This document shows, piece by piece, positions 1-64,000 of a stretch of 64,000 nt of DNA. Under the pieces are notes generated by a model. The model had not been told where the DNA came from. It saw only the letters and a program-made list of their open reading frames with translations, and did no database searches. Position 1 is the stretch's first letter; each line of letters opens with the position of its first letter. The DNA is from an uncultured Bacteroidales bacterium (GTDB lineage Bacteria; Bacteroidota; Bacteroidia; Bacteroidales; UBA932). The stretch is from positions 3,538-67,537 of the forward strand of contig CALVDL010000006.1 in the NCBI GenBank assembly GCA_944326305.1, given 5' to 3'. The translations under genes and the position numbers were made by a program.

Positions 1-1445
1 ATGTAGCCGTATACGCCGCTGTCGTTGCCGGCTGTAGTATTGAGTGTAGGGTCTATGAATTTGATGCACAGATATCCGGTCGGAGGATAGTTGTTGGATG
101 TCATAGGACCGTTTGCGCCCCTCTGGTAGAACTGGATGTCCGGTCTGACAACTGTTCCTGAGACCCATGTCTGGCCGCTCCAGAATATGTTGGCATAGAA
201 ACGCGGCTCTCTGCCGACGTACATGTTCATAGTATTGACAGGAGTTGTCTGAGGGGCTGTAGGGAACAGCTCGAAGAACGGGTTGACAAACTGGGTATAT
301 CCTGTCTCGGTATATCCTGATTCAGGGTCTATATCTATTACGCCCAGGCCGTTGTTGTATGAGGCGTCTTCCATGTTTGCAATAGGGTAACGCCCGTTTT
401 CCATCGCGAATGCATCGACAAGCTTCTGCGTAGCGGCGACTCCGCCATAAGACGTGCCCCCTATCCCCGATGGCGTACTGCCTATCCTCCATGCACGGCC
501 ATCTTCCTGCCTCACGAATATGTTCTCCGGGGAATTCATGCTTATGAACGCCTCATGGATATTTTCAATCGGAGAACGGTCCGGGTCATCGACGAGGCTG
601 TACTGGTTCATGTCAATGACAGCCTTGGCGGCATCGGCGGCCTCTTTCCAGCGCTCCCGGTCATATTCTGTATTGAAAAGCTGCTCTCCGAACCTGTTGA
701 CAACCCCGTCATACATGCCGGTGCCGTTCTGTCCGTTAAACAGCGGGGATGCATTGTACAGCAGCAGACGCGCCTTCATGGCAAGGGCAGCCCCCTTTGT
801 AGCACGCCCTAAGTCCTGTCCTCCCCAGGAGTCAGGAAGGGCCTCGGCGGCAAGGTCGTATTCATGGGCCACCCACCTTACGATGGTCTCCCATGGGGAA
901 CGGTCCACCTTGTCCAGGTCCGGGTCATTGAAGTCGACTGTCCCGTCCCCGTTGAATATGACCGGTCCGTTCCATTTCAGGAGCTCCGTATAGTAATATG
1001 CCCTAAGGAAACGGGCCTCCGCACTCCATATGGACTTTTCCTCGGGCGTGAGTTCAGGGCATGAGCCCACATTATCCATGAAGAACGTGGCTTCCCTTAT
1101 TCCCCTGTACTGGTCAGAGTAAGGTCCGGTGCGGTATCCGGCATGGATGGTCATCGGGGTAAGCTGGTTGTGCGTCCACAATGCAAACGAGCGGTTCCCC
1201 GTATAGGCACAGGAGGCCTCGTCAGAAGCAGGTATGGCCAGAGAATTCTTGTCATAGCCGCCGTCTTCCGCGTACCTGAGTACAAAAGAATATACGTTAA
1301 CGAGATATTCCCACGTTGATTCCTCCCGCTCAAAGACATTCTCCGAGGTCAGCTGGTCGTCCGGCTGCCTGTCCAGGAAACTGTCGCATGCCGCAACGGT
1401 GAGGGACAATATCAGCAATGATGTTATTCTGTGTATCTTTTCCAT
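1..1445 (-). CDS. RagB/SusD family lipoprotein (partial; 3' end runs off the left edge)
   Basis: Not in the ORF track because its stop is outside the window. Manual translation from ATG at 1445 gives MEKIHRITSLLILSLTVAACDSFLDRQPDDQLTSENVFERE, a lipobox Cys followed by the SusD-type FLDxxP start. It begins 26 nt after the susC stop. Confidence 0.9.
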   Translation of the reverse strand, partial: MEKIHRITSLLILSLTVAACDSFLDRQPDDQLTSENVFEREESTWEYLVNVYSFVLRYAEDGGYDKNSLAIPASDEASCAYTGNRSFALWTHNQLTPMTIHAGYRTGPYSDQYRGIREATFFMDNVGSCPELTPEEKSIWSAEARFLRAYYYTELLKWNGPVIFNGDGTVDFNDPDLDKVDRSPWETIVRWVAHEYDLAAEALPDSWGGQDLGRATKGAALAMKARLLLYNASPLFNGQNGTGMYDGVVNRFGEQLFNTEYDRERWKEAADAAKAVIDMNQYSLVDDPDRSPIENIHEAFISMNSPENIFVRQEDGRAWRIGSTPSGIGGTSYGGVAATQKLVDAFAMENGRYPIANMEDASYNNGLGVIDIDPESGYTETGYTQFVNPFFELFPTAPQTTPVNTMNMYVGREPRFYANIFWSGQTWVSGTVVRPDIQFYQRGANGPMTSNNYPPTGYLCIKFIDPTLNTTAGNDSGVYGY

Positions 1446-1471
1446 ATATGTTTTCTTTATAAAAGGTATTG

Positions 1472-4400
1472 TCAGAAGGACAATGTGACTCCAAGGTTGA
1501 CGACAATATTGTTCGGGTAGTTGTCAGGACCGGTCTGAAGGTCAGGGTCCCAGAGTTTGAACGGACTGAATGTCAGCAGGTTGGTCCCGGAAAGATAAAA
1601 TCTTATGTTGGAAAGCTTCATTTTCTGCGTCAGAGCCCTTGGTAAAGTATATCCTATTTCGGCATTCTTGAGCCTGAGATAGCTTCCGTCGACCATCCAG
1701 AAGTCCGAGCTGACGCTGTTGTTCTGGATATCATGGGTGGAAAGCCGCGGATATTTGGCCCCTGGGTTGTCTTCTGTCCAGTAATTTCCGTAGATGTCGC
1801 TGAAGATGTTGCTGTCAGCAGGCCTTGCCGCCGTAAAACCGCGTACCATCGTAGAGTTTATGGAGAAATTCACATGGTTTATGCCCTGGAAGAACACCGA
1901 TACGTCGAATCCCTTCCAAAGTACGGAGAGCCCGAAACCGTAGACTATCTCCGGGATGTCGGTGTAGCCGATGGCCTTCTGGTCAAGTTCATCAATCACC
2001 CCGTCCATGTTAAGGTCCTTATACTTGATGTCTCCAGGTTCGATGTCCCCGAAGAATGACTGGTCAGGAGACGAGGCTATGTCTTCCCAGTTCTGGAACA
2101 GCCCGTCGGAAACATAACCGAACTGCTGGAACCTTGCCTGTCCGGTCCTGTTCATGTAAGGCTCTGACCATGCCGGTTCATCCTGGTCCAGGATCACATT
2201 CCTGGCGAAAGTGAAGTTACCCATGGCCGAGAGTGTGACTTCCCCGATGGTGTGGTCGTACTGGAAGGATGCGTCCCAGCCCTGGTTGCGCATCTTTCCC
2301 ATATTGACGTAAGGGTCCGATGTTATGCCCACATATACAGGTATGGAGTTGCGCTGCAGGAATATACCCGAGCGGTATTCATGGAAGTAGTCCACCTGGA
2401 GCTTCAGTTTGTCGAACAGGGACAACTCCACTCCCAGATCCAGTTTCCTTGCCTTTTCCCAGCCGACCTGGTCGTTGGGCCACTCTCCCATTATCAATGA
2501 GTTCTCGCTGTGTACCGATTCTCCGAAATAATAGCTGTTCCCGTCATTTATCGTCTCTAGGTAGATGAACCTCCGGTTACCTCCTATCTGGTCGTTGCCG
2601 ACAAGTCCGTAAGAACCTTTTATCTTGAATTCGCTGACAACATCCGATACAGGCTCCCAGAATTTTTCGTTCGAGAGCATCCATCCGGCAGCCACTGAAG
2701 GGAAGAACCCGAAGCGATGGCCCGGAGAGAAGTTTTCGGAACCGTTGTAACCTGCGTTGAATTCAATGAAATACCGGTTTGCATAGTTGTATGTGGCACG
2801 GAAGGCAAGGCCCTGATGGCGGTACGGAAGGGCAGCCTGCGAATCGGTGGCGCTGTTCCCGATGTAGTTTCTCTGTGACTGCTGGTACAGAAGGAGCCCG
2901 GAGACATTGTGCTTTCCGAAAGACCTGAGATAATTGGCGCTTGCCTCAAGGTACAGTGACCGCCATCCGCCGTTGCCGTAAGAAAAGTCGAGAGTCTGGG
3001 AACCTTCCACGAGCTGGGTCATCTGCAGTACTCCCTGTTCGTCGCGGTAGGCATTGCCCCACTGCTCCGCGGTCTTGGTCCTGTTCTGGTATGCCGTATT
3101 CTGTGCGTCGAAAGATGCCTTTAATGTAGCCGTGAGACCTGTAGTCAGCCATGAGAAATCATGTGTGATGCTGGCGAGGGACTGCGCATTGTTGTAAAAG
3201 TTCTGCCTGTAGCCGGTCTGGGTCAGCAGTGCATAAGGGTTGTATCCCTGCTGCCCTCCCGGTCCCGGATACTTTCCGTTTGAATATACCGGAGGGAAAA
3301 TGTTGGACGGTGCCTTCAGGGCATATTCCCATATGGTGTCCGCATTTGTCCCGCCCTGGTTCTTCTGTTCGAAAGTGGTCGCAAGATTGATATTCATGGA
3401 AGTATAGCGGGTTATCTTTACGTCCACGTTGGCCCTGAAATTGAATTTGCGGTAATAGGTGCCCGTGTTGTAGTTCAGCATCGGGTCATTCTTGAAGAGC
3501 CCGTTCTCATTGTAGAAACCTCCTGAGACGTAATATTTCACCGTGCTGTTGCCGCCGCTTACGTTTACGTTGGCCCTCGTGTTGTTGCTGATGTCCTTGA
3601 AAATGGTATTCACCCAGTCCACGTTAGGATAGAGATCAGGGTCCGAACGGTCTATCACCCTGTTAATGTATTCCGGGCTGTAATATTCATACCCTGCCGC
3701 ATCATTGTACATCTGGCAGAACTGCACTGCGTCTGCCATATCAGGGATCTTCGTAGGGGAGACAATCCCGCTCTCCACCTTGACCGTGACCTTCGGCTTG
3801 CCGGCATCCCCGCTGCGTGTGGTGATGAGGATGACCCCGTTTGCGCCCCGTACACCGTAGACAGCAGTAGCTGCCGCGTCCTTCAGGACAGAGAACTCCT
3901 TGATATCCTCAACATCCACGAGATCCAGATCACGCTCTATGCCGTCCACCAGGACAAGCGGATTGGAATTGGCACCGAACGTGCTAATTCCCCGTATCCA
4001 GAACGTTGACCCCTGCCCTGGCTCACCGCTCCTCTGTACGGATATGACACCGGAAAGCCGCCCTGCCAGCGAATTGGATATCTTCGATACCGGGACCTTC
4101 ATTTCCGCAGGGCTGACAGAAGCTATCGCCCCGACGATACTGGTCCTTGTCTGGTGGCCGTACCCTATGGCCACAGCCTCGTCTATCTGGTTCTCGTTGG
4201 GCTCAAGCCTGACATTGATCATCTGAACGCCTTTCCCGACCGCAATCTCCTGGTCAAGATATCCGAGATAAGAGACACTTATGTAGCCGTAGTTCCCCTT
4301 GAATGACATCTCGTACTTGCCGTCCACGTCCGTAACCACTCCTATTGGGGTATCCTTCACCCACACCGCGGCACCTATGACAGGCTCCCCGGTAATGGCG

Positions 4401-4762
4401 TCCGTCACTGTCCCGGCTATCACAGTCTCGGAATCCGCTCCGGGCCCGTCACCTTTACCGGCATCCTTGGTTATGGCTACGATGTTGCCTTTGATGTCAT
4501 ACTTCAACGGAGGAGAGATGATCTCCGAAAGCACTTGTGCGATTGAAGACCTGACGAAGTCCGCCGTCACCCTCGGTGCGGTGCGAAGGTCCTCGCTTTC
4601 ATAAATGAAAGAATAATCTGTCAGCTGTTCAAGCTCCCTGATGACATCCGACAGAGCCATGTCCCTGAATTCCCGAGTGACATCCTGGGCATATCCCGGC
4701 AGATGCACGGCCCAGAAAGCCAGTACGAGGAACAGGCATTTAAACAATCTTCTGTTCTTCAT
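1472..4762 (-). CDS. SusC/RagA family TonB-dependent transporter with N-terminal STN signalling domain
   Basis: 1096 aa. Signal peptide, STN-like segment, CarboxypepD_reg-like domain (GTVTDAITGEPVIGA), SusC plug motifs (PLVLVDG, LKDAAATAVYGVRGANGVILITT), C-terminal aromatic residue. Confidence 0.95.
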   Translation of the reverse strand: MKNRRLFKCLFLVLAFWAVHLPGYAQDVTREFRDMALSDVIRELEQLTDYSFIYESEDLRTAPRVTADFVRSSIAQVLSEIISPPLKYDIKGNIVAITKDAGKGDGPGADSETVIAGTVTDAITGEPVIGAAVWVKDTPIGVVTDVDGKYEMSFKGNYGYISVSYLGYLDQEIAVGKGVQMINVRLEPNENQIDEAVAIGYGHQTRTSIVGAIASVSPAEMKVPVSKISNSLAGRLSGVISVQRSGEPGQGSTFWIRGISTFGANSNPLVLVDGIERDLDLVDVEDIKEFSVLKDAAATAVYGVRGANGVILITTRSGDAGKPKVTVKVESGIVSPTKIPDMADAVQFCQMYNDAAGYEYYSPEYINRVIDRSDPDLYPNVDWVNTIFKDISNNTRANVNVSGGNSTVKYYVSGGFYNENGLFKNDPMLNYNTGTYYRKFNFRANVDVKITRYTSMNINLATTFEQKNQGGTNADTIWEYALKAPSNIFPPVYSNGKYPGPGGQQGYNPYALLTQTGYRQNFYNNAQSLASITHDFSWLTTGLTATLKASFDAQNTAYQNRTKTAEQWGNAYRDEQGVLQMTQLVEGSQTLDFSYGNGGWRSLYLEASANYLRSFGKHNVSGLLLYQQSQRNYIGNSATDSQAALPYRHQGLAFRATYNYANRYFIEFNAGYNGSENFSPGHRFGFFPSVAAGWMLSNEKFWEPVSDVVSEFKIKGSYGLVGNDQIGGNRRFIYLETINDGNSYYFGESVHSENSLIMGEWPNDQVGWEKARKLDLGVELSLFDKLKLQVDYFHEYRSGIFLQRNSIPVYVGITSDPYVNMGKMRNQGWDASFQYDHTIGEVTLSAMGNFTFARNVILDQDEPAWSEPYMNRTGQARFQQFGYVSDGLFQNWEDIASSPDQSFFGDIEPGDIKYKDLNMDGVIDELDQKAIGYTDIPEIVYGFGLSVLWKGFDVSVFFQGINHVNFSINSTMVRGFTAARPADSNIFSDIYGNYWTEDNPGAKYPRLSTHDIQNNSVSSDFWMVDGSYLRLKNAEIGYTLPRALTQKMKLSNIRFYLSGTNLLTFSPFKLWDPDLQTGPDNYPNNIVVNLGVTLSF

Positions 4763-4818
4763 TTTTCAAGTCAGATAAATTATTGAATAATAGAGTTAAA
4801 TGGTATGTCCGCCTGTAA

Positions 4819-5784
4819 TCAGCGTTCTTTTATGTATATTTTTCCGTCTTTCATCTCATATTCCATAGGGGCGACGAATGAGATGGCTTCAAGAAGATCG
4901 GACAGGGACTCGTCGCCGTTGAGGATGATCCTGAATTTCTTTTCCCTGTATTTTTCCGGGAAATAGACAAAGTCCACTCCATATATGGAGGAAAGCCTGT
5001 CGAGCAGCTTGTCCAGCGTCACCTCGGGATAGTCGAGCTTCCCGTTTATCCATGCGGCATAGCTGTCCACGTCGGCCTGGCTGCGGAGGATGCTCTCATC
5101 CTTCAGGTCGTACGTCAGCACCTCACCGGGATGCAGGTCTACAATGGCATTCTCTGAACGGAAGATTATGGATCCTTCAAGCAGGGCTGCGGTAATGTCC
5201 TCCTCTGAACTGTATGCGGCTACATCGAAACGGGTGCCCTTGACTGTTATGGAGCTCCCGCCGAGCTCCACAATGAAAGGGAGGTCCTCATCGTGCGTGA
5301 CATCGAAGAATGCTTCTCCTGACAGGCTGACCTTCCTGTCTTCCCTGTTGAAGCTGTCCGAATAGGTCAGTGTAGTGGCGGCATGCAGCCATACTTCCGT
5401 ACTGTCAGGCAGTATCAGGCGCGTCTTCTCCCCGTATCCGGTACTTACAGTCGTAAGGTACAGCTGCCGGGATCCCGTATCCCCTCCGGAACGGATACCT
5501 GTCACTACCAGCAGGACAGCGATGGCCGCTGCTGCGGAAGACAGGCATATCCTAAGTATGCGTATCCTCCTTCTGGCGACTATACGTCCTGTCATAGCCT
5601 CGAAGGACTGCCTCTGGGCGACAGTAGGTATATTTCCTGCCTTCCACTCTTCCTCCAGGGCATCATACTCTGCCCTCGCCTGCTCCGAAGTAGATATGCG
5701 GTCATAGAGTTCCTTTTCGGAACTGCGGTCGGACTTTCCTTCAAAATACAGGAAAGCCAGCCTTTTCAGGGAGTCCTTGTCCAT
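4819..5784 (-). CDS. FecR family anti-sigma factor
   Basis: 321 aa. One TM helix, then LPDSTEVWLHA, GEAFFDVTHD and VKGTRFDV motifs. Lies between the ECF sigma and susC. Confidence 0.93.
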   Translation of the reverse strand: MDKDSLKRLAFLYFEGKSDRSSEKELYDRISTSEQARAEYDALEEEWKAGNIPTVAQRQSFEAMTGRIVARRRIRILRICLSSAAAAIAVLLVVTGIRSGGDTGSRQLYLTTVSTGYGEKTRLILPDSTEVWLHAATTLTYSDSFNREDRKVSLSGEAFFDVTHDEDLPFIVELGGSSITVKGTRFDVAAYSSEEDITAALLEGSIIFRSENAIVDLHPGEVLTYDLKDESILRSQADVDSYAAWINGKLDYPEVTLDKLLDRLSSIYGVDFVYFPEKYREKKFRIILNGDESLSDLLEAISFVAPMEYEMKDGKIYIKER

Positions 5785-5804
5785 ATCATGCCGTTTTTTA
5801 TGTT

Positions 5805-5836
5805 AAAAACGAACAGGAGGCGTCTCCCCCTACCCC
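5805..5836 (-). promoter_or_regulatory. Possible ECF-dependent promoter upstream of fecR-susC-susD
   Basis: GGGGTAG-N15-GTTCGTTTTT about 20 nt upstream of the fecR start. Assignment rests on position and is inference. Confidence 0.3.
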
Positions 5837-5867
5837 GGAAACGGGAATTTATTGTTAAGATTATATT

Positions 5868-6437
5868 TCAGGCACTGAGAAGGAAAAGCAGCAGGAGCCT
5901 CAGGTCATGTCCGAGATAGCCGCTTTTGTGCAGTTCTTCCTTGAAAACCCTGAGGGCGCGGGAGATATGTTTCTCGACAGCCTTTTCCGATATTCCGAGG
6001 CTGGAGGCTATCTCCCTGTTCTTCATGCCGCGGAAACGGCTCATGACGAAAACCTCCCTGCATTTTTCAGGGAGACGGTCCAGGACATTGCTGATCTGGG
6101 CAGACAGTTCTCCATAGATGGTCTTGCTGTCCGAATGGAAGTCAGAATGGTAAAGGCGGTCTTCGCATACTTCGGAAAGAGGGGTCACGAAGGCCCTGGT
6201 CCCGGAAAACTCCAGATGCCTGAGCCTGTCTATGCACCGGTTCCTGACCATGGTAAAAAGGAGGGGATGCCATTCTTCGGATTCCTTTCCCTTATATTTC
6301 TCCCAGAGGTGGATATATGCATCCTGAACGATGTCTCCGGCCATGGCCCTGTCGGACAGATAATGTGAAGCGTAGTTGCACAACCTGTCGCTATACTCGT
6401 AGTATAGATTCTCGAATGATGTGTTATCAAGCAGCAT
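5868..6437 (-). CDS. ECF RNA polymerase sigma-70 factor (Bacteroides PUL-associated type)
   Basis: Region 2 (DIVQDAYIHLW, LFTMVRNRCIDRLR) and region 4 (LPEKCREVFVMSR, EIASSLGISEKAVEKHISRAL). ATG at 6437 preferred over TTG at 6479. Confidence 0.93.
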   Translation of the reverse strand: MLLDNTSFENLYYEYSDRLCNYASHYLSDRAMAGDIVQDAYIHLWEKYKGKESEEWHPLLFTMVRNRCIDRLRHLEFSGTRAFVTPLSEVCEDRLYHSDFHSDSKTIYGELSAQISNVLDRLPEKCREVFVMSRFRGMKNREIASSLGISEKAVEKHISRALRVFKEELHKSGYLGHDLRLLLLFLLSA

Positions 6438-6510
6438 ATTCAGGATGCCAAAGTTACACTCTGCCGTGAAATTTTGCAAGAATTTTTTCCTGACCGGGAA
6501 GTACGCAATA

Positions 6511-6541
6511 TTGGTTCTTATATTACATTTTTATAACTTTG
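6511..6541 (+). promoter_or_regulatory. Bacteroidota housekeeping promoter (-33/-7) for the tricorn-like protease
   Basis: TTG at 6511-6513, 20-nt spacer, TAACTTTG at 6534-6541. Confidence 0.6.
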
Positions 6542-6625
6542 CAAGTCCCTCTGACCCTGCCACAGGCAGGACCACGACACATAACTTACTATAAATAAAG
6601 AAATTATTCTTAATTTCAATTTTAT

Positions 6626-9600
6626 ATGAAACAAATTCTCATGACCGTTTCAGCCCTGCTCCTCGCAGGGAGCATGTCCGCGGCTGAAGACTCCCCTCTG
6701 TGGTTACGAAGAAACTGCATCTCTCCCGACGGGAGCAAGATCGCATTCTGCTATAAGGGGGACATCTATGTAGTGAATTCAGCCGGAGGCAAGGCTGTGC
6801 AGATCACCAGCAACCCAGCCTATGATTCGGACCCGATCTGGACACCGGACGGAAAGAGCATTGTATTCAGCTCCTACCGTGATGCAGACAAGGACATCTA
6901 TATTACATCCGCTGAAGGGGGCTCGCCGGCAAGGGTGACTGCCTATCCCGGGAAAGAGACCCCGCTCGCAGTCCTTCCGGACGGCAGGATCGTCTTCTCG
7001 GCAAACCTGCAGCAGGATGCATCCTATGACGGGTTCCCGGGAAACGCAGCACAGCTGTATGCGGTAGGCCCTGAAGGAGGGAGGCCGGAATTCATCACAT
7101 CCCTTCCCGTATCCAGCCTGAGCATAAACAAAGACGGCATTGTCCTCTATGAGGACTGGAAAGGATATGAAGACCCTTTCAGGAAACACCACACTTCGTC
7201 CGTCACTCGTGATGTATGGGTCTACAGGCCGGCCCCGGGCCAGAACGGCTTCGGAATAAACGGTCAGGGCTCTTTCGAAAAACTATCAACCTTCAAGGGA
7301 GAGGACAGGAATCCGGTATTCGCCTCCGACGGGGACACGTTCTACTATCTCAGCGAGCAGGACGGCTCCTTTAATATATACAGGAGTTCCCTTTCGGACC
7401 CGGAGGAATCTGTCCAGATAACCCGTAACACCACACATCCTGTCAGATACATTTCCGTTGCCGGGGACGGTACACTCTCTTTCTCATATAACGGCGAGCT
7501 GTATACTGTCCGGGAAGGCCAGGAGCCGGAAAAGGTGAAAATAAGCATTGTCTCCGACCAGATTGAAAGGGAGAACATCATGAGGAACATCTCCAGCGGG
7601 GCCTCCGACCTGGCCGTCTCGCCTAACGGGAAAGAAGTGGCTGTCATCCTCAGAGGAGACGTATTTGTCACTTCTGTAGAATACAATACCACAAAGCGCA
7701 TCACCGATACCCCGGAGCAGGAAAGGGACCTGTGCTTCTCCGAAGACGGAAAGACACTGTACTATTCCTCTGAAAGGAACGGCCACTGGGGCATATACTC
7801 AACTTCCCTTACGGACAAGGACGACAAGTATTTTACCTACAGCGTCAAGATGGAGGAGAAAATGGTCACGGATCCTGCCCAGACATGCTTCCAGCCCGCA
7901 GTCTCCCCTGACGGGAAATGGCTCGGGTTCCTGCGTGACAGGACAGAACTGGTGGTAAAGGATATAAAGACAGGAAAAGAAAAGTCACTGCACAGGAACG
8001 TCAACTATTCATACTCCGACGGAGACCAGAGCTTCTCATGGAGCCCGGACAGCAGATACATCCTGTGCAACTGGCAGGCTGACGGGGGATGGAACAACGA
8101 GGACATAGCCCTCGTGGACATCGAGACCGGAAAGATCACAGACCTGACGGAAAGCGGCTATACCGACGGCGCGTTCAGGTGGGCGCTCAAAGGAAAGGCG
8201 ATGACATGGATGTCAGACCGTGCCGGGTACAGAAGCCATGGAAGCTGGGGCTCTGAATATGATATATATGCGATGTTCTTTGACGGGAAGGAGTTCTACA
8301 AGTTCACCCGCGACAAGGAAAGCGATGCAATGGAAGACCTGCTGGCTGATGAAAAAGAGGTGAAGAAGGAAGAAAAGAAGGAGGAGAAGGAAGCAAAGGA
8401 CTCGACAAAGGCAGAAAAGAAAACAGAGAAACTCATACTCGACCTCGAGAACAAGGATGACAGGATTGTACGTCTGACAAGGTTCTCCGGCAGGCTCGGC
8501 GACCACTACCTCAATCCGGAAGGGACAAAGCTCTACTATGTGAGCCGCCTCGAAAAAAGCTACGACCTCTGCGTCCTTGACATCAAGGAAGGCGACATCA
8601 GCGTAATGGCAAGGGGTGTATCAGGAAGCATCTACCCGACAAAAGACGGGAATTCCTTCTATGTACTCAGCGGGAACGGGATAACCAAATTCGACCTGAA
8701 CTCCGGCTCGCAGAAGCACATTTCCTTCTCCGGTGAATTCAACTACAGGCCGGCAAAAGAGCGGGAATACATCTTCAGCCATGTATGGAAACAGGTATCC
8801 GAGAAATTCTACGACAAAGACATCCACGGCATCGACTGGGCCATGTACAGGGACGCATACAGCAGATTCCTTCCTTACATAGACAACAACTATGATTTCC
8901 AGGAGATGCTCTCCGAACTGCTTGGAGAACTTAACGGTTCGCATACCGGGGCAAGGTACTACGGAGCTCCGACAAAGAGCATGGGCCGGCTCGGGTTCAT
9001 ACCGGACTACAGCTATCAGGGCGACGGTCTGAAAATCGCTGAAGTGCTCAAGGGTGGCCCGCTCCATATCACCGATCCTGAAATCAAGGCCGGGGATATA
9101 ATCGAGGCTATTGACGGACAGAATATTACGGCAGGAATGGACTGGTTCCCCCTCTTGACAATGAAAGGAGGCGACAAAGTACTCGTGACAGTAAAGAAGG
9201 GAAAAAAGAGCGAGGAAATCTATGTTGAAGCCGGATACAGCGACTATTCACAGCTGTACAAAAGATGGGTAAGGCAGCGCGAGGAAATGGTAGAAAAACT
9301 GTCCGGAGGACGTGTAGGTTATGTTCATGTGGCAGGTATGGACTCCGACAGCTTCAGGGAAGTATATTCGAAACTGCTCGGGAAGTACAGGACGGCCGAG
9401 GCGGTCATCGTCGACACAAGGAACAACGGAGGCGGATGGCTGCATGACGACCTTGCGACACTGCTTGACGGAAAGGCCTATATCAAATTCGAACCGAGAG
9501 GGCAGTACATCGGGACCGAGCCTTACAGCAAATGGACAAAACCTTCATGCGTACTGGTTGGAGAGAACAATTATTCCGATGCCTGCGGGTTCCCTTACGT

Positions 9601-9871
9601 ATACAAGACCCTCGGCATAGGGAAGCTCATCGGGGCACCTGTCCCGGGGACAATGACCGCCGTATGGTGGGAGCAGCAGATAGACCCTACCATCATTTTC
9701 GGCATACCTCAGGTAGGGGCAGTAGGCCTGAAGGAAGGCCGTTATCTGGAGAACATGCAGATAGAGCCGGACATCCTGGTATACAACGACCCGGCATCAG
9801 TCCTGAACGGTGAGGACAAGCAGCTGGAAGCGGCTGTCAAGGAAATGCTCAAGGAAATAGAAGCCAAATAA
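6626..9871 (+). CDS. Tricorn-like S41 family peptidase
   Basis: 1081 aa. Signal peptide, PD40/beta-propeller repeats (ISPDGSKIAF, SPDGKWLGF), PDZ domain, S41 core (DTRNNGGG, NYSDA, GKLIGAPVPG). Confidence 0.92.
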   Translation: MKQILMTVSALLLAGSMSAAEDSPLWLRRNCISPDGSKIAFCYKGDIYVVNSAGGKAVQITSNPAYDSDPIWTPDGKSIVFSSYRDADKDIYITSAEGGSPARVTAYPGKETPLAVLPDGRIVFSANLQQDASYDGFPGNAAQLYAVGPEGGRPEFITSLPVSSLSINKDGIVLYEDWKGYEDPFRKHHTSSVTRDVWVYRPAPGQNGFGINGQGSFEKLSTFKGEDRNPVFASDGDTFYYLSEQDGSFNIYRSSLSDPEESVQITRNTTHPVRYISVAGDGTLSFSYNGELYTVREGQEPEKVKISIVSDQIERENIMRNISSGASDLAVSPNGKEVAVILRGDVFVTSVEYNTTKRITDTPEQERDLCFSEDGKTLYYSSERNGHWGIYSTSLTDKDDKYFTYSVKMEEKMVTDPAQTCFQPAVSPDGKWLGFLRDRTELVVKDIKTGKEKSLHRNVNYSYSDGDQSFSWSPDSRYILCNWQADGGWNNEDIALVDIETGKITDLTESGYTDGAFRWALKGKAMTWMSDRAGYRSHGSWGSEYDIYAMFFDGKEFYKFTRDKESDAMEDLLADEKEVKKEEKKEEKEAKDSTKAEKKTEKLILDLENKDDRIVRLTRFSGRLGDHYLNPEGTKLYYVSRLEKSYDLCVLDIKEGDISVMARGVSGSIYPTKDGNSFYVLSGNGITKFDLNSGSQKHISFSGEFNYRPAKEREYIFSHVWKQVSEKFYDKDIHGIDWAMYRDAYSRFLPYIDNNYDFQEMLSELLGELNGSHTGARYYGAPTKSMGRLGFIPDYSYQGDGLKIAEVLKGGPLHITDPEIKAGDIIEAIDGQNITAGMDWFPLLTMKGGDKVLVTVKKGKKSEEIYVEAGYSDYSQLYKRWVRQREEMVEKLSGGRVGYVHVAGMDSDSFREVYSKLLGKYRTAEAVIVDTRNNGGGWLHDDLATLLDGKAYIKFEPRGQYIGTEPYSKWTKPSCVLVGENNYSDACGFPYVYKTLGIGKLIGAPVPGTMTAVWWEQQIDPTIIFGIPQVGAVGLKEGRYLENMQIEPDILVYNDPASVLNGEDKQLEAAVKEMLKEIEAK

Positions 9872-9884
9872 GGCAGCTATATTG

Positions 9885-9947
9885 AAAAACGGCTGGAGAC
9901 AGCACCTGAAAGTCTTGAGAGACTTTGGTGCGTTTTCAGCCGTTTTT
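9885..9947. terminator. Long hairpin / probable intrinsic terminator after the protease
   Basis: Outer arms AAAAACGGCTG and CAGCCGTTTTT enclosing GCACC/GGTGC and AAAGTCT/AGACTTT stems. Confidence 0.7.
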
Positions 9948-10003
9948 GCGTATATTTGACTTTCGGTCATTTATACTGTCTGCGCCTCGGCAAAGCAAGT
10001 AAA

Positions 10004-10035
10004 TTTGTTCTGCACTCGGCTTCTGCGTATATTTG
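10004..10035 (+). promoter_or_regulatory. Housekeeping promoter for the GT2-pyrC-EamA operon
   Basis: TTTG at 10004-10007, N20, TATATTTG at 10028-10035. A second TGCGTATATTTG copy lies at 9947-9958. Confidence 0.6.
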
Positions 10036-10055
10036 GCCTGTAAATTTAAAATTCT

Positions 10056-10781
10056 ATGGACAGCAAGGTCGTCATCATTCCGACTTATAATGAAAAAGAG
10101 AACATAGAAAAAATCATACGTGCTGTGTTCTCGCTTGAAGGGGATTACCATATACTTGTAATAGAGGACGGCTCTCCGGACGGTACGGCAGGTATTGTAA
10201 AAAAGCTCCAGGAGGAGTTTCCTGAAAGGCTTTTCATGATAGAAAGGGCAGGCAAACAGGGCCTCGGGACTGCCTATATCACCGGATTCAAATGGTCTAT
10301 TGAACACGGATATGATTTCATCTTTGAAATGGATGCGGATTTCTCGCACAACCCGGACGACCTTCCGCGGCTCTACAACACATGCAAAGACGGGGCGGAT
10401 CTCGCCATCGGCTCCAGATACTGCGACGGAATCAGCGTCATCAACTGGCCCATAGGCAGGGTAATCATGTCATACTATGCATCCGTCTATGTACGTAAAG
10501 TCTTGGGTATGAAAGTATACGACACCACTGCCGGATTCAAGTGCTACAAAAGGAAAGTCCTTGAAACCATTGATCTTGACAATGTCAGGATGAAGGGCTA
10601 CGGCTTCCAGATAGAGATGAAGTACACCACCTACCGCCTCGGCTTCAAGATAGTGGAGGTGCCGATAATATTCGTCGACAGAAAGGAAGGGACCTCGAAG
10701 ATGAGCAGCGGCATATTCGGTGAAGCGTTCTGGGGCGTACTTAAAATGAGAATGAGAAAATTCAAACCGAGAAAAATATGA
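10056..10781 (+). CDS. Polyprenol monophosphomannose synthase-like GT2 glycosyltransferase
   Basis: VIIPTYNEKENI, EDGSPDGT, GLGTAY, EMDADFSHNP and DTTAGFKCY motifs. Confidence 0.92.
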   Translation: MDSKVVIIPTYNEKENIEKIIRAVFSLEGDYHILVIEDGSPDGTAGIVKKLQEEFPERLFMIERAGKQGLGTAYITGFKWSIEHGYDFIFEMDADFSHNPDDLPRLYNTCKDGADLAIGSRYCDGISVINWPIGRVIMSYYASVYVRKVLGMKVYDTTAGFKCYKRKVLETIDLDNVRMKGYGFQIEMKYTTYRLGFKIVEVPIIFVDRKEGTSKMSSGIFGEAFWGVLKMRMRKFKPRKI

Positions 10782-12193
10782 TCCAGGAATCCTGTATCCT
10801 TCTGTACAATGCCTCTATCGTATCATCAGATGGGGTCAGAGCCGGGGCGGTCGGCATCCGGAACGAGAGAATCAGCAATGTATGGTATGCCGGAGATGAC
10901 GGCACGGTAGAATTCGGAGGAAAACACATACCGGCCAAGGAGCTGCCGTCAGCATTTCTGGAGATGTACCCGGGAGCTGAAGCCACCGATACGGCAGGCA
11001 AGCTGCTTATGGCCGGTGGGATAGACGCCCACGTGCATTTCAGGGAACCGGGGCTTACAGCAAAGGCTGACATCTCGAGCGAATCATCGGCGGCTGTCCT
11101 TGGAGGCGTGACTTCATTCATCGACATGCCGAACACAACGCCGCCTACAGTATCCGCAGCAAGGTTGTCAGAGAAACTCGCGATCGCCGAAGGAAGGTCC
11201 TACGCAAACTACGGGTTCCATCTGGGGGCCACAAACAACAATTCAGAGGAGATCCGCGCCCTTGCCGGGTCGGAGGATTTCGCCGGAATAAAGGTTTTCA
11301 TGGGCTCATCGACCGGGAATATGCTCGTGGATAACGATTCTGCACTGAAAGACATCTTCCATATAAAAGGGAAAAGGGTACTTGTGCACTGCGAAGACGA
11401 AAGCATCATAAGGGAGAATATGCAGAAGGCCATAGAGCGATACGGTGAAGCAATCCCTTTCCGGGCCCACGAAGAAATACGCAGCCGGAGAGCCTGCATA
11501 AGATCGGCAGCGAAAGCGCTGGAAATGGCCATTGAATACGGCACCCGGCTCCATCTGCTGCACGTCAGCACAGCAGAGGAAATCGAGATGGTTCGTGCAG
11601 CCAAACAAATAAACAGGGAGATAACAGCCGAAACTTCCGCAAACTACCTGTGGTTCTGCGACAGTGACTACGACACTCTCGGGAGCAAAGTGAAATGCAA
11701 CCCGTCCATAAAGACAGCCAGGGACAGGGATGCCTTGCGTGAGGCCCTGAAAGACGGGATCATAGATACGGTCGGTTCCGACCATGCGCCACATCTGGAG
11801 AGCGAGAAGCTGAGGCCATACCTCTACGCCCCATCAGGGATACCGTCAATCCAGCACAGCCTTCCGGTATTGCTGACTGTCGCACAGCAGGAGGACATAC
11901 CGGTAGAGAGGATAGCTTCCGCATTCTCGGAAAAGCCGGCGGAACTCTTCGGCATCAAAGACAGGGGCGCCATAAAGGAAGGATACTACGCCGATATAGT
12001 CATAGTAGACCCAGAATGCCGGTTTACTCCTGTACGTGACGACCTGAGATACAAATGCGGCTGGACCCCTTACGAAGGAGCTGAACTGAAAGGCAAGGTC
12101 GACACGGTATTCGTCAATGGAAAGAAGGCCGTCAGCAAAGGCAGGCTGACAACTGAAGGACCGGCCGGGAACAAACTGGTTTTCAAAAATTAA
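10778..12193 (+). CDS. pyrC: Dihydroorotase
   Basis: GGIDAHVHFREPG, DMPNT, KVFMGSSTG, KCNPSIK and SDHAPH motifs. 4-nt overlap with the upstream gene. Confidence 0.9.
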   Translation: MIQESCILLYNASIVSSDGVRAGAVGIRNERISNVWYAGDDGTVEFGGKHIPAKELPSAFLEMYPGAEATDTAGKLLMAGGIDAHVHFREPGLTAKADISSESSAAVLGGVTSFIDMPNTTPPTVSAARLSEKLAIAEGRSYANYGFHLGATNNNSEEIRALAGSEDFAGIKVFMGSSTGNMLVDNDSALKDIFHIKGKRVLVHCEDESIIRENMQKAIERYGEAIPFRAHEEIRSRRACIRSAAKALEMAIEYGTRLHLLHVSTAEEIEMVRAAKQINREITAETSANYLWFCDSDYDTLGSKVKCNPSIKTARDRDALREALKDGIIDTVGSDHAPHLESEKLRPYLYAPSGIPSIQHSLPVLLTVAQQEDIPVERIASAFSEKPAELFGIKDRGAIKEGYYADIVIVDPECRFTPVRDDLRYKCGWTPYEGAELKGKVDTVFVNGKKAVSKGRLTTEGPAGNKLVFKN

Positions 12194-12196
12194 CGC

Positions 12197-13147
12197 ATGA
12201 AATACAGATCATTGAAAAACGGACTTGAAAACAACTCTAAAATACTGATTTACACTGTCTCCCTATTTGCCATAATCCTCTGGGGCATATCCTATATCTG
12301 GACCAACCGGCTGATATCCCTGGATATACCGGTCACCTATTTCGTCTTTATCAGGATACTGCTTGCAGGATTCGTGCTTTTCCTGCTGAATGCTGCAAGC
12401 GGTAGAATCGCGAAAATAAAAAGAAAAGACATACCCAAATTCCTGCTGCTGGCCTTCTTCGAGCCGTTCATCTATTTCATCTGTGAGTCTTACGGAGTCA
12501 AGGAAACCGGCTCCCCTACCCTGAGCGCCATGATCATAGCAACCATACCGATTTTTTCGGTAGGGGCAGGCATAATCTTTTTCAGGGAAAAAGTGAATTT
12601 CGTGAACATTGTCGGAATACTGCTATGCCTGCTGGGCATAGTGCTGGTAGTTATGAGCAAAGGAGAGCTGGGACGGCACTTTGTAATAGGCATAGTACTG
12701 CTCTTGATAGCTGTCATAAGCGAAGTAGGGCACGCTTCCGTAACAAAAAGCCTGTCAGGAAACTATTCAAGCCAGGTGATAGTCATGTACCAGTTCCTGA
12801 TAGGCTCGGTATACCTGCTGCCCCTTTTTATCTTCAAGGGGGTCAGCGACTTTTCTCCGAGATACCTATCCGCTGAAGTATGGTATCCGATAATCTGTCT
12901 CTCGGTACTATGCTCAAGCCTTGCCTTCTCTTTGTGGGTCAGCACGATAAAAAGCCTCGGAGTGGCCAAATCAAGCATTTTTTCCGCCCTGATTCCAGTC
13001 GTGGCCGCAATCGTGGCCTGGATACTCGGGCATGAGGAACTGAACCTGAGGCAGTTTATCGGCATAGCCATTTCGGCAGCAGGCGTGGTGCTGTCCCAGT
13101 ATACAAAAGCGCCGGACTTGAAGTCCGGCGCCGGGTCTGACGATTGA
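12197..13147 (+). CDS. DMT/EamA family transporter
   Basis: 316 aa, about 10 hydrophobic helices in two EamA-like repeats (LWGISY, LIPVVAAIVAWILGHE). Confidence 0.88.
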   Translation: MKYRSLKNGLENNSKILIYTVSLFAIILWGISYIWTNRLISLDIPVTYFVFIRILLAGFVLFLLNAASGRIAKIKRKDIPKFLLLAFFEPFIYFICESYGVKETGSPTLSAMIIATIPIFSVGAGIIFFREKVNFVNIVGILLCLLGIVLVVMSKGELGRHFVIGIVLLLIAVISEVGHASVTKSLSGNYSSQVIVMYQFLIGSVYLLPLFIFKGVSDFSPRYLSAEVWYPIICLSVLCSSLAFSLWVSTIKSLGVAKSSIFSALIPVVAAIVAWILGHEELNLRQFIGIAISAAGVVLSQYTKAPDLKSGAGSDD

Positions 13148-13151
13148 AAAC

Positions 13152-16136
13152 CTACCTGCGGGGAGGCCCCATAGGACCGTGGCCGTGGCCTGAACCGCCG
13201 CCCGGACCTCCGAATGTACCGAACCTGTAGGTCAGGGACAGGATAATATAGCGTCCCAGCGTGTTGTTCCTCGTTTCAAGGTGGTAGTTTGAGGCATCCG
13301 ACACAGACAGGTTCTTTGACTGGTTCAATATATCGTATGCCTTGACTGCAAGCGTGAACTTATCCTTGAACAGCAGCTTGGATATTTCCGCATTGAGGAC
13401 GAACTCATCTTCCTGCGGAGTAGTGTATCCGTTGTACCAGTTGTAGTCCAGGTCGGAAACCAGGCCGAACCCTTCCGGAAGTGTCCAGTTCATGGAGAAG
13501 TCAAGCTGGTTGTTCCATGTGGCCCTCTGATTGGAAGAGGATATGGTGTACCATGACTTGGAAAATCTTGTGCGGCCACCTACGTTCAGTTCCACCAGGT
13601 CACTCCTGAACGTGAAACGGAGGCGCTGCGTAAAACTTACAGACTGGGTCTTGTTCTGGGTGAACATGTCGGACCCGTGGTCCAGGAAATCCTCATGGAA
13701 CAGGGCATAATCGAATTCCGCATTGTCAGAATCATAATACTTTTCCGTTTCAAAGGCCCCGGTCTTGCCGATATAGGAAGAAGCCTCGTTATACCTGGCG
13801 AACGTCATGGAAAAGATGGAGAACTTGGAGTTCCTTCCGAACGGGCTGCTGACCATCACATTCGCATCCACCGAGCCGGACATAGGGCCGTTCACCGGAA
13901 TTGAATACTGCGCCCCATTGTCATCATACCACTGTGCGTTCACTATCCCGTCCTGGACGAGGCTCGCCCCCAGACGGCCGTGGACAGAGGTGAATGTCTC
14001 CCTGTTTGTATATCCGAACATACCCCTTATATTGTGGTTGAAGTAAGGGAGCAGGTACGGGTTACCGAGAGAAACATCCAAAGGGTCCGAATTGTCCGGG
14101 ACAGGCATAAGCTGTGAGGTGGACGGCTGTGACGAACGTCCGAAATAGAACATGCGCACCATGGTATTGTCGTCTATGTCATAGCTGAGCATCGCCTCTG
14201 GAGACCAGTTCAGCACCTTGCTGTCATACGTCTCGCCGTTGGTCTCGTTGTGAGTATTGGTAGGGCGCACAGAAGCTCCGAGCTGTGCCCTCAGCTTGTC
14301 TTTCTGGTACATGAAATTAAGTCCGGCACTCTGGTTTATATAGCGGTTGAGGATGTCGTTTGAGTATGTGGCGTCATAGGTCTCCCCCGCCGGGTTGTAA
14401 TTGAGGATACTGTTGGCATAGTCAAGGTTGTCAGACGGATCACCGCCGCTGTTATAGGTCTCTTTCAGGGATTTGCTGATATTGTAGCTGAAAGAGTAGT
14501 TCGCCTCCAGATAGAAGTCGTGGCCGAGAGGCTCGGTATATACAACCCTCGCAGAAACCGAAGAATTCCGGGAATTCCTGTCATATCTCTGGTTGATGAT
14601 TGAATCCTGATATGACTCTTCCTCGTAAGTTCTTGTCAATGACTGGTTGAAACCATTAAGGTCGTTATTGCTGAAATTGTAGTTGAACATAGCGGAAACA
14701 GTACGTCCGGCCTTTCCGAGCCTCTGTCTGAAAAGGAGGAAACCGCTTGCCGTCCAGTTCTTGTTATAGCCGTTGTTGTTGCTGAAACCTTCATTTGTCT
14801 TTGTCACCGTCCCCGAGCCGTTGTCGCTGCTGGTAATGAAGTCGGAAAACTCGGAATAGTCCCCTGTCCCGAAATTGAACCGCGGTTCAAAGAGGATGGA
14901 AGTGTTCTCTGAAAACTTATGGTCGATACGGACTCCGAAGCGGTGCCCCTGGCTGCTGGAATTGTTGTAACCGTTGTTGTCATAGATGAGCGAGCTTCCG
15001 TCATCCAGATATGTTGTCCTGGAACTCTGCTCCTCAACATATCTGCGGGACCCTCCATACATGTAATTGGCGTTGAGCTCCATATTGTCATCAAGCAGGT
15101 CGAATGCGCTGTTGACACCGGCCATCCAGGATGTAGTGATGCCGTTGTTTCTCCACCCGCCTGTCCCGCGGCCCATTCCCCTCGATCCCCGCATGGTCTG
15201 CATCATGCTGGAGGACATGTCGTTGAAGCCACGGTTGTTGGTATTGTTGGCATTGAGAATTATGCTGATCTGGCTTTTCTTCCTGAACTGGCCAACCATT
15301 CCTGCCCCCTGGTAGCGCCAGCCGTCTTCGGCAGGAGTAAGGTCCCCTGTATAATAACCTTTGTCCGGAAGGTCGTGCCCTCCCCCGGCCATCAGGTTCC
15401 CGAACCACCCGTCCATCATGCCTGGCTTTATGGAAAGGTCTATCACGTGCTCCTCCTCTCCGTCATCGATGCCTGTGAATTCAGCCTGTTCAGACTTCTT
15501 TTCGACAACCTTTACCTTGTTCACAATCTTTGCCGGGATATTCTTTGTCGCAAGCTGCGGATCGTCAAGGAAGAACTCCTTTCCGTCAATCATGATTTTG
15601 GTGATGGTCTCCCCGTTGGCCGTGATCGTACCGTCAGAATCCACCTCGACACCAGGAAGTTTCTTCAGGAGTTCCTCGAGCATGTCATTGTCGGAAGTCT
15701 TGAATGATGCGGCACTGTATTCGATGGTGTCCTTTTTCACTATGATAGGGTTACCGATGGCCTCAACGGTAGCGGCTTCAAGCATTTCAGTATCCGGATC
15801 CATTTTTACAGTCCCGAGGTCAAGGCTCTTGTCAACAGTAAGTTCCGAAGAATAGGACTTGTAGCCGAGAAGGTCCACCTTCAGGATATAGTTCCCTTTG
15901 GGAAGGGAGGAGAGGACGGCTTCACCGCCCTCGGTGCTCAATACATATTTAAGAGGAGTGGTGCCGCCTTTCGCCGTGAGGGAAACCGTGGCGAACGGGA
16001 CCGCCTCACCTGTCTTGGAATCAGACAGCTTCACTTTTACCGAAAAGCCAGACTGGGCATATACTGAAACACCCAACACCAACAGAATCAATACGATAAG
16101 ACACCTTTTAAAGATGAATCCCGCTTCTTTTTCCAT
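13152..16136 (-). CDS. Large outer-membrane beta-barrel protein with N-terminal CarboxypepD_reg-like domain (TonB-receptor-like)
   Basis: 994 aa. Signal peptide, KKDTIEYSAASF and LLKKLPGVEVDSDG plug-like motifs, C-terminal LGRYIILSLTYRFG with a Gly/Pro tail. Confidence 0.8.
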   Translation of the reverse strand: MEKEAGFIFKRCLIVLILLVLGVSVYAQSGFSVKVKLSDSKTGEAVPFATVSLTAKGGTTPLKYVLSTEGGEAVLSSLPKGNYILKVDLLGYKSYSSELTVDKSLDLGTVKMDPDTEMLEAATVEAIGNPIIVKKDTIEYSAASFKTSDNDMLEELLKKLPGVEVDSDGTITANGETITKIMIDGKEFFLDDPQLATKNIPAKIVNKVKVVEKKSEQAEFTGIDDGEEEHVIDLSIKPGMMDGWFGNLMAGGGHDLPDKGYYTGDLTPAEDGWRYQGAGMVGQFRKKSQISIILNANNTNNRGFNDMSSSMMQTMRGSRGMGRGTGGWRNNGITTSWMAGVNSAFDLLDDNMELNANYMYGGSRRYVEEQSSRTTYLDDGSSLIYDNNGYNNSSSQGHRFGVRIDHKFSENTSILFEPRFNFGTGDYSEFSDFITSSDNGSGTVTKTNEGFSNNNGYNKNWTASGFLLFRQRLGKAGRTVSAMFNYNFSNNDLNGFNQSLTRTYEEESYQDSIINQRYDRNSRNSSVSARVVYTEPLGHDFYLEANYSFSYNISKSLKETYNSGGDPSDNLDYANSILNYNPAGETYDATYSNDILNRYINQSAGLNFMYQKDKLRAQLGASVRPTNTHNETNGETYDSKVLNWSPEAMLSYDIDDNTMVRMFYFGRSSQPSTSQLMPVPDNSDPLDVSLGNPYLLPYFNHNIRGMFGYTNRETFTSVHGRLGASLVQDGIVNAQWYDDNGAQYSIPVNGPMSGSVDANVMVSSPFGRNSKFSIFSMTFARYNEASSYIGKTGAFETEKYYDSDNAEFDYALFHEDFLDHGSDMFTQNKTQSVSFTQRLRFTFRSDLVELNVGGRTRFSKSWYTISSSNQRATWNNQLDFSMNWTLPEGFGLVSDLDYNWYNGYTTPQEDEFVLNAEISKLLFKDKFTLAVKAYDILNQSKNLSVSDASNYHLETRNNTLGRYIILSLTYRFGTFGGPGGGSGHGHGPMGPPRR

Positions 16137-16221
16137 TTGTCAAATCCGTTTTATTCTTTCTTTCAACAAAAACACCGGAAATTAGACGCTTCACCCTTCA
16201 AGAAGTTTAAAAGCGACTGTA

Positions 16222-16788
16222 TCATTTTTTTATCCTGCCCGGATTGTCCATGATGAACTTCTCCCATCCGGACGAGCTCCTGGATTCTTTGACCGGAGCC
16301 GTCAGCTGGTAGTAATGGCACAGGGCTATCGCCAACGCATCTGTCGCATCAAGATAGTCCGGGGAAAGGTCTATATTGAGGATCTTGCGTATCATATTGC
16401 ATACCTGTTCCTTGGATGCCGAACCTATTCCGGTGATGGCGATCTTCGCCTTTCTCGGGGCATATTCCTCCACTGGAATCCCCCTGTGCAGGGCCGCCGT
16501 TATGGCCGCCCCCTGGGCCCTTCCGAGTTTCAGTATGACCTGGGCGTTTTTTCCATAGAACGGGGATTCTATCGCCACATAGTCAGGCTGATACCGGTCC
16601 ATTATCTGGCCCGTGGCCGTAAATATCGTGTCCAGTTTCTTGAAATTGTCCTTTTCCTTCCTCATGTCGATGGTACCCATAGTGACATATCCGGGACCGC
16701 CAGGACCAACGACAATGACCCCGTAACCCATAATATTGGTTCCGGGGTCAATACCCATTATGACTTTATCGAGAAGCCGGACTTTCAT
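16222..16788 (-). CDS. ruvC: Crossover junction endodeoxyribonuclease RuvC
   Basis: IMGIDPG, AIESPF, LGRAQG, GSASKEQV and DATDALAIALCH motifs. Confidence 0.96.
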   Translation of the reverse strand: MKVRLLDKVIMGIDPGTNIMGYGVIVVGPGGPGYVTMGTIDMRKEKDNFKKLDTIFTATGQIMDRYQPDYVAIESPFYGKNAQVILKLGRAQGAAITAALHRGIPVEEYAPRKAKIAITGIGSASKEQVCNMIRKILNIDLSPDYLDATDALAIALCHYYQLTAPVKESRSSSGWEKFIMDNPGRIKK

Positions 16789-16800
16789 AATATGTCCCGG

Positions 16801-18069
16801 CTAAATTACATCAAATCCTGCATAAGGCCGCAGCGCTTCAGGGATAATGATATGGCCGTCCTTCTGGCAGTCTTCGAGCAGAGCGGCGACCACACGGGGA
16901 AGAGCAAGTGAACTGCCGTTGAGCGTATGGGCGAGCTGTGTCTTCCCGTCAGCATCCCTGTATCTGAGTTTCAGACGGTTGGCCTGATATGACTCGAAAT
17001 TGGAAACAGAGCTTATCTCCAGCCACCTGCCCTGGGCTGCAGAATATACCTCGAAATCATATGTAATGGCTGATGTGAAACTCAGGTCTCCGCCGCAGAG
17101 CCTGAGGATCCGGTAAGGCAGGCCGAGCCTGTTTACGATGCCCTCGACATGTGCGACCATCTCGTCCAGGGCAGCATATGAATTCTCCGGTTTTTCAATC
17201 CGGACTATCTCCACCTTGTCAAACTGATGGAGCCTGTTCAGCCCGCGCACATCCTTTCCGTAAGAGCCGGCCTCCCTGCGGAAGCATGGCGTGTAGGCTG
17301 TCATCTTTATAGGGAAATCATTCTCATTCAGGATGACATCCCTGTAAATGTTGGTCACAGGGACCTCTGCTGTAGGCACCAGATAGAAATTGTCAAGGGT
17401 GGCATGGTACATCTGTCCCTCCTTGTCGGGAAGCTGCCCCGTGCCGAAGCCAGACGCCTCATTGACCATCACAGGAGGCTCCACCTCAAGATATCCGGCT
17501 GCGGTATTGATATCAAGGAACATGTTAATGAGGGCCCTCTGGAGCCTTGCCCCTTTGCCCTTATATACAGGAAAACCAGCTCCTGTCAGTTTGACCCCGA
17601 GATCGAAGTCAATGATGTCCAGCTGCTTTGCCAGCTCCCAATGAGGAAGCGCGTCAGGGCCGAGCTCCGGTGTCTGTCCGCCCATCTTGACCACCAGGTT
17701 CTCACTGGAGTCTTTTCCCTCAGGCACAAGGTCACAAGGTATGTTAGGGAGGAGGACAAGCAGGGACATCAGTTCCTCGTTGTTTTTGTCGGATGATGCC
17801 TCAAGTTCTTTGGAGCGCTCTTTCAATGAGGACACTTCACTTTTTGCGGCCTCTGCCTCCGCCTTTTTCCCTTCCTTCATCAGCGCCCCTATCTGTGCCG
17901 CCTTCTGTTTCTGTTCAGAAAGACAAAGGTCCAGTTTCTGCTGGAGTTCCCTGCGGCTCTTGTCAAGGGCGACAATTTTCTCTACTATTTCCCGTGCATC
18001 GAAATGCTTGACTGCAAGTTTCTTGATCACAAATTCAGGATCTTCACGCAGCAATTTCAGTGTTAGCAT
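16801..18069 (-). CDS. serS: Serine--tRNA ligase
   Basis: N-terminal coiled coil, LVPTAEVP, FRREAG, RLHQFDKVE, EISSVSN and HTLNGS motifs. Confidence 0.98.
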   Translation of the reverse strand: MLTLKLLREDPEFVIKKLAVKHFDAREIVEKIVALDKSRRELQQKLDLCLSEQKQKAAQIGALMKEGKKAEAEAAKSEVSSLKERSKELEASSDKNNEELMSLLVLLPNIPCDLVPEGKDSSENLVVKMGGQTPELGPDALPHWELAKQLDIIDFDLGVKLTGAGFPVYKGKGARLQRALINMFLDINTAAGYLEVEPPVMVNEASGFGTGQLPDKEGQMYHATLDNFYLVPTAEVPVTNIYRDVILNENDFPIKMTAYTPCFRREAGSYGKDVRGLNRLHQFDKVEIVRIEKPENSYAALDEMVAHVEGIVNRLGLPYRILRLCGGDLSFTSAITYDFEVYSAAQGRWLEISSVSNFESYQANRLKLRYRDADGKTQLAHTLNGSSLALPRVVAALLEDCQKDGHIIIPEALRPYAGFDVI

Positions 18070-18097
18070 GATATGATACTTTTTCTACTGTTCCGAA

Positions 18098-18146
18098 TAA
18101 AAAACAAGAGGGCTGCCTAACTCACCCGGAGCTGCAGTCCTCTTTT
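18098..18146 (-). terminator. Intrinsic terminator after rplU-rpmA
   Basis: Minus-strand stem AAGAGGACTGC/GCAGCCCTCTT (one mismatch) followed by a T run. Confidence 0.6.
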
Positions 18147-18168
18147 CACCTTCATAAATCCCCGAGTC

Positions 18169-18429
18169 TTAGTTCTCAAACGGAATGACCGAGACATAGG
18201 ATTTATTTTCAGCCTTCTTGCAGAATGCCACTTTTCCGTCCACAAGGGCATAAAGGGTATGATCCCTTCCCATACCTACGTTCGCGCCCGGGTTGTGTAC
18301 AGTACCCCTCTGACGCACGAGGATGTTACCGGCTTTTACCACCTGGCCTCCGAACTTCTTGAGACCCAGACGTTTGCTATGCGATTCACGACCGTTCTTG
18401 GAACTACCGACGCCTTTTTTATGTGCCAT
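18169..18429 (-). CDS. rpmA: 50S ribosomal protein bL27
   Basis: [32 protein letters not shown]. Confidence 0.99.
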
Positions 18430-18455
18430 AATTCAATTCCTCCTCTAAACGTTAA

Positions 18456-18767
18456 TTAAGCGATCTCGTTAATCTGAAGTTTCGTAAGGTCCTGACGATG
18501 ACCAGTCAGTTTCTGGTATCCTTTACGACGTTTTTTCTTGAAAACCAGAACTTTCTTACCTCTGCAGGTATCGTCGAGAACGGTAGCCTTCACTACTGCA
18601 CCCTCTACGTATGGAGCGCCTACCTTGACAGCCCCGTCTGCATCTACCAGAAGCACTTTGTCGAACTCGACTGCAGCGCCTTTCTCCGCTGCAAGGCGGT
18701 TGACGAAAATTTCCATACCAGCTTCAACCTTGAACTGGTGTCCTGCAATATCTACAATTGCGTACAT
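18456..18767 (-). CDS. rplU: 50S ribosomal protein bL21
   Basis: [14 protein letters not shown]...[19 protein letters not shown] at 18767 is the likely start, not the longer track ORF. Confidence 0.98.
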
Positions 18768-18861
18768 AAAAATGAAAAACTTTAAAAGTTTCGACCTCAA
18801 GCGGGCACACAAGTACCTCTTAATCAATAGCTTGATAGCCATACATAATTTTACCGAGGTG

Positions 18862-18892
18862 CAAAGATAGCATTTTTCCCGATTCCGGCAAA
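18862..18892 (-). promoter_or_regulatory. Housekeeping promoter for rplU-rpmA
   Basis: Minus strand TTTG-N19-TATCTTTG. Confidence 0.75.
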
Positions 18893-18946
18893 ATAAAAAG
18901 GCACTTTTCCTTGCAGAAAAGTGCCCGTATAGTACATAAGGACAGA

Positions 18947-19687
18947 TTAGAAGTTGTATCCGAGGGTGATGGCGAATGTGCCGTTGTGCAGCTTGACATT
19001 ATTGTTGATTTCCTTTACGGCCATATTCACCAGTCCGAGGTCATATTTTATGCCGACATAATAATGCTCCCAAAGCGCTACACCCGCACCGAACGAAAGC
19101 CCGAAGTCGAATCGCTGCATATTGCCGCGGACCTTGTTGTCATCCGATTTCCCGAAAAAAGGAGTTGGCTCCTCATCCTTACCTGACTCGGTCTGACCAT
19201 CTTCCTCATATTTCCATTTGGCCCTCATGTTGCCGCCGAGACCTACACCGAAGTATGGACCGACATTTACATTGAGTTTTACGTTATCTACAATATCAGC
19301 CCTGAATGATGCAAGAACCGGGATTTCCATATATACAGGAAACATTGTAGTCACTTCCCTCACAGACCAGCCCTCACCGCTGTCCTTATAGACATCACGT
19401 GCACCTTTTGAAGAGAACATAAGTCCAGGCTGGACGTAGAATCCGTTTGTTACAGGTATTCCGACCACTCCTCCGACATGAAAACCGGCAAGAGATTTAA
19501 GGTCAGCCTTGACTGAAACCCCGCCTCCCGTGTATTTCCCGGCAATGTCAGAAATGTTCAGACCGGCACGGACACCCCATTCGATGCCACCTTTGTCATC
19601 ACTGCGGAACATGTCACGGAAACTTTGCGCATAAGACACAGTCGCGCACATCAGAACAGCTGCAGCTGCAGCAAATACTTTTTTCAT
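18947..19687 (-). CDS. Outer-membrane beta-barrel (porin/PorT-like) protein
   Basis: Signal peptide, [35 protein letters not shown]-terminal LGYNF. Confidence 0.85.
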
Positions 19688-19880
19688 AAATCAGATAAAT
19701 CAGGCCCGCTGCAGCATAATGCGGACATGGTAAAACTTTACAGACCGGTGCGATGCTGCACGTTTTCACTACAACAAAAACGACACACTTCTGCCTTTAC
19801 GGCTGGACAAATATAGGGATTTTATATTACAAAAAACCAAAGTTTTCCTATTTTTGTATGATGAATTGAATTCAGATACA

Positions 19881-21044
19881 ATGGAAACGCCCTTTATCTA
19901 CAGCACATACGTAACCGGCAAGAATTTCATAGGCCGCAAGGTTGAATGCAATACAATGGGCAACCTTCTCAGCCGGCAGGAGAATGTGGTGATATACGCA
20001 CCTCCGAAGTCCGGCAAAAGATCACTCATCCAGCAGACACTATTCAATATGCGCCTCGCCGGCGGGCAGTTCATTGCCTGCGAGGTGAACCTATTCAACA
20101 TACGGAGCGCCGAGACCTTCCTCACACGTCTCGGGACGGCAGTCATCCGGTCCTGTTATTCCACACCGGCGGAATACGGGGATGTCATTTCAAGGATGCT
20201 CGAAGGCACTCACTTCGTCTTTGACCAGGAGAGGTTCGCCAGATACGATGAAGTGGTATCCCTCAACTGGGAGCCGGATGCCAACGACATAGACGCCATG
20301 CTCAGGCTCCCGGGAAAAATCGCGGAAGAGCGGGGGAACAGGATATTCATCATCATAGAGGAGTTCCAGAACCTGATGGAGGACGGGCGCTTCGAGACAA
20401 TATTCAGCCTGCTGAAGGAGGTGATGATGCAGAACAGCGGCACGGAAGACAGGAAATTCTGCTTCATTTTCTCCGGCTCGAAAGTCAATGCGATGAAATA
20501 CATTTTCGAGGACTACAAATATTTCTACCGCACTGTAGAACATGTTCCGATCACCCCAGTCGACGGACGCGACATAGTGGAGCATGTGATGCGCGGATTC
20601 CAGAACAGCGGGAAGGTCATTGAACAGGACATGATCCGCGCCAGCTGTGAACTGTTCCGCGGGAACCTGTGGTACATAAACCATTATATGGCCATCTGCG
20701 ATTCAATGACAAAAGGCTACATAAACGACGGGATACTGATGGAGGCGCTCAGGATGATGCTTTCCCTTCATGAACCGAGGTTCATGAGGATGATGTACAG
20801 CCTTACGGTATACCAGATTAATATGCTGAAGGCCATTCTGGACGGTGTGGTGAAATTCAGCGCCACCGAGGTCATCGAGAAATACGGGTTCAACTCCTCC
20901 GCCAATGTAAGGAGGGTCAAGGACGCCCTCTGCAAAAAAGAGATTGTGACCTTCAATGAAAGGGACGAAGCCCTGGTGCTCGACCCGCTGTTCGAACACT
21001 GGCTGCGCAAGTATTATTTTGAAATTCCTGAATTACAGCAATGA
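19881..21044 (+). CDS. AAA/archaeal-ATPase-like ATP-binding protein
   Basis: METPFIY...FIGRKVE start, Walker A-like APPKSGKRS, Walker B-like IIIEEFQ, C-terminal wHTH-like region with DPLFEHWL. Confidence 0.75.
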   Translation: METPFIYSTYVTGKNFIGRKVECNTMGNLLSRQENVVIYAPPKSGKRSLIQQTLFNMRLAGGQFIACEVNLFNIRSAETFLTRLGTAVIRSCYSTPAEYGDVISRMLEGTHFVFDQERFARYDEVVSLNWEPDANDIDAMLRLPGKIAEERGNRIFIIIEEFQNLMEDGRFETIFSLLKEVMMQNSGTEDRKFCFIFSGSKVNAMKYIFEDYKYFYRTVEHVPITPVDGRDIVEHVMRGFQNSGKVIEQDMIRASCELFRGNLWYINHYMAICDSMTKGYINDGILMEALRMMLSLHEPRFMRMMYSLTVYQINMLKAILDGVVKFSATEVIEKYGFNSSANVRRVKDALCKKEIVTFNERDEALVLDPLFEHWLRKYYFEIPELQQ

Positions 21045-21754
21045 AAAAAAAGAAGATAGCAGTCCTCACCGGAGCCGGGGTGAGTGCGGAAAGCGGGATA
21101 AGCACTTTCAGGGACAGTGACGGCCTGTGGGAGAACTACAATGTGCAGGAAGTCGCATCCATTGACGGCTGGTACAGGAATCCGGGCCTGATGCTGGATT
21201 TCTACAATGCCCGCAGGGCGCAGCTTGCAACAGTGAAGCCGAACGGGGCACACTTGCTCATAGCAGCCCTTGAAAAGGACTATGATGTCACTGTGGTAAC
21301 GCAGAATGTCGACAACCTGCATGAAAGGGCAGGTTCGACACGCATTATCCACCTGCACGGCGAACTGACGAAAGTTCGCCCGGAAAACTGCTGCAACGAA
21401 ATGGACGGTTTTTCGGAAGCATCGGTGTTCGATATAGGATACGGAGAAATCCACATTGGCGACACAGCCCCCAACGGGGCACAGCTCAGACCGCACATTG
21501 TATGGTTCGGAGAAGCTGTCCCAAAAATTGAAAAGGCGATAGAGGAAGTAGAAAAGGCAGACATCATGCTGATAGTAGGGACATCGCTACAGGTCTATCC
21601 TGCGGCCGGGCTGTACAGATATGCCGGACCGGATACCCCTATATATATTATAGACCCGAAAGAAGTCCCTGTACACGATTCCAGAATCACACATATCAAA
21701 GATGTGGCTACAAAAGGAATGGAGGAATTCAAAAATATTTTGCAAATGAAATAA
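21041..21754 (+). CDS. cobB: NAD-dependent protein deacylase (class III sirtuin)
   Basis: LTGAGVSAESGISTFR, FYNARR (YxxR), TQNVDNLHERAG, HLHGEL, RPHIVWFGE and GTSLQVYPAA motifs. Confidence 0.95.
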   Translation: MKKKKIAVLTGAGVSAESGISTFRDSDGLWENYNVQEVASIDGWYRNPGLMLDFYNARRAQLATVKPNGAHLLIAALEKDYDVTVVTQNVDNLHERAGSTRIIHLHGELTKVRPENCCNEMDGFSEASVFDIGYGEIHIGDTAPNGAQLRPHIVWFGEAVPKIEKAIEEVEKADIMLIVGTSLQVYPAAGLYRYAGPDTPIYIIDPKEVPVHDSRITHIKDVATKGMEEFKNILQMK

Positions 21755-21768
21755 TTTGACTATCTTTG
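21739..21768 (+). promoter_or_regulatory. Housekeeping promoter for rpsU
   Basis: TTTG at 21739-21742, N18, TATCTTTG at 21761-21768. Confidence 0.65.
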
Positions 21769-21780
21769 CACCCGCAAATA

Positions 21781-21792
21781 AAAGGAGGTGAT
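21781..21792 (+). promoter_or_regulatory. Extended Shine-Dalgarno sequence of rpsU
   Basis: AAAGGAGGTGAT, complementary over 12 nt to the canonical 16S 3' end, ending 6 nt before the ATG at 21799. Confidence 0.85.
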
Positions 21793-21798
21793 TTAGCG

Positions 21799-21993
21799 AT
21801 GATTATAGTACCAGTAAAAGAAGGCGAGAATATAGAGAAGGCCCTGAAGAAATTCAAGAGGAAATTCGAAAAGACAGGCGCTATCCGTGAGCTCCGCGCA
21901 AGGAAAGCTTTCGTAAAGCCATCTGTAAAAAGAAGAGAGGAGATCAAAAAGGCCATCTATGTTCAGCACATGCAGCTGATGGACGAGCAGTAA
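21799..21993 (+). CDS. rpsU: 30S ribosomal protein bS21
   Basis: MIIVPVKEGENIEKALKKFKRKFEKTG...FVKPSVKRR. The start at 21799 follows the strong SD. Confidence 0.97.
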   Translation: MIIVPVKEGENIEKALKKFKRKFEKTGAIRELRARKAFVKPSVKRREEIKKAIYVQHMQLMDEQ

Positions 21994-22016
21994 TTATCTC
22001 CATAGACAGAAAGTTA

Positions 22017-22049
22017 GACAGGCTGACCTGGAAAGGGCCGGCCTGTTTT
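22017..22049. terminator. Terminator between convergent rpsU and MBL genes
   Basis: ACAGGCTGACC...GGGCCGGCCTGT stem followed by TTT. Confidence 0.55.
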
Positions 22050-22100
22050 CGTATTCGGGACTGACAGGAAACTGGTGCAGCATAATTCGTCTTGCTGACG

Positions 22101-22895
22101 CTAAAGTGTGAAAAATCCGGATGGCCGGGTGCGAGGAAGACAACGGACAGAGATTGTACCTTTTTCCGCTCCGGCAGCCTCGAGGGCTTCTTCAGCGGCC
22201 CTGTAAGCAAGCTCCGGAGTATTGTTGTTCTCACTGAGATGACACAGGAATATATTCTTCAGGCCAGAATGCCAGAAGCGGCGCACGGCCGATGCACACT
22301 CGTCATTGCTCAAATGCCCGTTCCCCTGCACGATACGCATCTTCAGGTCGTACGTATAAGGGCCGCCCATCAGCATATCCATATCATAATTGGACTCCAG
22401 GACCACGGTATCAGCCTGCCGGGCATACCCGATGGCTTCATCCGTCATCCGCCCAAGGTCTGTCATTATAACGAATCTGTGTCCCTTATAACCTATCGCA
22501 TAGCCCACAGTCTGCGTGGCATCATGAGGAACGATGAAATACCTCACACTCATTCCGCAGACCATACACTCACTATCATCGGGCAGTATCCGGCGGCATG
22601 ATGCTATATGATCTGAAGTGAAAGTATGCCTTGAAAGGGCCATATGGAGAAGTGCAGTCGTATACACCGGCTTGTGCAGCCTTTTGCAGAAAGACCCCAG
22701 ATGCCTGATATGGTCCAGATGGTCATGGGTAACAAGCACTGCCCCGAAAGAGTCCAGTGTCATCGCATTCTCCTCCAGAGCCTTTTTCAGGCGGCGCAGG
22801 CTGACCCCGGCATCTATGACTATACCGTTTTCCTCATCCCCGAAAAAATAGCAGTTGCCACAACTGCCGCTGGAAAAACTCATGAACCTGACCAT
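22101..22895 (-). CDS. MBL-fold metallo-hydrolase (YycJ/WalJ-like)
   Basis: SGSCGNC, IDAG, THDHLDH, VPHDA, TDLG, LESNYD, GHLSN and HLSENNN motifs. Confidence 0.9.
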   Translation of the reverse strand: MVRFMSFSSGSCGNCYFFGDEENGIVIDAGVSLRRLKKALEENAMTLDSFGAVLVTHDHLDHIRHLGSFCKRLHKPVYTTALLHMALSRHTFTSDHIASCRRILPDDSECMVCGMSVRYFIVPHDATQTVGYAIGYKGHRFVIMTDLGRMTDEAIGYARQADTVVLESNYDMDMLMGGPYTYDLKMRIVQGNGHLSNDECASAVRRFWHSGLKNIFLCHLSENNNTPELAYRAAEEALEAAGAEKGTISVRCLPRTRPSGFFTL

Positions 22896-22902
22896 CCCTC
22901 AA

Positions 22903-24921
22903 CTACTCCTCCTCACAATATTTCTTTATGACACTGTAGGCTTCAGCCACGCCGAGCTCCCCGGCACGGGAAAGGTCGATACAGCCTTTTTCCTTGTCTT
23001 TCAGATATATCAGCACAAGTCCCCTGTTATAATAGGCATCACCCATGTACGGATACAGATCAATAGCTTTAGTATAATTGTCTATCGACGCTATATGCTC
23101 CGCAGTCAGGCAGTACAAGTTCCCGAGATTGAAATAGATATAAGGAATGTCATCCACTATTTCACAGGCTGTCTTCATGTCGGCAATGGCTGTGGAATAG
23201 TCATATATCTGGCTCACCTGGTCCTTGACCCTGGCCCTTGTAGTCCCGGAATCATCCATTGTAAGCACCTGTACGTTGCTCTCGATAGACGATATGAAAT
23301 CTATCATCTCTGACCTGAGCACACCGCGGTTCATATAATAGAAGGCCTTGTAGAGACCGGCAATATCACCGGACTGCTCTGTTTCTATAGCGGAATCATA
23401 ATAGTTAAGGGCGGAATTGTACTGTCTTGAAAGGGTCTCGTAAAGGGCCTTCAGGAAGCTGTTCTGCCCGGAGCCTTCATCAGGCGCTCCATACAGCAGA
23501 TTCTCTATCTCCTGCTCTGATATGCCATTTCCGGTATATACAGTATCAGCGTTTGTAACCGCCACAGGTACAGCGGCATCCGCAATGAACCTGTCGACAA
23601 GAGGGTTCTCATACCTGCGCTGGAGCGCATACCGGGTATCCTCCCTGCTGTCTGCCAGCGTAAACCTGTACAGCGGTTTGAGGCGGATATCTATATCCCT
23701 GTGCTGAAGCAGCTCGTCATTGAAATCCTTCTTGGCGAAATCAGCGTCCAGAGCTATCAGTGAGCTGTATTTCTTGGTAGTGTCGGCAAATGAATCCGCA
23801 TTCTTCGAACTTGCATCCCTGTATTCCTGCACCTTCTTCTGGGCCGTGTCATAGTCCTGCTTGGAAGACTTGAAGTCCCCCAGCATATTTTTCACATAAG
23901 CCCTGTTCATATACGCCTTCGCAAAATCAGGATAAAGTTCGATGGCCTTGTCATAGTCCTCAAGCGCATCCTGATAGCGCTCCATCTCTATAAAGATAGA
24001 GGCACGGTTGAAGTACGCGAGCACATTCTCCGGATTGATGTTCAGGACCCTGTCCATATCCGAAAGAGCGTCCTCGTACGCCCCGACCTGGGCATTGATA
24101 AGCCCCCTGTTATAAAGGGTCAGGGCATTCCCCGGCTCATCTTTCAGAACACGGTTCAGATCCCGCATCGCCCCCATGTAGTCCTTCTGCTCATAGAGCA
24201 TTATGGCGCGGTTGAAATAAGCAAAAGTATTGGATGTATCAAGCTGGATTGCCTTGTCCATATCGGCTATCGCCTTCGTGTAGTCCCCCGAATCGGCATA
24301 GATACGGCCGCGGCGTATGTAGCCTTCGGGATCGTAACGGTCAAGCTGTATGGCCCTGTTGTAGTCATCCATTGCCCTTAGCGTATCCTTCAGGAACAGA
24401 TAGCTTGCCCCACGGTTCAGGTATGCGGACGGATCCTTGGGTTCTTTCCGGATGTATTTGTCGAAATCCGAGACGGCCTTGTCGAACTGTTGGGAAAGGA
24501 AGTATGTCACTCCCCTGCTGAAATAGAGGCCGATGTACCCGGGCCTGAGGCTGATCGCCTGCTGGAGATCGTCCAGAGCCTCATTGTATTTTCCTGCACG
24601 GCTCAATGTGATTGCCCTGTAATGGTATCCTGAAGTAAATACAGGGTTCAGCCTGACAGAAGTGTCGAAATCACTTTGCGCACCGCGTATGTCCCCGAGG
24701 TTGTACTTGGCTATTCCCCTGAAAAAGAAGGTCCAGTAATCAGTGGTGTCAAGACGCGCCAACACATTGAAATTTTCGATGGCCCTCGCATATTTACCTT
24801 CCGAAAGTGCCTGCCGTCCACGGAAAAAGAAGACATCCTTGTCATACTGGGCATACAGCTGGACAGCAGTCACCGCAAACAGCAGGACCGCTGCCAGGAT
24901 ATATTTTCTCAGGATACCCAT
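22903..24921 (-). CDS. Secreted tetratricopeptide-repeat protein
   Basis: 672 aa. Signal peptide and many TPR units (AYLNRGASY, AYFNRAI, AYYNRGL). Confidence 0.9.
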   Translation of the reverse strand: MGILRKYILAAVLLFAVTAVQLYAQYDKDVFFFRGRQALSEGKYARAIENFNVLARLDTTDYWTFFFRGIAKYNLGDIRGAQSDFDTSVRLNPVFTSGYHYRAITLSRAGKYNEALDDLQQAISLRPGYIGLYFSRGVTYFLSQQFDKAVSDFDKYIRKEPKDPSAYLNRGASYLFLKDTLRAMDDYNRAIQLDRYDPEGYIRRGRIYADSGDYTKAIADMDKAIQLDTSNTFAYFNRAIMLYEQKDYMGAMRDLNRVLKDEPGNALTLYNRGLINAQVGAYEDALSDMDRVLNINPENVLAYFNRASIFIEMERYQDALEDYDKAIELYPDFAKAYMNRAYVKNMLGDFKSSKQDYDTAQKKVQEYRDASSKNADSFADTTKKYSSLIALDADFAKKDFNDELLQHRDIDIRLKPLYRFTLADSREDTRYALQRRYENPLVDRFIADAAVPVAVTNADTVYTGNGISEQEIENLLYGAPDEGSGQNSFLKALYETLSRQYNSALNYYDSAIETEQSGDIAGLYKAFYYMNRGVLRSEMIDFISSIESNVQVLTMDDSGTTRARVKDQVSQIYDYSTAIADMKTACEIVDDIPYIYFNLGNLYCLTAEHIASIDNYTKAIDLYPYMGDAYYNRGLVLIYLKDKEKGCIDLSRAGELGVAEAYSVIKKYCEEE

Positions 24922-25009
24922 CTATGTTTATCTTATTTTTCCTAATTTTGGCCCGCATTTCCCGAACCAGGCGCAAATATAATCATTTATCATGCCCTAA
25001 CAGATAAAA

Positions 25010-26023
25010 ATGGATAAAAAAATCATCATATCCGCTGCCGCAGTCATTATACTGGCCCTCTCCGGCCCGTCTCCCGCAAAAGGGCAGAGCCCATGGGTAT
25101 CAAATGACACTCTGGCCCATAACTTAGTGTGGGCAGACAGGCTATACAGACAGGTGGAGTTCCTGTCCGGCAGCATGTGCAACGGAAGGGCGACAGGTTC
25201 CGCAGGCGGGAGCGAGGCGGCATTCTGGCTCATAAGGCATTTCAGGGAATCAGGCCTTATCGGACCCGGGACAGGATATGCAAGGCACATATATTCCGGA
25301 GATGGCATCGTCGGGCACAATATCATGGGAATGATTCCGGGCTCACGGAAGGAGCCGCGTGACTCCTATATAATAATAGGGGCGCACTATGACCATCTCG
25401 GTGTCCTCGACGGGAAAGTCTATCCGGGAGCCGACAGCAATGCGTCCGGTACTGTTGCACTTATAACCCTCGCTGAAATGTTCTCCTCTATGAAAATGCT
25501 CGGCAAGGCATACGGGAAAACCCTGATTTTCGTGGCATTCGACGGACAGTGCATGAATCTTTCCGGCTCATATTCCTTCTGGAGGATGGTAGAAAACGGG
25601 GACCTGAAAGATCCGCTGAGCGGAGAGACGATAACGAAAGACAAAATATCGCTAATGGTCAATATCGACCAGATCGGCTGCTCCCTGTCCCCCCTGCAGT
25701 CCGGAAGGAAAGACTATATGATAATGCTGGGGAACGACAGCCTGAAAGAGGAGGACCGCGGTAAGATCACACAGTGCAACCTGTTTTACGGGACAGACCT
25801 TGAAATATCCCACTCATACTATGGCAGCAAGGATTTCACAAGGATATTCTACACGCTTTCAGACCAGAGGGTGTTCATAGAAAACGGTGTGCCGGCTGTG
25901 CTTTTCACATCCGGCATCACCATGAACAACAATAAAACATATGACACGGCCGACACACTCGACTATGAAGTCATGCGCAGACGTGTCATCCTGATTTTCC
26001 ACTGGATAGAAAAAATGCTCTAA
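25010..26023 (+). CDS. M28 family peptidase homolog, probably catalytically degenerate
   Basis: M28 scaffold (GRATGSAG, IIGAHYDHLG, PGADxNASG, NIDQIG, GVPAVLF), but the ligand motifs read GADSNASG, FDGQC and SDQ, with no C-terminal His. Confidence 0.8.
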   Translation: MDKKIIISAAAVIILALSGPSPAKGQSPWVSNDTLAHNLVWADRLYRQVEFLSGSMCNGRATGSAGGSEAAFWLIRHFRESGLIGPGTGYARHIYSGDGIVGHNIMGMIPGSRKEPRDSYIIIGAHYDHLGVLDGKVYPGADSNASGTVALITLAEMFSSMKMLGKAYGKTLIFVAFDGQCMNLSGSYSFWRMVENGDLKDPLSGETITKDKISLMVNIDQIGCSLSPLQSGRKDYMIMLGNDSLKEEDRGKITQCNLFYGTDLEISHSYYGSKDFTRIFYTLSDQRVFIENGVPAVLFTSGITMNNNKTYDTADTLDYEVMRRRVILIFHWIEKML

Positions 26024-26251
26024 CGGCTGCCATTGCCGGCAGAAAGCAGCTTCCAAACGGCAGCGCTCAAAACAGCGCCTGTGAAAGGAGCCACAATGAA
26101 CAGCCAGAGCTGCTTGAGGGCGACGCCGCCTTCAAAAAGGGCTGGTCCCCATCCCTTCCTTGAAAGAGTTGGAACCGGTAGCGGTAGGACCGTCATGGGC
26201 ACCTGATGAGACCAGGGCAAACAGGATGGCAGAACCAATGACGGCTCCGAT
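26020..26251 (-). pseudogene. aqpZ: Aquaporin Z (MIP family) remnant with internal deletion
   Basis: One frame reads IGAVIGSAILFALVSSGAHDGPTATGSNSFKEG (mid-protein). It is joined near 26149, in another frame, to GPALFEGGVALKQLWLFIVAPFTGAVLSAAVWK (C-terminus). No N-terminal half and no NPA motif. Confidence 0.8.
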
Positions 26252-26434
26252 TTTTATTTGAGATTTTCATGTACCACCCCTTTACTGCTGGAAAACCTTC
26301 TGGATTGGAAATATTTATCCATAAATTGACAGGACAATTTTATTGTATTGGCATTAATTTATTTAATTTTGTAAAAAGATATTTTGAATTTTTACGATTC
26401 CATATAAACATTAATCACAAACTAATATTTCCAA

Positions 26435-28963
26435 ATGGACAGAAAAATTTTCACCGCGGTGTCAGTTCTTTTGGCATTTAGCATCTGCCTGTCTGCACAG
26501 GAGACCGATTTCGATCTTTCGTCCCAGAGACTTGAATCGCAGACCATCGCCAAAGTACCGGGATACAAGATTGACCATAAGGGGCTGGTGCTTAACCCTG
26601 TCCCTCATGAATTAACAATAGAGGGGGAAAAGACGCTGGATTTCTCTGCAGGGTTCAATGTAAAGGACAGGAAAAAAGCTTTCAGCGGAGACCTCGCTTT
26701 CCTGAAGCAGGACAAAAAAGGCCTTCCTCTGTCTATAGGCTTCGGCGAAAAGGAGGCGGTGAAAGCAGGGGTCAAGGCGCTTGACGGAGCATACAGGCTG
26801 ACCGTATCCGAAAAGGGCATAGCAATAACCGGGTATAATGAGAGAGGGGCGTTCTATGGACTTCAGACCCTGAAGCAGATACTCGCAAGCGGGAAGCTGC
26901 CTTATGCGGATATACACGACTGGCCTGACATGAAATACCGGGGCGTGGTGGAAGGTTTCTACGGCACGCCATGGTCACACGAAGTAAGGACTTCCCTGAT
27001 AGATTTTTACGGAGCCAACAAGATGAACACCTACCTTTACGGGCCGAAGGACGACCCATATCACAGCTGCCCTAACTGGAGGCAGCCATACCCGGAAGAC
27101 CAGGCCAGGAACATCAGTGACCTGGTACAGGCCTGCAGGCGCAACCGGGTAGATTTCGTGTGGGCCATCCATCCGGGCCAGGACATAAAATGGAACGAGG
27201 AAGACTACGGGAACCTCCTGAACAAATTCAACCTGATGTATGATCTCGGAGTGAGGTCTTTCGCAATCTTTTTCGACGACATTTCCGGAGAAGGCACGAA
27301 CCCGACAAAACAGGCAGAGCTGCTGAACAGGCTGAACGCCGAATTCGTAAAGGAGAAGGGGGACGTACAGCCTCTGATTGTATGCCCTACCGACTATTCG
27401 AAACTGTGGGCCAATCCGGGCCCGAACGGAAACCTGGCAATCTACGGGCAGATACTCGACCCGAGCATCGATGTATTCTGGACCGGAGACTATGTGTGCA
27501 GTGACCTGACCAGGGAGACAATGGAATGGGTCAACTCAAGAATCAGAAGGCCGGCACTCTACTGGTGGAATTTCCCTGTGACCGACTATGCCCGCCATAT
27601 AATCATGCAGGGACCGGCATACGGTCTTGAGCCGTCTCTCACATATAAGGAACTGCGCGGCATGGTAAGCAACCCTATGGAACATGGCGAGGCATCTAAA
27701 ATCGCACTCTACGGAGTGGCCGACTACTGCTGGAACGCAGCAGGATACAACGCTTTAGACAACTGGGAAAGAGGTCTGGCGGCACTTGTCCCGGAAGCTA
27801 CGGACGCATACAGGACCTTCGCCATCCACTCCTGCGACACAGAGACAGGATACAGGAGAGACGAATCCTGGGAGACAGAGACCTTCCTTGTGGACAACTA
27901 CACCCGTGAGCAATACGACGCCCTGCTCGCAGAATTCAGGAAAATCAAGGAAGTGCCTGCACAGATGGAGGCAGGATGCACCGACAGGCTCCTGCTGGAA
28001 GAACTCCGCCCTTGGCTGGTGGAATTCGGAAGGCTCGGGGAGCGCGGGGAAAAGGCCCTCGGGCTCATAAGGCTGCTGGAAGAAGGGAAGACAGAAGAGT
28101 TCTGGACAGAATATACATCCAACCTCATGACTGCAGACAGGCTGGCATCATACAATGCGCATAAATGCGGCACATTCAAGCTCCAGCCTTTCTATGAGAA
28201 CGCCATGGATGACCTGGGAATCATGTTCTACGAGAAGCTTTCAGGGGAAAAATCCTCTGTGGTACGCGGGATAGGGTCCTTCAACAACTCTTTCTCCACA
28301 CAGACGAAACTCATGTTCGACAACGACTCCACCACATACTACACATCGGGAACAGCGCAGAGCAAAGGCTCGTGGATCGGGGTTGACCTCTGTTCTGCAG
28401 TCCCTGTAGAAGAGATATTCATCCTCCAGGGACGCAATTCAACGGATGATGTGGACTACTTCGACCATGCGGCCCTGCAGTACTCGGCCGACGGGAAGAC
28501 TTGGCACACGCTGATAGACGACATGCAGAAACAGTATGTCATAAAATGGGAGGGAGAGCCGGTGCAGGCGCGCTTCGTGAGGCTCCTGAGGCTTGACTCC
28601 CCGAAACAGAACTGGGCATCTGTCCGTACATTTGAAGTCAATCCGGCCAAACCGGGGAATCTCGGGTTCCAGATACAGGCCGCCGACCCTCAGGCCGCAG
28701 TGGACGCCTTCGACAAGGATGTCCAGTCATTCTACAGGTGTGAAGGGACCCTCTCTTTCGGACTTGCTGAAGGAAGCAGGTCACTGACTCTGCTTACAGG
28801 GGACGGCGGCGGATTCACTGTAAAGCAGTTAGACAAAGACGGCAATGAAATCCTGTCAAGCACCCGCAGCGGGGCATTCACATCGGTGGAACTGGCTCCG
28901 GAAACGGCTGGAGTGACCATTGACGGCACAGCCGACATCTATGAGATCATTTTCAACAAATAG
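26435..28963 (+). CDS. GH84 beta-N-acetylglucosaminidase (O-GlcNAcase/hyaluronidase-like) with C-terminal F5/8-type (CBM32-like) modules
   Basis: Signal peptide, RGVVEGFYGTPWS, YLYGPKDDPYH, catalytic FFDDI, WWNFPVTDY and SNPMEHGEASK motifs. Confidence 0.93.
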   Translation: MDRKIFTAVSVLLAFSICLSAQETDFDLSSQRLESQTIAKVPGYKIDHKGLVLNPVPHELTIEGEKTLDFSAGFNVKDRKKAFSGDLAFLKQDKKGLPLSIGFGEKEAVKAGVKALDGAYRLTVSEKGIAITGYNERGAFYGLQTLKQILASGKLPYADIHDWPDMKYRGVVEGFYGTPWSHEVRTSLIDFYGANKMNTYLYGPKDDPYHSCPNWRQPYPEDQARNISDLVQACRRNRVDFVWAIHPGQDIKWNEEDYGNLLNKFNLMYDLGVRSFAIFFDDISGEGTNPTKQAELLNRLNAEFVKEKGDVQPLIVCPTDYSKLWANPGPNGNLAIYGQILDPSIDVFWTGDYVCSDLTRETMEWVNSRIRRPALYWWNFPVTDYARHIIMQGPAYGLEPSLTYKELRGMVSNPMEHGEASKIALYGVADYCWNAAGYNALDNWERGLAALVPEATDAYRTFAIHSCDTETGYRRDESWETETFLVDNYTREQYDALLAEFRKIKEVPAQMEAGCTDRLLLEELRPWLVEFGRLGERGEKALGLIRLLEEGKTEEFWTEYTSNLMTADRLASYNAHKCGTFKLQPFYENAMDDLGIMFYEKLSGEKSSVVRGIGSFNNSFSTQTKLMFDNDSTTYYTSGTAQSKGSWIGVDLCSAVPVEEIFILQGRNSTDDVDYFDHAALQYSADGKTWHTLIDDMQKQYVIKWEGEPVQARFVRLLRLDSPKQNWASVRTFEVNPAKPGNLGFQIQAADPQAAVDAFDKDVQSFYRCEGTLSFGLAEGSRSLTLLTGDGGGFTVKQLDKDGNEILSSTRSGAFTSVELAPETAGVTIDGTADIYEIIFNK

Positions 28964-28972
28964 GGATGCCTC

Positions 28973-30526
28973 ATGACAGGATATGCCAAAAGAATGATTT
29001 TCCTTTCCGGGGCAGCCGCACTCGCTGCTGCCCCGGCTCAGGAAACCGCCGCAAAAAAACAGAAGCCCAATATAATCTTCATCCTCTGCGATGACATGGG
29101 GTACGGTGACCTGGCCTGCTACGGGCAGAAATACATCAGCACCCCGAACATAGACAGGATGGCCGGGGAAGGGATGCGTTTTACACAGGCCTATGCCGGA
29201 AGTCCTGTAAGCGCCCCCTCCAGGGCAGCGCTCATGACCGGGCAGCACTCCGGACACGGGCATGTAAGGGGGAACAAGGAGTACTGGACAGACTCCCCGG
29301 TGACGCAGTACGGGGTGAACATGGACTATACGGTCACGGGGCAGGAGCCATACAGCCCCGACCACATCATCCTGCCGGAAATCATGAAAGAGAACGGGTA
29401 CACTACAGGCATGTTCGGCAAATGGGCCGGAGGCTATGAAGGCTCTTGCTCCACACCGGACAAGCGCGGGATAGATGAATTCTTCGGATACATATGCCAG
29501 TTCCAGGCGCACCTGTACTATCCCAACTTCCTGAACAGGTACAGCAAGGCCCTGGGGGACACCTCAACAGTCAGGATAACTCTGGAAGAGAACATCCGGT
29601 ACCCGATGTACGGGGAAGAATACAGGAAGCGCACCCAGTACTCGGCCGACTTGATACATGAGGCAGCTATGGAATGGCTGGCACGGCAAAGCGGGGATGT
29701 CCCTTTCATGGGCTTTTTCACGTACACCCTGCCGCATGCGGAGCTGGCGCAGCCGGAAGACTCCATACTTCTGGCATACAGGGAAAAGTTCTTTGAGGAC
29801 AAGACATGGGGAGGGAGTGAAGGATCCAGGTACAACCCCGCAGTGCACACACACGCGGAATTCGCGGCGATGATCACACGCCTGGACACTTATGTAGGGG
29901 AAATCCTCGGACTGCTCAAGGCGAAAGGTCTGGACAGAAATACCCTTGTCATCTTCACCAGTGACAACGGCCCGCATGAAGAAGGAGGGGCGGACCCTGG
30001 CTTCTTCGGCAGGGACGGCAAGCTCAGAGGGCTCAAAAGGCAGTGCTACGAAGGAGGGATAAGAGTGCCGTTCATAGCATGGTGGCCCGGCCACGTTCCA
30101 GAAGGGGTGACAAACGGGCACCAGCTTGCCTTCTATGATGTCCTCCCCACTTTCTGCGAGCTCGCAGGGGACAGGAAATACCCGGAAAAGTATCTTGGCG
30201 GAGACACCGACTGCTTTGACGGCATATCATTCGCCCCTACCCTTCTTGGTGACGAGGAAAACCAGCGGAAGCACAAGTTCCTTTACTGGGAATTCCACGA
30301 GACCGACCAGATAGGAGTAAGGGCCGGGGACTGGAAGATGGTGACAGTCAAGGGCAAGCCCAGGCTTTACAATCTCGCGGAAGACATACATGAAGACCAT
30401 GACATAGCAAAAGACCACCCGGAGATAGTGAAACGGATGACTGAAATCATCCACAGGGAACACCGTCCGAGCAGTCTTTTCAGAGTGACACTGCCGCCTT
30501 TGGAACAGTCCGGGACCGCAGATTAA
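28973..30526 (+). CDS. S1 family sulfatase, Ser-type
   Basis: PNIIFILCDDMGYGD, SAPSRAALMTG (SxPxR), FTSDNG and YEGGIRVP motifs. Confidence 0.93.
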   Translation: MTGYAKRMIFLSGAAALAAAPAQETAAKKQKPNIIFILCDDMGYGDLACYGQKYISTPNIDRMAGEGMRFTQAYAGSPVSAPSRAALMTGQHSGHGHVRGNKEYWTDSPVTQYGVNMDYTVTGQEPYSPDHIILPEIMKENGYTTGMFGKWAGGYEGSCSTPDKRGIDEFFGYICQFQAHLYYPNFLNRYSKALGDTSTVRITLEENIRYPMYGEEYRKRTQYSADLIHEAAMEWLARQSGDVPFMGFFTYTLPHAELAQPEDSILLAYREKFFEDKTWGGSEGSRYNPAVHTHAEFAAMITRLDTYVGEILGLLKAKGLDRNTLVIFTSDNGPHEEGGADPGFFGRDGKLRGLKRQCYEGGIRVPFIAWWPGHVPEGVTNGHQLAFYDVLPTFCELAGDRKYPEKYLGGDTDCFDGISFAPTLLGDEENQRKHKFLYWEFHETDQIGVRAGDWKMVTVKGKPRLYNLAEDIHEDHDIAKDHPEIVKRMTEIIHREHRPSSLFRVTLPPLEQSGTAD

Positions 30527-30562
30527 CCGGCAGTGGACTGTTCCGGGAAAACCGGCAAAGTG

Positions 30563-31756
30563 CTACAAAGAACGATATTTTTCAAGAGCCTTGGAGAGCA
30601 GAAGGACTGCCTTTTCAAGGCTCTTTGTTTCAAGCACATAAGCAATCCTGACTTCAGAGCGTCCGGCTCCAGGCGTGAAATAGAATCCTGATGCCGGGGC
30701 CATCATCACAGTCTCGCCGTCATACTCGAAGTCCGAAAGGCACCACGCACAGAAACGGTCTGCATCATCTACAGGAAGCTTTGCAATAACATAGAATGAC
30801 CCTGACGGCACAGATACCACCACACCGGGAATGGATTTTAACCCATCTACAAGGACATTCCTCCTGTGTCCATACTCATTGATAACCGGATCAAGGTACT
30901 CCCTTCCTACGCTGCAAGACGCCTCTGCGACAATCTGACCCAGCAAAGGCGGGCTTAACCGGGCCTGGCCGAGTTTCAGGACACCTTCCGCCACAGACCT
31001 GTTCCTGGTCACGACGGCACCTATCCTGATACCGCATTCCGAATACCGTTTGGAGAAAGAATCAAGGATCACGACATTGTCATCCACACCTTCCAGATGA
31101 CCGGCCGATACATACTCCGCGTCCCCATATATGAACTCCCTGTAGACCTCATCCGAGAAAAGGAAAAGGTCATGCCTTCGGACTATTTCCGCTAGCATCT
31201 GCATTTCTGCCGCAGTGTACAGGCTTCCGGTAGGGTTGTTCGGATTGCAGATCAGAATCGCTTTCGTAGCCGGTGTGATCAGCGCCTCGAATTCCTCGAC
31301 CGGAGGCAGGGCGAAATTGTCTTCAATCCTTGTTAAGATGGTCTTGACTTTCACCCCTGCAGCAGCGGCAAATGCAATATAGTTGGCATAGGTCGGGTCA
31401 GTCGTGATAATTTCGTCACCGGGATCCATGCAGGCCAGGAACGAAAACAGCACGGCCTCTGATCCGCCGGAAGTGACAATGATCTGGTCCGGTGAATAAT
31501 CCATCCCGTACCGTGAATAATATACGGCAATCTTTTCCCGCAATGAAAGAAAGCCTTGTGAAGGACTGTATTCCAGGACCGTCCTGTCTATGCGCCTCAA
31601 TGCTTCTATGGCCACTTCAGGTGTCCTTATATCCGGCTGCCCTATATTCAGATGGTATACTTTAACCCCTCTGGCCTTGGCTTTCTCCGCCAGAGGGGCA
31701 AGTTTACGTATAGGAGAAGCGGCTATGCCGTTTATCCGTTTGGATGTTTCTGCCAT
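30563..31756 (-). CDS. PLP-dependent aminotransferase class I/II
   Basis: LNIGQPD, CNPNNPTG, SDEVYREF and DSFSKRYSECGIRIG (PLP Lys) motifs. ATG at 31756 preferred. Confidence 0.92.
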   Translation of the reverse strand: MAETSKRINGIAASPIRKLAPLAEKAKARGVKVYHLNIGQPDIRTPEVAIEALRRIDRTVLEYSPSQGFLSLREKIAVYYSRYGMDYSPDQIIVTSGGSEAVLFSFLACMDPGDEIITTDPTYANYIAFAAAAGVKVKTILTRIEDNFALPPVEEFEALITPATKAILICNPNNPTGSLYTAAEMQMLAEIVRRHDLFLFSDEVYREFIYGDAEYVSAGHLEGVDDNVVILDSFSKRYSECGIRIGAVVTRNRSVAEGVLKLGQARLSPPLLGQIVAEASCSVGREYLDPVINEYGHRRNVLVDGLKSIPGVVVSVPSGSFYVIAKLPVDDADRFCAWCLSDFEYDGETVMMAPASGFYFTPGAGRSEVRIAYVLETKSLEKAVLLLSKALEKYRSL

Positions 31757-31761
31757 AAACG

Positions 31762-32454
31762 TCAGAATCTGAATCCGACAGCAGCGTAGAACATGTCCCT
31801 GTTGCATGTCGCGGACTGGGCAATGTCTCCCTTGAACCTGTCCGTGACACCCCAGTCGTAACCTACCTTCAGTTCAAGGAAATTGAAAAGCTCTACCCCG
31901 ATACCTCCGCCGACAGTAACATCGAACCTCTTGTATTGTGGAAGGCCCAAATGCTGGGTATCCTCCTCATCAAGGGCGTCAGACTTGAACTTCCCGGTGT
32001 AATAGTTGTATTTCAGCGAACCGTCCGCAAAATCATAGCTGTATGTGTGGCTGAGCCCCACAGAAAATACCGGACCTGCATAGGCCTGTATCTTAAGCAC
32101 TCTCGGAACTATGTTGAAAGTATACCTGAGGCGCAGGGGCACATTGAGATAATGATCCTTTTCCGCCCCGCCTTTCATACTCATGTCATCGAAAATCGAC
32201 CTGGCGGACTTGTCTGTAGTATATGAATAGTTCAGTCCTATGCGGAGCCCTAGCCCTGCCACCAGCCTGATGTCATCGCTTACCCCCACATAAAAACCGT
32301 TAAGGGCCGAACTTGTCAAAGCCGGGCTCTCGCCAGAAACATTGTAGCGTGTATTCACATATCCTGCTTCAATCCCGGACTTGGCCGATACTTCCACCGC
32401 TGCCAGCGTAATGACAGCAAGGGCGGAAAACAATTTCAATTTATTCATAGACAT
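31762..32454 (-). CDS. Outer-membrane beta-barrel (porin family) protein
   Basis: Signal peptide, alternating beta-strand pattern, HYLNVPL, RFDVTVGGG, C-terminal VGFRF. Confidence 0.82.
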   Translation of the reverse strand: MSMNKLKLFSALAVITLAAVEVSAKSGIEAGYVNTRYNVSGESPALTSSALNGFYVGVSDDIRLVAGLGLRIGLNYSYTTDKSARSIFDDMSMKGGAEKDHYLNVPLRLRYTFNIVPRVLKIQAYAGPVFSVGLSHTYSYDFADGSLKYNYYTGKFKSDALDEEDTQHLGLPQYKRFDVTVGGGIGVELFNFLELKVGYDWGVTDRFKGDIAQSATCNRDMFYAAVGFRF

Positions 32455-32488
32455 TTTATTTTAACCGCCCCAAATTTATACATTTTTT

Positions 32489-33586
32489 TCATTTCAGGAC
32501 ACAGTCCGTTACGTTCTTGACTCCCACAAGACCGAAATACGATTCTACAATATCCCCTTTCAGATACACCCGCCTGCCGATGTTCTCAGGATGCTCCGCC
32601 AGGCTCAATACATCCCTTATGTCCCCTGCCGGGACAGACACTGCTATGCACGACTCCCTGGAAGATACAGACGAGCGGCTCGCCACAGCGAGGTTTGAAC
32701 CGGAAGAAAAGGGAGGGCTGAAGGAAACGGATGTCCTGCTCAGGTCACCGCCCACAATATAGCCGCAGACCCATACGTCTGCCGCACCGATATTCTCCCT
32801 TGCCTGGGTCACTGACATGGCATTATCCGCATCCTCACCCTTCCCGCTGTCTCCTCCGCCTATGACAAAATCCTCATCATTCCATATCCTTGTCGTATCT
32901 ATTGATATGGAAATACCATCGTCATCCTGGACAATATCGTCCGATACCTGTATGCCTATTGTCAATATCTCCTGCCTCCCGAGAGTCCTGGTGAGGAGTG
33001 TCTTCATCTCTCCCCCGCTATCAAGGAGCACCGACACTGCCCCGGGCGTGAAATACGCTATCCTTTTTTCTTTATATCCGTACATAAGGCGACCGTCATC
33101 CGACGAGACGAACAGTACGCCATCCGGAAACGCATCCAGGAACTCAGGGGAGATACGAAGCTTTATACCTGAATTCATCTGCCTGCACTCCAGAGCCACA
33201 TCGACAAGGCCGTCCGAAGGGACGATGATACACTGCTCGTCCCCGAACTGCGGTTTCGAGAACTGCGGCTTTGAAAACTCACAGGACTTCACGCTTACCG
33301 TATAGCTTCCGGCAGGCACAGATAGCGACTCCGGAGAATCCCCATAGAACCCCGAATAGACTGTCTCCCCTGACGAATTCCTTATATCAAGGATAAAATC
33401 ATTCGTGTCCGGCAGTTCTGCATGTTCAAGAGCAGACTTGTACATGTCCTCGGGAAACCTTATCCTCATACATCCGCTCCCTACATCCCCTCCGGAATCC
33501 CTGGAGCACGAAACAGTCATGGCAACAACGGTAATCTGGAGTATTGCCAGACCTGACAAACAGAAAAAACTTTTTCTCATATTCAT
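32489..33586 (-). CDS. Lipoprotein, DUF4493-like N-terminal domain with DUF6359-like C-terminal domain
   Basis: Lipobox TVSC, LPDTNDFILDI, PAGSYTV, C-terminal MSVTQA...VWVCGYIVGG...YFGLVGVK. Domain names are from recall and unverified. Confidence 0.6.
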   Translation of the reverse strand: MNMRKSFFCLSGLAILQITVVAMTVSCSRDSGGDVGSGCMRIRFPEDMYKSALEHAELPDTNDFILDIRNSSGETVYSGFYGDSPESLSVPAGSYTVSVKSCEFSKPQFSKPQFGDEQCIIVPSDGLVDVALECRQMNSGIKLRISPEFLDAFPDGVLFVSSDDGRLMYGYKEKRIAYFTPGAVSVLLDSGGEMKTLLTRTLGRQEILTIGIQVSDDIVQDDDGISISIDTTRIWNDEDFVIGGGDSGKGEDADNAMSVTQARENIGAADVWVCGYIVGGDLSRTSVSFSPPFSSGSNLAVASRSSVSSRESCIAVSVPAGDIRDVLSLAEHPENIGRRVYLKGDIVESYFGLVGVKNVTDCVLK

Positions 33587-33623
33587 GAATTTGGTTGGTT
33601 GACAGGCCAAAGATATAATGAGA

Positions 33624-33660
33624 AACCGGCCCTGCAGATACGCAGGACCGATGTTTTTCT
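33624..33660. terminator. Terminator downstream of uvrD
   Basis: CCGGCCCTGC-AGATAC-GCAGGACCG hairpin with T runs on both strands. Confidence 0.55.
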
Positions 33661-33727
33661 GAATCTTTATTTTTTTTACGTTTTTTAAGGAAAACAGTAA
33701 AAAAGATTTTTCTGTTTTTTTTAGAAA

Positions 33728-36166
33728 CTATTTTTCCACTGTCCGTATCTTGGCATATTTCAGAAGCAGTATCTTCTCGCCGTAGCTGTCAAAAGCGATC
33801 CTGGCCTTCAGGTCAGAAGGTCCGCCGGTAATCTCGATGATCTTCCCGAAGCCGAAACGGTTATGCTCTACCCTCTGCCCGGCCTTAAGCTGCAGAATAG
33901 GGGTCGGCTCGAACTCCGCACCCGGTCTTGGAGGAACAGAGACAGCCGGCTTGCGGGAAGCCGGGGAAGGGATTACAGTAACATCTCCTGACCTTCCGTA
34001 AGAGGATGAAGACATGCCCTGGCGTCCCACCTGCGGCCTTGCGGCATATCCGGAACTCGCGAACGGCCTCCGGCTCCGCTGCCAGGATAGAGCAGGACCG
34101 GCAGGCTCATCCTCATCGCCCTGTCCGAGCGGATTCGAGATATATCTGCTGTCTATCTCCCGGAGGAAGCGGCTCGGAGAATTGGACTCATGTTTACCGT
34201 TGCGCATCCGGGTAGTAGCAAAAGACAGCTGGAGCCCCTTTTCAGCCCGTGTCATAGCAACATAGCAAAGCCGTCTCTCCTCCTCTATATCATTTTCCGA
34301 AGCCATCGAGCCGCCTGACGGAAAGATATTCTCCTCCATGCCGGCGACATATACATAAGGGAATTCAAGACCCTTGGACGAATGGATGGTCATGAGAGCT
34401 ATCCTGTTGGCTGTATCCTCAGAATCATCAATGTCGGCGGCACTCAGCAGGGATACATTCTCCAGATATTCGTCAAGAGTGACCACCGGAAGGCCGGAGG
34501 CCGGCAGCTCCTCCCCCTCGGCAACACTGCCGTCAGCCTGCATCTGCTCAAAATACTCGCTCTGGCGTTCCTCCACAAAAGTCCTGACACTGTTCAGGAG
34601 CTCCTCCACATTGGCCGCACGGGACTGGCTTTCGATGCTGTTGTCGTTTTTGTACAGCATCAGCAGCCCTGAATCAAGTGCGAGGGAAGTGGAGAGGCTC
34701 CCGGCATCATCCGTCATGGCTTTGGCCGAGAAACGCTGCATCATATCACAGAATGCACGGATCTTCTGGAGTGCGGCGGATTTCAGGCCGTACATCTCCA
34801 GGTTGTCAAGGTAAACAGCTTTAAAAAGCGGACAGCAGTTATCTATGGCGGCTGCGGCAAGAGCGGCCAGGGACGTATCCCCTATCCCCCTTGCAGGCTT
34901 GTTCACAACCCTTTTAAAAGATTCATCATCATTCAGATTGACAGCAAGTTTCAGATATGCCATCATATCCTTCACCTCGGCCCTCTCATAAAAGGAATTC
35001 CCGGAATATATCAGATACGGCAGATTCCTTTTCCGTAGGGCCTCCTCTATGGCCCTGGACTGTGAATTCGTCCTGTAAAGTATTGCAAAATCCTGGTATT
35101 GGGCCGAGTCTGACCTTATCCTCGACATTATCGAAGAGGCTATCAGCAGGGCCTCCTCCTGTTCGGTATAGGCATTGATAAGCTTTATCTTCTCCCCCTC
35201 CTCCCCTTCAGAATAGCATTTCTTTGGAATACGCGCGCTGTTCCTTGCAATCAGTGAATTGGCCGCATCCACTATTGTCCTTGTAGAGCGGTAGTTCTGT
35301 TCGAGACGGAAGGTCTTGTTGTCCGGATAATCCTTCTGGAAGTTAAGGATGTTCTCTATTTTCGCGCCACGGAAGGAATAGATTGACTGGGAGTCATCCC
35401 CCACAACACATATATTTTTGTGCCGCAAGCTCAATTTCCTTAATATCAAGTACTGGGAATAATTTGTATCCTGGTACTCGTCAACCATTATATAGCGGAA
35501 CCTTTCCGAAATGGACTCGAGAGCCTGGGGGCAGTCCCGCAACAGGATGTTCATATTCAGAAGAATATCATCGAAATCCATCACACCGGACTGCCGGCAC
35601 TTCTGGGCATAAAGCTGGTAGATGTCGCAGATCCTGGGCTTGCGGGCGGCTGCATCGTTCTGCTGCGCAACGGTATTGCGGCGGTAGGCCTCCGGCGTGA
35701 CAAGGTTGTTTTTCGCCATAGAAATCCTTGAAAGGACGTCCTTCGGCTTGTACACCTTCTCATCCAGCTGGAGTTCCTTGACACAGCTTTTTATCGCACT
35801 CGTAGAATCGCTCGTATCATAGATGGTAAAATTCTGCGGATAGCCCAGGCTTCCGGAAAACTCCCGGAGGAAACGGATAAATACCGAATGGAAAGTGCCC
35901 ATGAAAAGTCTTCTGGCCTTATGCTCCCCTACCATCACAGCCACCCTCTCCTTCATCTCCGAAGCGGCCTTCTTCGTGAAGGTCAAGGCCAATATCTTGT
36001 CCGGAGGACACCCGTTATCAAGGATATAGGCTATCCTGCTTGTCAATACCCTGGTCTTTCCCGACCCCGCACCGGCGACAATGAGCACCGGCCCCTCAAT
36101 ACAGCTGACAGCCTTCCTCTGCTCGCTGTTCAGCCCCTCCAATATTGTATTCGCATTGTTTCCCAT
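33728..36166 (-). CDS. uvrD: ATP-dependent DNA helicase UvrD/PcrA
   Basis: AGAGSGKT, ALTFTKKAA, VDEYQDTN, VGDDSQSIYSFRGA, LEQNYRST, TIHSSKGLEF and EERRLCYVAMTRA motifs. ATG at 36166 preferred. Confidence 0.96.
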   Translation of the reverse strand: MGNNANTILEGLNSEQRKAVSCIEGPVLIVAGAGSGKTRVLTSRIAYILDNGCPPDKILALTFTKKAASEMKERVAVMVGEHKARRLFMGTFHSVFIRFLREFSGSLGYPQNFTIYDTSDSTSAIKSCVKELQLDEKVYKPKDVLSRISMAKNNLVTPEAYRRNTVAQQNDAAARKPRICDIYQLYAQKCRQSGVMDFDDILLNMNILLRDCPQALESISERFRYIMVDEYQDTNYSQYLILRKLSLRHKNICVVGDDSQSIYSFRGAKIENILNFQKDYPDNKTFRLEQNYRSTRTIVDAANSLIARNSARIPKKCYSEGEEGEKIKLINAYTEQEEALLIASSIMSRIRSDSAQYQDFAILYRTNSQSRAIEEALRKRNLPYLIYSGNSFYERAEVKDMMAYLKLAVNLNDDESFKRVVNKPARGIGDTSLAALAAAAIDNCCPLFKAVYLDNLEMYGLKSAALQKIRAFCDMMQRFSAKAMTDDAGSLSTSLALDSGLLMLYKNDNSIESQSRAANVEELLNSVRTFVEERQSEYFEQMQADGSVAEGEELPASGLPVVTLDEYLENVSLLSAADIDDSEDTANRIALMTIHSSKGLEFPYVYVAGMEENIFPSGGSMASENDIEEERRLCYVAMTRAEKGLQLSFATTRMRNGKHESNSPSRFLREIDSRYISNPLGQGDEDEPAGPALSWQRSRRPFASSGYAARPQVGRQGMSSSSYGRSGDVTVIPSPASRKPAVSVPPRPGAEFEPTPILQLKAGQRVEHNRFGFGKIIEITGGPSDLKARIAFDSYGEKILLLKYAKIRTVEK

Positions 36167-36356
36167 AATGGCCGCGAATATACAAAAATTTATTTCTCCA
36201 TTAAGCCGGTCCCGGTCCTGACGGAAAGAACATACAGCCGGGTTCCTGCCAATCATAAAAAATTGACCTTAACTCAAATCAGGTGAATTGGAAAAGAACT
36301 AAAAAAACACTATATTCGCGGCGGTTTTCTGAAAATACTCAAAAACGGTTTTTATA

Positions 36357-37715
36357 ATGTCAAACAACATTGATTTGAAACGTGGGCTGGACATCCCTAT
36401 CACGGGTACTGCAGCCCAGAAGACCAAGAAGGTGGTAAAACCAGATGTTGTGGCCGTAAAACCCACTGATTTCAGAGGTCTCCTGCCGAGACTTCTGGTC
36501 AGGGAAGGTGACAAGGTCCTGGCAGGCTCCCCTGTCTTGGCAGACAAGAAATCCCCTGAAATACTGTTCACTTCCCCTGTAAGCGGGACCGTGACGGAAA
36601 TCGTCAGAGGAGAAAAAAGAAAGTTGCTTGAAGTCCGTATCAAGGCTGATGAATCCCAGGAGTATGTAGATTTCGGTTCCAGGAAAGTCGCCGGCATGAG
36701 TACCGGCGAGATCAAGGAAGTCCTCCTGAAAAGCGGACTGTGGCCTGCATTCATACAGAGGCCGTACGGAATCATCGCGGATCCGGAAATCCGGCCCAAG
36801 GCAATTTTCGTATCAGCATTCACTACAGCCCCTCTTGCAGCAAGCACCGAATATGCATTCAGGGATGAAATGAACTACATCCAGACTGCAGTCGACGCCA
36901 TTTCAAAACTGACCGACGGCGGGGTACATGTTTCACTCAACAGCTCGAACTACTCGGGCACTCCTTTCCACAAGCTCGAGAATGTCACTTTCCATGTGTT
37001 CTCCGGCAAACACCCTGCCGGAAATGTGGGTGTACAGATCCACCATATCTCCCCTATCAGGAAAGGAGAGACAGTATGGACTGTTTCACCTCTCATGCTT
37101 GCAGCTATCGGAAAACTCTTTGTCACAGGGAAATACGACATGTCCCGTCTGGTGGCTGTAACTGGCCCGGAGGCTGATGACCCTTGCTATGTGCAGGGTA
37201 TAGCCGGCATGCAGATGGACAGCATAGCGGACTTCCGCAAGGACAAAGGTGCTGAAGTGAGGTTCATCAGCGGCGATGTCCTCACAGGCAGCAATACCGG
37301 AGAGCACGGCTTCCTGGGATTTTATGACAACCAGGTGACCCTGATCGAGGAAGGCAACAAATTTGAGATGCTCGGATGGGCCAAGCCTGTCAGGAGCAGC
37401 CTTTTCAGCTTCTCCCACACCTATTTCTCCTGGCTTACGCCAAACAAGAAATACAATATGGACACCAATCTCCATGGAGGCCCGCGCGCTTTCGTGATGT
37501 CGGATGTGTACGGGAAAGTCCTTCCTATGGACATATACCCCGTATACCTTGTCAAGGCATGCCTTGCAGGGGACATCGACAAGATGGAGAAGTTCGGCAT
37601 ATATGAAGTCCTGGAGGAGGACCTCGCGCTCTGCGAATATGTGTGCCCTTCAAAAATCGAGATCCAGTCTATACTTTCAGACGGCATAGACCTGATGATG
37701 AAAGAAATGGCTTAA
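36357..37715 (+). CDS. nqrA: Na(+)-translocating NADH:quinone reductase subunit A
   Basis: LKRGLDIPI, SPVSG, GKHPAGNVG and EEDLALCEYVCPSK motifs. First of six contiguous nqr genes. Confidence 0.96.
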   Translation: MSNNIDLKRGLDIPITGTAAQKTKKVVKPDVVAVKPTDFRGLLPRLLVREGDKVLAGSPVLADKKSPEILFTSPVSGTVTEIVRGEKRKLLEVRIKADESQEYVDFGSRKVAGMSTGEIKEVLLKSGLWPAFIQRPYGIIADPEIRPKAIFVSAFTTAPLAASTEYAFRDEMNYIQTAVDAISKLTDGGVHVSLNSSNYSGTPFHKLENVTFHVFSGKHPAGNVGVQIHHISPIRKGETVWTVSPLMLAAIGKLFVTGKYDMSRLVAVTGPEADDPCYVQGIAGMQMDSIADFRKDKGAEVRFISGDVLTGSNTGEHGFLGFYDNQVTLIEEGNKFEMLGWAKPVRSSLFSFSHTYFSWLTPNKKYNMDTNLHGGPRAFVMSDVYGKVLPMDIYPVYLVKACLAGDIDKMEKFGIYEVLEEDLALCEYVCPSKIEIQSILSDGIDLMMKEMA

Positions 37716-37725
37716 AAGTGAAGTT

Positions 37726-38916
37726 ATGAGAAAATTTATCGATAAGATCAAACCGTCATTCGAGAAAGGCGGAAAATTCGGATTCCTTCATTCGACTTTC
37801 GATGCTTTCGAGTCATTCCTTTATGTTCCGGACACTGTGACACTCAAGGGTTCGCATGTAAGGGACAGCGTCGATCTGAAGAGAATAATGATAACAGTAG
37901 TAGTAGCCCTCGTACCATGCGCCCTTTTCGGCATCTGGAATGTCGGCTACCAGCACAACCTCGCGTTCGACCTCAACTGGGGCTTCTGGCAGATGGTATG
38001 GTACGGATTCCTCAGGGTCCTTCCTCTGTATGTCGTTGCATACGTAGTAGGTCTTGCGATAGAATTCATATCCGCCCAGATACGCGGACATGAAGTGAAC
38101 GAGGGATTCCTCGTGTCAGGTATGCTCATCCCGCTGATTGTCCCTGTGGACGTTCCTCTGTGGATGCTCGCCATTGCAGTGGCATTCGCAGTGATCCTCG
38201 GCAAGGAAGTGTTCGGCGGCACAGGCATGAACATCTGGAACCCGGCCCTGCTGTGCCGTGCATTCCTGTTCTTCTCATACCCGAGCAAGATGTCCGGCGA
38301 CACCATCTGGACAGGAGGTGTCACAAGATACCTCACTGACGGGACCGCATTCCAGAGCGGGAACGGGCTTGCAGACGCATTCTCAGGTGCCACTCCTCTC
38401 GTACATGCAGGAGCAGGTGGAGTACAGGGACTGACCGATGCCGGGACATCATTCATGGACCTCATTATAGGTACTATCCCTGGAGCTGTGGGCGAGACTT
38501 CTGTCATAGCCATCCTCATCGGTGCGGTAATCCTCATCTGGACTGGTGTAGCAAGCTGGAAGATAATGCTTTCATCCGTAATCGGGGCACTTGCCATCGG
38601 CGGGCTCTGCAACCTTATCGGCGGGACACCGGCAATGGAAATGCCTGCATACTACCACCTTGTACTCGGCGGATTTGCATTCGGTACAGTGTTCATGGCC
38701 ACAGATCCTGTGACATCAGCCCAGACAGAGACCGGGAAATGGATCTACGGATTCCTTGTAGGAGCCCTCACGGTGACCGTAAGGCTTTTCAACCCTGGAT
38801 ACGTTGAAGGTATGATGCTCGCTATCCTGCTGATGAACACATTCGCACCTCTGATTGACCACTATGTCATCGAGGCATCCATCAGCAGAAGGGCTAAAAA
38901 AGTTAAAGTCGCTTAA
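37726..38916 (+). CDS. nqrB: Na(+)-NQR subunit B
   Basis: DLKRIMITV, KEVFGGTG, FMN site SGATPL, FMATDPV. Confidence 0.96.
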   Translation: MRKFIDKIKPSFEKGGKFGFLHSTFDAFESFLYVPDTVTLKGSHVRDSVDLKRIMITVVVALVPCALFGIWNVGYQHNLAFDLNWGFWQMVWYGFLRVLPLYVVAYVVGLAIEFISAQIRGHEVNEGFLVSGMLIPLIVPVDVPLWMLAIAVAFAVILGKEVFGGTGMNIWNPALLCRAFLFFSYPSKMSGDTIWTGGVTRYLTDGTAFQSGNGLADAFSGATPLVHAGAGGVQGLTDAGTSFMDLIIGTIPGAVGETSVIAILIGAVILIWTGVASWKIMLSSVIGALAIGGLCNLIGGTPAMEMPAYYHLVLGGFAFGTVFMATDPVTSAQTETGKWIYGFLVGALTVTVRLFNPGYVEGMMLAILLMNTFAPLIDHYVIEASISRRAKKVKVA

Positions 38917-38930
38917 TATAATATTGAGGT

Positions 38931-39707
38931 ATGAATACAAACGGTAATACATATACAGTCATATACTCGACCGTTCTCGTAATCCTGGTTGCGGCGATTC
39001 TTGCTTTTGTAGCCATGATCCTGCAGCCAATGCAGAACGAGAACGTGAAGAAAGAGACTATCGGCAAGCTGCTCAGCGCCGCAGGCCAGGTTGACGGGTC
39101 CGTCACTGTAGGTGAAGACACCGATGTGATTGCACTCTACACGAAAACAGTCAAGGACGCATTCTTCGTGGACGGGTCCGGCAAGAAAGTCGGTGAAATG
39201 AACATCGGCAAGGAAAACGCCAATGACATCCAGGTATCCACTACAGCGGACCTGAAGAAACAGAATGACCTCCTCAAGAAAATAGAGAACGGCAACTCAG
39301 ACCTTCTCTCACAGCTCAGGCTGCCGGTATATGTCTTTGACATCAACGGCAGGACTGTAACCGTCATCCCGTGCTACGGTGCCGGGCTGTGGGGACCGAT
39401 ATGGGGCTATGTGGCACTTGCAGAAGACGGCAAGACCATCGACGGAGCCATATTCGACCACAAGGGGGAAACCCCTGGCCTGGGGTCAAAGATTGCGGAT
39501 GAGCCTTTCTACGGACAGTTCAAGGACAAGACTCTCGGAGAAGGTGACAATATGTTCGCAGTGGTAAAAGGCGGGGCCAAGGACAACCCTCACGGTGTTG
39601 ATGCCATAAGCGGAGCCACCATCACTTCCCAGGCTCTGGGACGGAGCATCAACCTGTGGGCAAAATACTATGAGCCGTATCTGAACACACTGGCGGCAGC
39701 CAAATAA
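38931..39707 (+). CDS. nqrC: Na(+)-NQR subunit C
   Basis: N-terminal TM, GAGLWGPIWGY, ETPGLG, FMN site DAISGATITS. Confidence 0.96.
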   Translation: MNTNGNTYTVIYSTVLVILVAAILAFVAMILQPMQNENVKKETIGKLLSAAGQVDGSVTVGEDTDVIALYTKTVKDAFFVDGSGKKVGEMNIGKENANDIQVSTTADLKKQNDLLKKIENGNSDLLSQLRLPVYVFDINGRTVTVIPCYGAGLWGPIWGYVALAEDGKTIDGAIFDHKGETPGLGSKIADEPFYGQFKDKTLGEGDNMFAVVKGGAKDNPHGVDAISGATITSQALGRSINLWAKYYEPYLNTLAAAK

Positions 39708-39722
39708 TTGGAGGACGAAACT

Positions 39723-40346
39723 ATGGCAAAAATCGATTATAAAGAAGTACTGCTCAAACCGATATTCAAGGGCAACCCTGTGACGGTACTCGTCCTTGGT
39801 ATCTGTTCATCACTGGCTGTGACAGTGCAGCTTGAAGGAGCCATCGTAATGGGCCTTTCAGTGACTATCGTCACAGGACTGTCAAGCTTTGTGGTATCCC
39901 TGATGAGGAACTCGATTCCGAACCGTATCCGAATCATCGTCCAGCTCGTCGTAGTGGCGCTCATGGTGATTCTCGTGGACCAGGTGCTGAAAGCATACAT
40001 GTACAGTGTCAGCAAGGCGCTGTCCGTCTATGTCGGACTTATCATCACCAACTGTATCGTGATGGGACGTATCGAGGCATACGCCCTGGGCAACAAGCCG
40101 ATCCCGTCCCTTCTTGACGGTCTTGCAAACGGCGCCGGATATGCCCTCATCCTTATCGCCCTCGCTTTCGTGAGGGAAATCCTCGGATCAGGCACACTGT
40201 TCGGAATGAGGATAATACCTGAAGCGGTGTATGAGGCCGGCTACATGAACAACGGCCTTATTATCCTGCCGCCTATGGCCCTCATCCTGCTGGGATGCAT
40301 CGTATGGATACAGAGAAGCATACAGAAAGACCTGCAGGAAAAATAA
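39723..40346 (+). CDS. nqrD: Na(+)-NQR subunit D
   Basis: LGICSSLAVT, VGLIITNCIVMGR. ATG at 39723 is preceded by GGAGG. Confidence 0.95.
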   Translation: MAKIDYKEVLLKPIFKGNPVTVLVLGICSSLAVTVQLEGAIVMGLSVTIVTGLSSFVVSLMRNSIPNRIRIIVQLVVVALMVILVDQVLKAYMYSVSKALSVYVGLIITNCIVMGRIEAYALGNKPIPSLLDGLANGAGYALILIALAFVREILGSGTLFGMRIIPEAVYEAGYMNNGLIILPPMALILLGCIVWIQRSIQKDLQEK

Positions 40347-40365
40347 CATCTAACTCGAATCGGAT

Positions 40366-40974
40366 ATGGAATATATAAGCTTATTCGTAAAGTCAATTTT
40401 TGTTGACAACATGATATTCGCCTACTTCCTGGGCATGTGCTCATATCTGGCGGTATCTAAGAATGTGAAGACAGCTACCGGTTTGGGAATAGCTGTTATC
40501 GGAGTGCTGCTGATCACACTGCCTATCAACTACCTGCTGAATGAATTCGTACTGAAGGCCGGTGCCCTCGCATGGGCAGGTCTTCCTGATGTGGACCTGA
40601 GCTTCCTGAGTTTCATCGTGTTCATCGCAGTCGTGGCGGCCATCACCCAGATAGTGGAAATGGTGGTGGAGAAATTCACCCCGACCCTGTACTCGCAGCT
40701 GGGTATCTTCCTCCCGCTGATCGCAGTGAACTGCGCCATCCTCGGAGGCTCCCTCTTCATGCAGGAAAGGGATTTCGTGAATTTCGGTGAAGCCACTGTC
40801 TATGCGCTCGGTTCCGGTATCGGCTGGTTCCTGGCTATCGTGACCCTGGCTGCAATCAGGGAGAAGATGGCATACTCCAATGTGCCTGCCGCTCTCCGTG
40901 GACTTGGAATAACCTTCATCACAGTGGGTCTCATGGCTATCGCGTTCATGACATTCATGGGTATTCAACTTTAA
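40366..40974 (+). CDS. nqrE: Na(+)-NQR subunit E
   Basis: [23 protein letters not shown]. Confidence 0.96.
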
Positions 40975-40992
40975 TCCTGGAGGTTCAAAACT

Positions 40993-42261
40993 ATGAATAT
41001 GTTAGTTACAACACTCATACTTGCGGTGATAACCATTACCGTTGTCACCCTCATCCTGGTAGCTGTACTCCTTTTCGTCAAGATCAAGCTGACACCGGCC
41101 GGAAAGGTCAAGATCAGCATCAACGACGGAAAGAAAGAGATCGAGGTGACACCAGGTTCATCACTGCTCTCTACTCTCGCTGAACAGAAGATCTTCCTTT
41201 CATCGGCCTGCGGAGGAAAAGGAAGCTGCGGACAGTGCAAATGCCAGGTACTTGAAGGCGGCGGGACAATCCTGCCTACCGAGGTAGGCTTCTTCAACAG
41301 GAAGCAGATAAGCGACCACTGGAGGCTCGGATGCCAGGTCAAAGTCAAGGAAGACATGAAGATCAAGATTTCCGAGTCTGCACTCAGTGTCAAGAAATGG
41401 GAGTGCGAGGTCGTATCCAACCACAATGTGGCGACTTTCATCAAGGAATTTGTCGTCAAGCTTCCTGAAGGCGAGCATCTCCACTTCAAGTCAGGAGGAT
41501 ACATCCAGGTGGATGTCCCTGCATGCACAGTTGACTACAGGAACATCGACGTGGATCCTGAATACAGGGAAGACTGGGAGAAGATGGGCGTATTCGACCT
41601 CAAGATGGTCAACCCTACCCCTACCCTCCGCGCATACTCCATGGCCTGCTACCCTGCAGAGGGCGATATAATCAAGCTGAACGTGCGTATCGCCACTCCG
41701 CCTATCGACAGGGCCACAAGGAAATTCCTCCCTGTGAACCCGGGTATCTGCTCTTCATACATCTACTCGCTCAAGCCGGGCGACAAGGTGACAATCTCGG
41801 GTCCTTACGGAGAGTTCTTCCTCCCGGACAACCTTCCTGCGGACCAGGAGCTCATCTTCATCGGAGGCGGTGCAGGTATGGCCCCTATGAGAAGCCACAT
41901 CATGCACCTGTTCAAGACAGAGAAGACCACAAGGAAAGTGAATTTCTTCTACGGTGCGCGTAGCCTTAAGGAGGCATTCTACCTCGAGGACTACCACGAG
42001 ATCGAGAAAGAGTTCCCTAACTTCAAGTTCCACCTGGCACTTGACAGGCCGGATCCGGAGGCAGACGCAAAGCATGTGGCATATACGGCAGGATTCGTAC
42101 ACAACGTGCTTTACGAGACATATCTCAAACAGCATGAGAATCCGGAGGACTGCCTCTACCTGATGTGCGGCCCGCCTATGATGTCCGCCTCAGTGGAGAA
42201 TCTGCTTGACAGCCTCGGAGTCCCGAAAGAGAATCTGCTCTACGACAACTTCGGAGCATAA
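40993..42261 (+). CDS. nqrF: Na(+)-NQR subunit F
   Basis: CGGKGSCGQC 2Fe-2S motif, RAYSMA, GGGAGMAP, CGPPMM, C-terminal DNFG. Confidence 0.97.
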   Translation: MNMLVTTLILAVITITVVTLILVAVLLFVKIKLTPAGKVKISINDGKKEIEVTPGSSLLSTLAEQKIFLSSACGGKGSCGQCKCQVLEGGGTILPTEVGFFNRKQISDHWRLGCQVKVKEDMKIKISESALSVKKWECEVVSNHNVATFIKEFVVKLPEGEHLHFKSGGYIQVDVPACTVDYRNIDVDPEYREDWEKMGVFDLKMVNPTPTLRAYSMACYPAEGDIIKLNVRIATPPIDRATRKFLPVNPGICSSYIYSLKPGDKVTISGPYGEFFLPDNLPADQELIFIGGGAGMAPMRSHIMHLFKTEKTTRKVNFFYGARSLKEAFYLEDYHEIEKEFPNFKFHLALDRPDPEADAKHVAYTAGFVHNVLYETYLKQHENPEDCLYLMCGPPMMSASVENLLDSLGVPKENLLYDNFGA

Positions 42262-42265
42262 AAGG

Positions 42266-42303
42266 AAAAACAGGATGGAGATTCTTCCACCCTGTTTTTT
42301 TTA
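42266..42303 (+). terminator. Terminator of the nqr operon
   Basis: AAAAACAGG...CCTGTTTTT arms followed by a T run. Confidence 0.65.
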
Positions 42304-42345
42304 TAGGACACACTTGCAAAGGACATTTGACAGACCGACACGGAA

Positions 42346-43518
42346 ATGAAAATAATTATCGCACCGGATTCATTTAAAGGATCCCTCACATCAGCAGAAG
42401 CAGGAGAAGCGATTGCCGCCGGGATAAAGGAAATATTGCCGGAGTGCCGGATTCAGGCTATAAAGGCAGCAGACGGAGGAGAAGGTACAATCAGGGCCCT
42501 TATGGAAGTTCTTGGAGGTAGGATACAGGAAGCGGAAGTCCATGATCCCCTGATGAGACCGATAAAAGCCATATACGGCATATCTGAAGACGGTACGACA
42601 GCAATGATAGAAATGTCCGCGGCAAGCGGCCTGTGCCTTCTGCGGGAAGAGGAAATGAATCCGTCAGTTACAACAACATTCGGGACAGGAGAACTGATAT
42701 GCGATGCTTTCCGGAATGGATGCAGGCATTTCCTTGTAGGAATCGGAGGCAGTGCGACAAACGATGCCGGAACAGGAATGCTGTCAGCACTCGGAGTGCG
42801 GTTCTACGACAGCCGTGGCATGCTACTCCACGGAACCGGAGAATCGCTGAAAAATATTACTTACATAGACACTGCAGGTATTCCCGCAGGCATGCTTGAC
42901 GCTGACTTTACAATAGCATGTGACGTAGACAGCCCATTCTGCGGCCCTGAAGGAGCAGCATATGTGTTTGCCCCACAGAAAGGAGCAGACGCGGATATGG
43001 TTAAGCGTCTCGACCAGGGTATGGAATCATTCGCCTCAGTCACTTTGCGCCAGACCGGATATGACATGCAAAAGGCCGAAGGGGCAGGAGCCGCCGGAGG
43101 CCTTGGCGGGGCCTTTGCGGCTTTTCTTGGAGGGAAACTGGTCTCTGGTTCAGAAATGATACTTGAGGCAGCTGGATTCGACAGGCTGCTCAAAGATGCA
43201 GACATAGTCATCACAGGAGAAGGCCGGATTGACAGGCAGACATCAAAAGGAAAGCTCCCTTATCGCGTACTCATGCATGCATCTTCATACGGGATTCCAG
43301 TAATTGCTATCGCAGGAAGTGTATCCACGGAAGATAATCCCGGCTTTGCCGCAGTCCTTCCCGTGGTCCAGGGGCCATGCTCTCTTGCTGAAGCGATGGA
43401 CCGGCATACTGCATATAATAACATCAGACGTACCGCGGTCCAGATAGCCAATCTTATTTCACTCCCGACTAAACGAGGTACAGGCCATCATAACAAAAAA
43501 GCAGCTACATCTCTGTAA
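42346..43518 (+). CDS. glxK: Glycerate kinase
   Basis: IIIAPDSFKGSL, ADGGEGT, GGSATNDAG, GAGAAGGLG and ITGEGRID motifs. Confidence 0.93.
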   Translation: MKIIIAPDSFKGSLTSAEAGEAIAAGIKEILPECRIQAIKAADGGEGTIRALMEVLGGRIQEAEVHDPLMRPIKAIYGISEDGTTAMIEMSAASGLCLLREEEMNPSVTTTFGTGELICDAFRNGCRHFLVGIGGSATNDAGTGMLSALGVRFYDSRGMLLHGTGESLKNITYIDTAGIPAGMLDADFTIACDVDSPFCGPEGAAYVFAPQKGADADMVKRLDQGMESFASVTLRQTGYDMQKAEGAGAAGGLGGAFAAFLGGKLVSGSEMILEAAGFDRLLKDADIVITGEGRIDRQTSKGKLPYRVLMHASSYGIPVIAIAGSVSTEDNPGFAAVLPVVQGPCSLAEAMDRHTAYNNIRRTAVQIANLISLPTKRGTGHHNKKAATSL

Positions 43519-43524
43519 CTGCTT
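43495..43524 (-). terminator. Terminator of the tRNA-Gly transcript, displaced behind the duplicated tRNA 3' end
   Basis: Minus strand AAGCAGTTAC-AGAGAT-GTAGCTGCTT then a T run. Confidence 0.7.
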
Positions 43525-43534
43525 GATAATGAGG

Positions 43535-43733
43535 GAGCGGAAAACGAGATTAGCTCGCTGCGCTTCCTTTTCTCTTTCTCTTCGCCAGGGAGGCACTTTC
43601 AAGCAGACCGCTGTCGGGCTGATGCCCTTGCCGCCCTTTCATTTCAAGCCATTGAAAGCGAGCTTTCTGTCTTGAAATGAAAGACCGCCATAGCCTGCGG
43701 CTACAGCGGTCTGCTTGAGCGGAAAACGAGATT
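43535..43733. repeat. 17-bp direct repeat of the tRNA-Gly 3' end (43535-43551 and 43717-43733) bracketing a 165-bp structured insert
   Basis: GAGCGGAAAACGAGATT occurs twice. Nested inverted repeats lie inside (43599-43614/43703-43718 and 43636-43648/43671-43683). Confidence 0.85.
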
Positions 43734-43790
43734 CGAACTCGCGACCCTCAGCTTGGGAAGCTGATGCTCTACCAACTGAGCTATTTCCGC
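43718..43790 (-). tRNA. tRNA-Gly(CCC)
   Basis: GCGGAAATAGCTCAGTTGGTAGAGC...TCAGC-TTCCCAA-GCTGA...GTTCGAATCTCGTTTTCCGCT. 73 nt, CCA not encoded. Confidence 0.97.
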
Positions 43791-43915
43791 ATTTTTATTC
43801 AGGGCTTTCCTGTATCCTTTCCGCTTATCAAGAAGAAAGGATTGCAAATATAGTAATTTTTCTGATACGTGTATCGATTTTCCATAAAATTTTATTGGAA
43901 ATCTGCCGGAGCCGC

Positions 43916-45088
43916 CTACAAGGCAGTCCGGCTCCTTACGAATCTGGTAAACCGTTCAAGCCCCTCAAGCATTACAGACCTTGGACAGGCGATGTTCCAT
44001 CGCATGTAGCCTTCACCGTCCTCACCGTACATTGTACCCGCATTCAGCCACAGCTTGGCCTCCGACACTAAAGCCTCCTCCAGGGCCTCTGAAGCCATCC
44101 CCAACCTGCTGCAGTCCATCCATACGAGATATGTGCCCTCAAGATCGGCGACAGGGAATTCCGGAAGGTTCTCCCTGCAGTACTTCCTGAAGCTCTCGAA
44201 ATTGCCTTTCAGGTAAGCAATCAGCTGGGTAAGCCAGTCCTCGCCATGTCTGTATGCAGCTGTAGCGGCTATCACACCGAGAGGGCCCACATCGCAGACC
44301 TCGTTAACATTTACGGCCCTGTCGACCCTCTTCCTCATCTCCGGGTCCGGGATGACAATATTCGCTATATGCAGGCCTGCAATATTGAAAGCCTTGCTCG
44401 GGGAAATGCAGGTGATGGAACGGCTCTGGAATTCTTCGGAAATAGATGCGAACGGGATATACTCGTGACCCGGATATACAAGCTCGCAATGTATCTCGTC
44501 AGCTACGACCGTCACACCGTTCCTGAAGCAGATCTCCCCTATCCTTGTCAGTTCCTCACGGGTCCAGACACGCCCGGCTGGGTTGTGAGGGTTGCACAAG
44601 ATCATGAGCTTCACGGAAGGGTCCGATGCCTTCTTTTCAAGGTCATCGAAATCAATTCTGAAAGTATCGCCGTCACGGACAAGCGTATTGGCCTCGATCC
44701 CGCATCCGTTGTTACGGATTGAAGAAAAGAAGCAGTTGTATACCGGTGTCTGTATCAGGACCTTGTCCCCAGGTACTGTAAGGGCCTTGACAATGGCCGA
44801 CAGGGCCGGGACTACACCCGGGACATAAATCATCCACTCGCGGCGGAATGTCCATCCATGCCTTCTTGTAAACCAGTCTATTGCAGCCTCATAGTACTCG
44901 TCAGGAACATGTGCATACCCGTAAATCCCCTGTGAAATCCTCTCCTGAAGGGCCTCCACTATAGCCGGAGCTGTCTGAAAGTCCATATCAGCCACCCACA
45001 TAGGCAGCACCTCAGGGTCCGCTGAGTCATCCCACTTGCAGGAGCAGGTCCCGCGACGGTTGTTCACCTTATTAAAATCGTATATCAT
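43916..45088 (-). CDS. MalY/PatB family PLP-dependent cystathionine beta-lyase
   Basis: LPMWVADMDF, CNPHNPAGRVW, ADEIHCEL, SPSKAFNIAGL, EGTYLVWMDC and RWNIACPR motifs. ATG at 45088 preferred. Confidence 0.92.
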   Translation of the reverse strand: MIYDFNKVNNRRGTCSCKWDDSADPEVLPMWVADMDFQTAPAIVEALQERISQGIYGYAHVPDEYYEAAIDWFTRRHGWTFRREWMIYVPGVVPALSAIVKALTVPGDKVLIQTPVYNCFFSSIRNNGCGIEANTLVRDGDTFRIDFDDLEKKASDPSVKLMILCNPHNPAGRVWTREELTRIGEICFRNGVTVVADEIHCELVYPGHEYIPFASISEEFQSRSITCISPSKAFNIAGLHIANIVIPDPEMRKRVDRAVNVNEVCDVGPLGVIAATAAYRHGEDWLTQLIAYLKGNFESFRKYCRENLPEFPVADLEGTYLVWMDCSRLGMASEALEEALVSEAKLWLNAGTMYGEDGEGYMRWNIACPRSVMLEGLERFTRFVRSRTAL

Positions 45089-45186
45089 ATATATCCACAA
45101 TATTAAGAGTATTCACCTCTGTACCGGGACAGTCCGGCCAATCCGTTTTACATTTTACGGATTTCCGCGGCAAATTTACTTAAATT

Positions 45187-45248
45187 TAACGTCAGCACGA
45201 CGAATTTATTAATGAATTTCCTGAAAAGAATTCGTCATGCTGACGTCA
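45187..45248. repeat. 20-bp-stem hairpin (REP-like) between the efflux remnant and malY
   Basis: Minus strand TGACGTCAGCATGACGAATT-N22-AATTCGTCGTGCTGACGTTA. Both mismatches are G-U compatible. Confidence 0.65.
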
Positions 45249-45349
45249 AGGATTTCTTCCGGGAATGCTGTCTGTCCAACTCCCGGTCACGTCATGACAT
45301 CCCCTTCCCTTATTAACGGGGTGCACCTTACAATGCCTGGACGGACGTT

Positions 45350-45982
45350 CTATTCCGCCCCGCCGCCCAACGCATGGTACAGGTTGATGACCCCCTGAAT
45401 CTTGTCGAATCTGTCGTTTGCCTCTGTCAATTCCGCCTGTAACAAAGTCTGTTGCGCCGTCAGCACTTCAAGGTAAGAGGAACTGCTGCTGTACTCCATC
45501 AGCTTGCGGGTGTTGTCAACGGCGGACTGCAGCGTAGTCACCTGCTCGCCGATGATTTCAAGGCGAGAGTCGGCGGTCTGCCATTGCATCAGCGCGTCGT
45601 TCACCTCGTTTCCGGCTTTCAGCAGGCTCTGACGGAAGCTGAGCAGGGCTTCTTCCTGCTGCGCCTTGGCGATACGCAGGCTGGCGATGTTCCGGCCCCG
45701 GTTGAACAGGGGCTGCGTAAGCGAGCCGAGGGCACTCAGCAGCCAGTTGCCCGGGTTGGAGATGATGGCCCCGGCATTGTTCGTCCATCCGGCGGAGCCG
45801 CCCAACGTGATGCTCGGATAGAAGGCGGAGCGGGCGGCGATGGAAGCGGTGTCTTCCACCGTCACACCCGGACCATAAAGTGAATCCGCCTCCACACCTG
45901 TATCCGGACGGGAATAAGGCTTGTATATGGAGCTGCCCGCCAACAGGACAGCGGTACTGCAAAGGATAATTATTTGTCTCAT
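45350..45982 (-). pseudogene. TolC/OprM-family outer-membrane efflux factor, in-frame internal deletion
   Basis: The N-terminus (..YKPYSRP..DTASIA) is fused near 45838 to ARSAFYPSITL..NLYHALGGG. 210 aa against roughly 450 typical. The lipobox position reads AGSS (AGC, one base from TGC). Confidence 0.82.
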
Positions 45983-47385
45983 TTCAAGGACTGTTTTTTC
46001 TTTTCCTTCAATTCATCGATTTCACTTTGGATTTTCCATTCAGGACGTGACACATAATCCACAGGTTTTACACGTTCCTGTATATACTGGAAAATACAGA
46101 AGAATACCGGTACGAAAAACAGTATTCCCAATGTACCGAATATCATTCCTCCGATCACTCCCGACCCCAGCGAAGAGTTGCCGTTGGCCCCTGCACCGGT
46201 GGCGAACATCGTCAATAGGTTGATGCTGAATCCCGCCAGCGACATGAAGGCGAAGGTGCCGATGAGCGACACGAGAATGGAGATGGTCGGGATGACCATC
46301 GACCTGACGTCCTGCAGGAAGATGAATGTGATGATGACCACCAGGAGGAACGCCTCGAACAGGGTCTTTATCACCTGGTGCATAGACGCGTCGAGGAATG
46401 CCTTTGTGGAATACACGTCATCGAAGCGCATCCCTTCGGGAAGGTCCTTCTTCATCTCCTCCAGCTTGGCGTCTATATTTTCGATGACCTCCGATGCGTT
46501 CGAGCCCGCCGTCTGGTAGATCAGGAACGTGGAGCCGGGGTGTCCGTTGGTGGTGCTCTTGTATGTATATGCTTCGTCGCCCAGCTCGATGCGTGCCACA
46601 TCTTCCAGGCGCAGCACCTCGCCCGTCGGCAGAGACTTGATGACGATGTCGCCGAACTCCTCCTGCGTGACAAGACGTCCCCTGTACTTCATCGTGTACT
46701 GGAACACGCCGTCATAGTTCTCCCCGAACGAGCCGGTGGCCGACTCGATGTTCTGCGCCGCCAGGGCACTGGTCACATCAGAGGGGACGAGCCCGTACTG
46801 AGCCATCACATCCTGCTTCATCCAGATACGCATACTGTAGTTCGAGCCGAGCAGTGTCACCTCGCCCACGCCGTTGATACGTTTCAGTTCGGGGATGACA
46901 TTGATCTGCAGGTAGTTGTTCAGGAACTGCATGTCGTAGCTGTCGTCAGGGCTCCAGAGTGTGACACCTTTCAGGGTGGATTTCTGCTGCTTGTTGGTCA
47001 GCACTCCGATACGGGTTACATCCGACGGCAGCTGTCCCTGGGCTTTAGCCACGCGGTTCTGCACGTTCACCGCCGCCATGTCAGGGTCTGTGCCCTGTTT
47101 GAAATAGATGGTGATGTACACGTCGCCCGCGTTGGATGCGGTAGAGGAGATGTATGTCATGTTCTCCACGCCATTGATAGCCTCCTCCAAAGGCACGATG
47201 ACCGACTTCTGCACAGTCTCGGCGTTGGCCCCTGGATAACTGGTCGTCACCTCCACAGTCGGCGGGGCAATGTTCGGGAACTGCTCGACAGGCAGGGTCA
47301 CCAGCGCGATGCAGCCCAGCAGCACGATAGCCACAGATATGACGATGGACAATACCGGGCGTTCAATGAAAATCTTCAACTTCAT
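45979..47385 (-). pseudogene. AcrB-type RND permease, in-frame internal deletion
   Basis: FIERPVLSIVIS, PVEQFPNIAPPTV and EEAINGVENM motifs. SINLLTMFA is joined directly to TGAGANGNSSLG..GVIGGMIFGT near 46205. 468 aa against roughly 1050 typical. The TM4 DDAIVV motif is absent. Confidence 0.88.
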
Positions 47386-47401
47386 ATAATCTGTCCCTCC
47401 T

Positions 47402-47596
47402 TTATTCTTTGATTGTTATGTCCATACCGTCCTGCAGAAGTCCTACTCCCTCGGCAACAATTGTCTCGCCGGCATCCAGACCACTGCGGACGATATATTG
47501 TTTCTTCTCGTTGAGCGGGGCCACCTCAACAGGCGTGGACTTCGCCTTCCCGGCTATGACACGGTATACGAATACCTTGTCCTGCAGTTCATCGAT
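47402..47596 (-). pseudogene. RND membrane-fusion protein (AcrA-like), C-terminal remnant only
   Basis: ELQDKVFVYRV..YIVRSGLDAGETIVAEGVGLLQDG matches MFP C-termini. Sequence further upstream is AraC coding on the other strand. Confidence 0.75.
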
Positions 47597-48121
47597 ATGC
47601 AGTATGACAATCCGGTATTCCGCACCACCACAGCCCAGCGGGAACTCCTGAAGAAATGGGAGGCGCAGTTCATGTGGATAACGAAGTGCAGGTCGCAGAA
47701 AGCTGCCTATCTTATGCTCCGCAACCACATACAGAACTTCTTCATCGGGCTTGAAAGCGCTGCCGTTTCAGAAAGCGCCAGGAGCCAGACGCAGCCGATC
47801 AGCTCTACACGGCAGCTGATCAACGGCTTCTGCCGCCTGCTGGTGGAGCACTGCCATTCGCAGCACAATGTGAAGTTTTACGCCGACAAGCTATGCATAA
47901 CCCCCTACTACCTTTCAAAGATTACATCCAAGACAATAAGGGCTTCGCCCAAGGAACTCATCGGCCGTCAGATCATAATGGAGATGAAACGCCTCCTGAC
48001 AACCACCGACATCACGATAAAGGAACTTGCCTCACGCTTCCATTTCGACACAATGTCATACATGGCCCGCTTCTTCCGCCGCCACACCGGTGTCACCCCT
48101 GACGAGTTCAGAAGACAATGA
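47591..48121 (+). pseudogene. AraC-family regulator, N-terminally truncated
   Basis: HNVKFYADKLCITPYYLSKIT..IIMEMKRLL..IKELASRFHF..YMARFFRRHTGVTPDEFR HTH domain. The 5' part abuts the MFP remnant with no intergenic or promoter region. Confidence 0.78.
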
Positions 48122-48122
48122 C

Positions 48123-48160
48123 AAAAAAATAAGGACAACCCGAATGAGTTGTCCTGTTTA
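48123..48160. terminator. Bidirectional terminator between araC and tRNA-fMet
   Basis: AGGACAAC-CCGAATGA-GTTGTCCT with A/T runs on both sides. Confidence 0.75.
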
Positions 48161-48161
48161 G

Positions 48162-48234
48162 TAGCGGGAGGAGGACTCGAACCTCCGGCCTCCGGGTTAT
48201 GAGCCCGACGAGCTACCAACTGCTCTATCCCGCG
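48162..48234 (-). tRNA. Initiator tRNA-fMet(CAT)
   Basis: CGCGGGATAGAGCAGTTGGTAGCTCGTCGGGCTCATAACCCGGAGGCCGGAGGTTCGAGTCCTCCTCCCGCTA. Unpaired C1, three G-C pairs in the anticodon stem. Confidence 0.97.
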
Positions 48235-48245
48235 ATATTGGACTG

Positions 48246-48276
48246 CAAAGGTACGAACTTTTTTTGATAATGCAAA
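48246..48276 (-). promoter_or_regulatory. Housekeeping promoter of tRNA-fMet
   Basis: Minus strand TTTG-N19-TACCTTTG. Confidence 0.8.
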
Positions 48277-48318
48277 TCTTTTTTTATTTTTTTTGAAGCA
48301 TCATTCCTTTAACATCAT

Positions 48319-49242
48319 TCAGGCGCTTTTTCTCTTTCCCGGCGAGACTATCATGAAGACTATCGCGGCCATTGTCAGGATGATACCTATGACTATGTTC
48401 GCTGTAATGCTCTCGCCGAAAGCAATTGCTCCCACAAGGATTGCCGTGACAGGCTCGAACACGCCCAGGACAGAAGCCCTTGTCGCCCCGATTATGCGGG
48501 TGGCCATGGCCAGGGTAGCCGTCGAGACAATCGTCGGAAGGAGGGCAAGCCCTATAAGGTTGATCCATGGAGATACACCGTGGATGCCAGCCAGAAGAGG
48601 GGCATGGGAGAAGAAAGCGTGCAGGGAAAACACCACCACACCCGTAAGCAACGCATAGAAAGTCAGCAGGGTATTGGAAATCTGATGAACGGAACGGCTC
48701 CTGTTGATGATGACGATAAACATCGCGTAGGACAGGGCCGAGGCAAAGGACAGCGCCAGCCCTCTCCACTGCATCGTATGGGTCCCGTCTGTCCTGCACA
48801 GGAAAAGCACTCCGACGAATGTCGCGATGATGGACACCCAGACCTGCCATGTAGGATACACCTTCAGGAACATCATTATCAGTGCCACCAGGACAGGATA
48901 CAGGAAGACTATCGTAGTCGCCACCCCGGAGGGGATATAGTGGTACGCCTCGAAGAGGGTCAGGCTGCTCAATGAGAACAGCAGCCCGAGAACCAGCAGG
49001 CGCCTTGTCTGGTGCCATGTAATCCTGAAGCTCTCTTTCCGCAAGGCGAGCCATGCTCCCAATATGACTACCGCCAGGAAATAGCGGAAAAACAATATCG
49101 TGTCCACCGACACCCCGCTTTTCATCAAAGGGACAGCAAACAGGGGGTTGAGTCCGTAGGTGACACCTGTCACAATACCTGCCAGATACCCCCAGAAAGT
49201 TCCGGCCATACCCGAAGAGCCGGATTTCATTCTTACATCCAT
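48319..49242 (-). CDS. DMT/EamA family transporter
   Basis: TYGLNPLFA, IVFLYPVLVALI and SVLGVFEPVTA motifs, about 10 TM helices. The start could instead be 49230. Confidence 0.88.
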   Translation of the reverse strand: MDVRMKSGSSGMAGTFWGYLAGIVTGVTYGLNPLFAVPLMKSGVSVDTILFFRYFLAVVILGAWLALRKESFRITWHQTRRLLVLGLLFSLSSLTLFEAYHYIPSGVATTIVFLYPVLVALIMMFLKVYPTWQVWVSIIATFVGVLFLCRTDGTHTMQWRGLALSFASALSYAMFIVIINRSRSVHQISNTLLTFYALLTGVVVFSLHAFFSHAPLLAGIHGVSPWINLIGLALLPTIVSTATLAMATRIIGATRASVLGVFEPVTAILVGAIAFGESITANIVIGIILTMAAIVFMIVSPGKRKSA

Positions 49243-49314
49243 AGCCACAAAAGACACGAAGAAGATCCGGCTGTACAATAGCCGGACCTCCCTCCCGATA
49301 AATTGAATATCTGA

Positions 49315-50718
49315 TTAACCTATAAAACTTAGAATATCGTCCACCGCACTCTTCGCGAAACTTTTCTGCTCCCCGCTGGAGAGGTTCTTCAGGTTGACAA
49401 TGCCTGCGGACACCTCGTCCGCACCCGTTATTGAAATGAACGGTATCGACTTCCTGTCAGCGTAGTCAAACTGCTTCTTGAGTTTCACCGTGTCAGGGTA
49501 GATCTCGCACGGCACCCCTGCCTCGCGCAACATCCTGGCCACCGGAAGGATATACTTCATTTCAGAGTCACCCATGTTGGCGAAAAGAACTCTCGTGGAC
49601 GATGTCACCTCCTTCGGGAACTTGTCAAGCCCTTTCAGCACGTCATATATCCTGTCCGCACCGAAAGATATACCCACACCGGACATGTCAGGAAGGCCGA
49701 AGATCCCGGTAAGGTTGTCATAGCGTCCTCCGCCGCAGATGCTTCCGATCTGGAAATCCTTGGCCTTGACCTCAAAGATGGCCCCGGTGTAGTAGTTCAG
49801 CCCCCTTGCCAGGGAAAGGTCTATCTCCACTTCCTGGGAGACGCCTGCAGTCTCGACCAGCCCTAAAAGCTCGTCCAGCTCGTCCAGTCCTTTAAGCCCG
49901 GTCTCCGAAACGATTCCTGAGGCGGACCTGCCTGACATAAGCTCCCGCATGGCGGCTATCTTCTCCCTGGTGGAGCCTTTCAGCATGAGCACAGGCTCGA
50001 TGACGGCTACAGCGGCATCCGTGAGTCCTTTCTCCTTCATCTCGGCCTCCACTGCCTCAAGGCCTATCTTGTCTATCTTGTCGATGGCGACAGTGATATC
50101 CACCACCTTGTCAGGGAAACCGCATATCTCGGCAAGCCCTGTGAGTACTTTCCTGTTGTTTATCTTGATGAGCACATCCACCCCGAAGAGGCTGAACACC
50201 CTGTCGGTAATCTGCACAAGCTCCAGCTCATTGACAAGCGATTTCGACCCTATCACATCCACATCGCACTGGTAGAACTCCCTGTAACGTCCCTTCTGCG
50301 GCCTGTCTGCCCTCCATACGGGCTGTATCTGGTATCTCTTGAACGGGAAAGAAATGTCATTCTGGTGCTGAACGACAAAACGCGCGAACGGCACCGTAAG
50401 GTCATACCTGAGGCCCTTCTCGCAGACCTTCAGTGAAAGGGCCTTGCTGTTGTACTCCCTCTCCCCGAGCTGATACTCGCTGAAGTCAATCCCGGAGAAG
50501 GCATCCCCGGAGTTGAGTATCCTGAACAGCAGCTTGTCGCCCTCATCTCCATACTTGCCTAAAAGCGTGCTGAGATTCTCCATCGACGGAGTTTCTATAG
50601 GAGCATAGCCATAGGTCTTGAATACAGACCGTATCGTATCGAAAATATAGTTGCGGGCTGCCATCTCGGCAGGTCCGAAATCCCGCGTCCCCTTGGGGAT
50701 AGAAGGTTTCTGTGCCAT
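49315..50718 (-). CDS. hisS: Histidine--tRNA ligase
   Basis: [53 protein letters not shown]. Confidence 0.98.
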
Positions 50719-50782
50719 TTTCTAAACAAGTTTCATTCTCTTGCGCCACACTGGCGAAAGCCGGTGCAAATGTAATAAAAAG

Positions 50783-50820
50783 ATAAAATAAAAGGCATGT
50801 CCCGATAAAGAACATGCCTT
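50783..50820 (-). terminator. Terminator after the small membrane-peptide ORF
   Basis: AAGGCATGT/ACATGCCTT 9-bp stem followed by TTTTATTTT on the minus strand. Confidence 0.75.
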
Positions 50821-50848
50821 AAATTATTTCAGTAATCTCATTTTGAAG

Positions 50849-50938
50849 TTAAGATAGCCAGATGAATGAAGAGAGAACACCGGCCACCAGCAGCAGTGCT
50901 CCGACTCTTTTAACCAGCTCCAGTAAAAATTCTCTCAT
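50849..50938 (-). CDS. Unannotated 29-aa hydrophobic small protein
   Basis: MREFLLELVKRVGALLLVAGVLSSFIWLS*, below the ORF-track cutoff. It has an upstream terminator, its own promoter-like motif, an A/T-rich leader and a downstream terminator. Confidence 0.65.
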   Translation of the reverse strand: MREFLLELVKRVGALLLVAGVLSSFIWLS

Positions 50939-50971
50939 GACAGTACAATTATTAATCAAACAACGCCCTAT

Positions 50972-50999
50972 AGATGCAGGCTCTGCTGAAAACGTTGCA
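50972..50999 (-). promoter_or_regulatory. ECF-like promoter motif, copy 1 (small-protein gene)
   Basis: TGCAACGTT-TTCAGCAGAGCC-TGCATCT, 33 nt upstream of ATG 50938. Confidence 0.7.
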
Positions 51000-51028
51000 C
51001 ACGGCGGAGAGATTTTTCACCCGGACTG

Positions 51029-51058
51029 AAAAAAAATGCCGGATATGCGGACTCCGGC
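51029..51058 (-). terminator. Terminator of the lipoprotein-rSAM-lipoprotein operon
   Basis: GCCGGA-GTCCGCATA-TCCGGC followed by a T run. Confidence 0.8.
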
Positions 51059-51085
51059 GGTGAGAGGAAGACGCGGCCGCGCCCG

Positions 51086-51553
51086 TCACCACTCGCGGAA
51101 CATCTGTATCAGTATTGGTTCCTCGCATATATAAAGACCTGAGAACCATTCATCTGCCAGATTGTCCGACCCCTCGACAAAAGTCAGCGGGACGGTATAA
51201 CGGGCATCATAATAATGGCCCCAGTTCAGCCCGTCATCCATATCCACATCCACAGCGGTGACAACCATGCTGGAAGACGGGGTGAACGTACCATATAGAG
51301 AGAATCTCCCGTCAGGCTGCACATCGGTATAGGTCATGCCCCAATACTGGTCGATGAAATATACCCTGACGCCGGAAAGAGGCTGCCCCAGATCGTCCAC
51401 CACTGTCCCTTCCACTTCAAAATCGGCATAGGGGAAGCCGTATGTCCCGTTGGGGCCGCTCCCGCCGCTGATTTCACAAGAGAGGAGCAGCGGCATGGCA
51501 ACCGCCGCCGCAATCCATGCAGACCTGAATGGCAGGGCTGCCATTATCTTCAT
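51086..51553 (-). CDS. Radical SAM-associated lipoprotein, paralog 2 (TIGR04134-like)
   Basis: Lipobox LLSC, then GTYGFPYADFEVEGTVVD. Start uncertain (51568, 51553 or 51544). Confidence 0.75.
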   Translation of the reverse strand: MKIMAALPFRSAWIAAAVAMPLLLSCEISGGSGPNGTYGFPYADFEVEGTVVDDLGQPLSGVRVYFIDQYWGMTYTDVQPDGRFSLYGTFTPSSSMVVTAVDVDMDDGLNWGHYYDARYTVPLTFVEGSDNLADEWFSGLYICEEPILIQMFREW

Positions 51554-51588
51554 ACAAAATCCTTTCATCATAGTCCCTGTACACCTGT

Positions 51589-52656
51589 TCAGATGATCCT
51601 GTCCATATGGCACAGCATGAGTTCCCCCGCGTCATTCCGCAGATGCATCCCGTTGCCCTCGCAGTAGCGGAACCATCTGCAGCTGCCGCACTTGCCCTTC
51701 TTCATCCATGACCTGTCCCTGTACGGGACAAACCTGTTCTCCCACACGTCTATGAAATCATCCTCATATATGCTCCCCTGATGGTAGTCGCTCCTGATGC
51801 TCGGACAGGCCGAGATGGAGCCGTCTGCAAGCACCGAAGCCACCGAGAGACCGGCCTGGCAGGTATAAAGGTGGTCCCTCACCTTGCCCTCGAACTCCCC
51901 GAGGAAGCCCTCGCACCCGTAGCTTGGTATTATCCGCCCCTCCTTCCTTGTCCTGGATATGAATTCCATAAGCCCCCTGAACCGCTCTCTGTCAAGCTGC
52001 AGGTCCGGGTCTGAAGCCGCCCTCCCGGCCGGGAAGACAGTGAAAAGTCTCCATTGCCGCAGCCCGAGAGAGATCAGGTAATCCCTGAACTCAGCCAGGG
52101 TCCCGTAGTTCCTGTTGTTCACACAAGTGACCACATCGAATTCCACGGAGCTCTCCGCGGCAAGTATCCTTACTGCTTCTTCCGCATGCCTGAAACTGCC
52201 GGGGACACCGCGCATCCAGTCGTGGTCCTGCATGAACCCGTCCAGGCTCACAGTAGCGGAATGGAGTCCGGCGCGAAGCAGGGATTCTATCTTGCCCGGT
52301 GTCATGAGCATGCCGTTGGAGACCAGTCCCCACGGGAACTCCATGCCGTATATCTCCCTGCCGCACTTTTCCAGGTCCTTGCGCATGAGAGGTTCCCCGC
52401 CGGTCAGGATGACCATGATATGGTGCGGGTCATACCGTTCCTTGATACGTGCAAGGACTTTGCGGAAATCCTCAAACGGCATGTCCGGCCCGACGGATGA
52501 TATATGGCAGTCACTGCCGCAGTGGCGGCAGTGCAGATTGCAGCGCAGGGTGCACTCCCAGAACAGCTGGCGCAGAGGATGTTTCTCCTGCTGCTCCTTT
52601 ATCAGCTGGCGGTGGAGCTCAAGTGCCAGACGCTGTTTAAGTGAAATACCTGTCAT
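51589..52656 (-). CDS. Radical SAM/SPASM protein (TIGR04133-like rSAM/lipoprotein system)
   Basis: WECTLRCNLHCRHC (CxxxCxxC), TGGEPL, SPASM cysteines CQAG..GSISACPS..CGSCRWFRYCEG..LC. Confidence 0.88.
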   Translation of the reverse strand: MTGISLKQRLALELHRQLIKEQQEKHPLRQLFWECTLRCNLHCRHCGSDCHISSVGPDMPFEDFRKVLARIKERYDPHHIMVILTGGEPLMRKDLEKCGREIYGMEFPWGLVSNGMLMTPGKIESLLRAGLHSATVSLDGFMQDHDWMRGVPGSFRHAEEAVRILAAESSVEFDVVTCVNNRNYGTLAEFRDYLISLGLRQWRLFTVFPAGRAASDPDLQLDRERFRGLMEFISRTRKEGRIIPSYGCEGFLGEFEGKVRDHLYTCQAGLSVASVLADGSISACPSIRSDYHQGSIYEDDFIDVWENRFVPYRDRSWMKKGKCGSCRWFRYCEGNGMHLRNDAGELMLCHMDRII

Positions 52657-52708
52657 CCGGAAGAAAGAACTTTAAGAAGCCGTTTGGACTTTTCGGTGAC
52701 GTCCAGGT

Positions 52709-53164
52709 CTACCAGTCAGAGCTGATATCACGTGTAACCGTAACCTCTACATCCCCGGCACTGAACATGCCGGAGTACCATCCTTCACCATCCGACACAT
52801 GCTCCAGAGAGACAGAGACGGTCACCGTCTGGAAAAGACCTCCGTTCTCCTCCTGGTCAGTGTCCTCCACTTTAACCAGGACCGACTCCGAAGGGAAGAA
52901 CGAGCCTGAAAGGGAAAAACGGCCCTCGGCATCGGTAGTCCCGGTCACGACCGGTTGCGGATTGCCGTTCTGCTCCATGGCAGACACTTTCAGTCCCTGA
53001 ACCGGCTGCGAAAGTTCGGCATCCACAACCTTTCCCTTGACTTCAAAGTCCGCATACGGTGATCCGTATTCCTCCCGCGCTATAAAAGGAGAATTGCAGC
53101 CTACGGCAGAGAACCCGAGAAGAGTAAGCAGGCATTTACAGATACTTGTGATAAAAGATTTCAT
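52709..53164 (-). CDS. Radical SAM-associated lipoprotein, paralog 1 (TIGR04134-like)
   Basis: MKSFITSICKCLLTLLGFSAVGC lipobox, then EEYGSPYADFEVKGKVVD..VKVEDTDQEENGG. Confidence 0.85.
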   Translation of the reverse strand: MKSFITSICKCLLTLLGFSAVGCNSPFIAREEYGSPYADFEVKGKVVDAELSQPVQGLKVSAMEQNGNPQPVVTGTTDAEGRFSLSGSFFPSESVLVKVEDTDQEENGGLFQTVTVSVSLEHVSDGEGWYSGMFSAGDVEVTVTRDISSDW

Positions 53165-53192
53165 AATCAATCATTTTGGCTAGACAGCCGGA

Positions 53193-53220
53193 AGATGCAA
53201 GAAAGGGAATGAACGTTGCA
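53193..53220 (-). promoter_or_regulatory. ECF-like promoter motif, copy 2 (rSAM/lipoprotein operon)
   Basis: TGCAACGTT-CATTCCCTTTCT-TGCATCT, 28 nt upstream of ATG 53164. Arms and spacing are identical to copy 1. Confidence 0.7.
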
Positions 53221-53225
53221 TCACA

Positions 53226-54611
53226 TCACAACCCTTTGATATACCTGTCAATGGCTGCAGCCGCCTTCCTTCCAGCCCCCATTGCAAGAATGACTGTGGC
53301 CGCACCGGTGACGGCGTCGCCCCCGGCAAATACCCCCGGGCGGGATGTTACCCCGTCCCCGTCCGCCACTATACAGCCTCTCCTGTCTGTCTCCAGTCCA
53401 TGTGTAGTCCTGGCTATCAGAGGGTTGGGAGAAGTTCCAAGGGCCATGATCACAGAATCCGCCTCTATCTCGAATTCTGACCCTGGAACAGGGACGGGCG
53501 AGCGTCTTCCGCTTCCGTCAGGTTCACCGAGCTCCATCCTTATGCACCTGATTCCGCGGACCCAGCCTTTTTCGTCACCGAGAATCTCCACGGGATTGGT
53601 AAGCATGGAGAATGTGATGCCCTCCTCCATTGCGTGGTGGACTTCCTCCCTGCGGGCCGGAAGCTCCTTCTCTGTCCTGCGGTACACTATCGTGGTCTCC
53701 GCGCCGAGCCTGAGTGCGGTGCGGGCGGCGTCCATGGCCACATTGCCACCGCCGACAACGACCACCCTGTGCCCCGTATATACCGGGGTCATATAGTCAT
53801 CGCGGTATGCTTTCATGAGGTTGTTCCTGGTGAGGAACTCGTTGGCGGAGAACACCCCGTTCAGATTCTCGCCGGGTATGCCCATGAAGCGCGGAAGGCC
53901 CGCACCGGAACCGACGAACACGGCGGAGAACCCCTCATTGTCCAGAAGGGAGTCTACCGTGACAGTCCGGCCGACGACCACATCCGTCTCTATCTTCACG
54001 CCCAGGGCCTTCACCGAACCTATCTCCGCAGCCACGACCTTCTCCTTGGGAAGCCTGAACTCGGGAATCCCGTATTCCAGGACTCCGCCTGCCTTGTGCA
54101 GGGCTTCGAACACAGTCACTTCATATCCCATCTTGGCCAGGTCGCTGGCACACGCCAGACCTGAAGGGCCGCTGCCCACAACCGCCACCTTGTATCCGTT
54201 TGACGGGGCTTTCACGGCACCCTGGCTGCCGTTGGCCATGTTCCAGTCAGCCACGAAGCGCTCCAGCTTCCCTATCGCCACAGGCTCCCCTTTCACCCCG
54301 AGGATGCAGCTGCCTTCGCACTGTGTCTCCTGAGGGCATACCCTCCCGCATACTGCAGGGAGGGACGAGTCCCTGGCTATCACGGCAGAGGCCCCGGCGA
54401 AATCACCCGCAGCCACATGCGCTATGAATTCAGGTATGCTTACATTCACAGGACAGGCTGAAACGCAGCGCGGATTCTTGCAATGCAGGCACCTGGACGC
54501 TTCCAGCAAAGCCTCCTTTTCATTGTATCCATAGCATACCTCATCGAAATTCGAGGCCCTTGTCACAGGGTCCTGCTCCCTTACCGGGACCCTGGGTATC
54601 CTGTTTGCCAT
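53226..54611 (-). CDS. nfnB: NfnB-like large subunit (GltD/GltA-homologous NADPH flavo-iron-sulfur protein)
   Basis: EASRCLHCKNPRCVSACP, CGRVCPQETQCE, GSGPSG, GVLEYGIPEFRLP, GGGNVAMDAAR and AGGDAVTGAATV motifs. No glutamate synthase large subunit nearby. Confidence 0.8.
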   Translation of the reverse strand: MANRIPRVPVREQDPVTRASNFDEVCYGYNEKEALLEASRCLHCKNPRCVSACPVNVSIPEFIAHVAAGDFAGASAVIARDSSLPAVCGRVCPQETQCEGSCILGVKGEPVAIGKLERFVADWNMANGSQGAVKAPSNGYKVAVVGSGPSGLACASDLAKMGYEVTVFEALHKAGGVLEYGIPEFRLPKEKVVAAEIGSVKALGVKIETDVVVGRTVTVDSLLDNEGFSAVFVGSGAGLPRFMGIPGENLNGVFSANEFLTRNNLMKAYRDDYMTPVYTGHRVVVVGGGNVAMDAARTALRLGAETTIVYRRTEKELPARREEVHHAMEEGITFSMLTNPVEILGDEKGWVRGIRCIRMELGEPDGSGRRSPVPVPGSEFEIEADSVIMALGTSPNPLIARTTHGLETDRRGCIVADGDGVTSRPGVFAGGDAVTGAATVILAMGAGRKAAAAIDRYIKGL

Positions 54612-55480
54612 TATCTTCCCCTCCCTATCTTACATTCATGTTCATATCTTTCTTCCGCATCATGCTCCTGGGTCCTGTACATCCCCTGCCGGCGCATTGC
54701 CTCGTCGAAATCCACCTCATATCCGTCAAATTCAGGACCTTCGACACAGGCGAACCTGGTCTTTCCCCCGACAGTCACCCTGCATGCCCCGCACATCCCG
54801 GTCCCGTCCACCATGAGAGTGTTCAGGCTCACCGTCACCGGTATCCCGAGCTTCTTCGCACTGAGCGAGGCAAATTTCATCATTATCATAGGCCCGATAG
54901 CCACCGCCCTTGTATAACTGTTGCCGTCTTCAAGCACAAGTTTCTCGAAAAGTCCGGTCACCATGCCGTGGAAGCCTTCAGAGCCGTCGTCTGTGCAGAT
55001 ATAAAGGTGGTCGCACACGGAGGCCATCTCGTCCTTGTAGATAAGCAGGCCGGAGTTCTTGGCCCCGATGATCACATCCACAGGCACGCCCATGCCATGC
55101 AGATACTTCACCTGCGGGTAGACAGGTGCGGTGCCGACGCCTCCCGCTATGAAGATGTACCTCTGGCCGGAAAGCTCCCCGCGGGTCATCCCGGTGAAAT
55201 CAGAAGGCATCCCGAGAGGCCCTACCACATCGCTGAATGAATCCCCTTCCCCGAAAGAGCATATCTCGGATGTGGAGGCACCTATTTTCTGCGTCACAAT
55301 GGTGACTGTACCCTGCTCCCTGTCATAGTCGCTGACAGTGAGCGGGATGCGTTCGCCGTGCTCATCCGGACGGATGATCAGGAACTGCCCCGGCAATGCC
55401 GACTGGGCAAGTCTTGGAGCCCGTACTTTCATCCGGCATATGGCCGGAGTAAGCATTTCCTTTGAAACTATCTCGAACAT
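54611..55480 (-). CDS. nfnA: NfnA-like small subunit (PyrK/SudB-like FAD/2Fe-2S protein)
   Basis: PGQFLII, ERIPLT, GGVGTAP, IGPMIMMK and MVDGTGMCGACRV..CVEGPEFD motifs. Its TAA overlaps the nfnB ATG. Confidence 0.82.
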   Translation of the reverse strand: MFEIVSKEMLTPAICRMKVRAPRLAQSALPGQFLIIRPDEHGERIPLTVSDYDREQGTVTIVTQKIGASTSEICSFGEGDSFSDVVGPLGMPSDFTGMTRGELSGQRYIFIAGGVGTAPVYPQVKYLHGMGVPVDVIIGAKNSGLLIYKDEMASVCDHLYICTDDGSEGFHGMVTGLFEKLVLEDGNSYTRAVAIGPMIMMKFASLSAKKLGIPVTVSLNTLMVDGTGMCGACRVTVGGKTRFACVEGPEFDGYEVDFDEAMRRQGMYRTQEHDAEERYEHECKIGRGR

Positions 55481-55499
55481 CAGTATCCCCTTATTTTTA

Positions 55500-55856
55500 T
55501 TATGCTTGAGTTTCTTTCACGGCTTCATAGCCGAGATCCGCCAGGGCCTCGGCAAGCCTTGCCTCATCAGTCCTGGACGCATCATAGGTGATCTTCACTG
55601 TCTTGTCCTCAAGAGATATCTCGAGCCCCTTGACCCCTTTTTCGAACGAGATGTTCTCCCGGATCTTCTTCACACAGTTCCCGCAATGCATATTCACCTT
55701 GAATGTCACCTCCTTGAGCTCTTTCTTCGGTCGTGACTCCGAAACGGATGCGTACACGCTCCCATTTTGCTCGGCATTGTCCGCAGGCATACCCCACATG
55801 GAGACAGCACCGGCCGCCAATACGGCGCACATAATCAGTATCTTTTTCATTTCCAT
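55500..55856 (-). CDS. Secreted heavy-metal-associated (HMA) domain protein
   Basis: Signal peptide then VTFKVNMHCGNCVKKI (MxCxxC). Confidence 0.88.
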   Translation of the reverse strand: MEMKKILIMCAVLAAGAVSMWGMPADNAEQNGSVYASVSESRPKKELKEVTFKVNMHCGNCVKKIRENISFEKGVKGLEISLEDKTVKITYDASRTDEARLAEALADLGYEAVKETQA

Positions 55857-55870
55857 TGGATTGTTTCCTC

Positions 55871-58006
55871 CTATCTGTTTTTCTTCCACAGAGTGAACCG
55901 CACTCCGGCATAGAACTTCACGCCCATCAGAGGCCCCCATATTGCACTGGCATCGAACGAAGCCTGGTGAGCGTTCACAAACCCGTCGGCATCCTTTGCT
56001 CCCGCTATGGCGTATTTCTGTCTGAAATTGGTGAGGTTCTCCCCTCCAATATAGATGTCCACTCCCTTGAACCGCCTGGTCACCTGGGCATAAAGCATTG
56101 GATATACAGGGGTATGCCCGTCAGGATAGAGAAGATTGCCGTCTTTGTCAGTAAGGGTCTCCATGAAACTGTACACCCTGGACGGGCCGTTGACGGACGC
56201 GGTGAAGTCGAATATCCACTTGTCCAGCCTGGTGGCATACTGGAGATTCAGCACGCCCTTGTATTTGCCGGTCATAGGCTTGTCTGCCAGCCCTCTGTCC
56301 TTCAGTTCTATCTTTGCCTCCGTATAACGGAATGTGGCCGCAACAGTGAACCTTTCAAAAGGCTCCACATTGAAGTCTATCTGGTAATTGTCCGTATATG
56401 ACCTGCGTCCGTCAAGGGCATAGAAGTCTATGACATTCTGCTCGTGTTCATAGTCCACGACCATCTGCTGGCCGAACATGGTGTGGAAATAGTCGAAACT
56501 TATATAGGTATTGTCCGAGGCCCCGAACGGAAGGTAATACGTAATGTTTCCCCCGTATGTCCAGGAGTCCTCCAGAAGATGGTCACCGTAGATACCCTTG
56601 AACGCCTTTCCGGTTGAGAACACCCCTATATTGTCCACAAGAGGCATCGAATACCTGAGGCCGCGGCCCCCGTTCAGCCTCAAGGTCACCTGCTCTGCAG
56701 GGGAATACTTTATTGTAGCCCTCGGAGAAAACTTGAATCCGTCCCGGTTGTACCACTCACCGCGCGCACCTGCTATTGCAGTGAATTTCTCGCCGCAGCT
56801 GAATGTATATTCTCCGAATATGCCGGCGTTGAAAAGGTCAGTGGTCCCGCTTTTCTCCGAATGGGCGTATGCAGGGTCCGGGTAGAATACCGTCCTGCTG
56901 AAATCCTCGTCAAGCCTGTCATACATCGAGCCCAGTCCCACAGTGAGCTTGTGCGAATCACTTATGTCATACTGGTACAGGAGATTGAAGAATCCGGAAT
57001 GCTGACGCCCCATATATTCGGTCGACCCGAACCACGAATCCATATCGTACAAGGTATAATCCGCCACCACAGCGATGTTCTGTGAATTGTCAGAGGCAAG
57101 CGGTATGCCTACCTTGACATATCCGTTCAACGAGCGGTTCCGTATGTCGGAGCCCCAGGGACTGGATATATTGTCCAGGCGGTATTCTGAACGGTCGTAT
57201 CCCGGCTGACCTCCCTGCCTGGAATCCTGCAGGGCCTTTATCCCGAAACGGACCTGCACACCGCTGTCAGCATAATAGAGCCACCTGTTGGCAAGGTTGA
57301 ACTGCAGCATTTCCGGTTCATCCAGATATCCGTCATGGTTGTGGTCGAAACTCTTGATGTTGCCCGAGGCGTGGGCAAGGACAACAGTACTCCAACTGCG
57401 GCCCATCTGGAGCGAGGACGCGAGGTTGAAGTCCATCTTGGTGTCGCTCATCACGGAAGCGTTCAGGAAAAGAGGCTTCTCGTCCGTAGGCTTGCGGTGC
57501 TCCATGTTTATCTGCCCGGTCATGGACTCCACGCCGTTGATGACGGAGGAGGCTCCTTTGGCTATCTGGATGCTCTCGAGCCACTGACCCGGGACATATG
57601 CCAGCCCGAACGGGGCAGCGAGACCGCGCATCACAGGACGGTTCTCGTCAAGCATCTGCGTATACACGCCCGAAAGGCCCAGAAGACGGATCTGCCGTGC
57701 GCCTGTGACCGCGTCAGAATACCCTACAGTCACGCTTGCCGAATTCTCGAAGCTTTCCGCAAGGTTGCAGCATGCCATCTTGTGCAGCCCGGCGGATGAT
57801 ATGACCTCGGTCCTTATCGGAGAGCCTTTCTTCAGGAAATTCCCGTCCTGGCGATATACAGACACCGCAGCATCAAGACTGTCCTGCCGTTCCCCGTAAA
57901 GCCCCGAAGTATCCGCCACAGCTGCCTGGCCGCGCATATCGACACACAGTCCCAAAAAGCATCCAACAACAGGGAATATATAACGTATATATTTTATTAT
58001 CTTCAT
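55871..58006 (-). CDS. TonB-dependent receptor (non-SusC type, usually HMA-associated)
   Basis: Plug KMACCNLAESFENSASV, IQIAKGASSVING..TGQIN, C-terminal WGPLMGVKFYAGVRF. ATG at 58006 preferred. Confidence 0.88.
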   Translation of the reverse strand: MKIIKYIRYIFPVVGCFLGLCVDMRGQAAVADTSGLYGERQDSLDAAVSVYRQDGNFLKKGSPIRTEVISSAGLHKMACCNLAESFENSASVTVGYSDAVTGARQIRLLGLSGVYTQMLDENRPVMRGLAAPFGLAYVPGQWLESIQIAKGASSVINGVESMTGQINMEHRKPTDEKPLFLNASVMSDTKMDFNLASSLQMGRSWSTVVLAHASGNIKSFDHNHDGYLDEPEMLQFNLANRWLYYADSGVQVRFGIKALQDSRQGGQPGYDRSEYRLDNISSPWGSDIRNRSLNGYVKVGIPLASDNSQNIAVVADYTLYDMDSWFGSTEYMGRQHSGFFNLLYQYDISDSHKLTVGLGSMYDRLDEDFSRTVFYPDPAYAHSEKSGTTDLFNAGIFGEYTFSCGEKFTAIAGARGEWYNRDGFKFSPRATIKYSPAEQVTLRLNGGRGLRYSMPLVDNIGVFSTGKAFKGIYGDHLLEDSWTYGGNITYYLPFGASDNTYISFDYFHTMFGQQMVVDYEHEQNVIDFYALDGRRSYTDNYQIDFNVEPFERFTVAATFRYTEAKIELKDRGLADKPMTGKYKGVLNLQYATRLDKWIFDFTASVNGPSRVYSFMETLTDKDGNLLYPDGHTPVYPMLYAQVTRRFKGVDIYIGGENLTNFRQKYAIAGAKDADGFVNAHQASFDASAIWGPLMGVKFYAGVRFTLWKKNR

Positions 58007-58027
58007 ATTAACCTGATGCAAAATGTA

Positions 58028-58074
58028 CAAAAGTAATAAATTTTACGGAGATACGATTTTTTTTCGTAACTTTG
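58028..58074. promoter_or_regulatory. Divergent -7 elements for the TBDR (minus) and sppA (plus)
   Basis: TACTTTTG on minus at 58028-58035 and TAACTTTG on plus at 58067-58074. Confidence 0.55.
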
Positions 58075-58129
58075 GATGATTACCGTTTTTTTCATCCGGA
58101 CTATTTCAATCAATATTAAAAGACTAAAT

Positions 58130-59908
58130 ATGAAAGAATTTCTTAAAATGACCCTGGCCGCCATAGTAGGCTTCCTGGTGGTGAATGTGGTCCTGCTTTT
58201 CTTCTCTTTCGCACTTCTGGGCTCGCTGGCGGCCCTCGGAAGCAGCCAGCCTGTCATGCCCCGCACGGCGGTCCTGACTCTGGACATGTCCAGGACTGCA
58301 GTAAGCGAGCAGACGACAGAGCTTGACCCTATCAGCCAGATACAGGGGAACGATATATCCGTCATAGGGATCTGGGATGCCATCCAGGCGATTGACGCCG
58401 CAGCGGCGGACCCTGCCATAAAATATATGTATCTTAAGCCGGACAGGGCATCAGGCGGCATCGCCGAGCTTGAAGAGCTCAGGACAGCGATTGACAACTT
58501 CCGCAAGAGCGGCAAGGCTGTCATATCATACATGGAGAACCCTTCAACACCGGGATACTACCTTGCCACGGCATCCGACAAGATATACATGAGCGCCTAC
58601 GAAGGGAGCATGAACATGATAGCGGGCCTATCCTCACAGATGATCTTCCTCAAGGACATCCTGGACAAGCTCGGCATAAATGTACAGCTTATCCGCCACG
58701 GCAAATACAAATCGGCAGGTGAAATGTATGTCCGCAATGCATCAAGCCCGGAGAACCTTAAGCAGAACAGGGAACTTCTGGATGCAATATGGGGCAACTG
58801 GACAGAGACCATCGCATCTGCGCGCGAAATGAGCCAGGACAAGTTCAACTCCCTGATAGACGGGCTGGAGCTCAACTTCCCGGAGGATTTCCTGGAAAAC
58901 GGGCTTGTCGACGAGCTTGTCACATCAGACCAGATGAAACAGAAGCTGAGCGACTTTTTCGATGCAGGGATGACAGAAAATGTCCCTGTGATATCTCTTT
59001 CAGACTACGCGAAGCTGAAAGTAGTGCCTAATATCAAGGCAAAGAACAAGATAGCCGTAATATACGCAAACGGCAACATCATTGACGGGGATGACGTGGA
59101 GCAGGTGGCCGGAGACAGGTTCGCCTCTATCATCTCCGGAGTGCGCAAAGACTCCACAGTCAAGGCCGTAGTATTCCGTGTCAGCTCCCCGGGCGGAAGC
59201 GTATTCGCATCTGAAAAGATAAAGAATGAGATAGACCTGCTGCGAGAGAATAAGCCTGTCATCGCCTCGTACGGAGCTTATGCCGCATCCGGAGGATATT
59301 GGATATCAAGCAACTGCGACTATATATTCTCCAACGCGGGCACTCTCACCGGATCTATAGGCGTATTCAGCATGATACCTGAATTCAGCAAGACGCTTAA
59401 GGACATCGCCCATGTGAACATAACCACAGTGTCTACCAACAGGCATGGGGACATGTACTCCGGCACACGTCCTCTGGACAAGGCCGAGACCGAATATATG
59501 CAGGCTTCCGTGGAGCGTATCTACGACCGGTTTACTACGCTTGTGTCAGAAGGCCGCGGCATGGACAAGGACTACGTGGACTCCATAGCACAGGGCAGGG
59601 TATGGGCCGGAAGCGATGCGCTTGAACTCGGGCTTGTGGACAGGATCGGCACGATAAAAGATGCAATCATGTATGCGGCGTCATCCGCAAAAGGAGATTA
59701 CGGGCAGGATCTCTCCAACTGGCAGATAGTCGAATATCCGCGCCCTCTTACCACCATGGAGAAGATCATGGAGGTATTAGGAGGAAGCAGCGCAGAAGTA
59801 TTTGCGGGCACACCTCTGGAAAGTGTGGAAAAAGCATTCAAGGGCTGGTCCGAGACACAGAGCGGCCAGGTCTATGCGAGAATCCCTTATGAAATAGAGA
59901 TCAAATAA
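58130..59908 (+). CDS. sppA: Signal peptide peptidase A (67K type)
   Basis: N-terminal TM, RHGKYKSAGE, RVSSPGGS, AASGGYWIS, TLTGSIGVF and QGRVWAG motifs. Confidence 0.95.
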   Translation: MKEFLKMTLAAIVGFLVVNVVLLFFSFALLGSLAALGSSQPVMPRTAVLTLDMSRTAVSEQTTELDPISQIQGNDISVIGIWDAIQAIDAAAADPAIKYMYLKPDRASGGIAELEELRTAIDNFRKSGKAVISYMENPSTPGYYLATASDKIYMSAYEGSMNMIAGLSSQMIFLKDILDKLGINVQLIRHGKYKSAGEMYVRNASSPENLKQNRELLDAIWGNWTETIASAREMSQDKFNSLIDGLELNFPEDFLENGLVDELVTSDQMKQKLSDFFDAGMTENVPVISLSDYAKLKVVPNIKAKNKIAVIYANGNIIDGDDVEQVAGDRFASIISGVRKDSTVKAVVFRVSSPGGSVFASEKIKNEIDLLRENKPVIASYGAYAASGGYWISSNCDYIFSNAGTLTGSIGVFSMIPEFSKTLKDIAHVNITTVSTNRHGDMYSGTRPLDKAETEYMQASVERIYDRFTTLVSEGRGMDKDYVDSIAQGRVWAGSDALELGLVDRIGTIKDAIMYAASSAKGDYGQDLSNWQIVEYPRPLTTMEKIMEVLGGSSAEVFAGTPLESVEKAFKGWSETQSGQVYARIPYEIEIK

Positions 59909-59934
59909 ATAATTACGTAGAAGTTACAGATTAC

Positions 59935-59998
59935 CTGTCATTCCAGGCGCGGCGGAGAAACACCCTCCCAACAGGCAGCCTGGAATGACAGTTTTTTT
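59935..59998. repeat. 14-bp perfect inverted repeat (REP-like / terminator) between convergent sppA and cutC
   Basis: CTGTCATTCCAGGC-N29-GCCTGGAATGACAG followed by T7. Confidence 0.75.
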
Positions 59999-60756
59999 CA
60001 GGAATTGTGATTATTGAGGAGTGCGGCTATGGTGTCACGGACAGCATCCGCAGATGTGACACTGGTGGAGTAGTCCTCGCTGCCGTTTCCCATCGTAGCA
60101 GAAGGATTGCGGTAGACCATACGGCTCTCAAGCGTCTTCCTCGCTGAGAAATGGAATTCCCTGGCACCGGTGGATGCGGAGATACGCAGGATATTGGAAC
60201 TGTTGACCCCGCAGCCGGGCATGATGATGATACGGTCCCCCGCTTTCCTCACAAGGTCCGAAAGGAGTCCCCTTCCGAGATCGGCTGTGGCTTTCTGCCC
60301 CGAAGTAAGGATGCGCCGGCATCCCAGGCTCACTATTTTTTCCAGGGCATCGAACGGATCCATGGCATGGTCAAAGGCCCTGTGGAATGTCACGGGTATA
60401 TCTCCGGCGGCTTCCATGAGCAAGGACATGGAACGCATGTCCACATCGCCTTCGGGAGTCAGGCATCCGAACACGAGCCCGTCGGCACCATGTTCCTTCG
60501 CCGTCCCGATGTCATACAGCATCTCCTTTATCTCCCCCGGGGAATACAGAAAGTCCCCTCCGCGGGGACGGATTATCACATTCAGACCGATATCCACGGC
60601 CTCCCTTGCACAGCGTATCATCCCTGCCGAAGGGGTCGTGCCGCCTTCCGGTATGCCGGCACAAAGCTCAACCCTGTCAGCACCGCCTTCCCGGGCCGCT
60701 ATGCAGCTGGCCACTGAGTTGGCGCATATCTCTATCTTAAAATCAGACCGTTCCAT
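59998..60756 (-). CDS. cutC: Copper homeostasis protein CutC
   Basis: EICANSV, GADRVELC, EGGTTPS, IIRPRGGDF, TFHRAFD and RILTSGQ motifs. Confidence 0.96.
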   Translation of the reverse strand: MERSDFKIEICANSVASCIAAREGGADRVELCAGIPEGGTTPSAGMIRCAREAVDIGLNVIIRPRGGDFLYSPGEIKEMLYDIGTAKEHGADGLVFGCLTPEGDVDMRSMSLLMEAAGDIPVTFHRAFDHAMDPFDALEKIVSLGCRRILTSGQKATADLGRGLLSDLVRKAGDRIIIMPGCGVNSSNILRISASTGAREFHFSARKTLESRMVYRNPSATMGNGSEDYSTSVTSADAVRDTIAALLNNHNS

Positions 60757-62254
60757 TGTCCTGCCTTATACTTATTACAGTTATCTTTTCAGTGGTATTC
60801 CTCACCCTGGCCCCGTCATCGGACCTGACACCCAGCACGGCTGAAATACGGCATCCGCTGCCGCCTTCCTGCTGCGCTCCGGCCCGGAGTATGACTACAG
60901 CACGGGATTTGTCACTCAAACTGTATTTCAGGTCAGTAAACATGTCGCTGACCTTCTTTCTACCTTTCATCCCGAGAGGGACCATCCAGTCCCCTGCCTC
61001 CCATTTCCTGCACATGAACGGGAAAGGAAGCTTTGCGCTGTCGAAATACAGAGTACCGCGCGGGGCCTTGAGCGTTGCAAAAGAATCCCTGCGGGCCTCC
61101 TCGACGGAGAAAGACAGCCCGTTGAAATGATACAGTCCCGGGCCTTCCACCGTCATGGTTTCCCCGCGGTCGGCGAAAGGATCGGAGAACGCCGGAGAGA
61201 GCGTCCCCCTGCGGCGGCCCGAATAAAGGGCCCTGCCGCTATCCGTCCCGGACATTTCCTCTACTATAAGATCCCTGCCTGCAGTGACCACACGGTATTT
61301 TTCCGCATTGAAAACCTTCCCGGAAACTGTCCTGCCGCTTTTCAGCAGCTCTGTCAAGGAGAAAATCACCGGAGAAGAAAAACCATATTCTTCAAGAGTC
61401 CTGTAGAGCAGATACTCCCACTCGGGTGTTTCCATCAGACTGACTGTATCAATCCGGCGGGCGTCACCGGAGGACGGGACATGGCTTTCATAATACCTGT
61501 CAGCTATCCTGCCGACCTGCGAGAAATACGCCATCTCCCTGTTTATAGTCCTTATAAAGGACGGGTTAATCTGTTCCAGGACAGGGAATACCAGATTGCG
61601 GATCTTATTCCTCCTGTATTCCGTCCCGAAGTTGGTCCTGTCATCATGGTACTGCACCTTGCGGGCGAACATGAAGCCCTCTATCTGCTTTCTTGTAAAA
61701 CCGAGAAGGGGGCGGATCAGCGCCGCACGTCCGGCTTCGGGTACAGACGCCGGTTCCGGGACAACGGACAGAGGTTTCATCCCGGAGATCCCCTTAATTC
61801 CCGTTCCCCGCAAAAGATTGAGGAACAGGGTCTCGACATTGTCATTGGCATTATGTGCAACAGCTACGGCATCATAGCAGTTCTGTCCGCACAACTCTGA
61901 AAACCAGCCGTACCGGAGTACCCGTGCAGCCATCTCCGTACTGAGGCCGTTCCCGGAGGCATAAGCGAGGGTGTCGAACCTTACCCTGTGGAACTTCACA
62001 CCATTGCCATCCGCCCATTTCTCCACAAGAGCCTCATCCGAGTCACTTTCTTCTCCACGCAGAGAAAAATTGCAATGGGCAATGGCGAACCCGACATCCA
62101 CGGAGGAGCATCTGAAAAGTTCCGCCATGCACATTGAGTCGATTCCTCCGCTGACAGCCAGAAGCACAGACGGCCGCCTGCCGGACAGTTCCGGACGTCC
62201 GGAGGCCAGTTCTTCAAGCAATGCGGCCAGTATGGAGTCGAACGCCCGCTGCAT
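60743..62254 (-). CDS. tilS: tRNA(Ile)-lysidine synthase
   Basis: LAVSGGIDSM, HCNFSLRGEESD, AVAHNANDNVET, RPLL, RNKIR and GMKGRKKVSD motifs. ATG at 62254 preferred. Confidence 0.95.
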   Translation of the reverse strand: MQRAFDSILAALLEELASGRPELSGRRPSVLLAVSGGIDSMCMAELFRCSSVDVGFAIAHCNFSLRGEESDSDEALVEKWADGNGVKFHRVRFDTLAYASGNGLSTEMAARVLRYGWFSELCGQNCYDAVAVAHNANDNVETLFLNLLRGTGIKGISGMKPLSVVPEPASVPEAGRAALIRPLLGFTRKQIEGFMFARKVQYHDDRTNFGTEYRRNKIRNLVFPVLEQINPSFIRTINREMAYFSQVGRIADRYYESHVPSSGDARRIDTVSLMETPEWEYLLYRTLEEYGFSSPVIFSLTELLKSGRTVSGKVFNAEKYRVVTAGRDLIVEEMSGTDSGRALYSGRRRGTLSPAFSDPFADRGETMTVEGPGLYHFNGLSFSVEEARRDSFATLKAPRGTLYFDSAKLPFPFMCRKWEAGDWMVPLGMKGRKKVSDMFTDLKYSLSDKSRAVVILRAGAQQEGGSGCRISAVLGVRSDDGARVRNTTEKITVISIRQDNGTV

Positions 62255-62255
62255 G

Positions 62256-63368
62256 CTATGACTTCGTGGCGAATGTATAGACAAAACCGAAAGAAAGGGA
62301 CTCCTTGAACTGGACCCTCTGCTTTCCCTGAAGCCCCGCAGCTTTCTCTTCCGGAGTCACAATCAAAACATTGTCGTCATAAATCAAGTTTGTAATGATC
62401 GTGAAGGAAAAGAACTTCGCCAATTTCCAGTCTATCCTGGTATCCCAGTTCACGCGCAGGTTCTGCGGGTCGTCAAGATAGTCAGAGAACAGGACAACCT
62501 GCGATGAAAAAGCAAAGTTGTCATTGACATTGAATTTGAAATCGACTTTCAGCTGGGCACCGAACTCGAACTTTGCCGCCCGGTAGACATTACCGTCGAC
62601 AGTAGTCCCGTCCTCCAGCTTGGGAAGATCAGTGACATCTTCATACTTCTTTTTCAACGGCTGGCTGTAGGACGCCCTCAGCTGCGGATTGTCAACGATT
62701 ACAAAACCGCCCGTCAACGGTGCAAGGTTGACTGTAAGCCATGACAGGGGCTTGTAGTCAAGACCGAGCGCAAGATTGGTGTATGCAGGGGAAAGAAGAC
62801 CTGACTTATGCACCCTTGCGGCACGCCAGTCCTCCGCGCTGTATTCCTCCCCTTCCCCGAGGGCAGAGCCGTCTGCCTTCGAAGAAGGAGTAGGATATTC
62901 GTATGTGTTCGAGAACTGCGACCTGAAACTGAAGTTGGCTGAATAGTACAGCTCGTCCTTGGCCTGATACCCCCATTTGCTCTCCAGATAAATCCTGTCA
63001 TCACTCTTCTGCAATATCGGCTTGTCCGCAGAATACAGGAAGCCGTAATCGAGCTGAAGACGGTTGTTCCAGAACATCTTGTCCTTGCTGTAATTCGCAT
63101 TGGCATCAATGAAGGTCTTCAACGACACCGTGTTGTAACCACCGGCAGCCCAGTTAGTAAGCGAGGTCTGCCCGAAATCCAGCTTGGTCTGCAGGGAGTT
63201 GGTCCAGTACCGCACCTTCTTCACTTCCTCCGTCTTGGGCGCCGACTGCAATGCCACGGCGGCGTCCGCTGCAATCTTCTGCACATCGGACAGCTGGTTG
63301 TCCTGCGCCGAAGCAGCGAAGGCGGCAGCAAAAAGAATGGGCACTGCAATCAGACGGAATGATCTCAT
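62256..63368 (-). CDS. DUF3078-like outer-membrane beta-barrel protein
   Basis: Signal peptide, QTSLTNWAAGG, WNNRLQLDYG, LYYSANFSFRSQF and QRVQFKESLSFG. Family name is from recall. Confidence 0.75.
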   Translation of the reverse strand: MRSFRLIAVPILFAAAFAASAQDNQLSDVQKIAADAAVALQSAPKTEEVKKVRYWTNSLQTKLDFGQTSLTNWAAGGYNTVSLKTFIDANANYSKDKMFWNNRLQLDYGFLYSADKPILQKSDDRIYLESKWGYQAKDELYYSANFSFRSQFSNTYEYPTPSSKADGSALGEGEEYSAEDWRAARVHKSGLLSPAYTNLALGLDYKPLSWLTVNLAPLTGGFVIVDNPQLRASYSQPLKKKYEDVTDLPKLEDGTTVDGNVYRAAKFEFGAQLKVDFKFNVNDNFAFSSQVVLFSDYLDDPQNLRVNWDTRIDWKLAKFFSFTIITNLIYDDNVLIVTPEEKAAGLQGKQRVQFKESLSFGFVYTFATKS

Positions 63369-63386
63369 ATGTTTATAATATATTTA

Positions 63387-64000
63387 CTAATAAGATCTTG
63401 CAAAAAGCACCCTGCGGTGTGACGGTTTGCCGGAGTAGACGCATTTGCCTTCTTCTTCGCACACGGCTGTATCGATAGGGATGCATCTGATGGTAGCCTT
63501 GGTCTCCTCCTTGATCTTCTCTTCGGTCTCGGTAGTCCCGTCCCAGTGGCAGAGAAGGAAGCCACCATCCTCTATCTTTGCCTTGAATTCATCCCAGGTA
63601 TCCACCTTCACAATATGTTCATTCCTGAATTTCAAGGCTTTGTCATAAATATTATTCTGTATTTCATCCAACAGGTCCTCAATCCTCCTGCCGAGCCCTT
63701 CCTGCGGTACGGACGACTTTTCAAGAGTGTCCCTGCGGGCAAGCTCGACCTGGCCGTTCTCCAGGTCCCTAGGGCCTATGGCAATCCTTACCGGAACCCC
63801 CTTAAGCTCCCACTCGGCAAACTTGAATCCCGGACGCAGGGTGTCCCTGTCGTCTATCTTCACGGTATGCCCGTGCGCCTCGAGCTCTTTTTTGAGCTGC
63901 TCCATCTTGTCAAGGATGGCAGAGCGTTCCGCATCGCTCTTGTAGATAGGCACCATCACCACCTGTATTGGGGCGAGCGCCGGAGGGAGGACAAGGCCGT
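63387..64000 (-). CDS. proS: Proline--tRNA ligase (archaeal/eukaryote-like type; partial, 5' end beyond the right edge)
   Basis: Anticodon-binding domain ([24 protein letters not shown]) and C-terminal [26 protein letters not shown]. Confidence 0.95.

Follow-up and report, generated by a model that had tools for sequence, protein, structure and literature searches.

A conserved ECF-type promoter motif links a lipoprotein-radical SAM operon and a 29-residue membrane peptide gene to a predicted sigma factor regulon in an uncultured Bacteroidales bacterium

Our results indicate that TGCAAC-N16-GCATCT is, very probably, the promoter recognised by an ECF sigma factor encoded on contig C3 of this genome (hereafter the C3 sigma), and that a radical SAM (rSAM) operon and a gene encoding a membrane peptide of 29 aa belong independently to its single regulon. 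Both transcription units lie in the window, the whole 64,000-nucleotide stretch of DNA that was analysed.

Two exact copies of TGCAACGTT-N12-TGCATCT, with the same 16 fixed bases and the same spacing, are found on the minus strand of the window, as the original prediction had reported, and no match was obtained in any of 100 dinucleotide-shuffled windows. Copy 1 occupies 53193-53220 (-35 TGCAAC at 53220-53215 and -10 GCATCT at 53198-53193, separated by a 16-nt spacer) and begins 6 nt past the stop codon of a gltD-like gene, and copy 2 occupies 50972-50999 (-35 TGCAAC at 50999-50994, -10 GCATCT at 50977-50972). The distances given for them were also borne out, since the copies end 28 nt before the ATG of lipoprotein A (53164) and 33 nt before the ATG of a 29-codon ORF. 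A post-hoc pair of 16 identical bases within 64 kb is weak evidence by itself; unlike this pair, the genome-wide test settles whether the motif is real. The 2.78-Mb genome contains 10 occurrences of TGCAAC-N16-GCATCT versus 0.21 expected per spacing (Poisson P ~3e-14), and each of the other spacings from 0 to 40 between the two boxes gives 0-1. The nonamer TGCAACGTT has three genomic copies, all of them directly followed by N12-TGCATCT. One-mismatch variants number 12 in the genome against about 12 expected, which is background, and no clear additional regulon member came from them.

Each of the 10 sites falls between genes and faces the gene after it, whose start is 24-56 nt away, with two exceptions at 148 and 193 nt. 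No TAnnTTTG primary-sigma box is present from -40 to +60 of any of these sites, and among the 10 units such a box is seen further upstream for the C3 sigma gene only. The sites have the features of ECF (group 4) promoters: AAC within the -35, a short -10 rich in C and T, a constant 16-nt spacer, and gene-facing intergenic positions that carry no primary-sigma box.

The third full TGCAACGTT copy ties the motif to an alternative sigma factor, as had been proposed. It lies 25 nt ahead of a gene for an ECF sigma factor (C3:19303-19872), and the motif thus precedes the gene of its candidate cognate sigma, as in positive autoregulation. The product contains only the sigma-2 and sigma-4 domains, Sigma70_r2 (residues 33-99) and Sigma70_r4_2 (127-179), together with TIGR02937, and its best NCBIfam matches are generic and under their cut-offs. 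Comparison of 30 orthologous sigma loci in Candidatus Cryptobacteroides (60-99% identity to the C3 sigma) showed the exact motif upstream of 25 and a version with one mismatch in 4 more, with unrelated spacers between the boxes. Among the first 24 same-genus genomes, all 19 with a sigma orthologue carry at least one motif site and none of the 5 without it carries any (a reversed-pattern control gives 0-1). Homologous sigma/Dma-like pairs across Bacteroidales families are preceded by the related motifs TGCA(A/G)C-N16-xC(A/G)TCT. We infer the assignment of the C3 sigma to the motif from autoregulation and co-occurrence.

The sigma gene forms an operon with a gene for a 430-aa putative anti-sigma factor. 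The N-terminus of this protein has a weak match to the anti-sigma model NF052375 (residues 21-121) with a hydropathy peak at about residues 61-79, corresponding to a single hydrophobic helix, and is followed by an acidic, low-complexity tether of 156 residues rich in E/A/S/G/T and by a C-terminal OMP_b-brl_2 outer-membrane barrel (residues 239-403, E = 2e-10). From this domain arrangement, the protein adjacent to the C3 sigma is predicted to be an anti-sigma factor of the dual membrane-spanning (Dma/Reo) type.

Two other explanations of the motif were considered. One is that the two copies in the window resemble each other by chance or are what is left of a repeat or a mobile element. When position is ignored, a gapped 9+7 match in 64 kb is not rare post hoc, but chance does not account for a genome-wide excess confined to a single spacing, nor for the retention of both boxes across species despite diverged spacers and flanks. 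No similarity between the copies was found outside the two boxes. This explanation is refuted and has practically no probability left. The other is that the motif is the site of a DNA-binding transcription factor and the sigma gene is merely one of its targets. The two halves do share TGCAxC, with TGCAAC and (T)GCATC resembling a direct repeat TGCA(A/T)C 22 bp apart. However, the sites have a fixed orientation and a promoter-like distance from start codons, the primary-sigma -7 box needed for such activation is absent from them, and in shape they are typical ECF promoters, with a -35 containing AAC, a spacer of 16 nt and a CxTCT -10. Furthermore, the site is nearly always found before the ECF sigma gene and is gone where the sigma is gone, and paralogous sigma genes of other families are preceded by graded variants of both boxes. 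A transcription factor site is therefore very improbable, and an ECF promoter remains the preferred reading of the motif.

The 10 motif-bearing units, the sigma operon plus about nine others, have a cell-envelope character. Besides the sigma/anti-sigma operon itself, the lipoprotein-rSAM(TIGR04133)-lipoprotein operon and the monocistronic gene of the 29-aa peptide, the motif precedes an lpxD leader, a cyclophilin lipoprotein, two DUF2807 lipoproteins, two barrel-like proteins and one UPF0126-type channel. Because lipoproteins, barrel-like proteins, a cyclophilin and lpxD are among the targets, the set looks like an envelope regulon. The proposal that an alternative sigma factor co-regulates the rSAM operon and the peptide is supported by the motif copy before the sigma/anti-sigma operon and by the conservation of this arrangement at 25 of 30 orthologous loci; envelope stress, its suggested signal, is something that we infer by analogy. 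Under the model that we favour, envelope or outer-membrane stress would release the C3 sigma from its anti-sigma, as in the Dma/Reo systems, and the freed sigma would then direct transcription of its own operon and of the roughly nine further units. The peptide gene and the rSAM operon would be neighbours in the window only because both occupy the gltD-hisS interval.

The operon behind copy 1 is encoded on the minus strand and starts with lipoprotein A (52709-53164, 151 aa, lipobox SAVGC), which scores 95.7 bits against the TIGR04134 cut-off of 39.8; this is a family described as 'radical SAM-associated putative lipoprotein', and the protein also has a weak CarboxypepD_reg-like match. It is followed by a radical SAM/SPASM enzyme of 355 aa (51589-52656), which has the Pfam domains Radical_SAM and SPASM and scores 558 bits against the cut-off of 425 for TIGR04133 (rSAM_w_lipo), and by lipoprotein B (51086-51571, lipobox LLLSC, possible starts at 51571, 51568 and 51553), a paralogue of A with a TIGR04134 score of 39.0 bits, just under the 39.8 cut-off. 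With the enzyme and lipoprotein A above the NCBIfam cut-offs, the operon can be recognised as a TIGR04133/TIGR04134 cassette. The term lipoprotein-modifying, which the original prediction applied to this operon, is an assumption about the enzyme. The exact motif is kept before the first lipoprotein of the cassette at five loci from other genomes (L002, L005, L006, L008 and L015), and in G087, where the operon is apart from the peptide gene, an exact site precedes the rSAM gene by about 500 nt. Within the sequence compared, the operon of the L030/L031/L033 lineage showed no exact motif, and in the distant genome of L025 an ECF-like CGCAAC-N16-GTATCT lies 20 nt before the lipoprotein ATG.

The ORF behind copy 2 (50849-50938, minus strand) encodes the peptide MREFLLELVKRVGALLLVAGVLSSFIWLS, in which a charged N-terminal turn (E3, E7, K10, R11) leads into a hydrophobic C-terminal helix of 18 residues that includes the small residues A19, G20, S23 and S24; the hydropathy peak is 2.31 at residues 12-28. 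That the ORF is conserved was confirmed, as it has exactly 29 codons in all 17 genomes examined, a pN/pS of 0-0.56 and a clear coding signature. Its variable columns fall mostly on third positions (14/7/23 for codon positions 1/2/3), its stop codon varies among TAA, TAG and TGA at one fixed position, and 12 residues are invariant, the conserved ones including E3, E7, K10, R11, G13, A14, S23, S24 and F25. Sequence conservation thus indicates that the peptide gene is real and under clear protein-coding constraint. The exact motif precedes the ORF in 17/17 peptide-bearing genomes, at 32-47 nt where the distance was measured and with unrelated spacers, and the other 16 genomes all have a sigma orthologue (at least 70% identity) and 3-10 motif sites each. 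G303 has just three sites, one at the sigma gene, one at the peptide gene and one with the conserved spacer of the lpxD leader. The peptide has no match in Pfam or among PDB sequences, and gene callers have called it, in exact form and without a name, on a few metagenome contigs. It would be expected to insert in the inner membrane by its single helix and to act on another membrane protein.

The stretch from the -10 to the peptide ATG (50939-50971, minus strand; ATAGGGCGTTGTTTGATTAATAATTGTACTGTC) is a conserved leader whose core, G(C/T)GTTGTTTGATT, is kept across 14 species and is not shared by the other regulon promoters. The ORF had been placed between two terminators, which holds well for the downstream one only. 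The intrinsic terminator of the peptide unit (50785-50820, minus strand), detected by the terminator scan, has a 12-bp stem, a 5-nt loop and a T-run, and its fold (50792-50820) is predicted at -18.4 kcal/mol (z = -4.6), with 0/200 shuffles as good. The hairpin after lipoprotein B (51029-51057, minus strand) consists of a 6-bp stem closed by a loop of 9 nt and is followed by eight U residues; it appears in the minimum free energy fold, but with a z of only -0.8 it is no better than shuffles, and the scan did not flag it. Given this weak upstream hairpin, some read-through from the operon into the peptide unit is possible. A role for the unit as a His attenuation leader for hisS was rejected: no His codon occurs in the peptide ORF, which is followed by a strong terminator, and hisS is served by a TAcaTTTG promoter of its own.

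The conserved leader bears on whether the short transcript could be mainly, or also, a sigma-dependent regulatory RNA with a secondary ORF, comparable to the sRNAs under sigma-E control in enterobacteria. The conservation of the leader exceeds what a plain untranslated leader needs, the unit is short (~180 nt) and ends in a strong terminator, and the start-codon region is predicted to pair with codons 21-24 in a 10-bp helix, which 92% of cells retain versus 33-59% with slid partner columns and which includes one compensatory pair. That covariation, however, amounts to a single pair, seen in two sequences, in a helix whose two arms are under coding constraint as well, and is too thin for the helix to be claimed; no Rfam family matches the region, where the only hit is a sub-threshold algC match inside the rSAM gene, and the strong purifying selection on amino acids, the fixed 29 codons and the third-position variation all speak against this reading. 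We regard a regulatory RNA, as the main or an additional function, as quite unlikely, although the transcript could still be a dual-function RNA.

The other question is whether, as had been suggested, the peptide and the rSAM enzyme form one system, with the peptide either as a RiPP-type SPASM substrate or as an obligate membrane subunit. SPASM-domain rSAM enzymes often act on small peptides encoded alongside them, and here the two genes lie side by side, both in the window and in the genomes closest to it, and have a promoter type in common. The phyletic pattern argues against it: TIGR04133 is absent genome-wide from 8/17 peptide-bearing genomes, which are 96-100% complete and include one assembled as a single contig, and a ninth has only a TIGR04133 fragment interrupted by a stop codon. 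Conversely, no peptide homologue was found at 26/28 rSAM loci from other genomes, and the two that have it are the closest relatives. Co-occurrence of peptide and maturase across genomes, as expected of a RiPP precursor, was accordingly not found. The peptide has no Cys, its conserved residues fit a transmembrane helix, and its synteny tracks hisS, its constant neighbour, rather than the rSAM gene, the peptide gene usually lying just upstream of hisS. On the basis of this phyletic pattern, membership of the peptide in the rSAM system appears largely refuted and its probability is minimal, and the two units are better seen as separate members of the C3 sigma regulon.

A more speculative idea, to which we give a low probability, is that the peptide is a dedicated output of a Dma-type stress pathway that acts back on this pathway, with the rSAM cassette as a stress-induced surface-remodelling module. 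The helix of the induced peptide, with its small residues A19, G20, S23 and S24, might pack on the transmembrane helix of the anti-sigma or on that of the protease which cuts the anti-sigma, and the peptide could in this way determine how strong the response is or when it ends. If this were true, an ECF system of Bacteroidota would have a feedback micropeptide of the MgrB kind, and the TIGR04133/TIGR04134 cassette an envelope-stress-induced module for surface remodelling. The mechanism proposed for the regulon itself is of a known kind and not new. Dual membrane-spanning anti-sigma systems of gut Bacteroidota are a recent and active topic, having been linked to vesiculation, toxin protection and gut colonisation, and in the literature compared the regulons of Dma systems were defined by RNA-seq on two or three species in culture. 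Here, a paralogous system from an uncultured genus of the poultry and ruminant gut yields, from sequence alone, a sharp 12-base promoter signature and a compact regulon, and thus a simple pattern for reading such regulons in metagenome-assembled genomes. It also gives the TIGR04133/TIGR04134 cassette a testable regulatory context, envelope stress, and adds a new, conserved and unnamed family of 29-aa membrane peptides as a probable core output of the sigma system.

Among known systems, the ECF21 Das/Dma (EcfO/Reo) group shares the order of a sigma gene followed by an anti-sigma with an N-terminal part, an inner-membrane helix, a tether and a barrel, the Dma organisation described in PMC10927553 and PMC13088901. 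It is likewise autoregulated, with a small regulon rich in lipoproteins and envelope proteins. The C3 sigma is, however, a paralogue of EcfO/Das1 and not an orthologue, because the only NigD_N gene of the genome (C5:111978-112742) adjoins a different sigma/anti-sigma pair in an EcfO/Das1-type nigD-sigma-anti-sigma locus (C5:111978-114612), which lacks TGCAAC-N16-GCATCT and whose sigma is 41% identical to the C3 sigma. No NigD, the mark of the EcfO/Das1 subtype, is found among the 10 motif targets, and the regulon described here contains lpxD, a cyclophilin, DUF2807 lipoproteins, the rSAM cassette and the micropeptide. The work of Ndamukong on B. fragilis EcfO, from 2013, is said to define the EcfO promoter motif; the Dma/Das and P. 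vulgatus EcfO papers compared here give no promoter consensus. ECF21 goes unmentioned in the main text of Rhodius et al. 2013.

The window operon matches both NCBIfam models of the TIGR04133 (rSAM_w_lipo)/TIGR04134 (lipo_with_rSAM) cassette, which occurs widely in Bacteroidales and also outside them, for instance in Draconibacterium and Vicingus. We found no literature on its function or regulation; in this genome an ECF-type promoter lies ahead of it, and boxes of a related, ECF-like form are found before the cassette in distant genomes as well.

Single-helix, stress-induced membrane proteins include MgrB, which provides feedback on PhoPQ, the PmrA-activated PmrR (29 aa) and the SOS-induced TisB (29 aa). 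The peptide resembles these three in its similar size, its one hydrophobic helix, its dedicated stress-type promoter and its monocistronic unit with its own terminator, but it has no sequence similarity to them (Pfam, PDB) and depends, by our prediction, on an ECF sigma instead of a two-component system or LexA. In a comparison with type I toxin-like peptides, the hydrophobic helix is present, and the RNA helix that would sequester the start codon is a prediction with a single compensatory pair.

Both lpxD and periplasmic peptidyl-prolyl isomerases are members of the E. coli sigma-E regulon. Classical ECF envelope-stress regulons likewise activate their own operon and have envelope targets, and the promoters of E. 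coli sigma-E, B. subtilis sigma-W/M/X and Streptomyces sigma-E have, as here, an xGxAAC -35, a CxTCT-like -10 and a spacer of 16-17 nt (PMC6767563). The targets of S. coelicolor sigma-E even include TGCAAC-N17-CGTCTG (PMC6767563). The -10 of the present motif, GCATCT, has an A in place of the G of most ECF promoters, and the system further differs from the classical ones in that its host belongs to a phylum with an unusual primary sigma and its anti-sigma is predicted to span both membranes.

The promoter-like sequence TGCAACGTT-N12-TGCATCT was found twice on the minus strand of the window, at 53193-53220 and 50972-50999, as originally noted, and an ATG does follow the end of each copy, at 28 and 33 nt, the first belonging to a 151-aa lipoprotein (ATG 53164) and the second to the 29-codon ORF MREFLLELVKRVGALLLVAGVLSSFIWLS (50849-50938, minus strand; ATG 50938). 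Since 16 matching bases paired within 64 kb are weak evidence by themselves, the motif was tested across the whole assembly (2.78 Mb, 41 contigs, 52% G+C), in which the window is C6:3538-67537. The pattern TGCAAC-N17-CATCT gave 10 matches, all of them with a G before CATCT, and the motif is therefore TGCAAC-N16-GCATCT, a candidate ECF promoter with TGCAAC as the -35 and GCATCT as the -10 element. When the two elements were counted at spacings from 0 to 40, 10 pairs were found at spacing 16 (0.21 expected, Poisson P ~3e-14) and 0-1 at any other. One-mismatch variants numbered 12 in the genome against ~12 expected at random, so the signature is unusually sharp, and the nonamer TGCAACGTT occurs just 3 times, each time followed by N12-TGCATCT. 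All 10 sites are intergenic and oriented toward the next gene, whose start is 24-56 nt past the motif at 8 sites and 148 and 193 nt past it at the other two.

The third full copy, at C3:19250-19277, is followed after 25 nt by a gene coding for a 189-aa ECF sigma factor (C3 sigma) with matches to Sigma70_r2, Sigma70_r4_2 and TIGR02937. The following gene overlaps the end of the sigma gene, and its 430-aa product combines a weak N-terminal anti-sigma match, one hydrophobic helix (~residues 61-79), a 156-residue tether in which E, A, S, G and T abound, and a C-terminal OMP_b-brl_2 barrel. These parts follow the layout of anti-sigma factors of the dual membrane-spanning type, which have been described as partners of ECF21 sigma factors and are confined to Bacteroidota (PMC10927553, PMC13088901, PMC9308784). 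No Bacteroidota primary-sigma box TAnnTTTG was found near the 10 motif sites, save one farther upstream of the sigma gene, where the primary-sigma-like box TATGTTTG (C3:19223-19230, plus strand) lies 27 nt upstream of the ECF motif and suggests that this gene has a basal promoter as well as an autoregulated ECF promoter.

The organism is a Candidatus Cryptobacteroides, and its nearest records, MAGs from chicken gut, are 97-98% identical in the rSAM. The genus provided 30 orthologous sigma loci (60-99% identity); in 25 of these the sigma gene has the exact 12-base signature directly upstream, in 4 more it has the signature with one mismatch, and the 16-nt spacers are unrelated. Among the 24 genus genomes sampled first, the 19 with a sigma orthologue each carry 1-9 exact motif sites; the 5 without one (best sigma match 37-43% identical) have zero, and a reversed control pattern gave 0-1. 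The best sigma homologues in other Bacteroidales families carry graded variants, TGCA(A/G)C-N16-xC(A/G)TCT, and many are followed by a homologue of the barrel part of the C3 anti-sigma. Because of the orthologous loci, the co-occurrence and these graded variants, we take the motif to be the promoter through which C3 sigma regulates itself.

Besides the sigma/anti-sigma operon, the lipoprotein-rSAM-lipoprotein operon and the 29-aa ORF, the predicted targets are lipoproteins (two of DUF2807, one of cyclophilin type), a pair of proteins with a signal peptide and barrel-like sequence, a membrane protein of the UPF0126/Gly_transporter family and lpxD. The motif of the UPF0126 gene (C1:91172-91199, minus strand) is 148 nt upstream, giving the second long leader of the regulon, and that of lpxD, TGCAACGATTGCACTTTCCATTGCATCT (C6:75286-75313, minus strand, ~7.7 kb past the end of the window), is 193 nt upstream. 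The lpxD site was confirmed in three more genomes, and most peptide-bearing genomes have sites of this type, with the same partly conserved spacer, which in many cases share a contig with the peptide gene at a distance of 17-23 kb. The 130-190-nt lpxD leader contains the hairpin GGGGAC-ttgcc-GTCCCC and might act either as an sRNA under sigma control or as a regulated leader for lpxD. Targets found again in relatives are the lpxD site, one barrel-like protein and the rSAM lipoprotein, the remainder there being mainly lipoproteins or secreted proteins, and the whole is, judged from its predicted members, an envelope regulon. Since one genome (G303) has just three motif sites, namely those of the sigma gene and of the peptide and one whose spacer is the conserved spacer of lpxD leaders, these three are taken as the putative core regulon of the peptide-bearing clade.

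The original prediction that the 29-aa ORF is a real gene is borne out by coding constraint, fixed length and the accompanying motif. When 151 genus genomes were searched and then 301 family genomes with a profile, the ORF turned up in 17 genomes of the genus, including that of the window; a match in another genus (L088, E = 0.004), lacking a clean ORF, was left out. The length is exactly 29 codons in all 17, with TAA, TAG or TGA as stop codon at a fixed position, and each has the exact motif upstream (at 32-47 nt in the 14 genomes measured), the spacers being unrelated. Pairwise values of pN/pS are 0-0.56, variable columns number 14/7/23 by codon position, and 12 residues are invariant (M1, E3, E7, K10, R11, G13, A14, V18, L22, S23, S24, F25), the hydrophobic peak being residues 12-28 (mean hydropathy 2.31). 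All 16 other peptide-bearing genomes have a sigma orthologue of at least 70% identity and 3-10 motif sites. Gene callers have called the exact peptide on a few metagenome contigs, without a name, and no relatives were found in Pfam or PDB. The peptide represents a new micropeptide family and a predicted core output of this sigma system.

The peptide gene had also been placed between two terminators. The downstream one is strong (12-bp stem, z = -4.6), but the upstream hairpin, past lipoprotein B (6-bp stem, 9-nt loop, eight-U run), was not flagged in the terminator scan and folds no better than shuffled sequences. Isolation from the upstream operon is plausible, and the peptide can be regarded as a separate unit because it has its own promoter. 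Between the peptide terminator and the hisS ATG, the canonical Bacteroidota primary-sigma -7 box TAcaTTTG (50767-50774, minus strand) is an independent sign that the organism belongs to Bacteroidota and that hisS is transcribed apart from the peptide. The peptide leader just past the -10 (50939-50971, minus strand) is conserved in 14 species, far above the promoter spacer, with the core G(C/T)GTTGTTTGATT (GCGTTGTTTGATTAATAA), which is not shared by other regulon promoters. RNAalifold predicts a 10-bp helix on the minus strand between AUGAGAGAAU (start codon and codons 2-3, ~50929-50938) and GUUCUCUCUU (codons 21-24, ~50869-50878), kept in 92% of cells versus 33-59% with the partner columns slid; there is one compensatory change, G-C to A-U, in two sequences, and both arms are coding-constrained. 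If real, this helix may sequester the peptide start codon. Start codons are hidden in this way in the mRNAs of other membrane-active small peptides.

Within the rSAM operon, lipoprotein A scores 95.7 bits with TIGR04134 (cut-off 39.8), the rSAM protein 558 bits with TIGR04133 (cut-off 425) and lipoprotein B 39.0 bits with TIGR04134, slightly below the cut-off. At five other loci (L002, L005, L006, L008, L015) the first cassette lipoprotein has the exact motif ahead of it, and in G087, where the operon is apart from the peptide gene, an exact site lies ~500 nt upstream of the rSAM gene. In distant Bacteroidota (L025, L016, L024) the cassette lipoprotein is preceded by looser ECF-like boxes, such as CGCAAC-N16-GTATCT in Draconibacterium (L025, 3498-3525), 20 nt ahead of the ATG, and ECF control of the cassette may therefore be widespread. 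A literature search on the TIGR04133/TIGR04134 cassette found no paper.

It had been suggested that the peptide may belong to the same system as the rSAM operon, and this was not upheld. The peptide is directly upstream of hisS in most loci examined, and its other flank is the full cassette (the window, L001, L002/L079), lipoprotein and rSAM only (L030, L031, L033), a lone lipoprotein (L035, L080, L082), an rSAM fragment with an internal TGA (L087, G291:C1:158933-159490), gltD directly (L034, L036/L081, L085) or unrelated genes (L037, L083, L084, L086). A family search found no TIGR04133 gene anywhere in 8 of the 17 peptide-bearing genomes, which are 96-100% complete, one being a single contig, and only a fragment with a stop codon inside in another; conversely, the peptide is absent from 26 of 28 rSAM loci of other genomes. 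These two counts also exclude the peptide as a RiPP substrate of the rSAM enzyme. The cassette between gltD and hisS is decaying or lost in several genus species (L087, L035, L080, L082, L036), leaving an rSAM fragment, a lone lipoprotein or nothing beside an intact peptide gene and promoter. Co-regulation of the two units by an ECF sigma factor, the other part of the original prediction, is supported by the motif statistics, sigma autoregulation and conservation at both, and they appear to be independent members of one regulon.

What the analysis shows is the motif signature, where it occurs and how it is conserved, and that the ORF is coding; the mechanism, in five steps, is inferred. The anti-sigma barrel or tether would sense envelope or outer-membrane stress, C3 sigma would be set free, and, acting at TGCAAC-N16-GCATCT promoters, it would transcribe the regulon along with its own operon. 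The envelope would then be remodelled by LpxD, a prolyl isomerase of the periplasm or surface, barrel-like proteins and a set of lipoproteins that includes the rSAM-associated pair, and the 29-aa peptide would enter the inner membrane by its C-terminal helix and modulate a membrane protein; the most attractive option would be that it feeds back on the anti-sigma or its protease.

The genome also holds a second ECF pair (C5:111978-114612, plus strand), in the order nigD, sigma (186 aa) and anti-sigma (428 aa), with the sole NigD_N gene of the genome and a sigma factor 41% identical to C3 sigma. This order is that of NigD2-Das1-Dma1 (Dma, dual membrane-spanning anti-sigma) in B. thetaiotaomicron and of EcfO-Reo in P. 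vulgatus, both known systems with a NigD regulon. TGCAAC-N16-GCATCT is absent from the C5 locus, and the paralogous C3 and C5 systems thus differ in promoter specificity. Because the C5 pair has the EcfO/Das1-type gene order and no motif, C3 sigma is a paralogue within this kind of system; its promoter specificity is its own and its regulon differs. An ECF sigma factor with a dual membrane-spanning anti-sigma is a system of a known kind, of which the one described here is a new and cleanly defined example.

Follow-up and report, generated by a model that had tools for sequence, protein, structure and literature searches.

A radical SAM/SPASM enzyme and two paralogous lipoproteins, its probable substrates, at a Bacteroidales locus with a conserved x-Tyr-Gly-x-Pro motif

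We analysed a 64,000-nt stretch of DNA (the window; contig CALVDL010000006.1 of GCA_944326305.1, positions 3,538-67,537, forward strand) from an uncultured gut Bacteroidales bacterium (Candidatus Cryptobacteroides; GTDB UBA932). Three genes follow one another on its minus strand and encode, 5' to 3', a lipoprotein (A), a radical SAM (rSAM)/SPASM enzyme and a second lipoprotein (B) (Table 1). The end of the lipoprotein A gene is 52 nt from the enzyme gene, which in turn is separated from the start of lipoprotein B by 17-35 nt. The three open reading frames are present where a preliminary description of this DNA had placed them, the peptides that it cited, EEYGSPYADFEVKGKVVD and GTYGFPYADFEVEGTVVD, are exact, and the Tyr that it had located 10 (A) and 12 (B) residues past the lipobox Cys is found at those distances.

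Table 1. Features of the locus, in coordinates of the window
Feature	Coordinates	Strand	Remarks
Terminator-like hairpin	51029..51058	-	GCCGGA(9 nt)UCCGGC then AUUUUUUUU; about 30 nt past the lipoprotein B stop; from RNA fold
Lipoprotein B	51086..51553	-	155 aa from ATG 51553; alternative ATG 51571
x-Tyr-Gly-x-Pro site of B	51431..51445	-	T37-Y38-G39-F40-P41; 12 residues past lipobox Cys
TIGR04133 radical SAM/SPASM enzyme	51589..52656	-	355 aa
SPASM region of enzyme	51610..51915	-	invariant C248, C266, G279-x4-C284, C323-x2-C326-x5-C332, C349
Radical SAM [4Fe-4S] motif of enzyme	52519..52542	-	C39-x3-C43-x2-C46, then invariant C50
Lipoprotein A	52709..53164	-	151 aa from ATG 53164; alternative TTG 53170
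x-Tyr-Gly-x-Pro site of A	53057..53071	-	E32-Y33-G34-S35-P36; proposed modification site
Spacer between nfnB-like gene and lipoprotein A	53165..53225	-	61 nt; without Bacteroidetes -7 box

The same description had credited the genes with a promoter motif and a terminator of their own, and only the second of these was borne out. We found no TAnnTTTG box on the minus strand from 58035 to 50774, and a sigma-70 scan gave a single weak match, inside the nfnB-like gene. Since the spacer downstream of that gene has no -7 box, read-through from upstream is possible. A terminator-like hairpin with a weak stem, followed by U8, does lie after lipoprotein B; a consensus terminator scan missed it because its loop is longer than 8 nt.

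The enzyme, whose gene is single copy in this genome, matches TIGR04133 with 558 bits against a cut-off of 425 (557.6 in the genome search), covering model positions 1-349 of 350, and contains domains PF04055 and PF13186. The CX3CX2C motif is invariant in two alignments, of 15 and of 35 family members. The SPASM domain called earlier is confirmed by TIGR04085 (37.7 bits against a cut-off of 27) as well as by PF13186. Of the four Cys of a canonical CX2CX5CX3C, the fourth is missing throughout the TIGR04133 family, with a near-invariant G336 instead, and H338 is invariant. The structural neighbours of the AF2 model (pLDDT 91.1) are BlsE, SuiB, SkfB, anSME, PqqE and ChlB, with the epimerase EpeE also among them. 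No RRE domain was seen in the model of the 355 residues, in which the N-terminal addition consists of a 25-residue helix only.

By its score on TIGR04134 (97.5 bits; cut-off 39.8), lipoprotein A belongs to that family, while lipoprotein B, with 39.0 bits (37.9 when the genome was searched), falls just below the cut-off. Thus, assignment to the TIGR04133/TIGR04134 pair stands for the enzyme and lipoprotein A and falls short for lipoprotein B, which aligns with TIGR04134-type homologs in the family alignment. Lipoprotein A is laid out as a signal peptide with an LLGF motif, a lipobox with predicted lipidation at Cys23 (LLGFSAVG-C23, read from sequence), a tether and a transthyretin-like beta-sandwich (Pfam match CarboxypepD_reg; AF2 model with pLDDT 88.7 and a first strand from residue 37). 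We considered this fold as a clue to function, but it matched generic transthyretin/CnaB-like sandwiches only and was uninformative. In lipoprotein B, lipidation is likewise predicted from the lipobox sequence, MPLLLS-C26.

The two lipoproteins had been called paralogous, and indeed BLASTP aligned them with 37% identity over 108 residues (E = 5e-19), in an alignment that begins exactly at YG. Counted by eye in this alignment, A and B are identical at 13/16 positions of the segment YG.PYADFEV.G.VVD, compared to about 29% of the remainder. The branch of lipoprotein B in the lipoprotein tree is 3.5 substitutions per site long, and the motif segment has been kept nonetheless; judged from sequence, lipoprotein B is a fast-evolving paralog of lipoprotein A. 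An identical lipoprotein B occurs in the MAG Ca. Cryptobacteroides faecavium.

The catalogued TIGR04133/TIGR04134 pair (NCBIfam hypothetical equivalogs, defined by neighbourhood in Bacteroidales) and our locus have the same families, strand, adjacency and taxonomic order, and differ in that an additional, divergent lipoprotein gene follows the enzyme gene at our locus. The locus is an ordinary member of this catalogued family pair. Our literature search, in which the splicease-type survey of Scott et al. (Chem 2022) was outside the coverage, returned no paper on TIGR04133/TIGR04134 chemistry, a single mention of TIGR04134, in an unrelated T9SS review, and no splicease linked with Bacteroidetes or lipoproteins.

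We found TIGR04133 over its cut-off in 64 of 301 Bacteroidales genomes (about one-fifth of those sampled) and in no genome outside Bacteroidales in the phylum sample; at least 597 genome stretches encode it, and the human-gut genera that carry it include Bacteroides, Phocaeicola, Parabacteroides, Prevotella and Alistipes. In Bacteroides thetaiotaomicron, TIGR04133 and TIGR04134 both score over their cut-offs. When the neighbourhoods of 161 related loci were compared, the enzyme and the lipoprotein were the only conserved genes. A same-strand neighbour with YG, mostly YG.P, was present in all but about 10 of these loci, several of the exceptions being cut by contig ends. Where the flank was long enough, most loci had a small gene of this kind with the full x-Tyr-Gly-x-Pro. 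The position of the lipoprotein gene relative to the enzyme changed at least four times in the lipoprotein tree, and copies downstream of the enzyme occur in a minority of loci only. That no protease or exporter accompanies the genes, as noted previously for this operon, holds across the 161 loci, in which no conserved protease, exporter or RRE gene lies beside the pair. Apparent clusters of a third conserved gene proved to be shadow ORFs overlapping the enzyme gene; likewise, the upstream nfnAB-like genes were rejected as a functional partner, being adjacent in just one other locus of the 161. Since no YG neighbours were found beside distant rSAM relatives (loci L083, L084 and L167-L169; 150-240 bits on TIGR04133 or against the window's enzyme), the YG association is specific to the TIGR04133 family proper.

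The site in lipoprotein A lies in the flexible tether of the AF2 model, immediately ahead of the first beta-strand, in the Glu-Tyr-Gly-containing peptide EEYGSPYADFEVK, which has a counterpart in lipoprotein B. Across 59 aligned homologs (mean column identity 27%), Y33 and G34 never vary, and the conservation of P36 is 90% or higher. In a set of 134 full-length proteins retrieved solely by their beta-sandwich domain, with the motif unused in selection, Tyr is present in all 134, as Tyr-Gly in 129 and as Tyr-Ala in 5. YG.P occurs at 6.4 per 1000 aa compared to 0.16 in the genome, a 40-fold enrichment, and in small upstream ORFs that lack a lipoprotein-domain match, the motif is found in 29/141, compared to 5/723 opposite-strand controls. 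Of the first sites, 84% have Pro at +3, which had no part in their selection. The residue before Tyr varies: it is E in A and T in B, and across loci one of E, K, M, C, V, A and L.

This x-Tyr-Gly-x-Pro motif is the sole feature common to several kinds of TIGR04133 neighbour gene. Six or more kinds of scaffold carry it, several of them without evident similarity to one another: beta-sandwich lipoproteins, 'AAC|YGxP' proteins, very small basic lipopeptides in arrays (KYGGPP..Y), lipoproteins with a coiled coil (C[VL]YG[ST]PE), signal-peptidase-I-type 'AQ|YG' proteins, and peptides without a signal sequence. The signal peptides also have a feature in common, as LG[FILVM] is present in those of 56% of the candidate substrates, compared to 2.9% of background lipoprotein-like ORFs. 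Based on family membership, the presence of the motif beside the enzyme, the invariance of Tyr and the lack of a third partner, we consider it highly likely that the lipoproteins are substrates of the TIGR04133 enzyme, and x-Tyr-Gly-x-Pro is very probably its target. An earlier proposal to this effect, that the lipoproteins are themselves the substrates and are targeted at Tyr-Gly, is thus supported by the conservation of the motif, its enrichment and the range of its scaffolds.

We considered that the lipoproteins might instead not be substrates, such that the enzyme makes or alters a cofactor or other small molecule, in the way that AhbD and NirJ work on tetrapyrroles, for example, while the lipoprotein binds or carries the product or is an unrelated, co-regulated partner, and YG.P is a sorting or structural signal. 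Sorting signals of Bacteroidota lie beside the lipobox, and the motif adjoins the lipobox. Furthermore, the highest secondary HMM scores of the enzyme are to the tetrapyrrole-type families TIGR04053, AhbD and NirJ (103-130 bits against cut-offs of 395-515), and in our tree the TIGR04133 sequences form a deep, separate clade whose pairing with a long-branched AhbD-like sequence is weak (86/81). However, these scores are far under the cut-offs and come mostly from the N-terminal core, which alone accounts for those of AhbD and NirJ (120.8 and 102.8 bits; cut-offs 500-515); our locus lacks the context of a haem or sirohaem pathway, genes of cofactor pathways are not linked to the pair at the 161 loci, and a conserved peptide motif in neighbour genes points to a protein substrate. 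The motif is also present in fold-less tiny peptides and in repeats, up to about 90 residues from the lipobox, and in neighbours without a signal peptide; since the genome has no other convincing YG.P lipoprotein, YG.P is not a general sorting signal. We therefore think it improbable that the enzyme acts on something other than these lipoproteins.

If the lipoproteins are substrates, anSME (TIGR03942) provides a precedent for the logic that we propose, as it acts in the cytoplasm on a short linear motif within a whole protein that is exported afterwards. It is likewise an rSAM/SPASM enzyme, of the same size and without an RRE (TM 0.69/0.69). Its target differs (C/S-x-P/A-x-R rather than x-Y-G-x-P), and the anSME motif is absent from both A and B. 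On the C-terminal (SPASM) 123 residues of our enzyme, the anSME model NF010321 scores 18.9 bits against 441, no anSME model is among the 25 best families listed for the whole enzyme, and the genome has a separate anSME gene (contig C15). We infer that modification of the lipoproteins would similarly take place in the cytoplasm, ahead of export, and that the signal peptide would play a leader-like role.

Which reaction takes place is a separate question. The known spliceases belong to the rSAM/SPASM enzymes and target X-Tyr-Gly, in which X varies (PMC11414181, PMC11002830), and the validated PlpXY splice tag PIRP-LYGLP-I (PMC10533398, Table 1), from the PlpA2 core LYGLP, has the x-Y-G-x-P shape seen at our locus. 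Because the motif has the shape of this validated tag, our best single guess for the reaction is the excision of tyramine, which we put forward tentatively. Several other properties of spliceases (PlpX/PlpY/PlpA, PcpXY and the binary RhaX/RcsX/RasX) resemble those of our locus. The binary enzymes have no RRE partner (PMC11414181), a splicease can have several sites or substrate genes, as our enzyme has two lipoproteins, and proteins as well as peptides are acted upon. In contrast to the spliceases with their Nif11/NHLP leaders, the putative substrates here carry Sec/lipoprotein signal peptides, our locus has no leader protease, exporter or RRE-like Y protein, and the product would remain lipid-anchored and joined to a folded domain.

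The relationship of the enzyme to spliceases in sequence is a distant one. We take PlpX (IPR026482) to correspond to TIGR04103, on which the enzyme scores 89.8 bits against a cut-off of 725, outside the PlpX family, and this we counted against splicing, as we did its secondary matches to TIGR04053, AhbD and NirJ. A TIGR04103 search of 15 TIGR04133 family members gave a best E of 9e-40. In favor of splicing, we counted that three uncharacterised groups of Bacteroidota rSAMs have TIGR04103, then TIGR03913, then TIGR04133 as their top families. TIGR04103/TIGR03913-like rSAMs of other Bacteroidota also served in the tree as proxies for spliceases, in place of a bona fide PlpX sequence, and with these proxies TIGR04133 did not fall inside the TIGR04103 neighbourhood, while its grouping with the TIGR04103 side was not rejected by the AU test (p-AU 0.26). 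The PDB contains no splicease structures. We note that the missing fourth SPASM Cys, the five Tyr-Ala homologs and the position of TIGR04133 in the tree, with its weak AhbD-like pairing, were also counted against splicing.

We examined two other reactions at the same substrates and site. In the first, Tyr would be cross-linked rather than spliced, either through a C-C or C-O bond that joins its ring or beta-carbon to Pro or to the conserved aromatic residue between +5 and +8 (-2 Da), or by a thioether from a nearby Cys, as in SuiB, PqqE, DarE and the sacti- and ranthipeptide synthases. Among long substrates, 78% of sites have an aromatic residue between +5 and +8, as do 64% among short ones, and Cys is at -1 in 27/83 and at -2 in 10/83 first sites. 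These features, which fit a cross-link, were entered against splicing as well. Moreover, the cross-linking enzymes SuiB, SkfB and PqqE are among the structural neighbours, and without the fourth Cys an iron site could be left open, of the kind that binds a substrate Cys in CteB. However, neither Cys nor the downstream aromatic is universal, several peptides having no aromatic residue; in the window, no Cys lies within 9 residues of either site, and invariance is limited to Tyr-Gly. Since the +2 residue may be Gly (KYGGPP), a three-residue cyclophane onto the +2 beta-carbon is ruled out; furthermore, the +7 aromatic of the sandwich proteins falls at the beginning of the first beta-strand as predicted, and could thus be conserved in these proteins for structural reasons. 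Thus, a cross-link seems to us unlikely.

We give a similarly low probability to the second, in which the radical would alter Tyr or Gly with the backbone uncleaved, by epimerisation of Tyr, by beta-hydroxylation or dehydrogenation, or by an MftC-like oxidation of Tyr. The SPASM part of the enzyme scores best against the mycofactocin maturase MftC, a Tyr-acting enzyme (a result also counted against splicing), and EpeE, an epimerase, is a structural neighbour; in addition, phylogeny is a poor predictor of chemistry among rSAM/SPASM enzymes. However, MftC requires a C-terminal Tyr and the Tyr of A and B is internal, and the motif points no more to these reactions than to splicing. Strict Gly after Tyr has so far been described for spliceases only, within the literature that we found.

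Returning to tyramine excision, we suggest the following sequence of events. The cytoplasmic TIGR04133 enzyme would recognise newly made pre-lipoproteins A and B, probably via the signal peptide together with the linear motif x-Tyr-Gly-x-Pro(-x3-Tyr/Phe), and would use a 5'-deoxyadenosyl radical to modify the Tyr-Gly site, the likeliest reaction being excision of a tyramine equivalent (C8H9NO, -135.07 Da). The lipoproteins would then pass through Sec in an unfolded state, receive lipid at the lipobox Cys and fold into the transthyretin-like beta-sandwich, such that the modified residue ends in the short tether from the lipid anchor to the domain.

The comparative data turn a family defined by neighbourhood into a precise proposal, with one enzyme, a five-residue motif and candidate substrates. 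If splicing is correct, this would be the first such backbone edit on exported, lipid-anchored proteins within the literature that we found, the secretion signal would do the work of a RiPP leader, and protein engineers would gain a short tag together with a compact enzyme that works as a single component. If the reaction is another one, envelope proteins of dominant gut bacteria would still carry a post-translational modification that is new. More speculatively, and at odds that we consider rather long, Bacteroidales of the gut and rumen may make an entire class of lipid-anchored proteins and mini-lipopeptides with a backbone alpha-keto-beta-amino acid (ketoamide) beside the membrane anchor. 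TIGR04133 would then be a leaderless, signal-peptide-guided branch of tyramine spliceases that acts before Sec export, and its products might be membrane-tethered electrophilic warheads, for example protease inhibitors, with specificity from the variable residue before Tyr.

We found that the three genes are arranged in tandem on the minus strand (51086-53164) in the order lipoprotein A, radical SAM/SPASM enzyme, lipoprotein B, as the preliminary description had it, and that the peptides quoted there are exact, with the Tyr of the putative modification site (EYGSP in A, TYGFP in B) 10 and 12 residues, respectively, after the lipobox Cys. With the NCBIfam models, the enzyme scores 558 bits for TIGR04133 (cut-off 425) and lipoprotein A scores 97.5 bits for TIGR04134 (cut-off 39.8); the suggested membership thus holds for these two, but lipoprotein B, at 39.0 bits, falls narrowly short. 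Pfam assigns Radical_SAM and SPASM to the enzyme and a CarboxypepD_reg-like domain to both lipoproteins. The lipoproteins are paralogs (E = 5e-19, 37% identity) whose alignment begins exactly at the Tyr-Gly; by eye, 13 of 16 positions of YG.PYADFEV.G.VVD are identical, compared to ~29% of the remainder. In the lipoprotein tree, the branch of lipoprotein B is very long (3.5 substitutions per site), and the motif is nonetheless retained. A genome-wide search yielded this one TIGR04133 gene and only lipoproteins A and B as TIGR04134-like genes. The nearest public record is a Candidatus Cryptobacteroides faecavium MAG (enzyme 98% identical, lipoprotein B identical).

Positions of the features discussed, in the window unless a related locus (L-number) is named
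Feature	Positions	Strand	Description
Lipoprotein A	52709-53164	-	ORF, 151 aa
Radical SAM/SPASM enzyme	51589-52656	-	ORF, 355 aa
SPASM segment of the enzyme	51610-51915	-	
Lipoprotein B	51086-51553	-	ORF, 155 aa
nfnA/nfnB-like pair	53226-55480	-	PRK06222-type FAD/NAD-binding and TIGR01316 NADPH-dependent glutamate-synthase-like subunits
Small exported protein	55500-55940	-	Heavy-metal-associated-like motif MHCGNC...KTVKITYD (by eye)
TonB-dependent receptor gene	55871-58030		Adjoins the small exported protein
hisS	49315-50718	-	Downstream of the operon
Canonical TACATTTG box	50767-50774		~50 nt ahead of the hisS start
L045 protein	1367-1717		Resembles the small exported protein
L037, L048 neighbors	3786-4559, 3462-4175		Motif-bearing, no lipobox
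L051, L052 neighbors	2539-2751, 2143-2424		Motif-bearing, no lipobox
L170, L171 peptides	3012-3185, 3002-3178		58 aa, MGIMMPYGAAVRE...QGDL...

Comparative evidence from 161 related loci indicates that the lipoproteins are very probably the substrates of the TIGR04133 enzyme, in agreement with the original proposal. All but ~10 of these loci, several of the exceptions being cut by contig ends, have a same-strand neighbor with Tyr-Gly, mostly Tyr-Gly-x-Pro. These neighbors fall into several kinds, some of them not evidently alike: TIGR04134 beta-sandwich lipoproteins, AAC/YGxP proteins with the Tyr immediately after the lipobox Cys, tiny basic lipopeptides (KYGGPP..Y) in arrays of two to five, coiled-coil lipoproteins (C[VL]YG[ST]PE), signal-peptidase-I-type proteins (AQ/YG) and two peptides without any signal sequence. 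Since the carriers include such tiny, repeated and signal-less ones, it is unlikely that the lipoproteins are not substrates. Among the motif-bearing neighbors without a lipobox, two are encoded downstream, span 237-257 aa and have a signal-peptidase-I-like AQ/YG, and another two are small acidic signal-less peptides (IYGPMP, LLYGPPP, IYGSPAF).

To avoid circularity, we removed the motif region and searched with an HMM of the beta-sandwich alone, which matched 137 distinct proteins, 3 of them truncated by contig ends. Tyr-Gly directly precedes the domain in 129 of the 137 (Tyr-Gly-x-Pro in 123 of those) and Tyr-Ala takes its place in 5; thus, the expected invariance holds for the Tyr in all 134 full-length homologs, but for the Gly in only 129. 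The Tyr-Ala proteins (e.g., LYASPHADF; loci L135, L142, L160 and L077) could represent either degenerating copies or variants that are tolerated, and at least three of these four loci have a separate Tyr-Gly-x-Pro neighbor. Pro, which was not a selection criterion, is at +3 in 84% of first sites. Motif density is 6.4 per 1000 residues in these proteins, compared to 0.16 in the genome's long ORFs, and the motif is present in 29/141 small ORFs that lie upstream and have no match to the lipoprotein domain, compared to 5/723 opposite-strand control ORFs. When all neighbor ORFs from the 161 loci were clustered, two families only were conserved, namely the enzyme in 161 loci and the lipoprotein in 121, with no protease, exporter or recognition protein among them. 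We found no further convincing YG.P lipoprotein elsewhere in this genome, and so the motif does not serve as a general sorting signal. The signal peptide may also be read by the enzyme, as hinted by LG[FILVM] near the Cys in 56% of substrate signal peptides, compared to 2.9% of this genome's lipoprotein-like ORFs; it is present in lipoprotein A but not in lipoprotein B. In two loci of another order of the same class, a GDL-motif peptide with Pro-Tyr-Gly at its N-terminus lies upstream of a radical SAM/SPASM enzyme that comes close to TIGR03913 (531 bits) and TIGR04103 (424 bits); Tyr-Gly may recur more widely in this enzyme neighborhood.

The limits of the operon are less distinct than described. 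A hairpin followed by U8 lies ~30 nt beyond lipoprotein B, so there is a terminator-like site, but a weak one. The reported promoter could not be confirmed, since no Bacteroidetes -7 box (TAnnTTTG) occurs on the minus strand between 58035 and 50774 and the gap between lipoprotein A and the nfnB-like gene is just 61 nt; transcription may read through from the nfnAB-like genes. The hisS gene immediately downstream does have its own canonical box on the minus strand. We considered the nfnAB-like genes as a functional partner and rejected them: just one other of the 161 loci (L092) has the pair immediately ahead of its rSAM gene, which makes the arrangement local synteny. In L045, a protein resembling the small exported one is encoded just after the rSAM gene, probably by coincidence.

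In the confident AlphaFold2 model of lipoprotein A (pLDDT 88.7), a signal-peptide helix and a flexible stretch lead into a generic transthyretin/CnaB-like sandwich whose strand 1 starts at residue 37, so that Tyr33-Gly34-Ser35-Pro36 is predicted to lie in the tether directly ahead of the fold. An alignment of 59 lipoproteins (A2) has in common a C-terminal G-x-G-x-W-Y-x-G and an acidic loop, D-x-D-G-x-x-N-G-x-F (VEDTDQEENGG in A), which by eye looks like a calcium-binding loop. In the likewise confident enzyme model (pLDDT 91.1), nothing but a 25-residue helix at the N-terminus precedes the radical SAM core, and most of the enzyme's structural neighbors (BlsE, SuiB, SkfB, anSME, PqqE, ChlB) are SPASM/twitch enzymes that modify peptides or proteins. 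The Cys residues invariant across the family are C39/C43/C46, C50, C178, C248, C266, C284, C323, C326, C332 and C349. In the enzyme alignments (A1, A3), the SPASM segment reads CX2CX5C, and a Gly follows where the canonical CX2CX5CX3C would have its fourth Cys, with an invariant His338 five residues past it; this points to an auxiliary cluster in which one ligand site is open or is not a Cys.

Several comparisons count against tyramine splicing at Tyr-Gly. For TIGR04103, which we take to be the PlpX family (the PlpX class is named in print only as IPR026482), the enzyme scores only 89.8 bits (cut-off 725). Its best secondary matches, to TIGR04053, AhbD and NirJ, cover for the most part the N-terminal core; across 15 diverse members of the family, TIGR04053, NirJ2, TIGR04103 and AhbD come out nearly level; and the SPASM part by itself best matches MftC. 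The converse comparison points the other way: TIGR04133 ranked directly behind TIGR04103 and TIGR03913 for three groups of Bacteroidota rSAMs that are uncharacterised, as well as for one near-TIGR03913 enzyme. In a tree of TIGR04133 with these proxies and one AhbD-like sequence (outgroup anSME), TIGR04133 is monophyletic (99/99), and its partner, with weak support (86/81), is the AhbD-like sequence, which has a long branch; the AU test does not reject a grouping of TIGR04133 with the TIGR04103 side (p-AU 0.26). A cross-link at the same site is a rival that would accommodate the aromatic residue found 5 to 8 positions after the Tyr (+5 to +8) in 64-78% of sites, or else the Cys that often occupies -1 or -2, and another modification of the Tyr or Gly is a further one. 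Splicing is still our best single guess, by analogy: the validated PlpXY splice tag PIRP-LYGLP-I (PMC10533398) has the x-Y-G-x-P shape of the window's lipoproteins, and binary spliceases function without an RRE protein (PMC11414181). Literature searches returned no paper on the chemistry of TIGR04133, which the key survey of splicease types may cover (Scott et al. 2022).

TIGR04133 is above cut-off in 64 of 301 sampled genomes of the same order and, in a phylum-wide sample of 301, only in this genome and three others, again of that order. At least 597 stretches in a collection of species-representative genomes encode it, the best 80 of which are all from gut or rumen Bacteroidales (including Phocaeicola, Parabacteroides, Prevotella, Alistipes, Muribaculaceae and Paludibacteraceae). 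The locus is a regular member of an already catalogued gene pair (TIGR04133/TIGR04134), and its less common trait is the divergent second putative substrate gene downstream.
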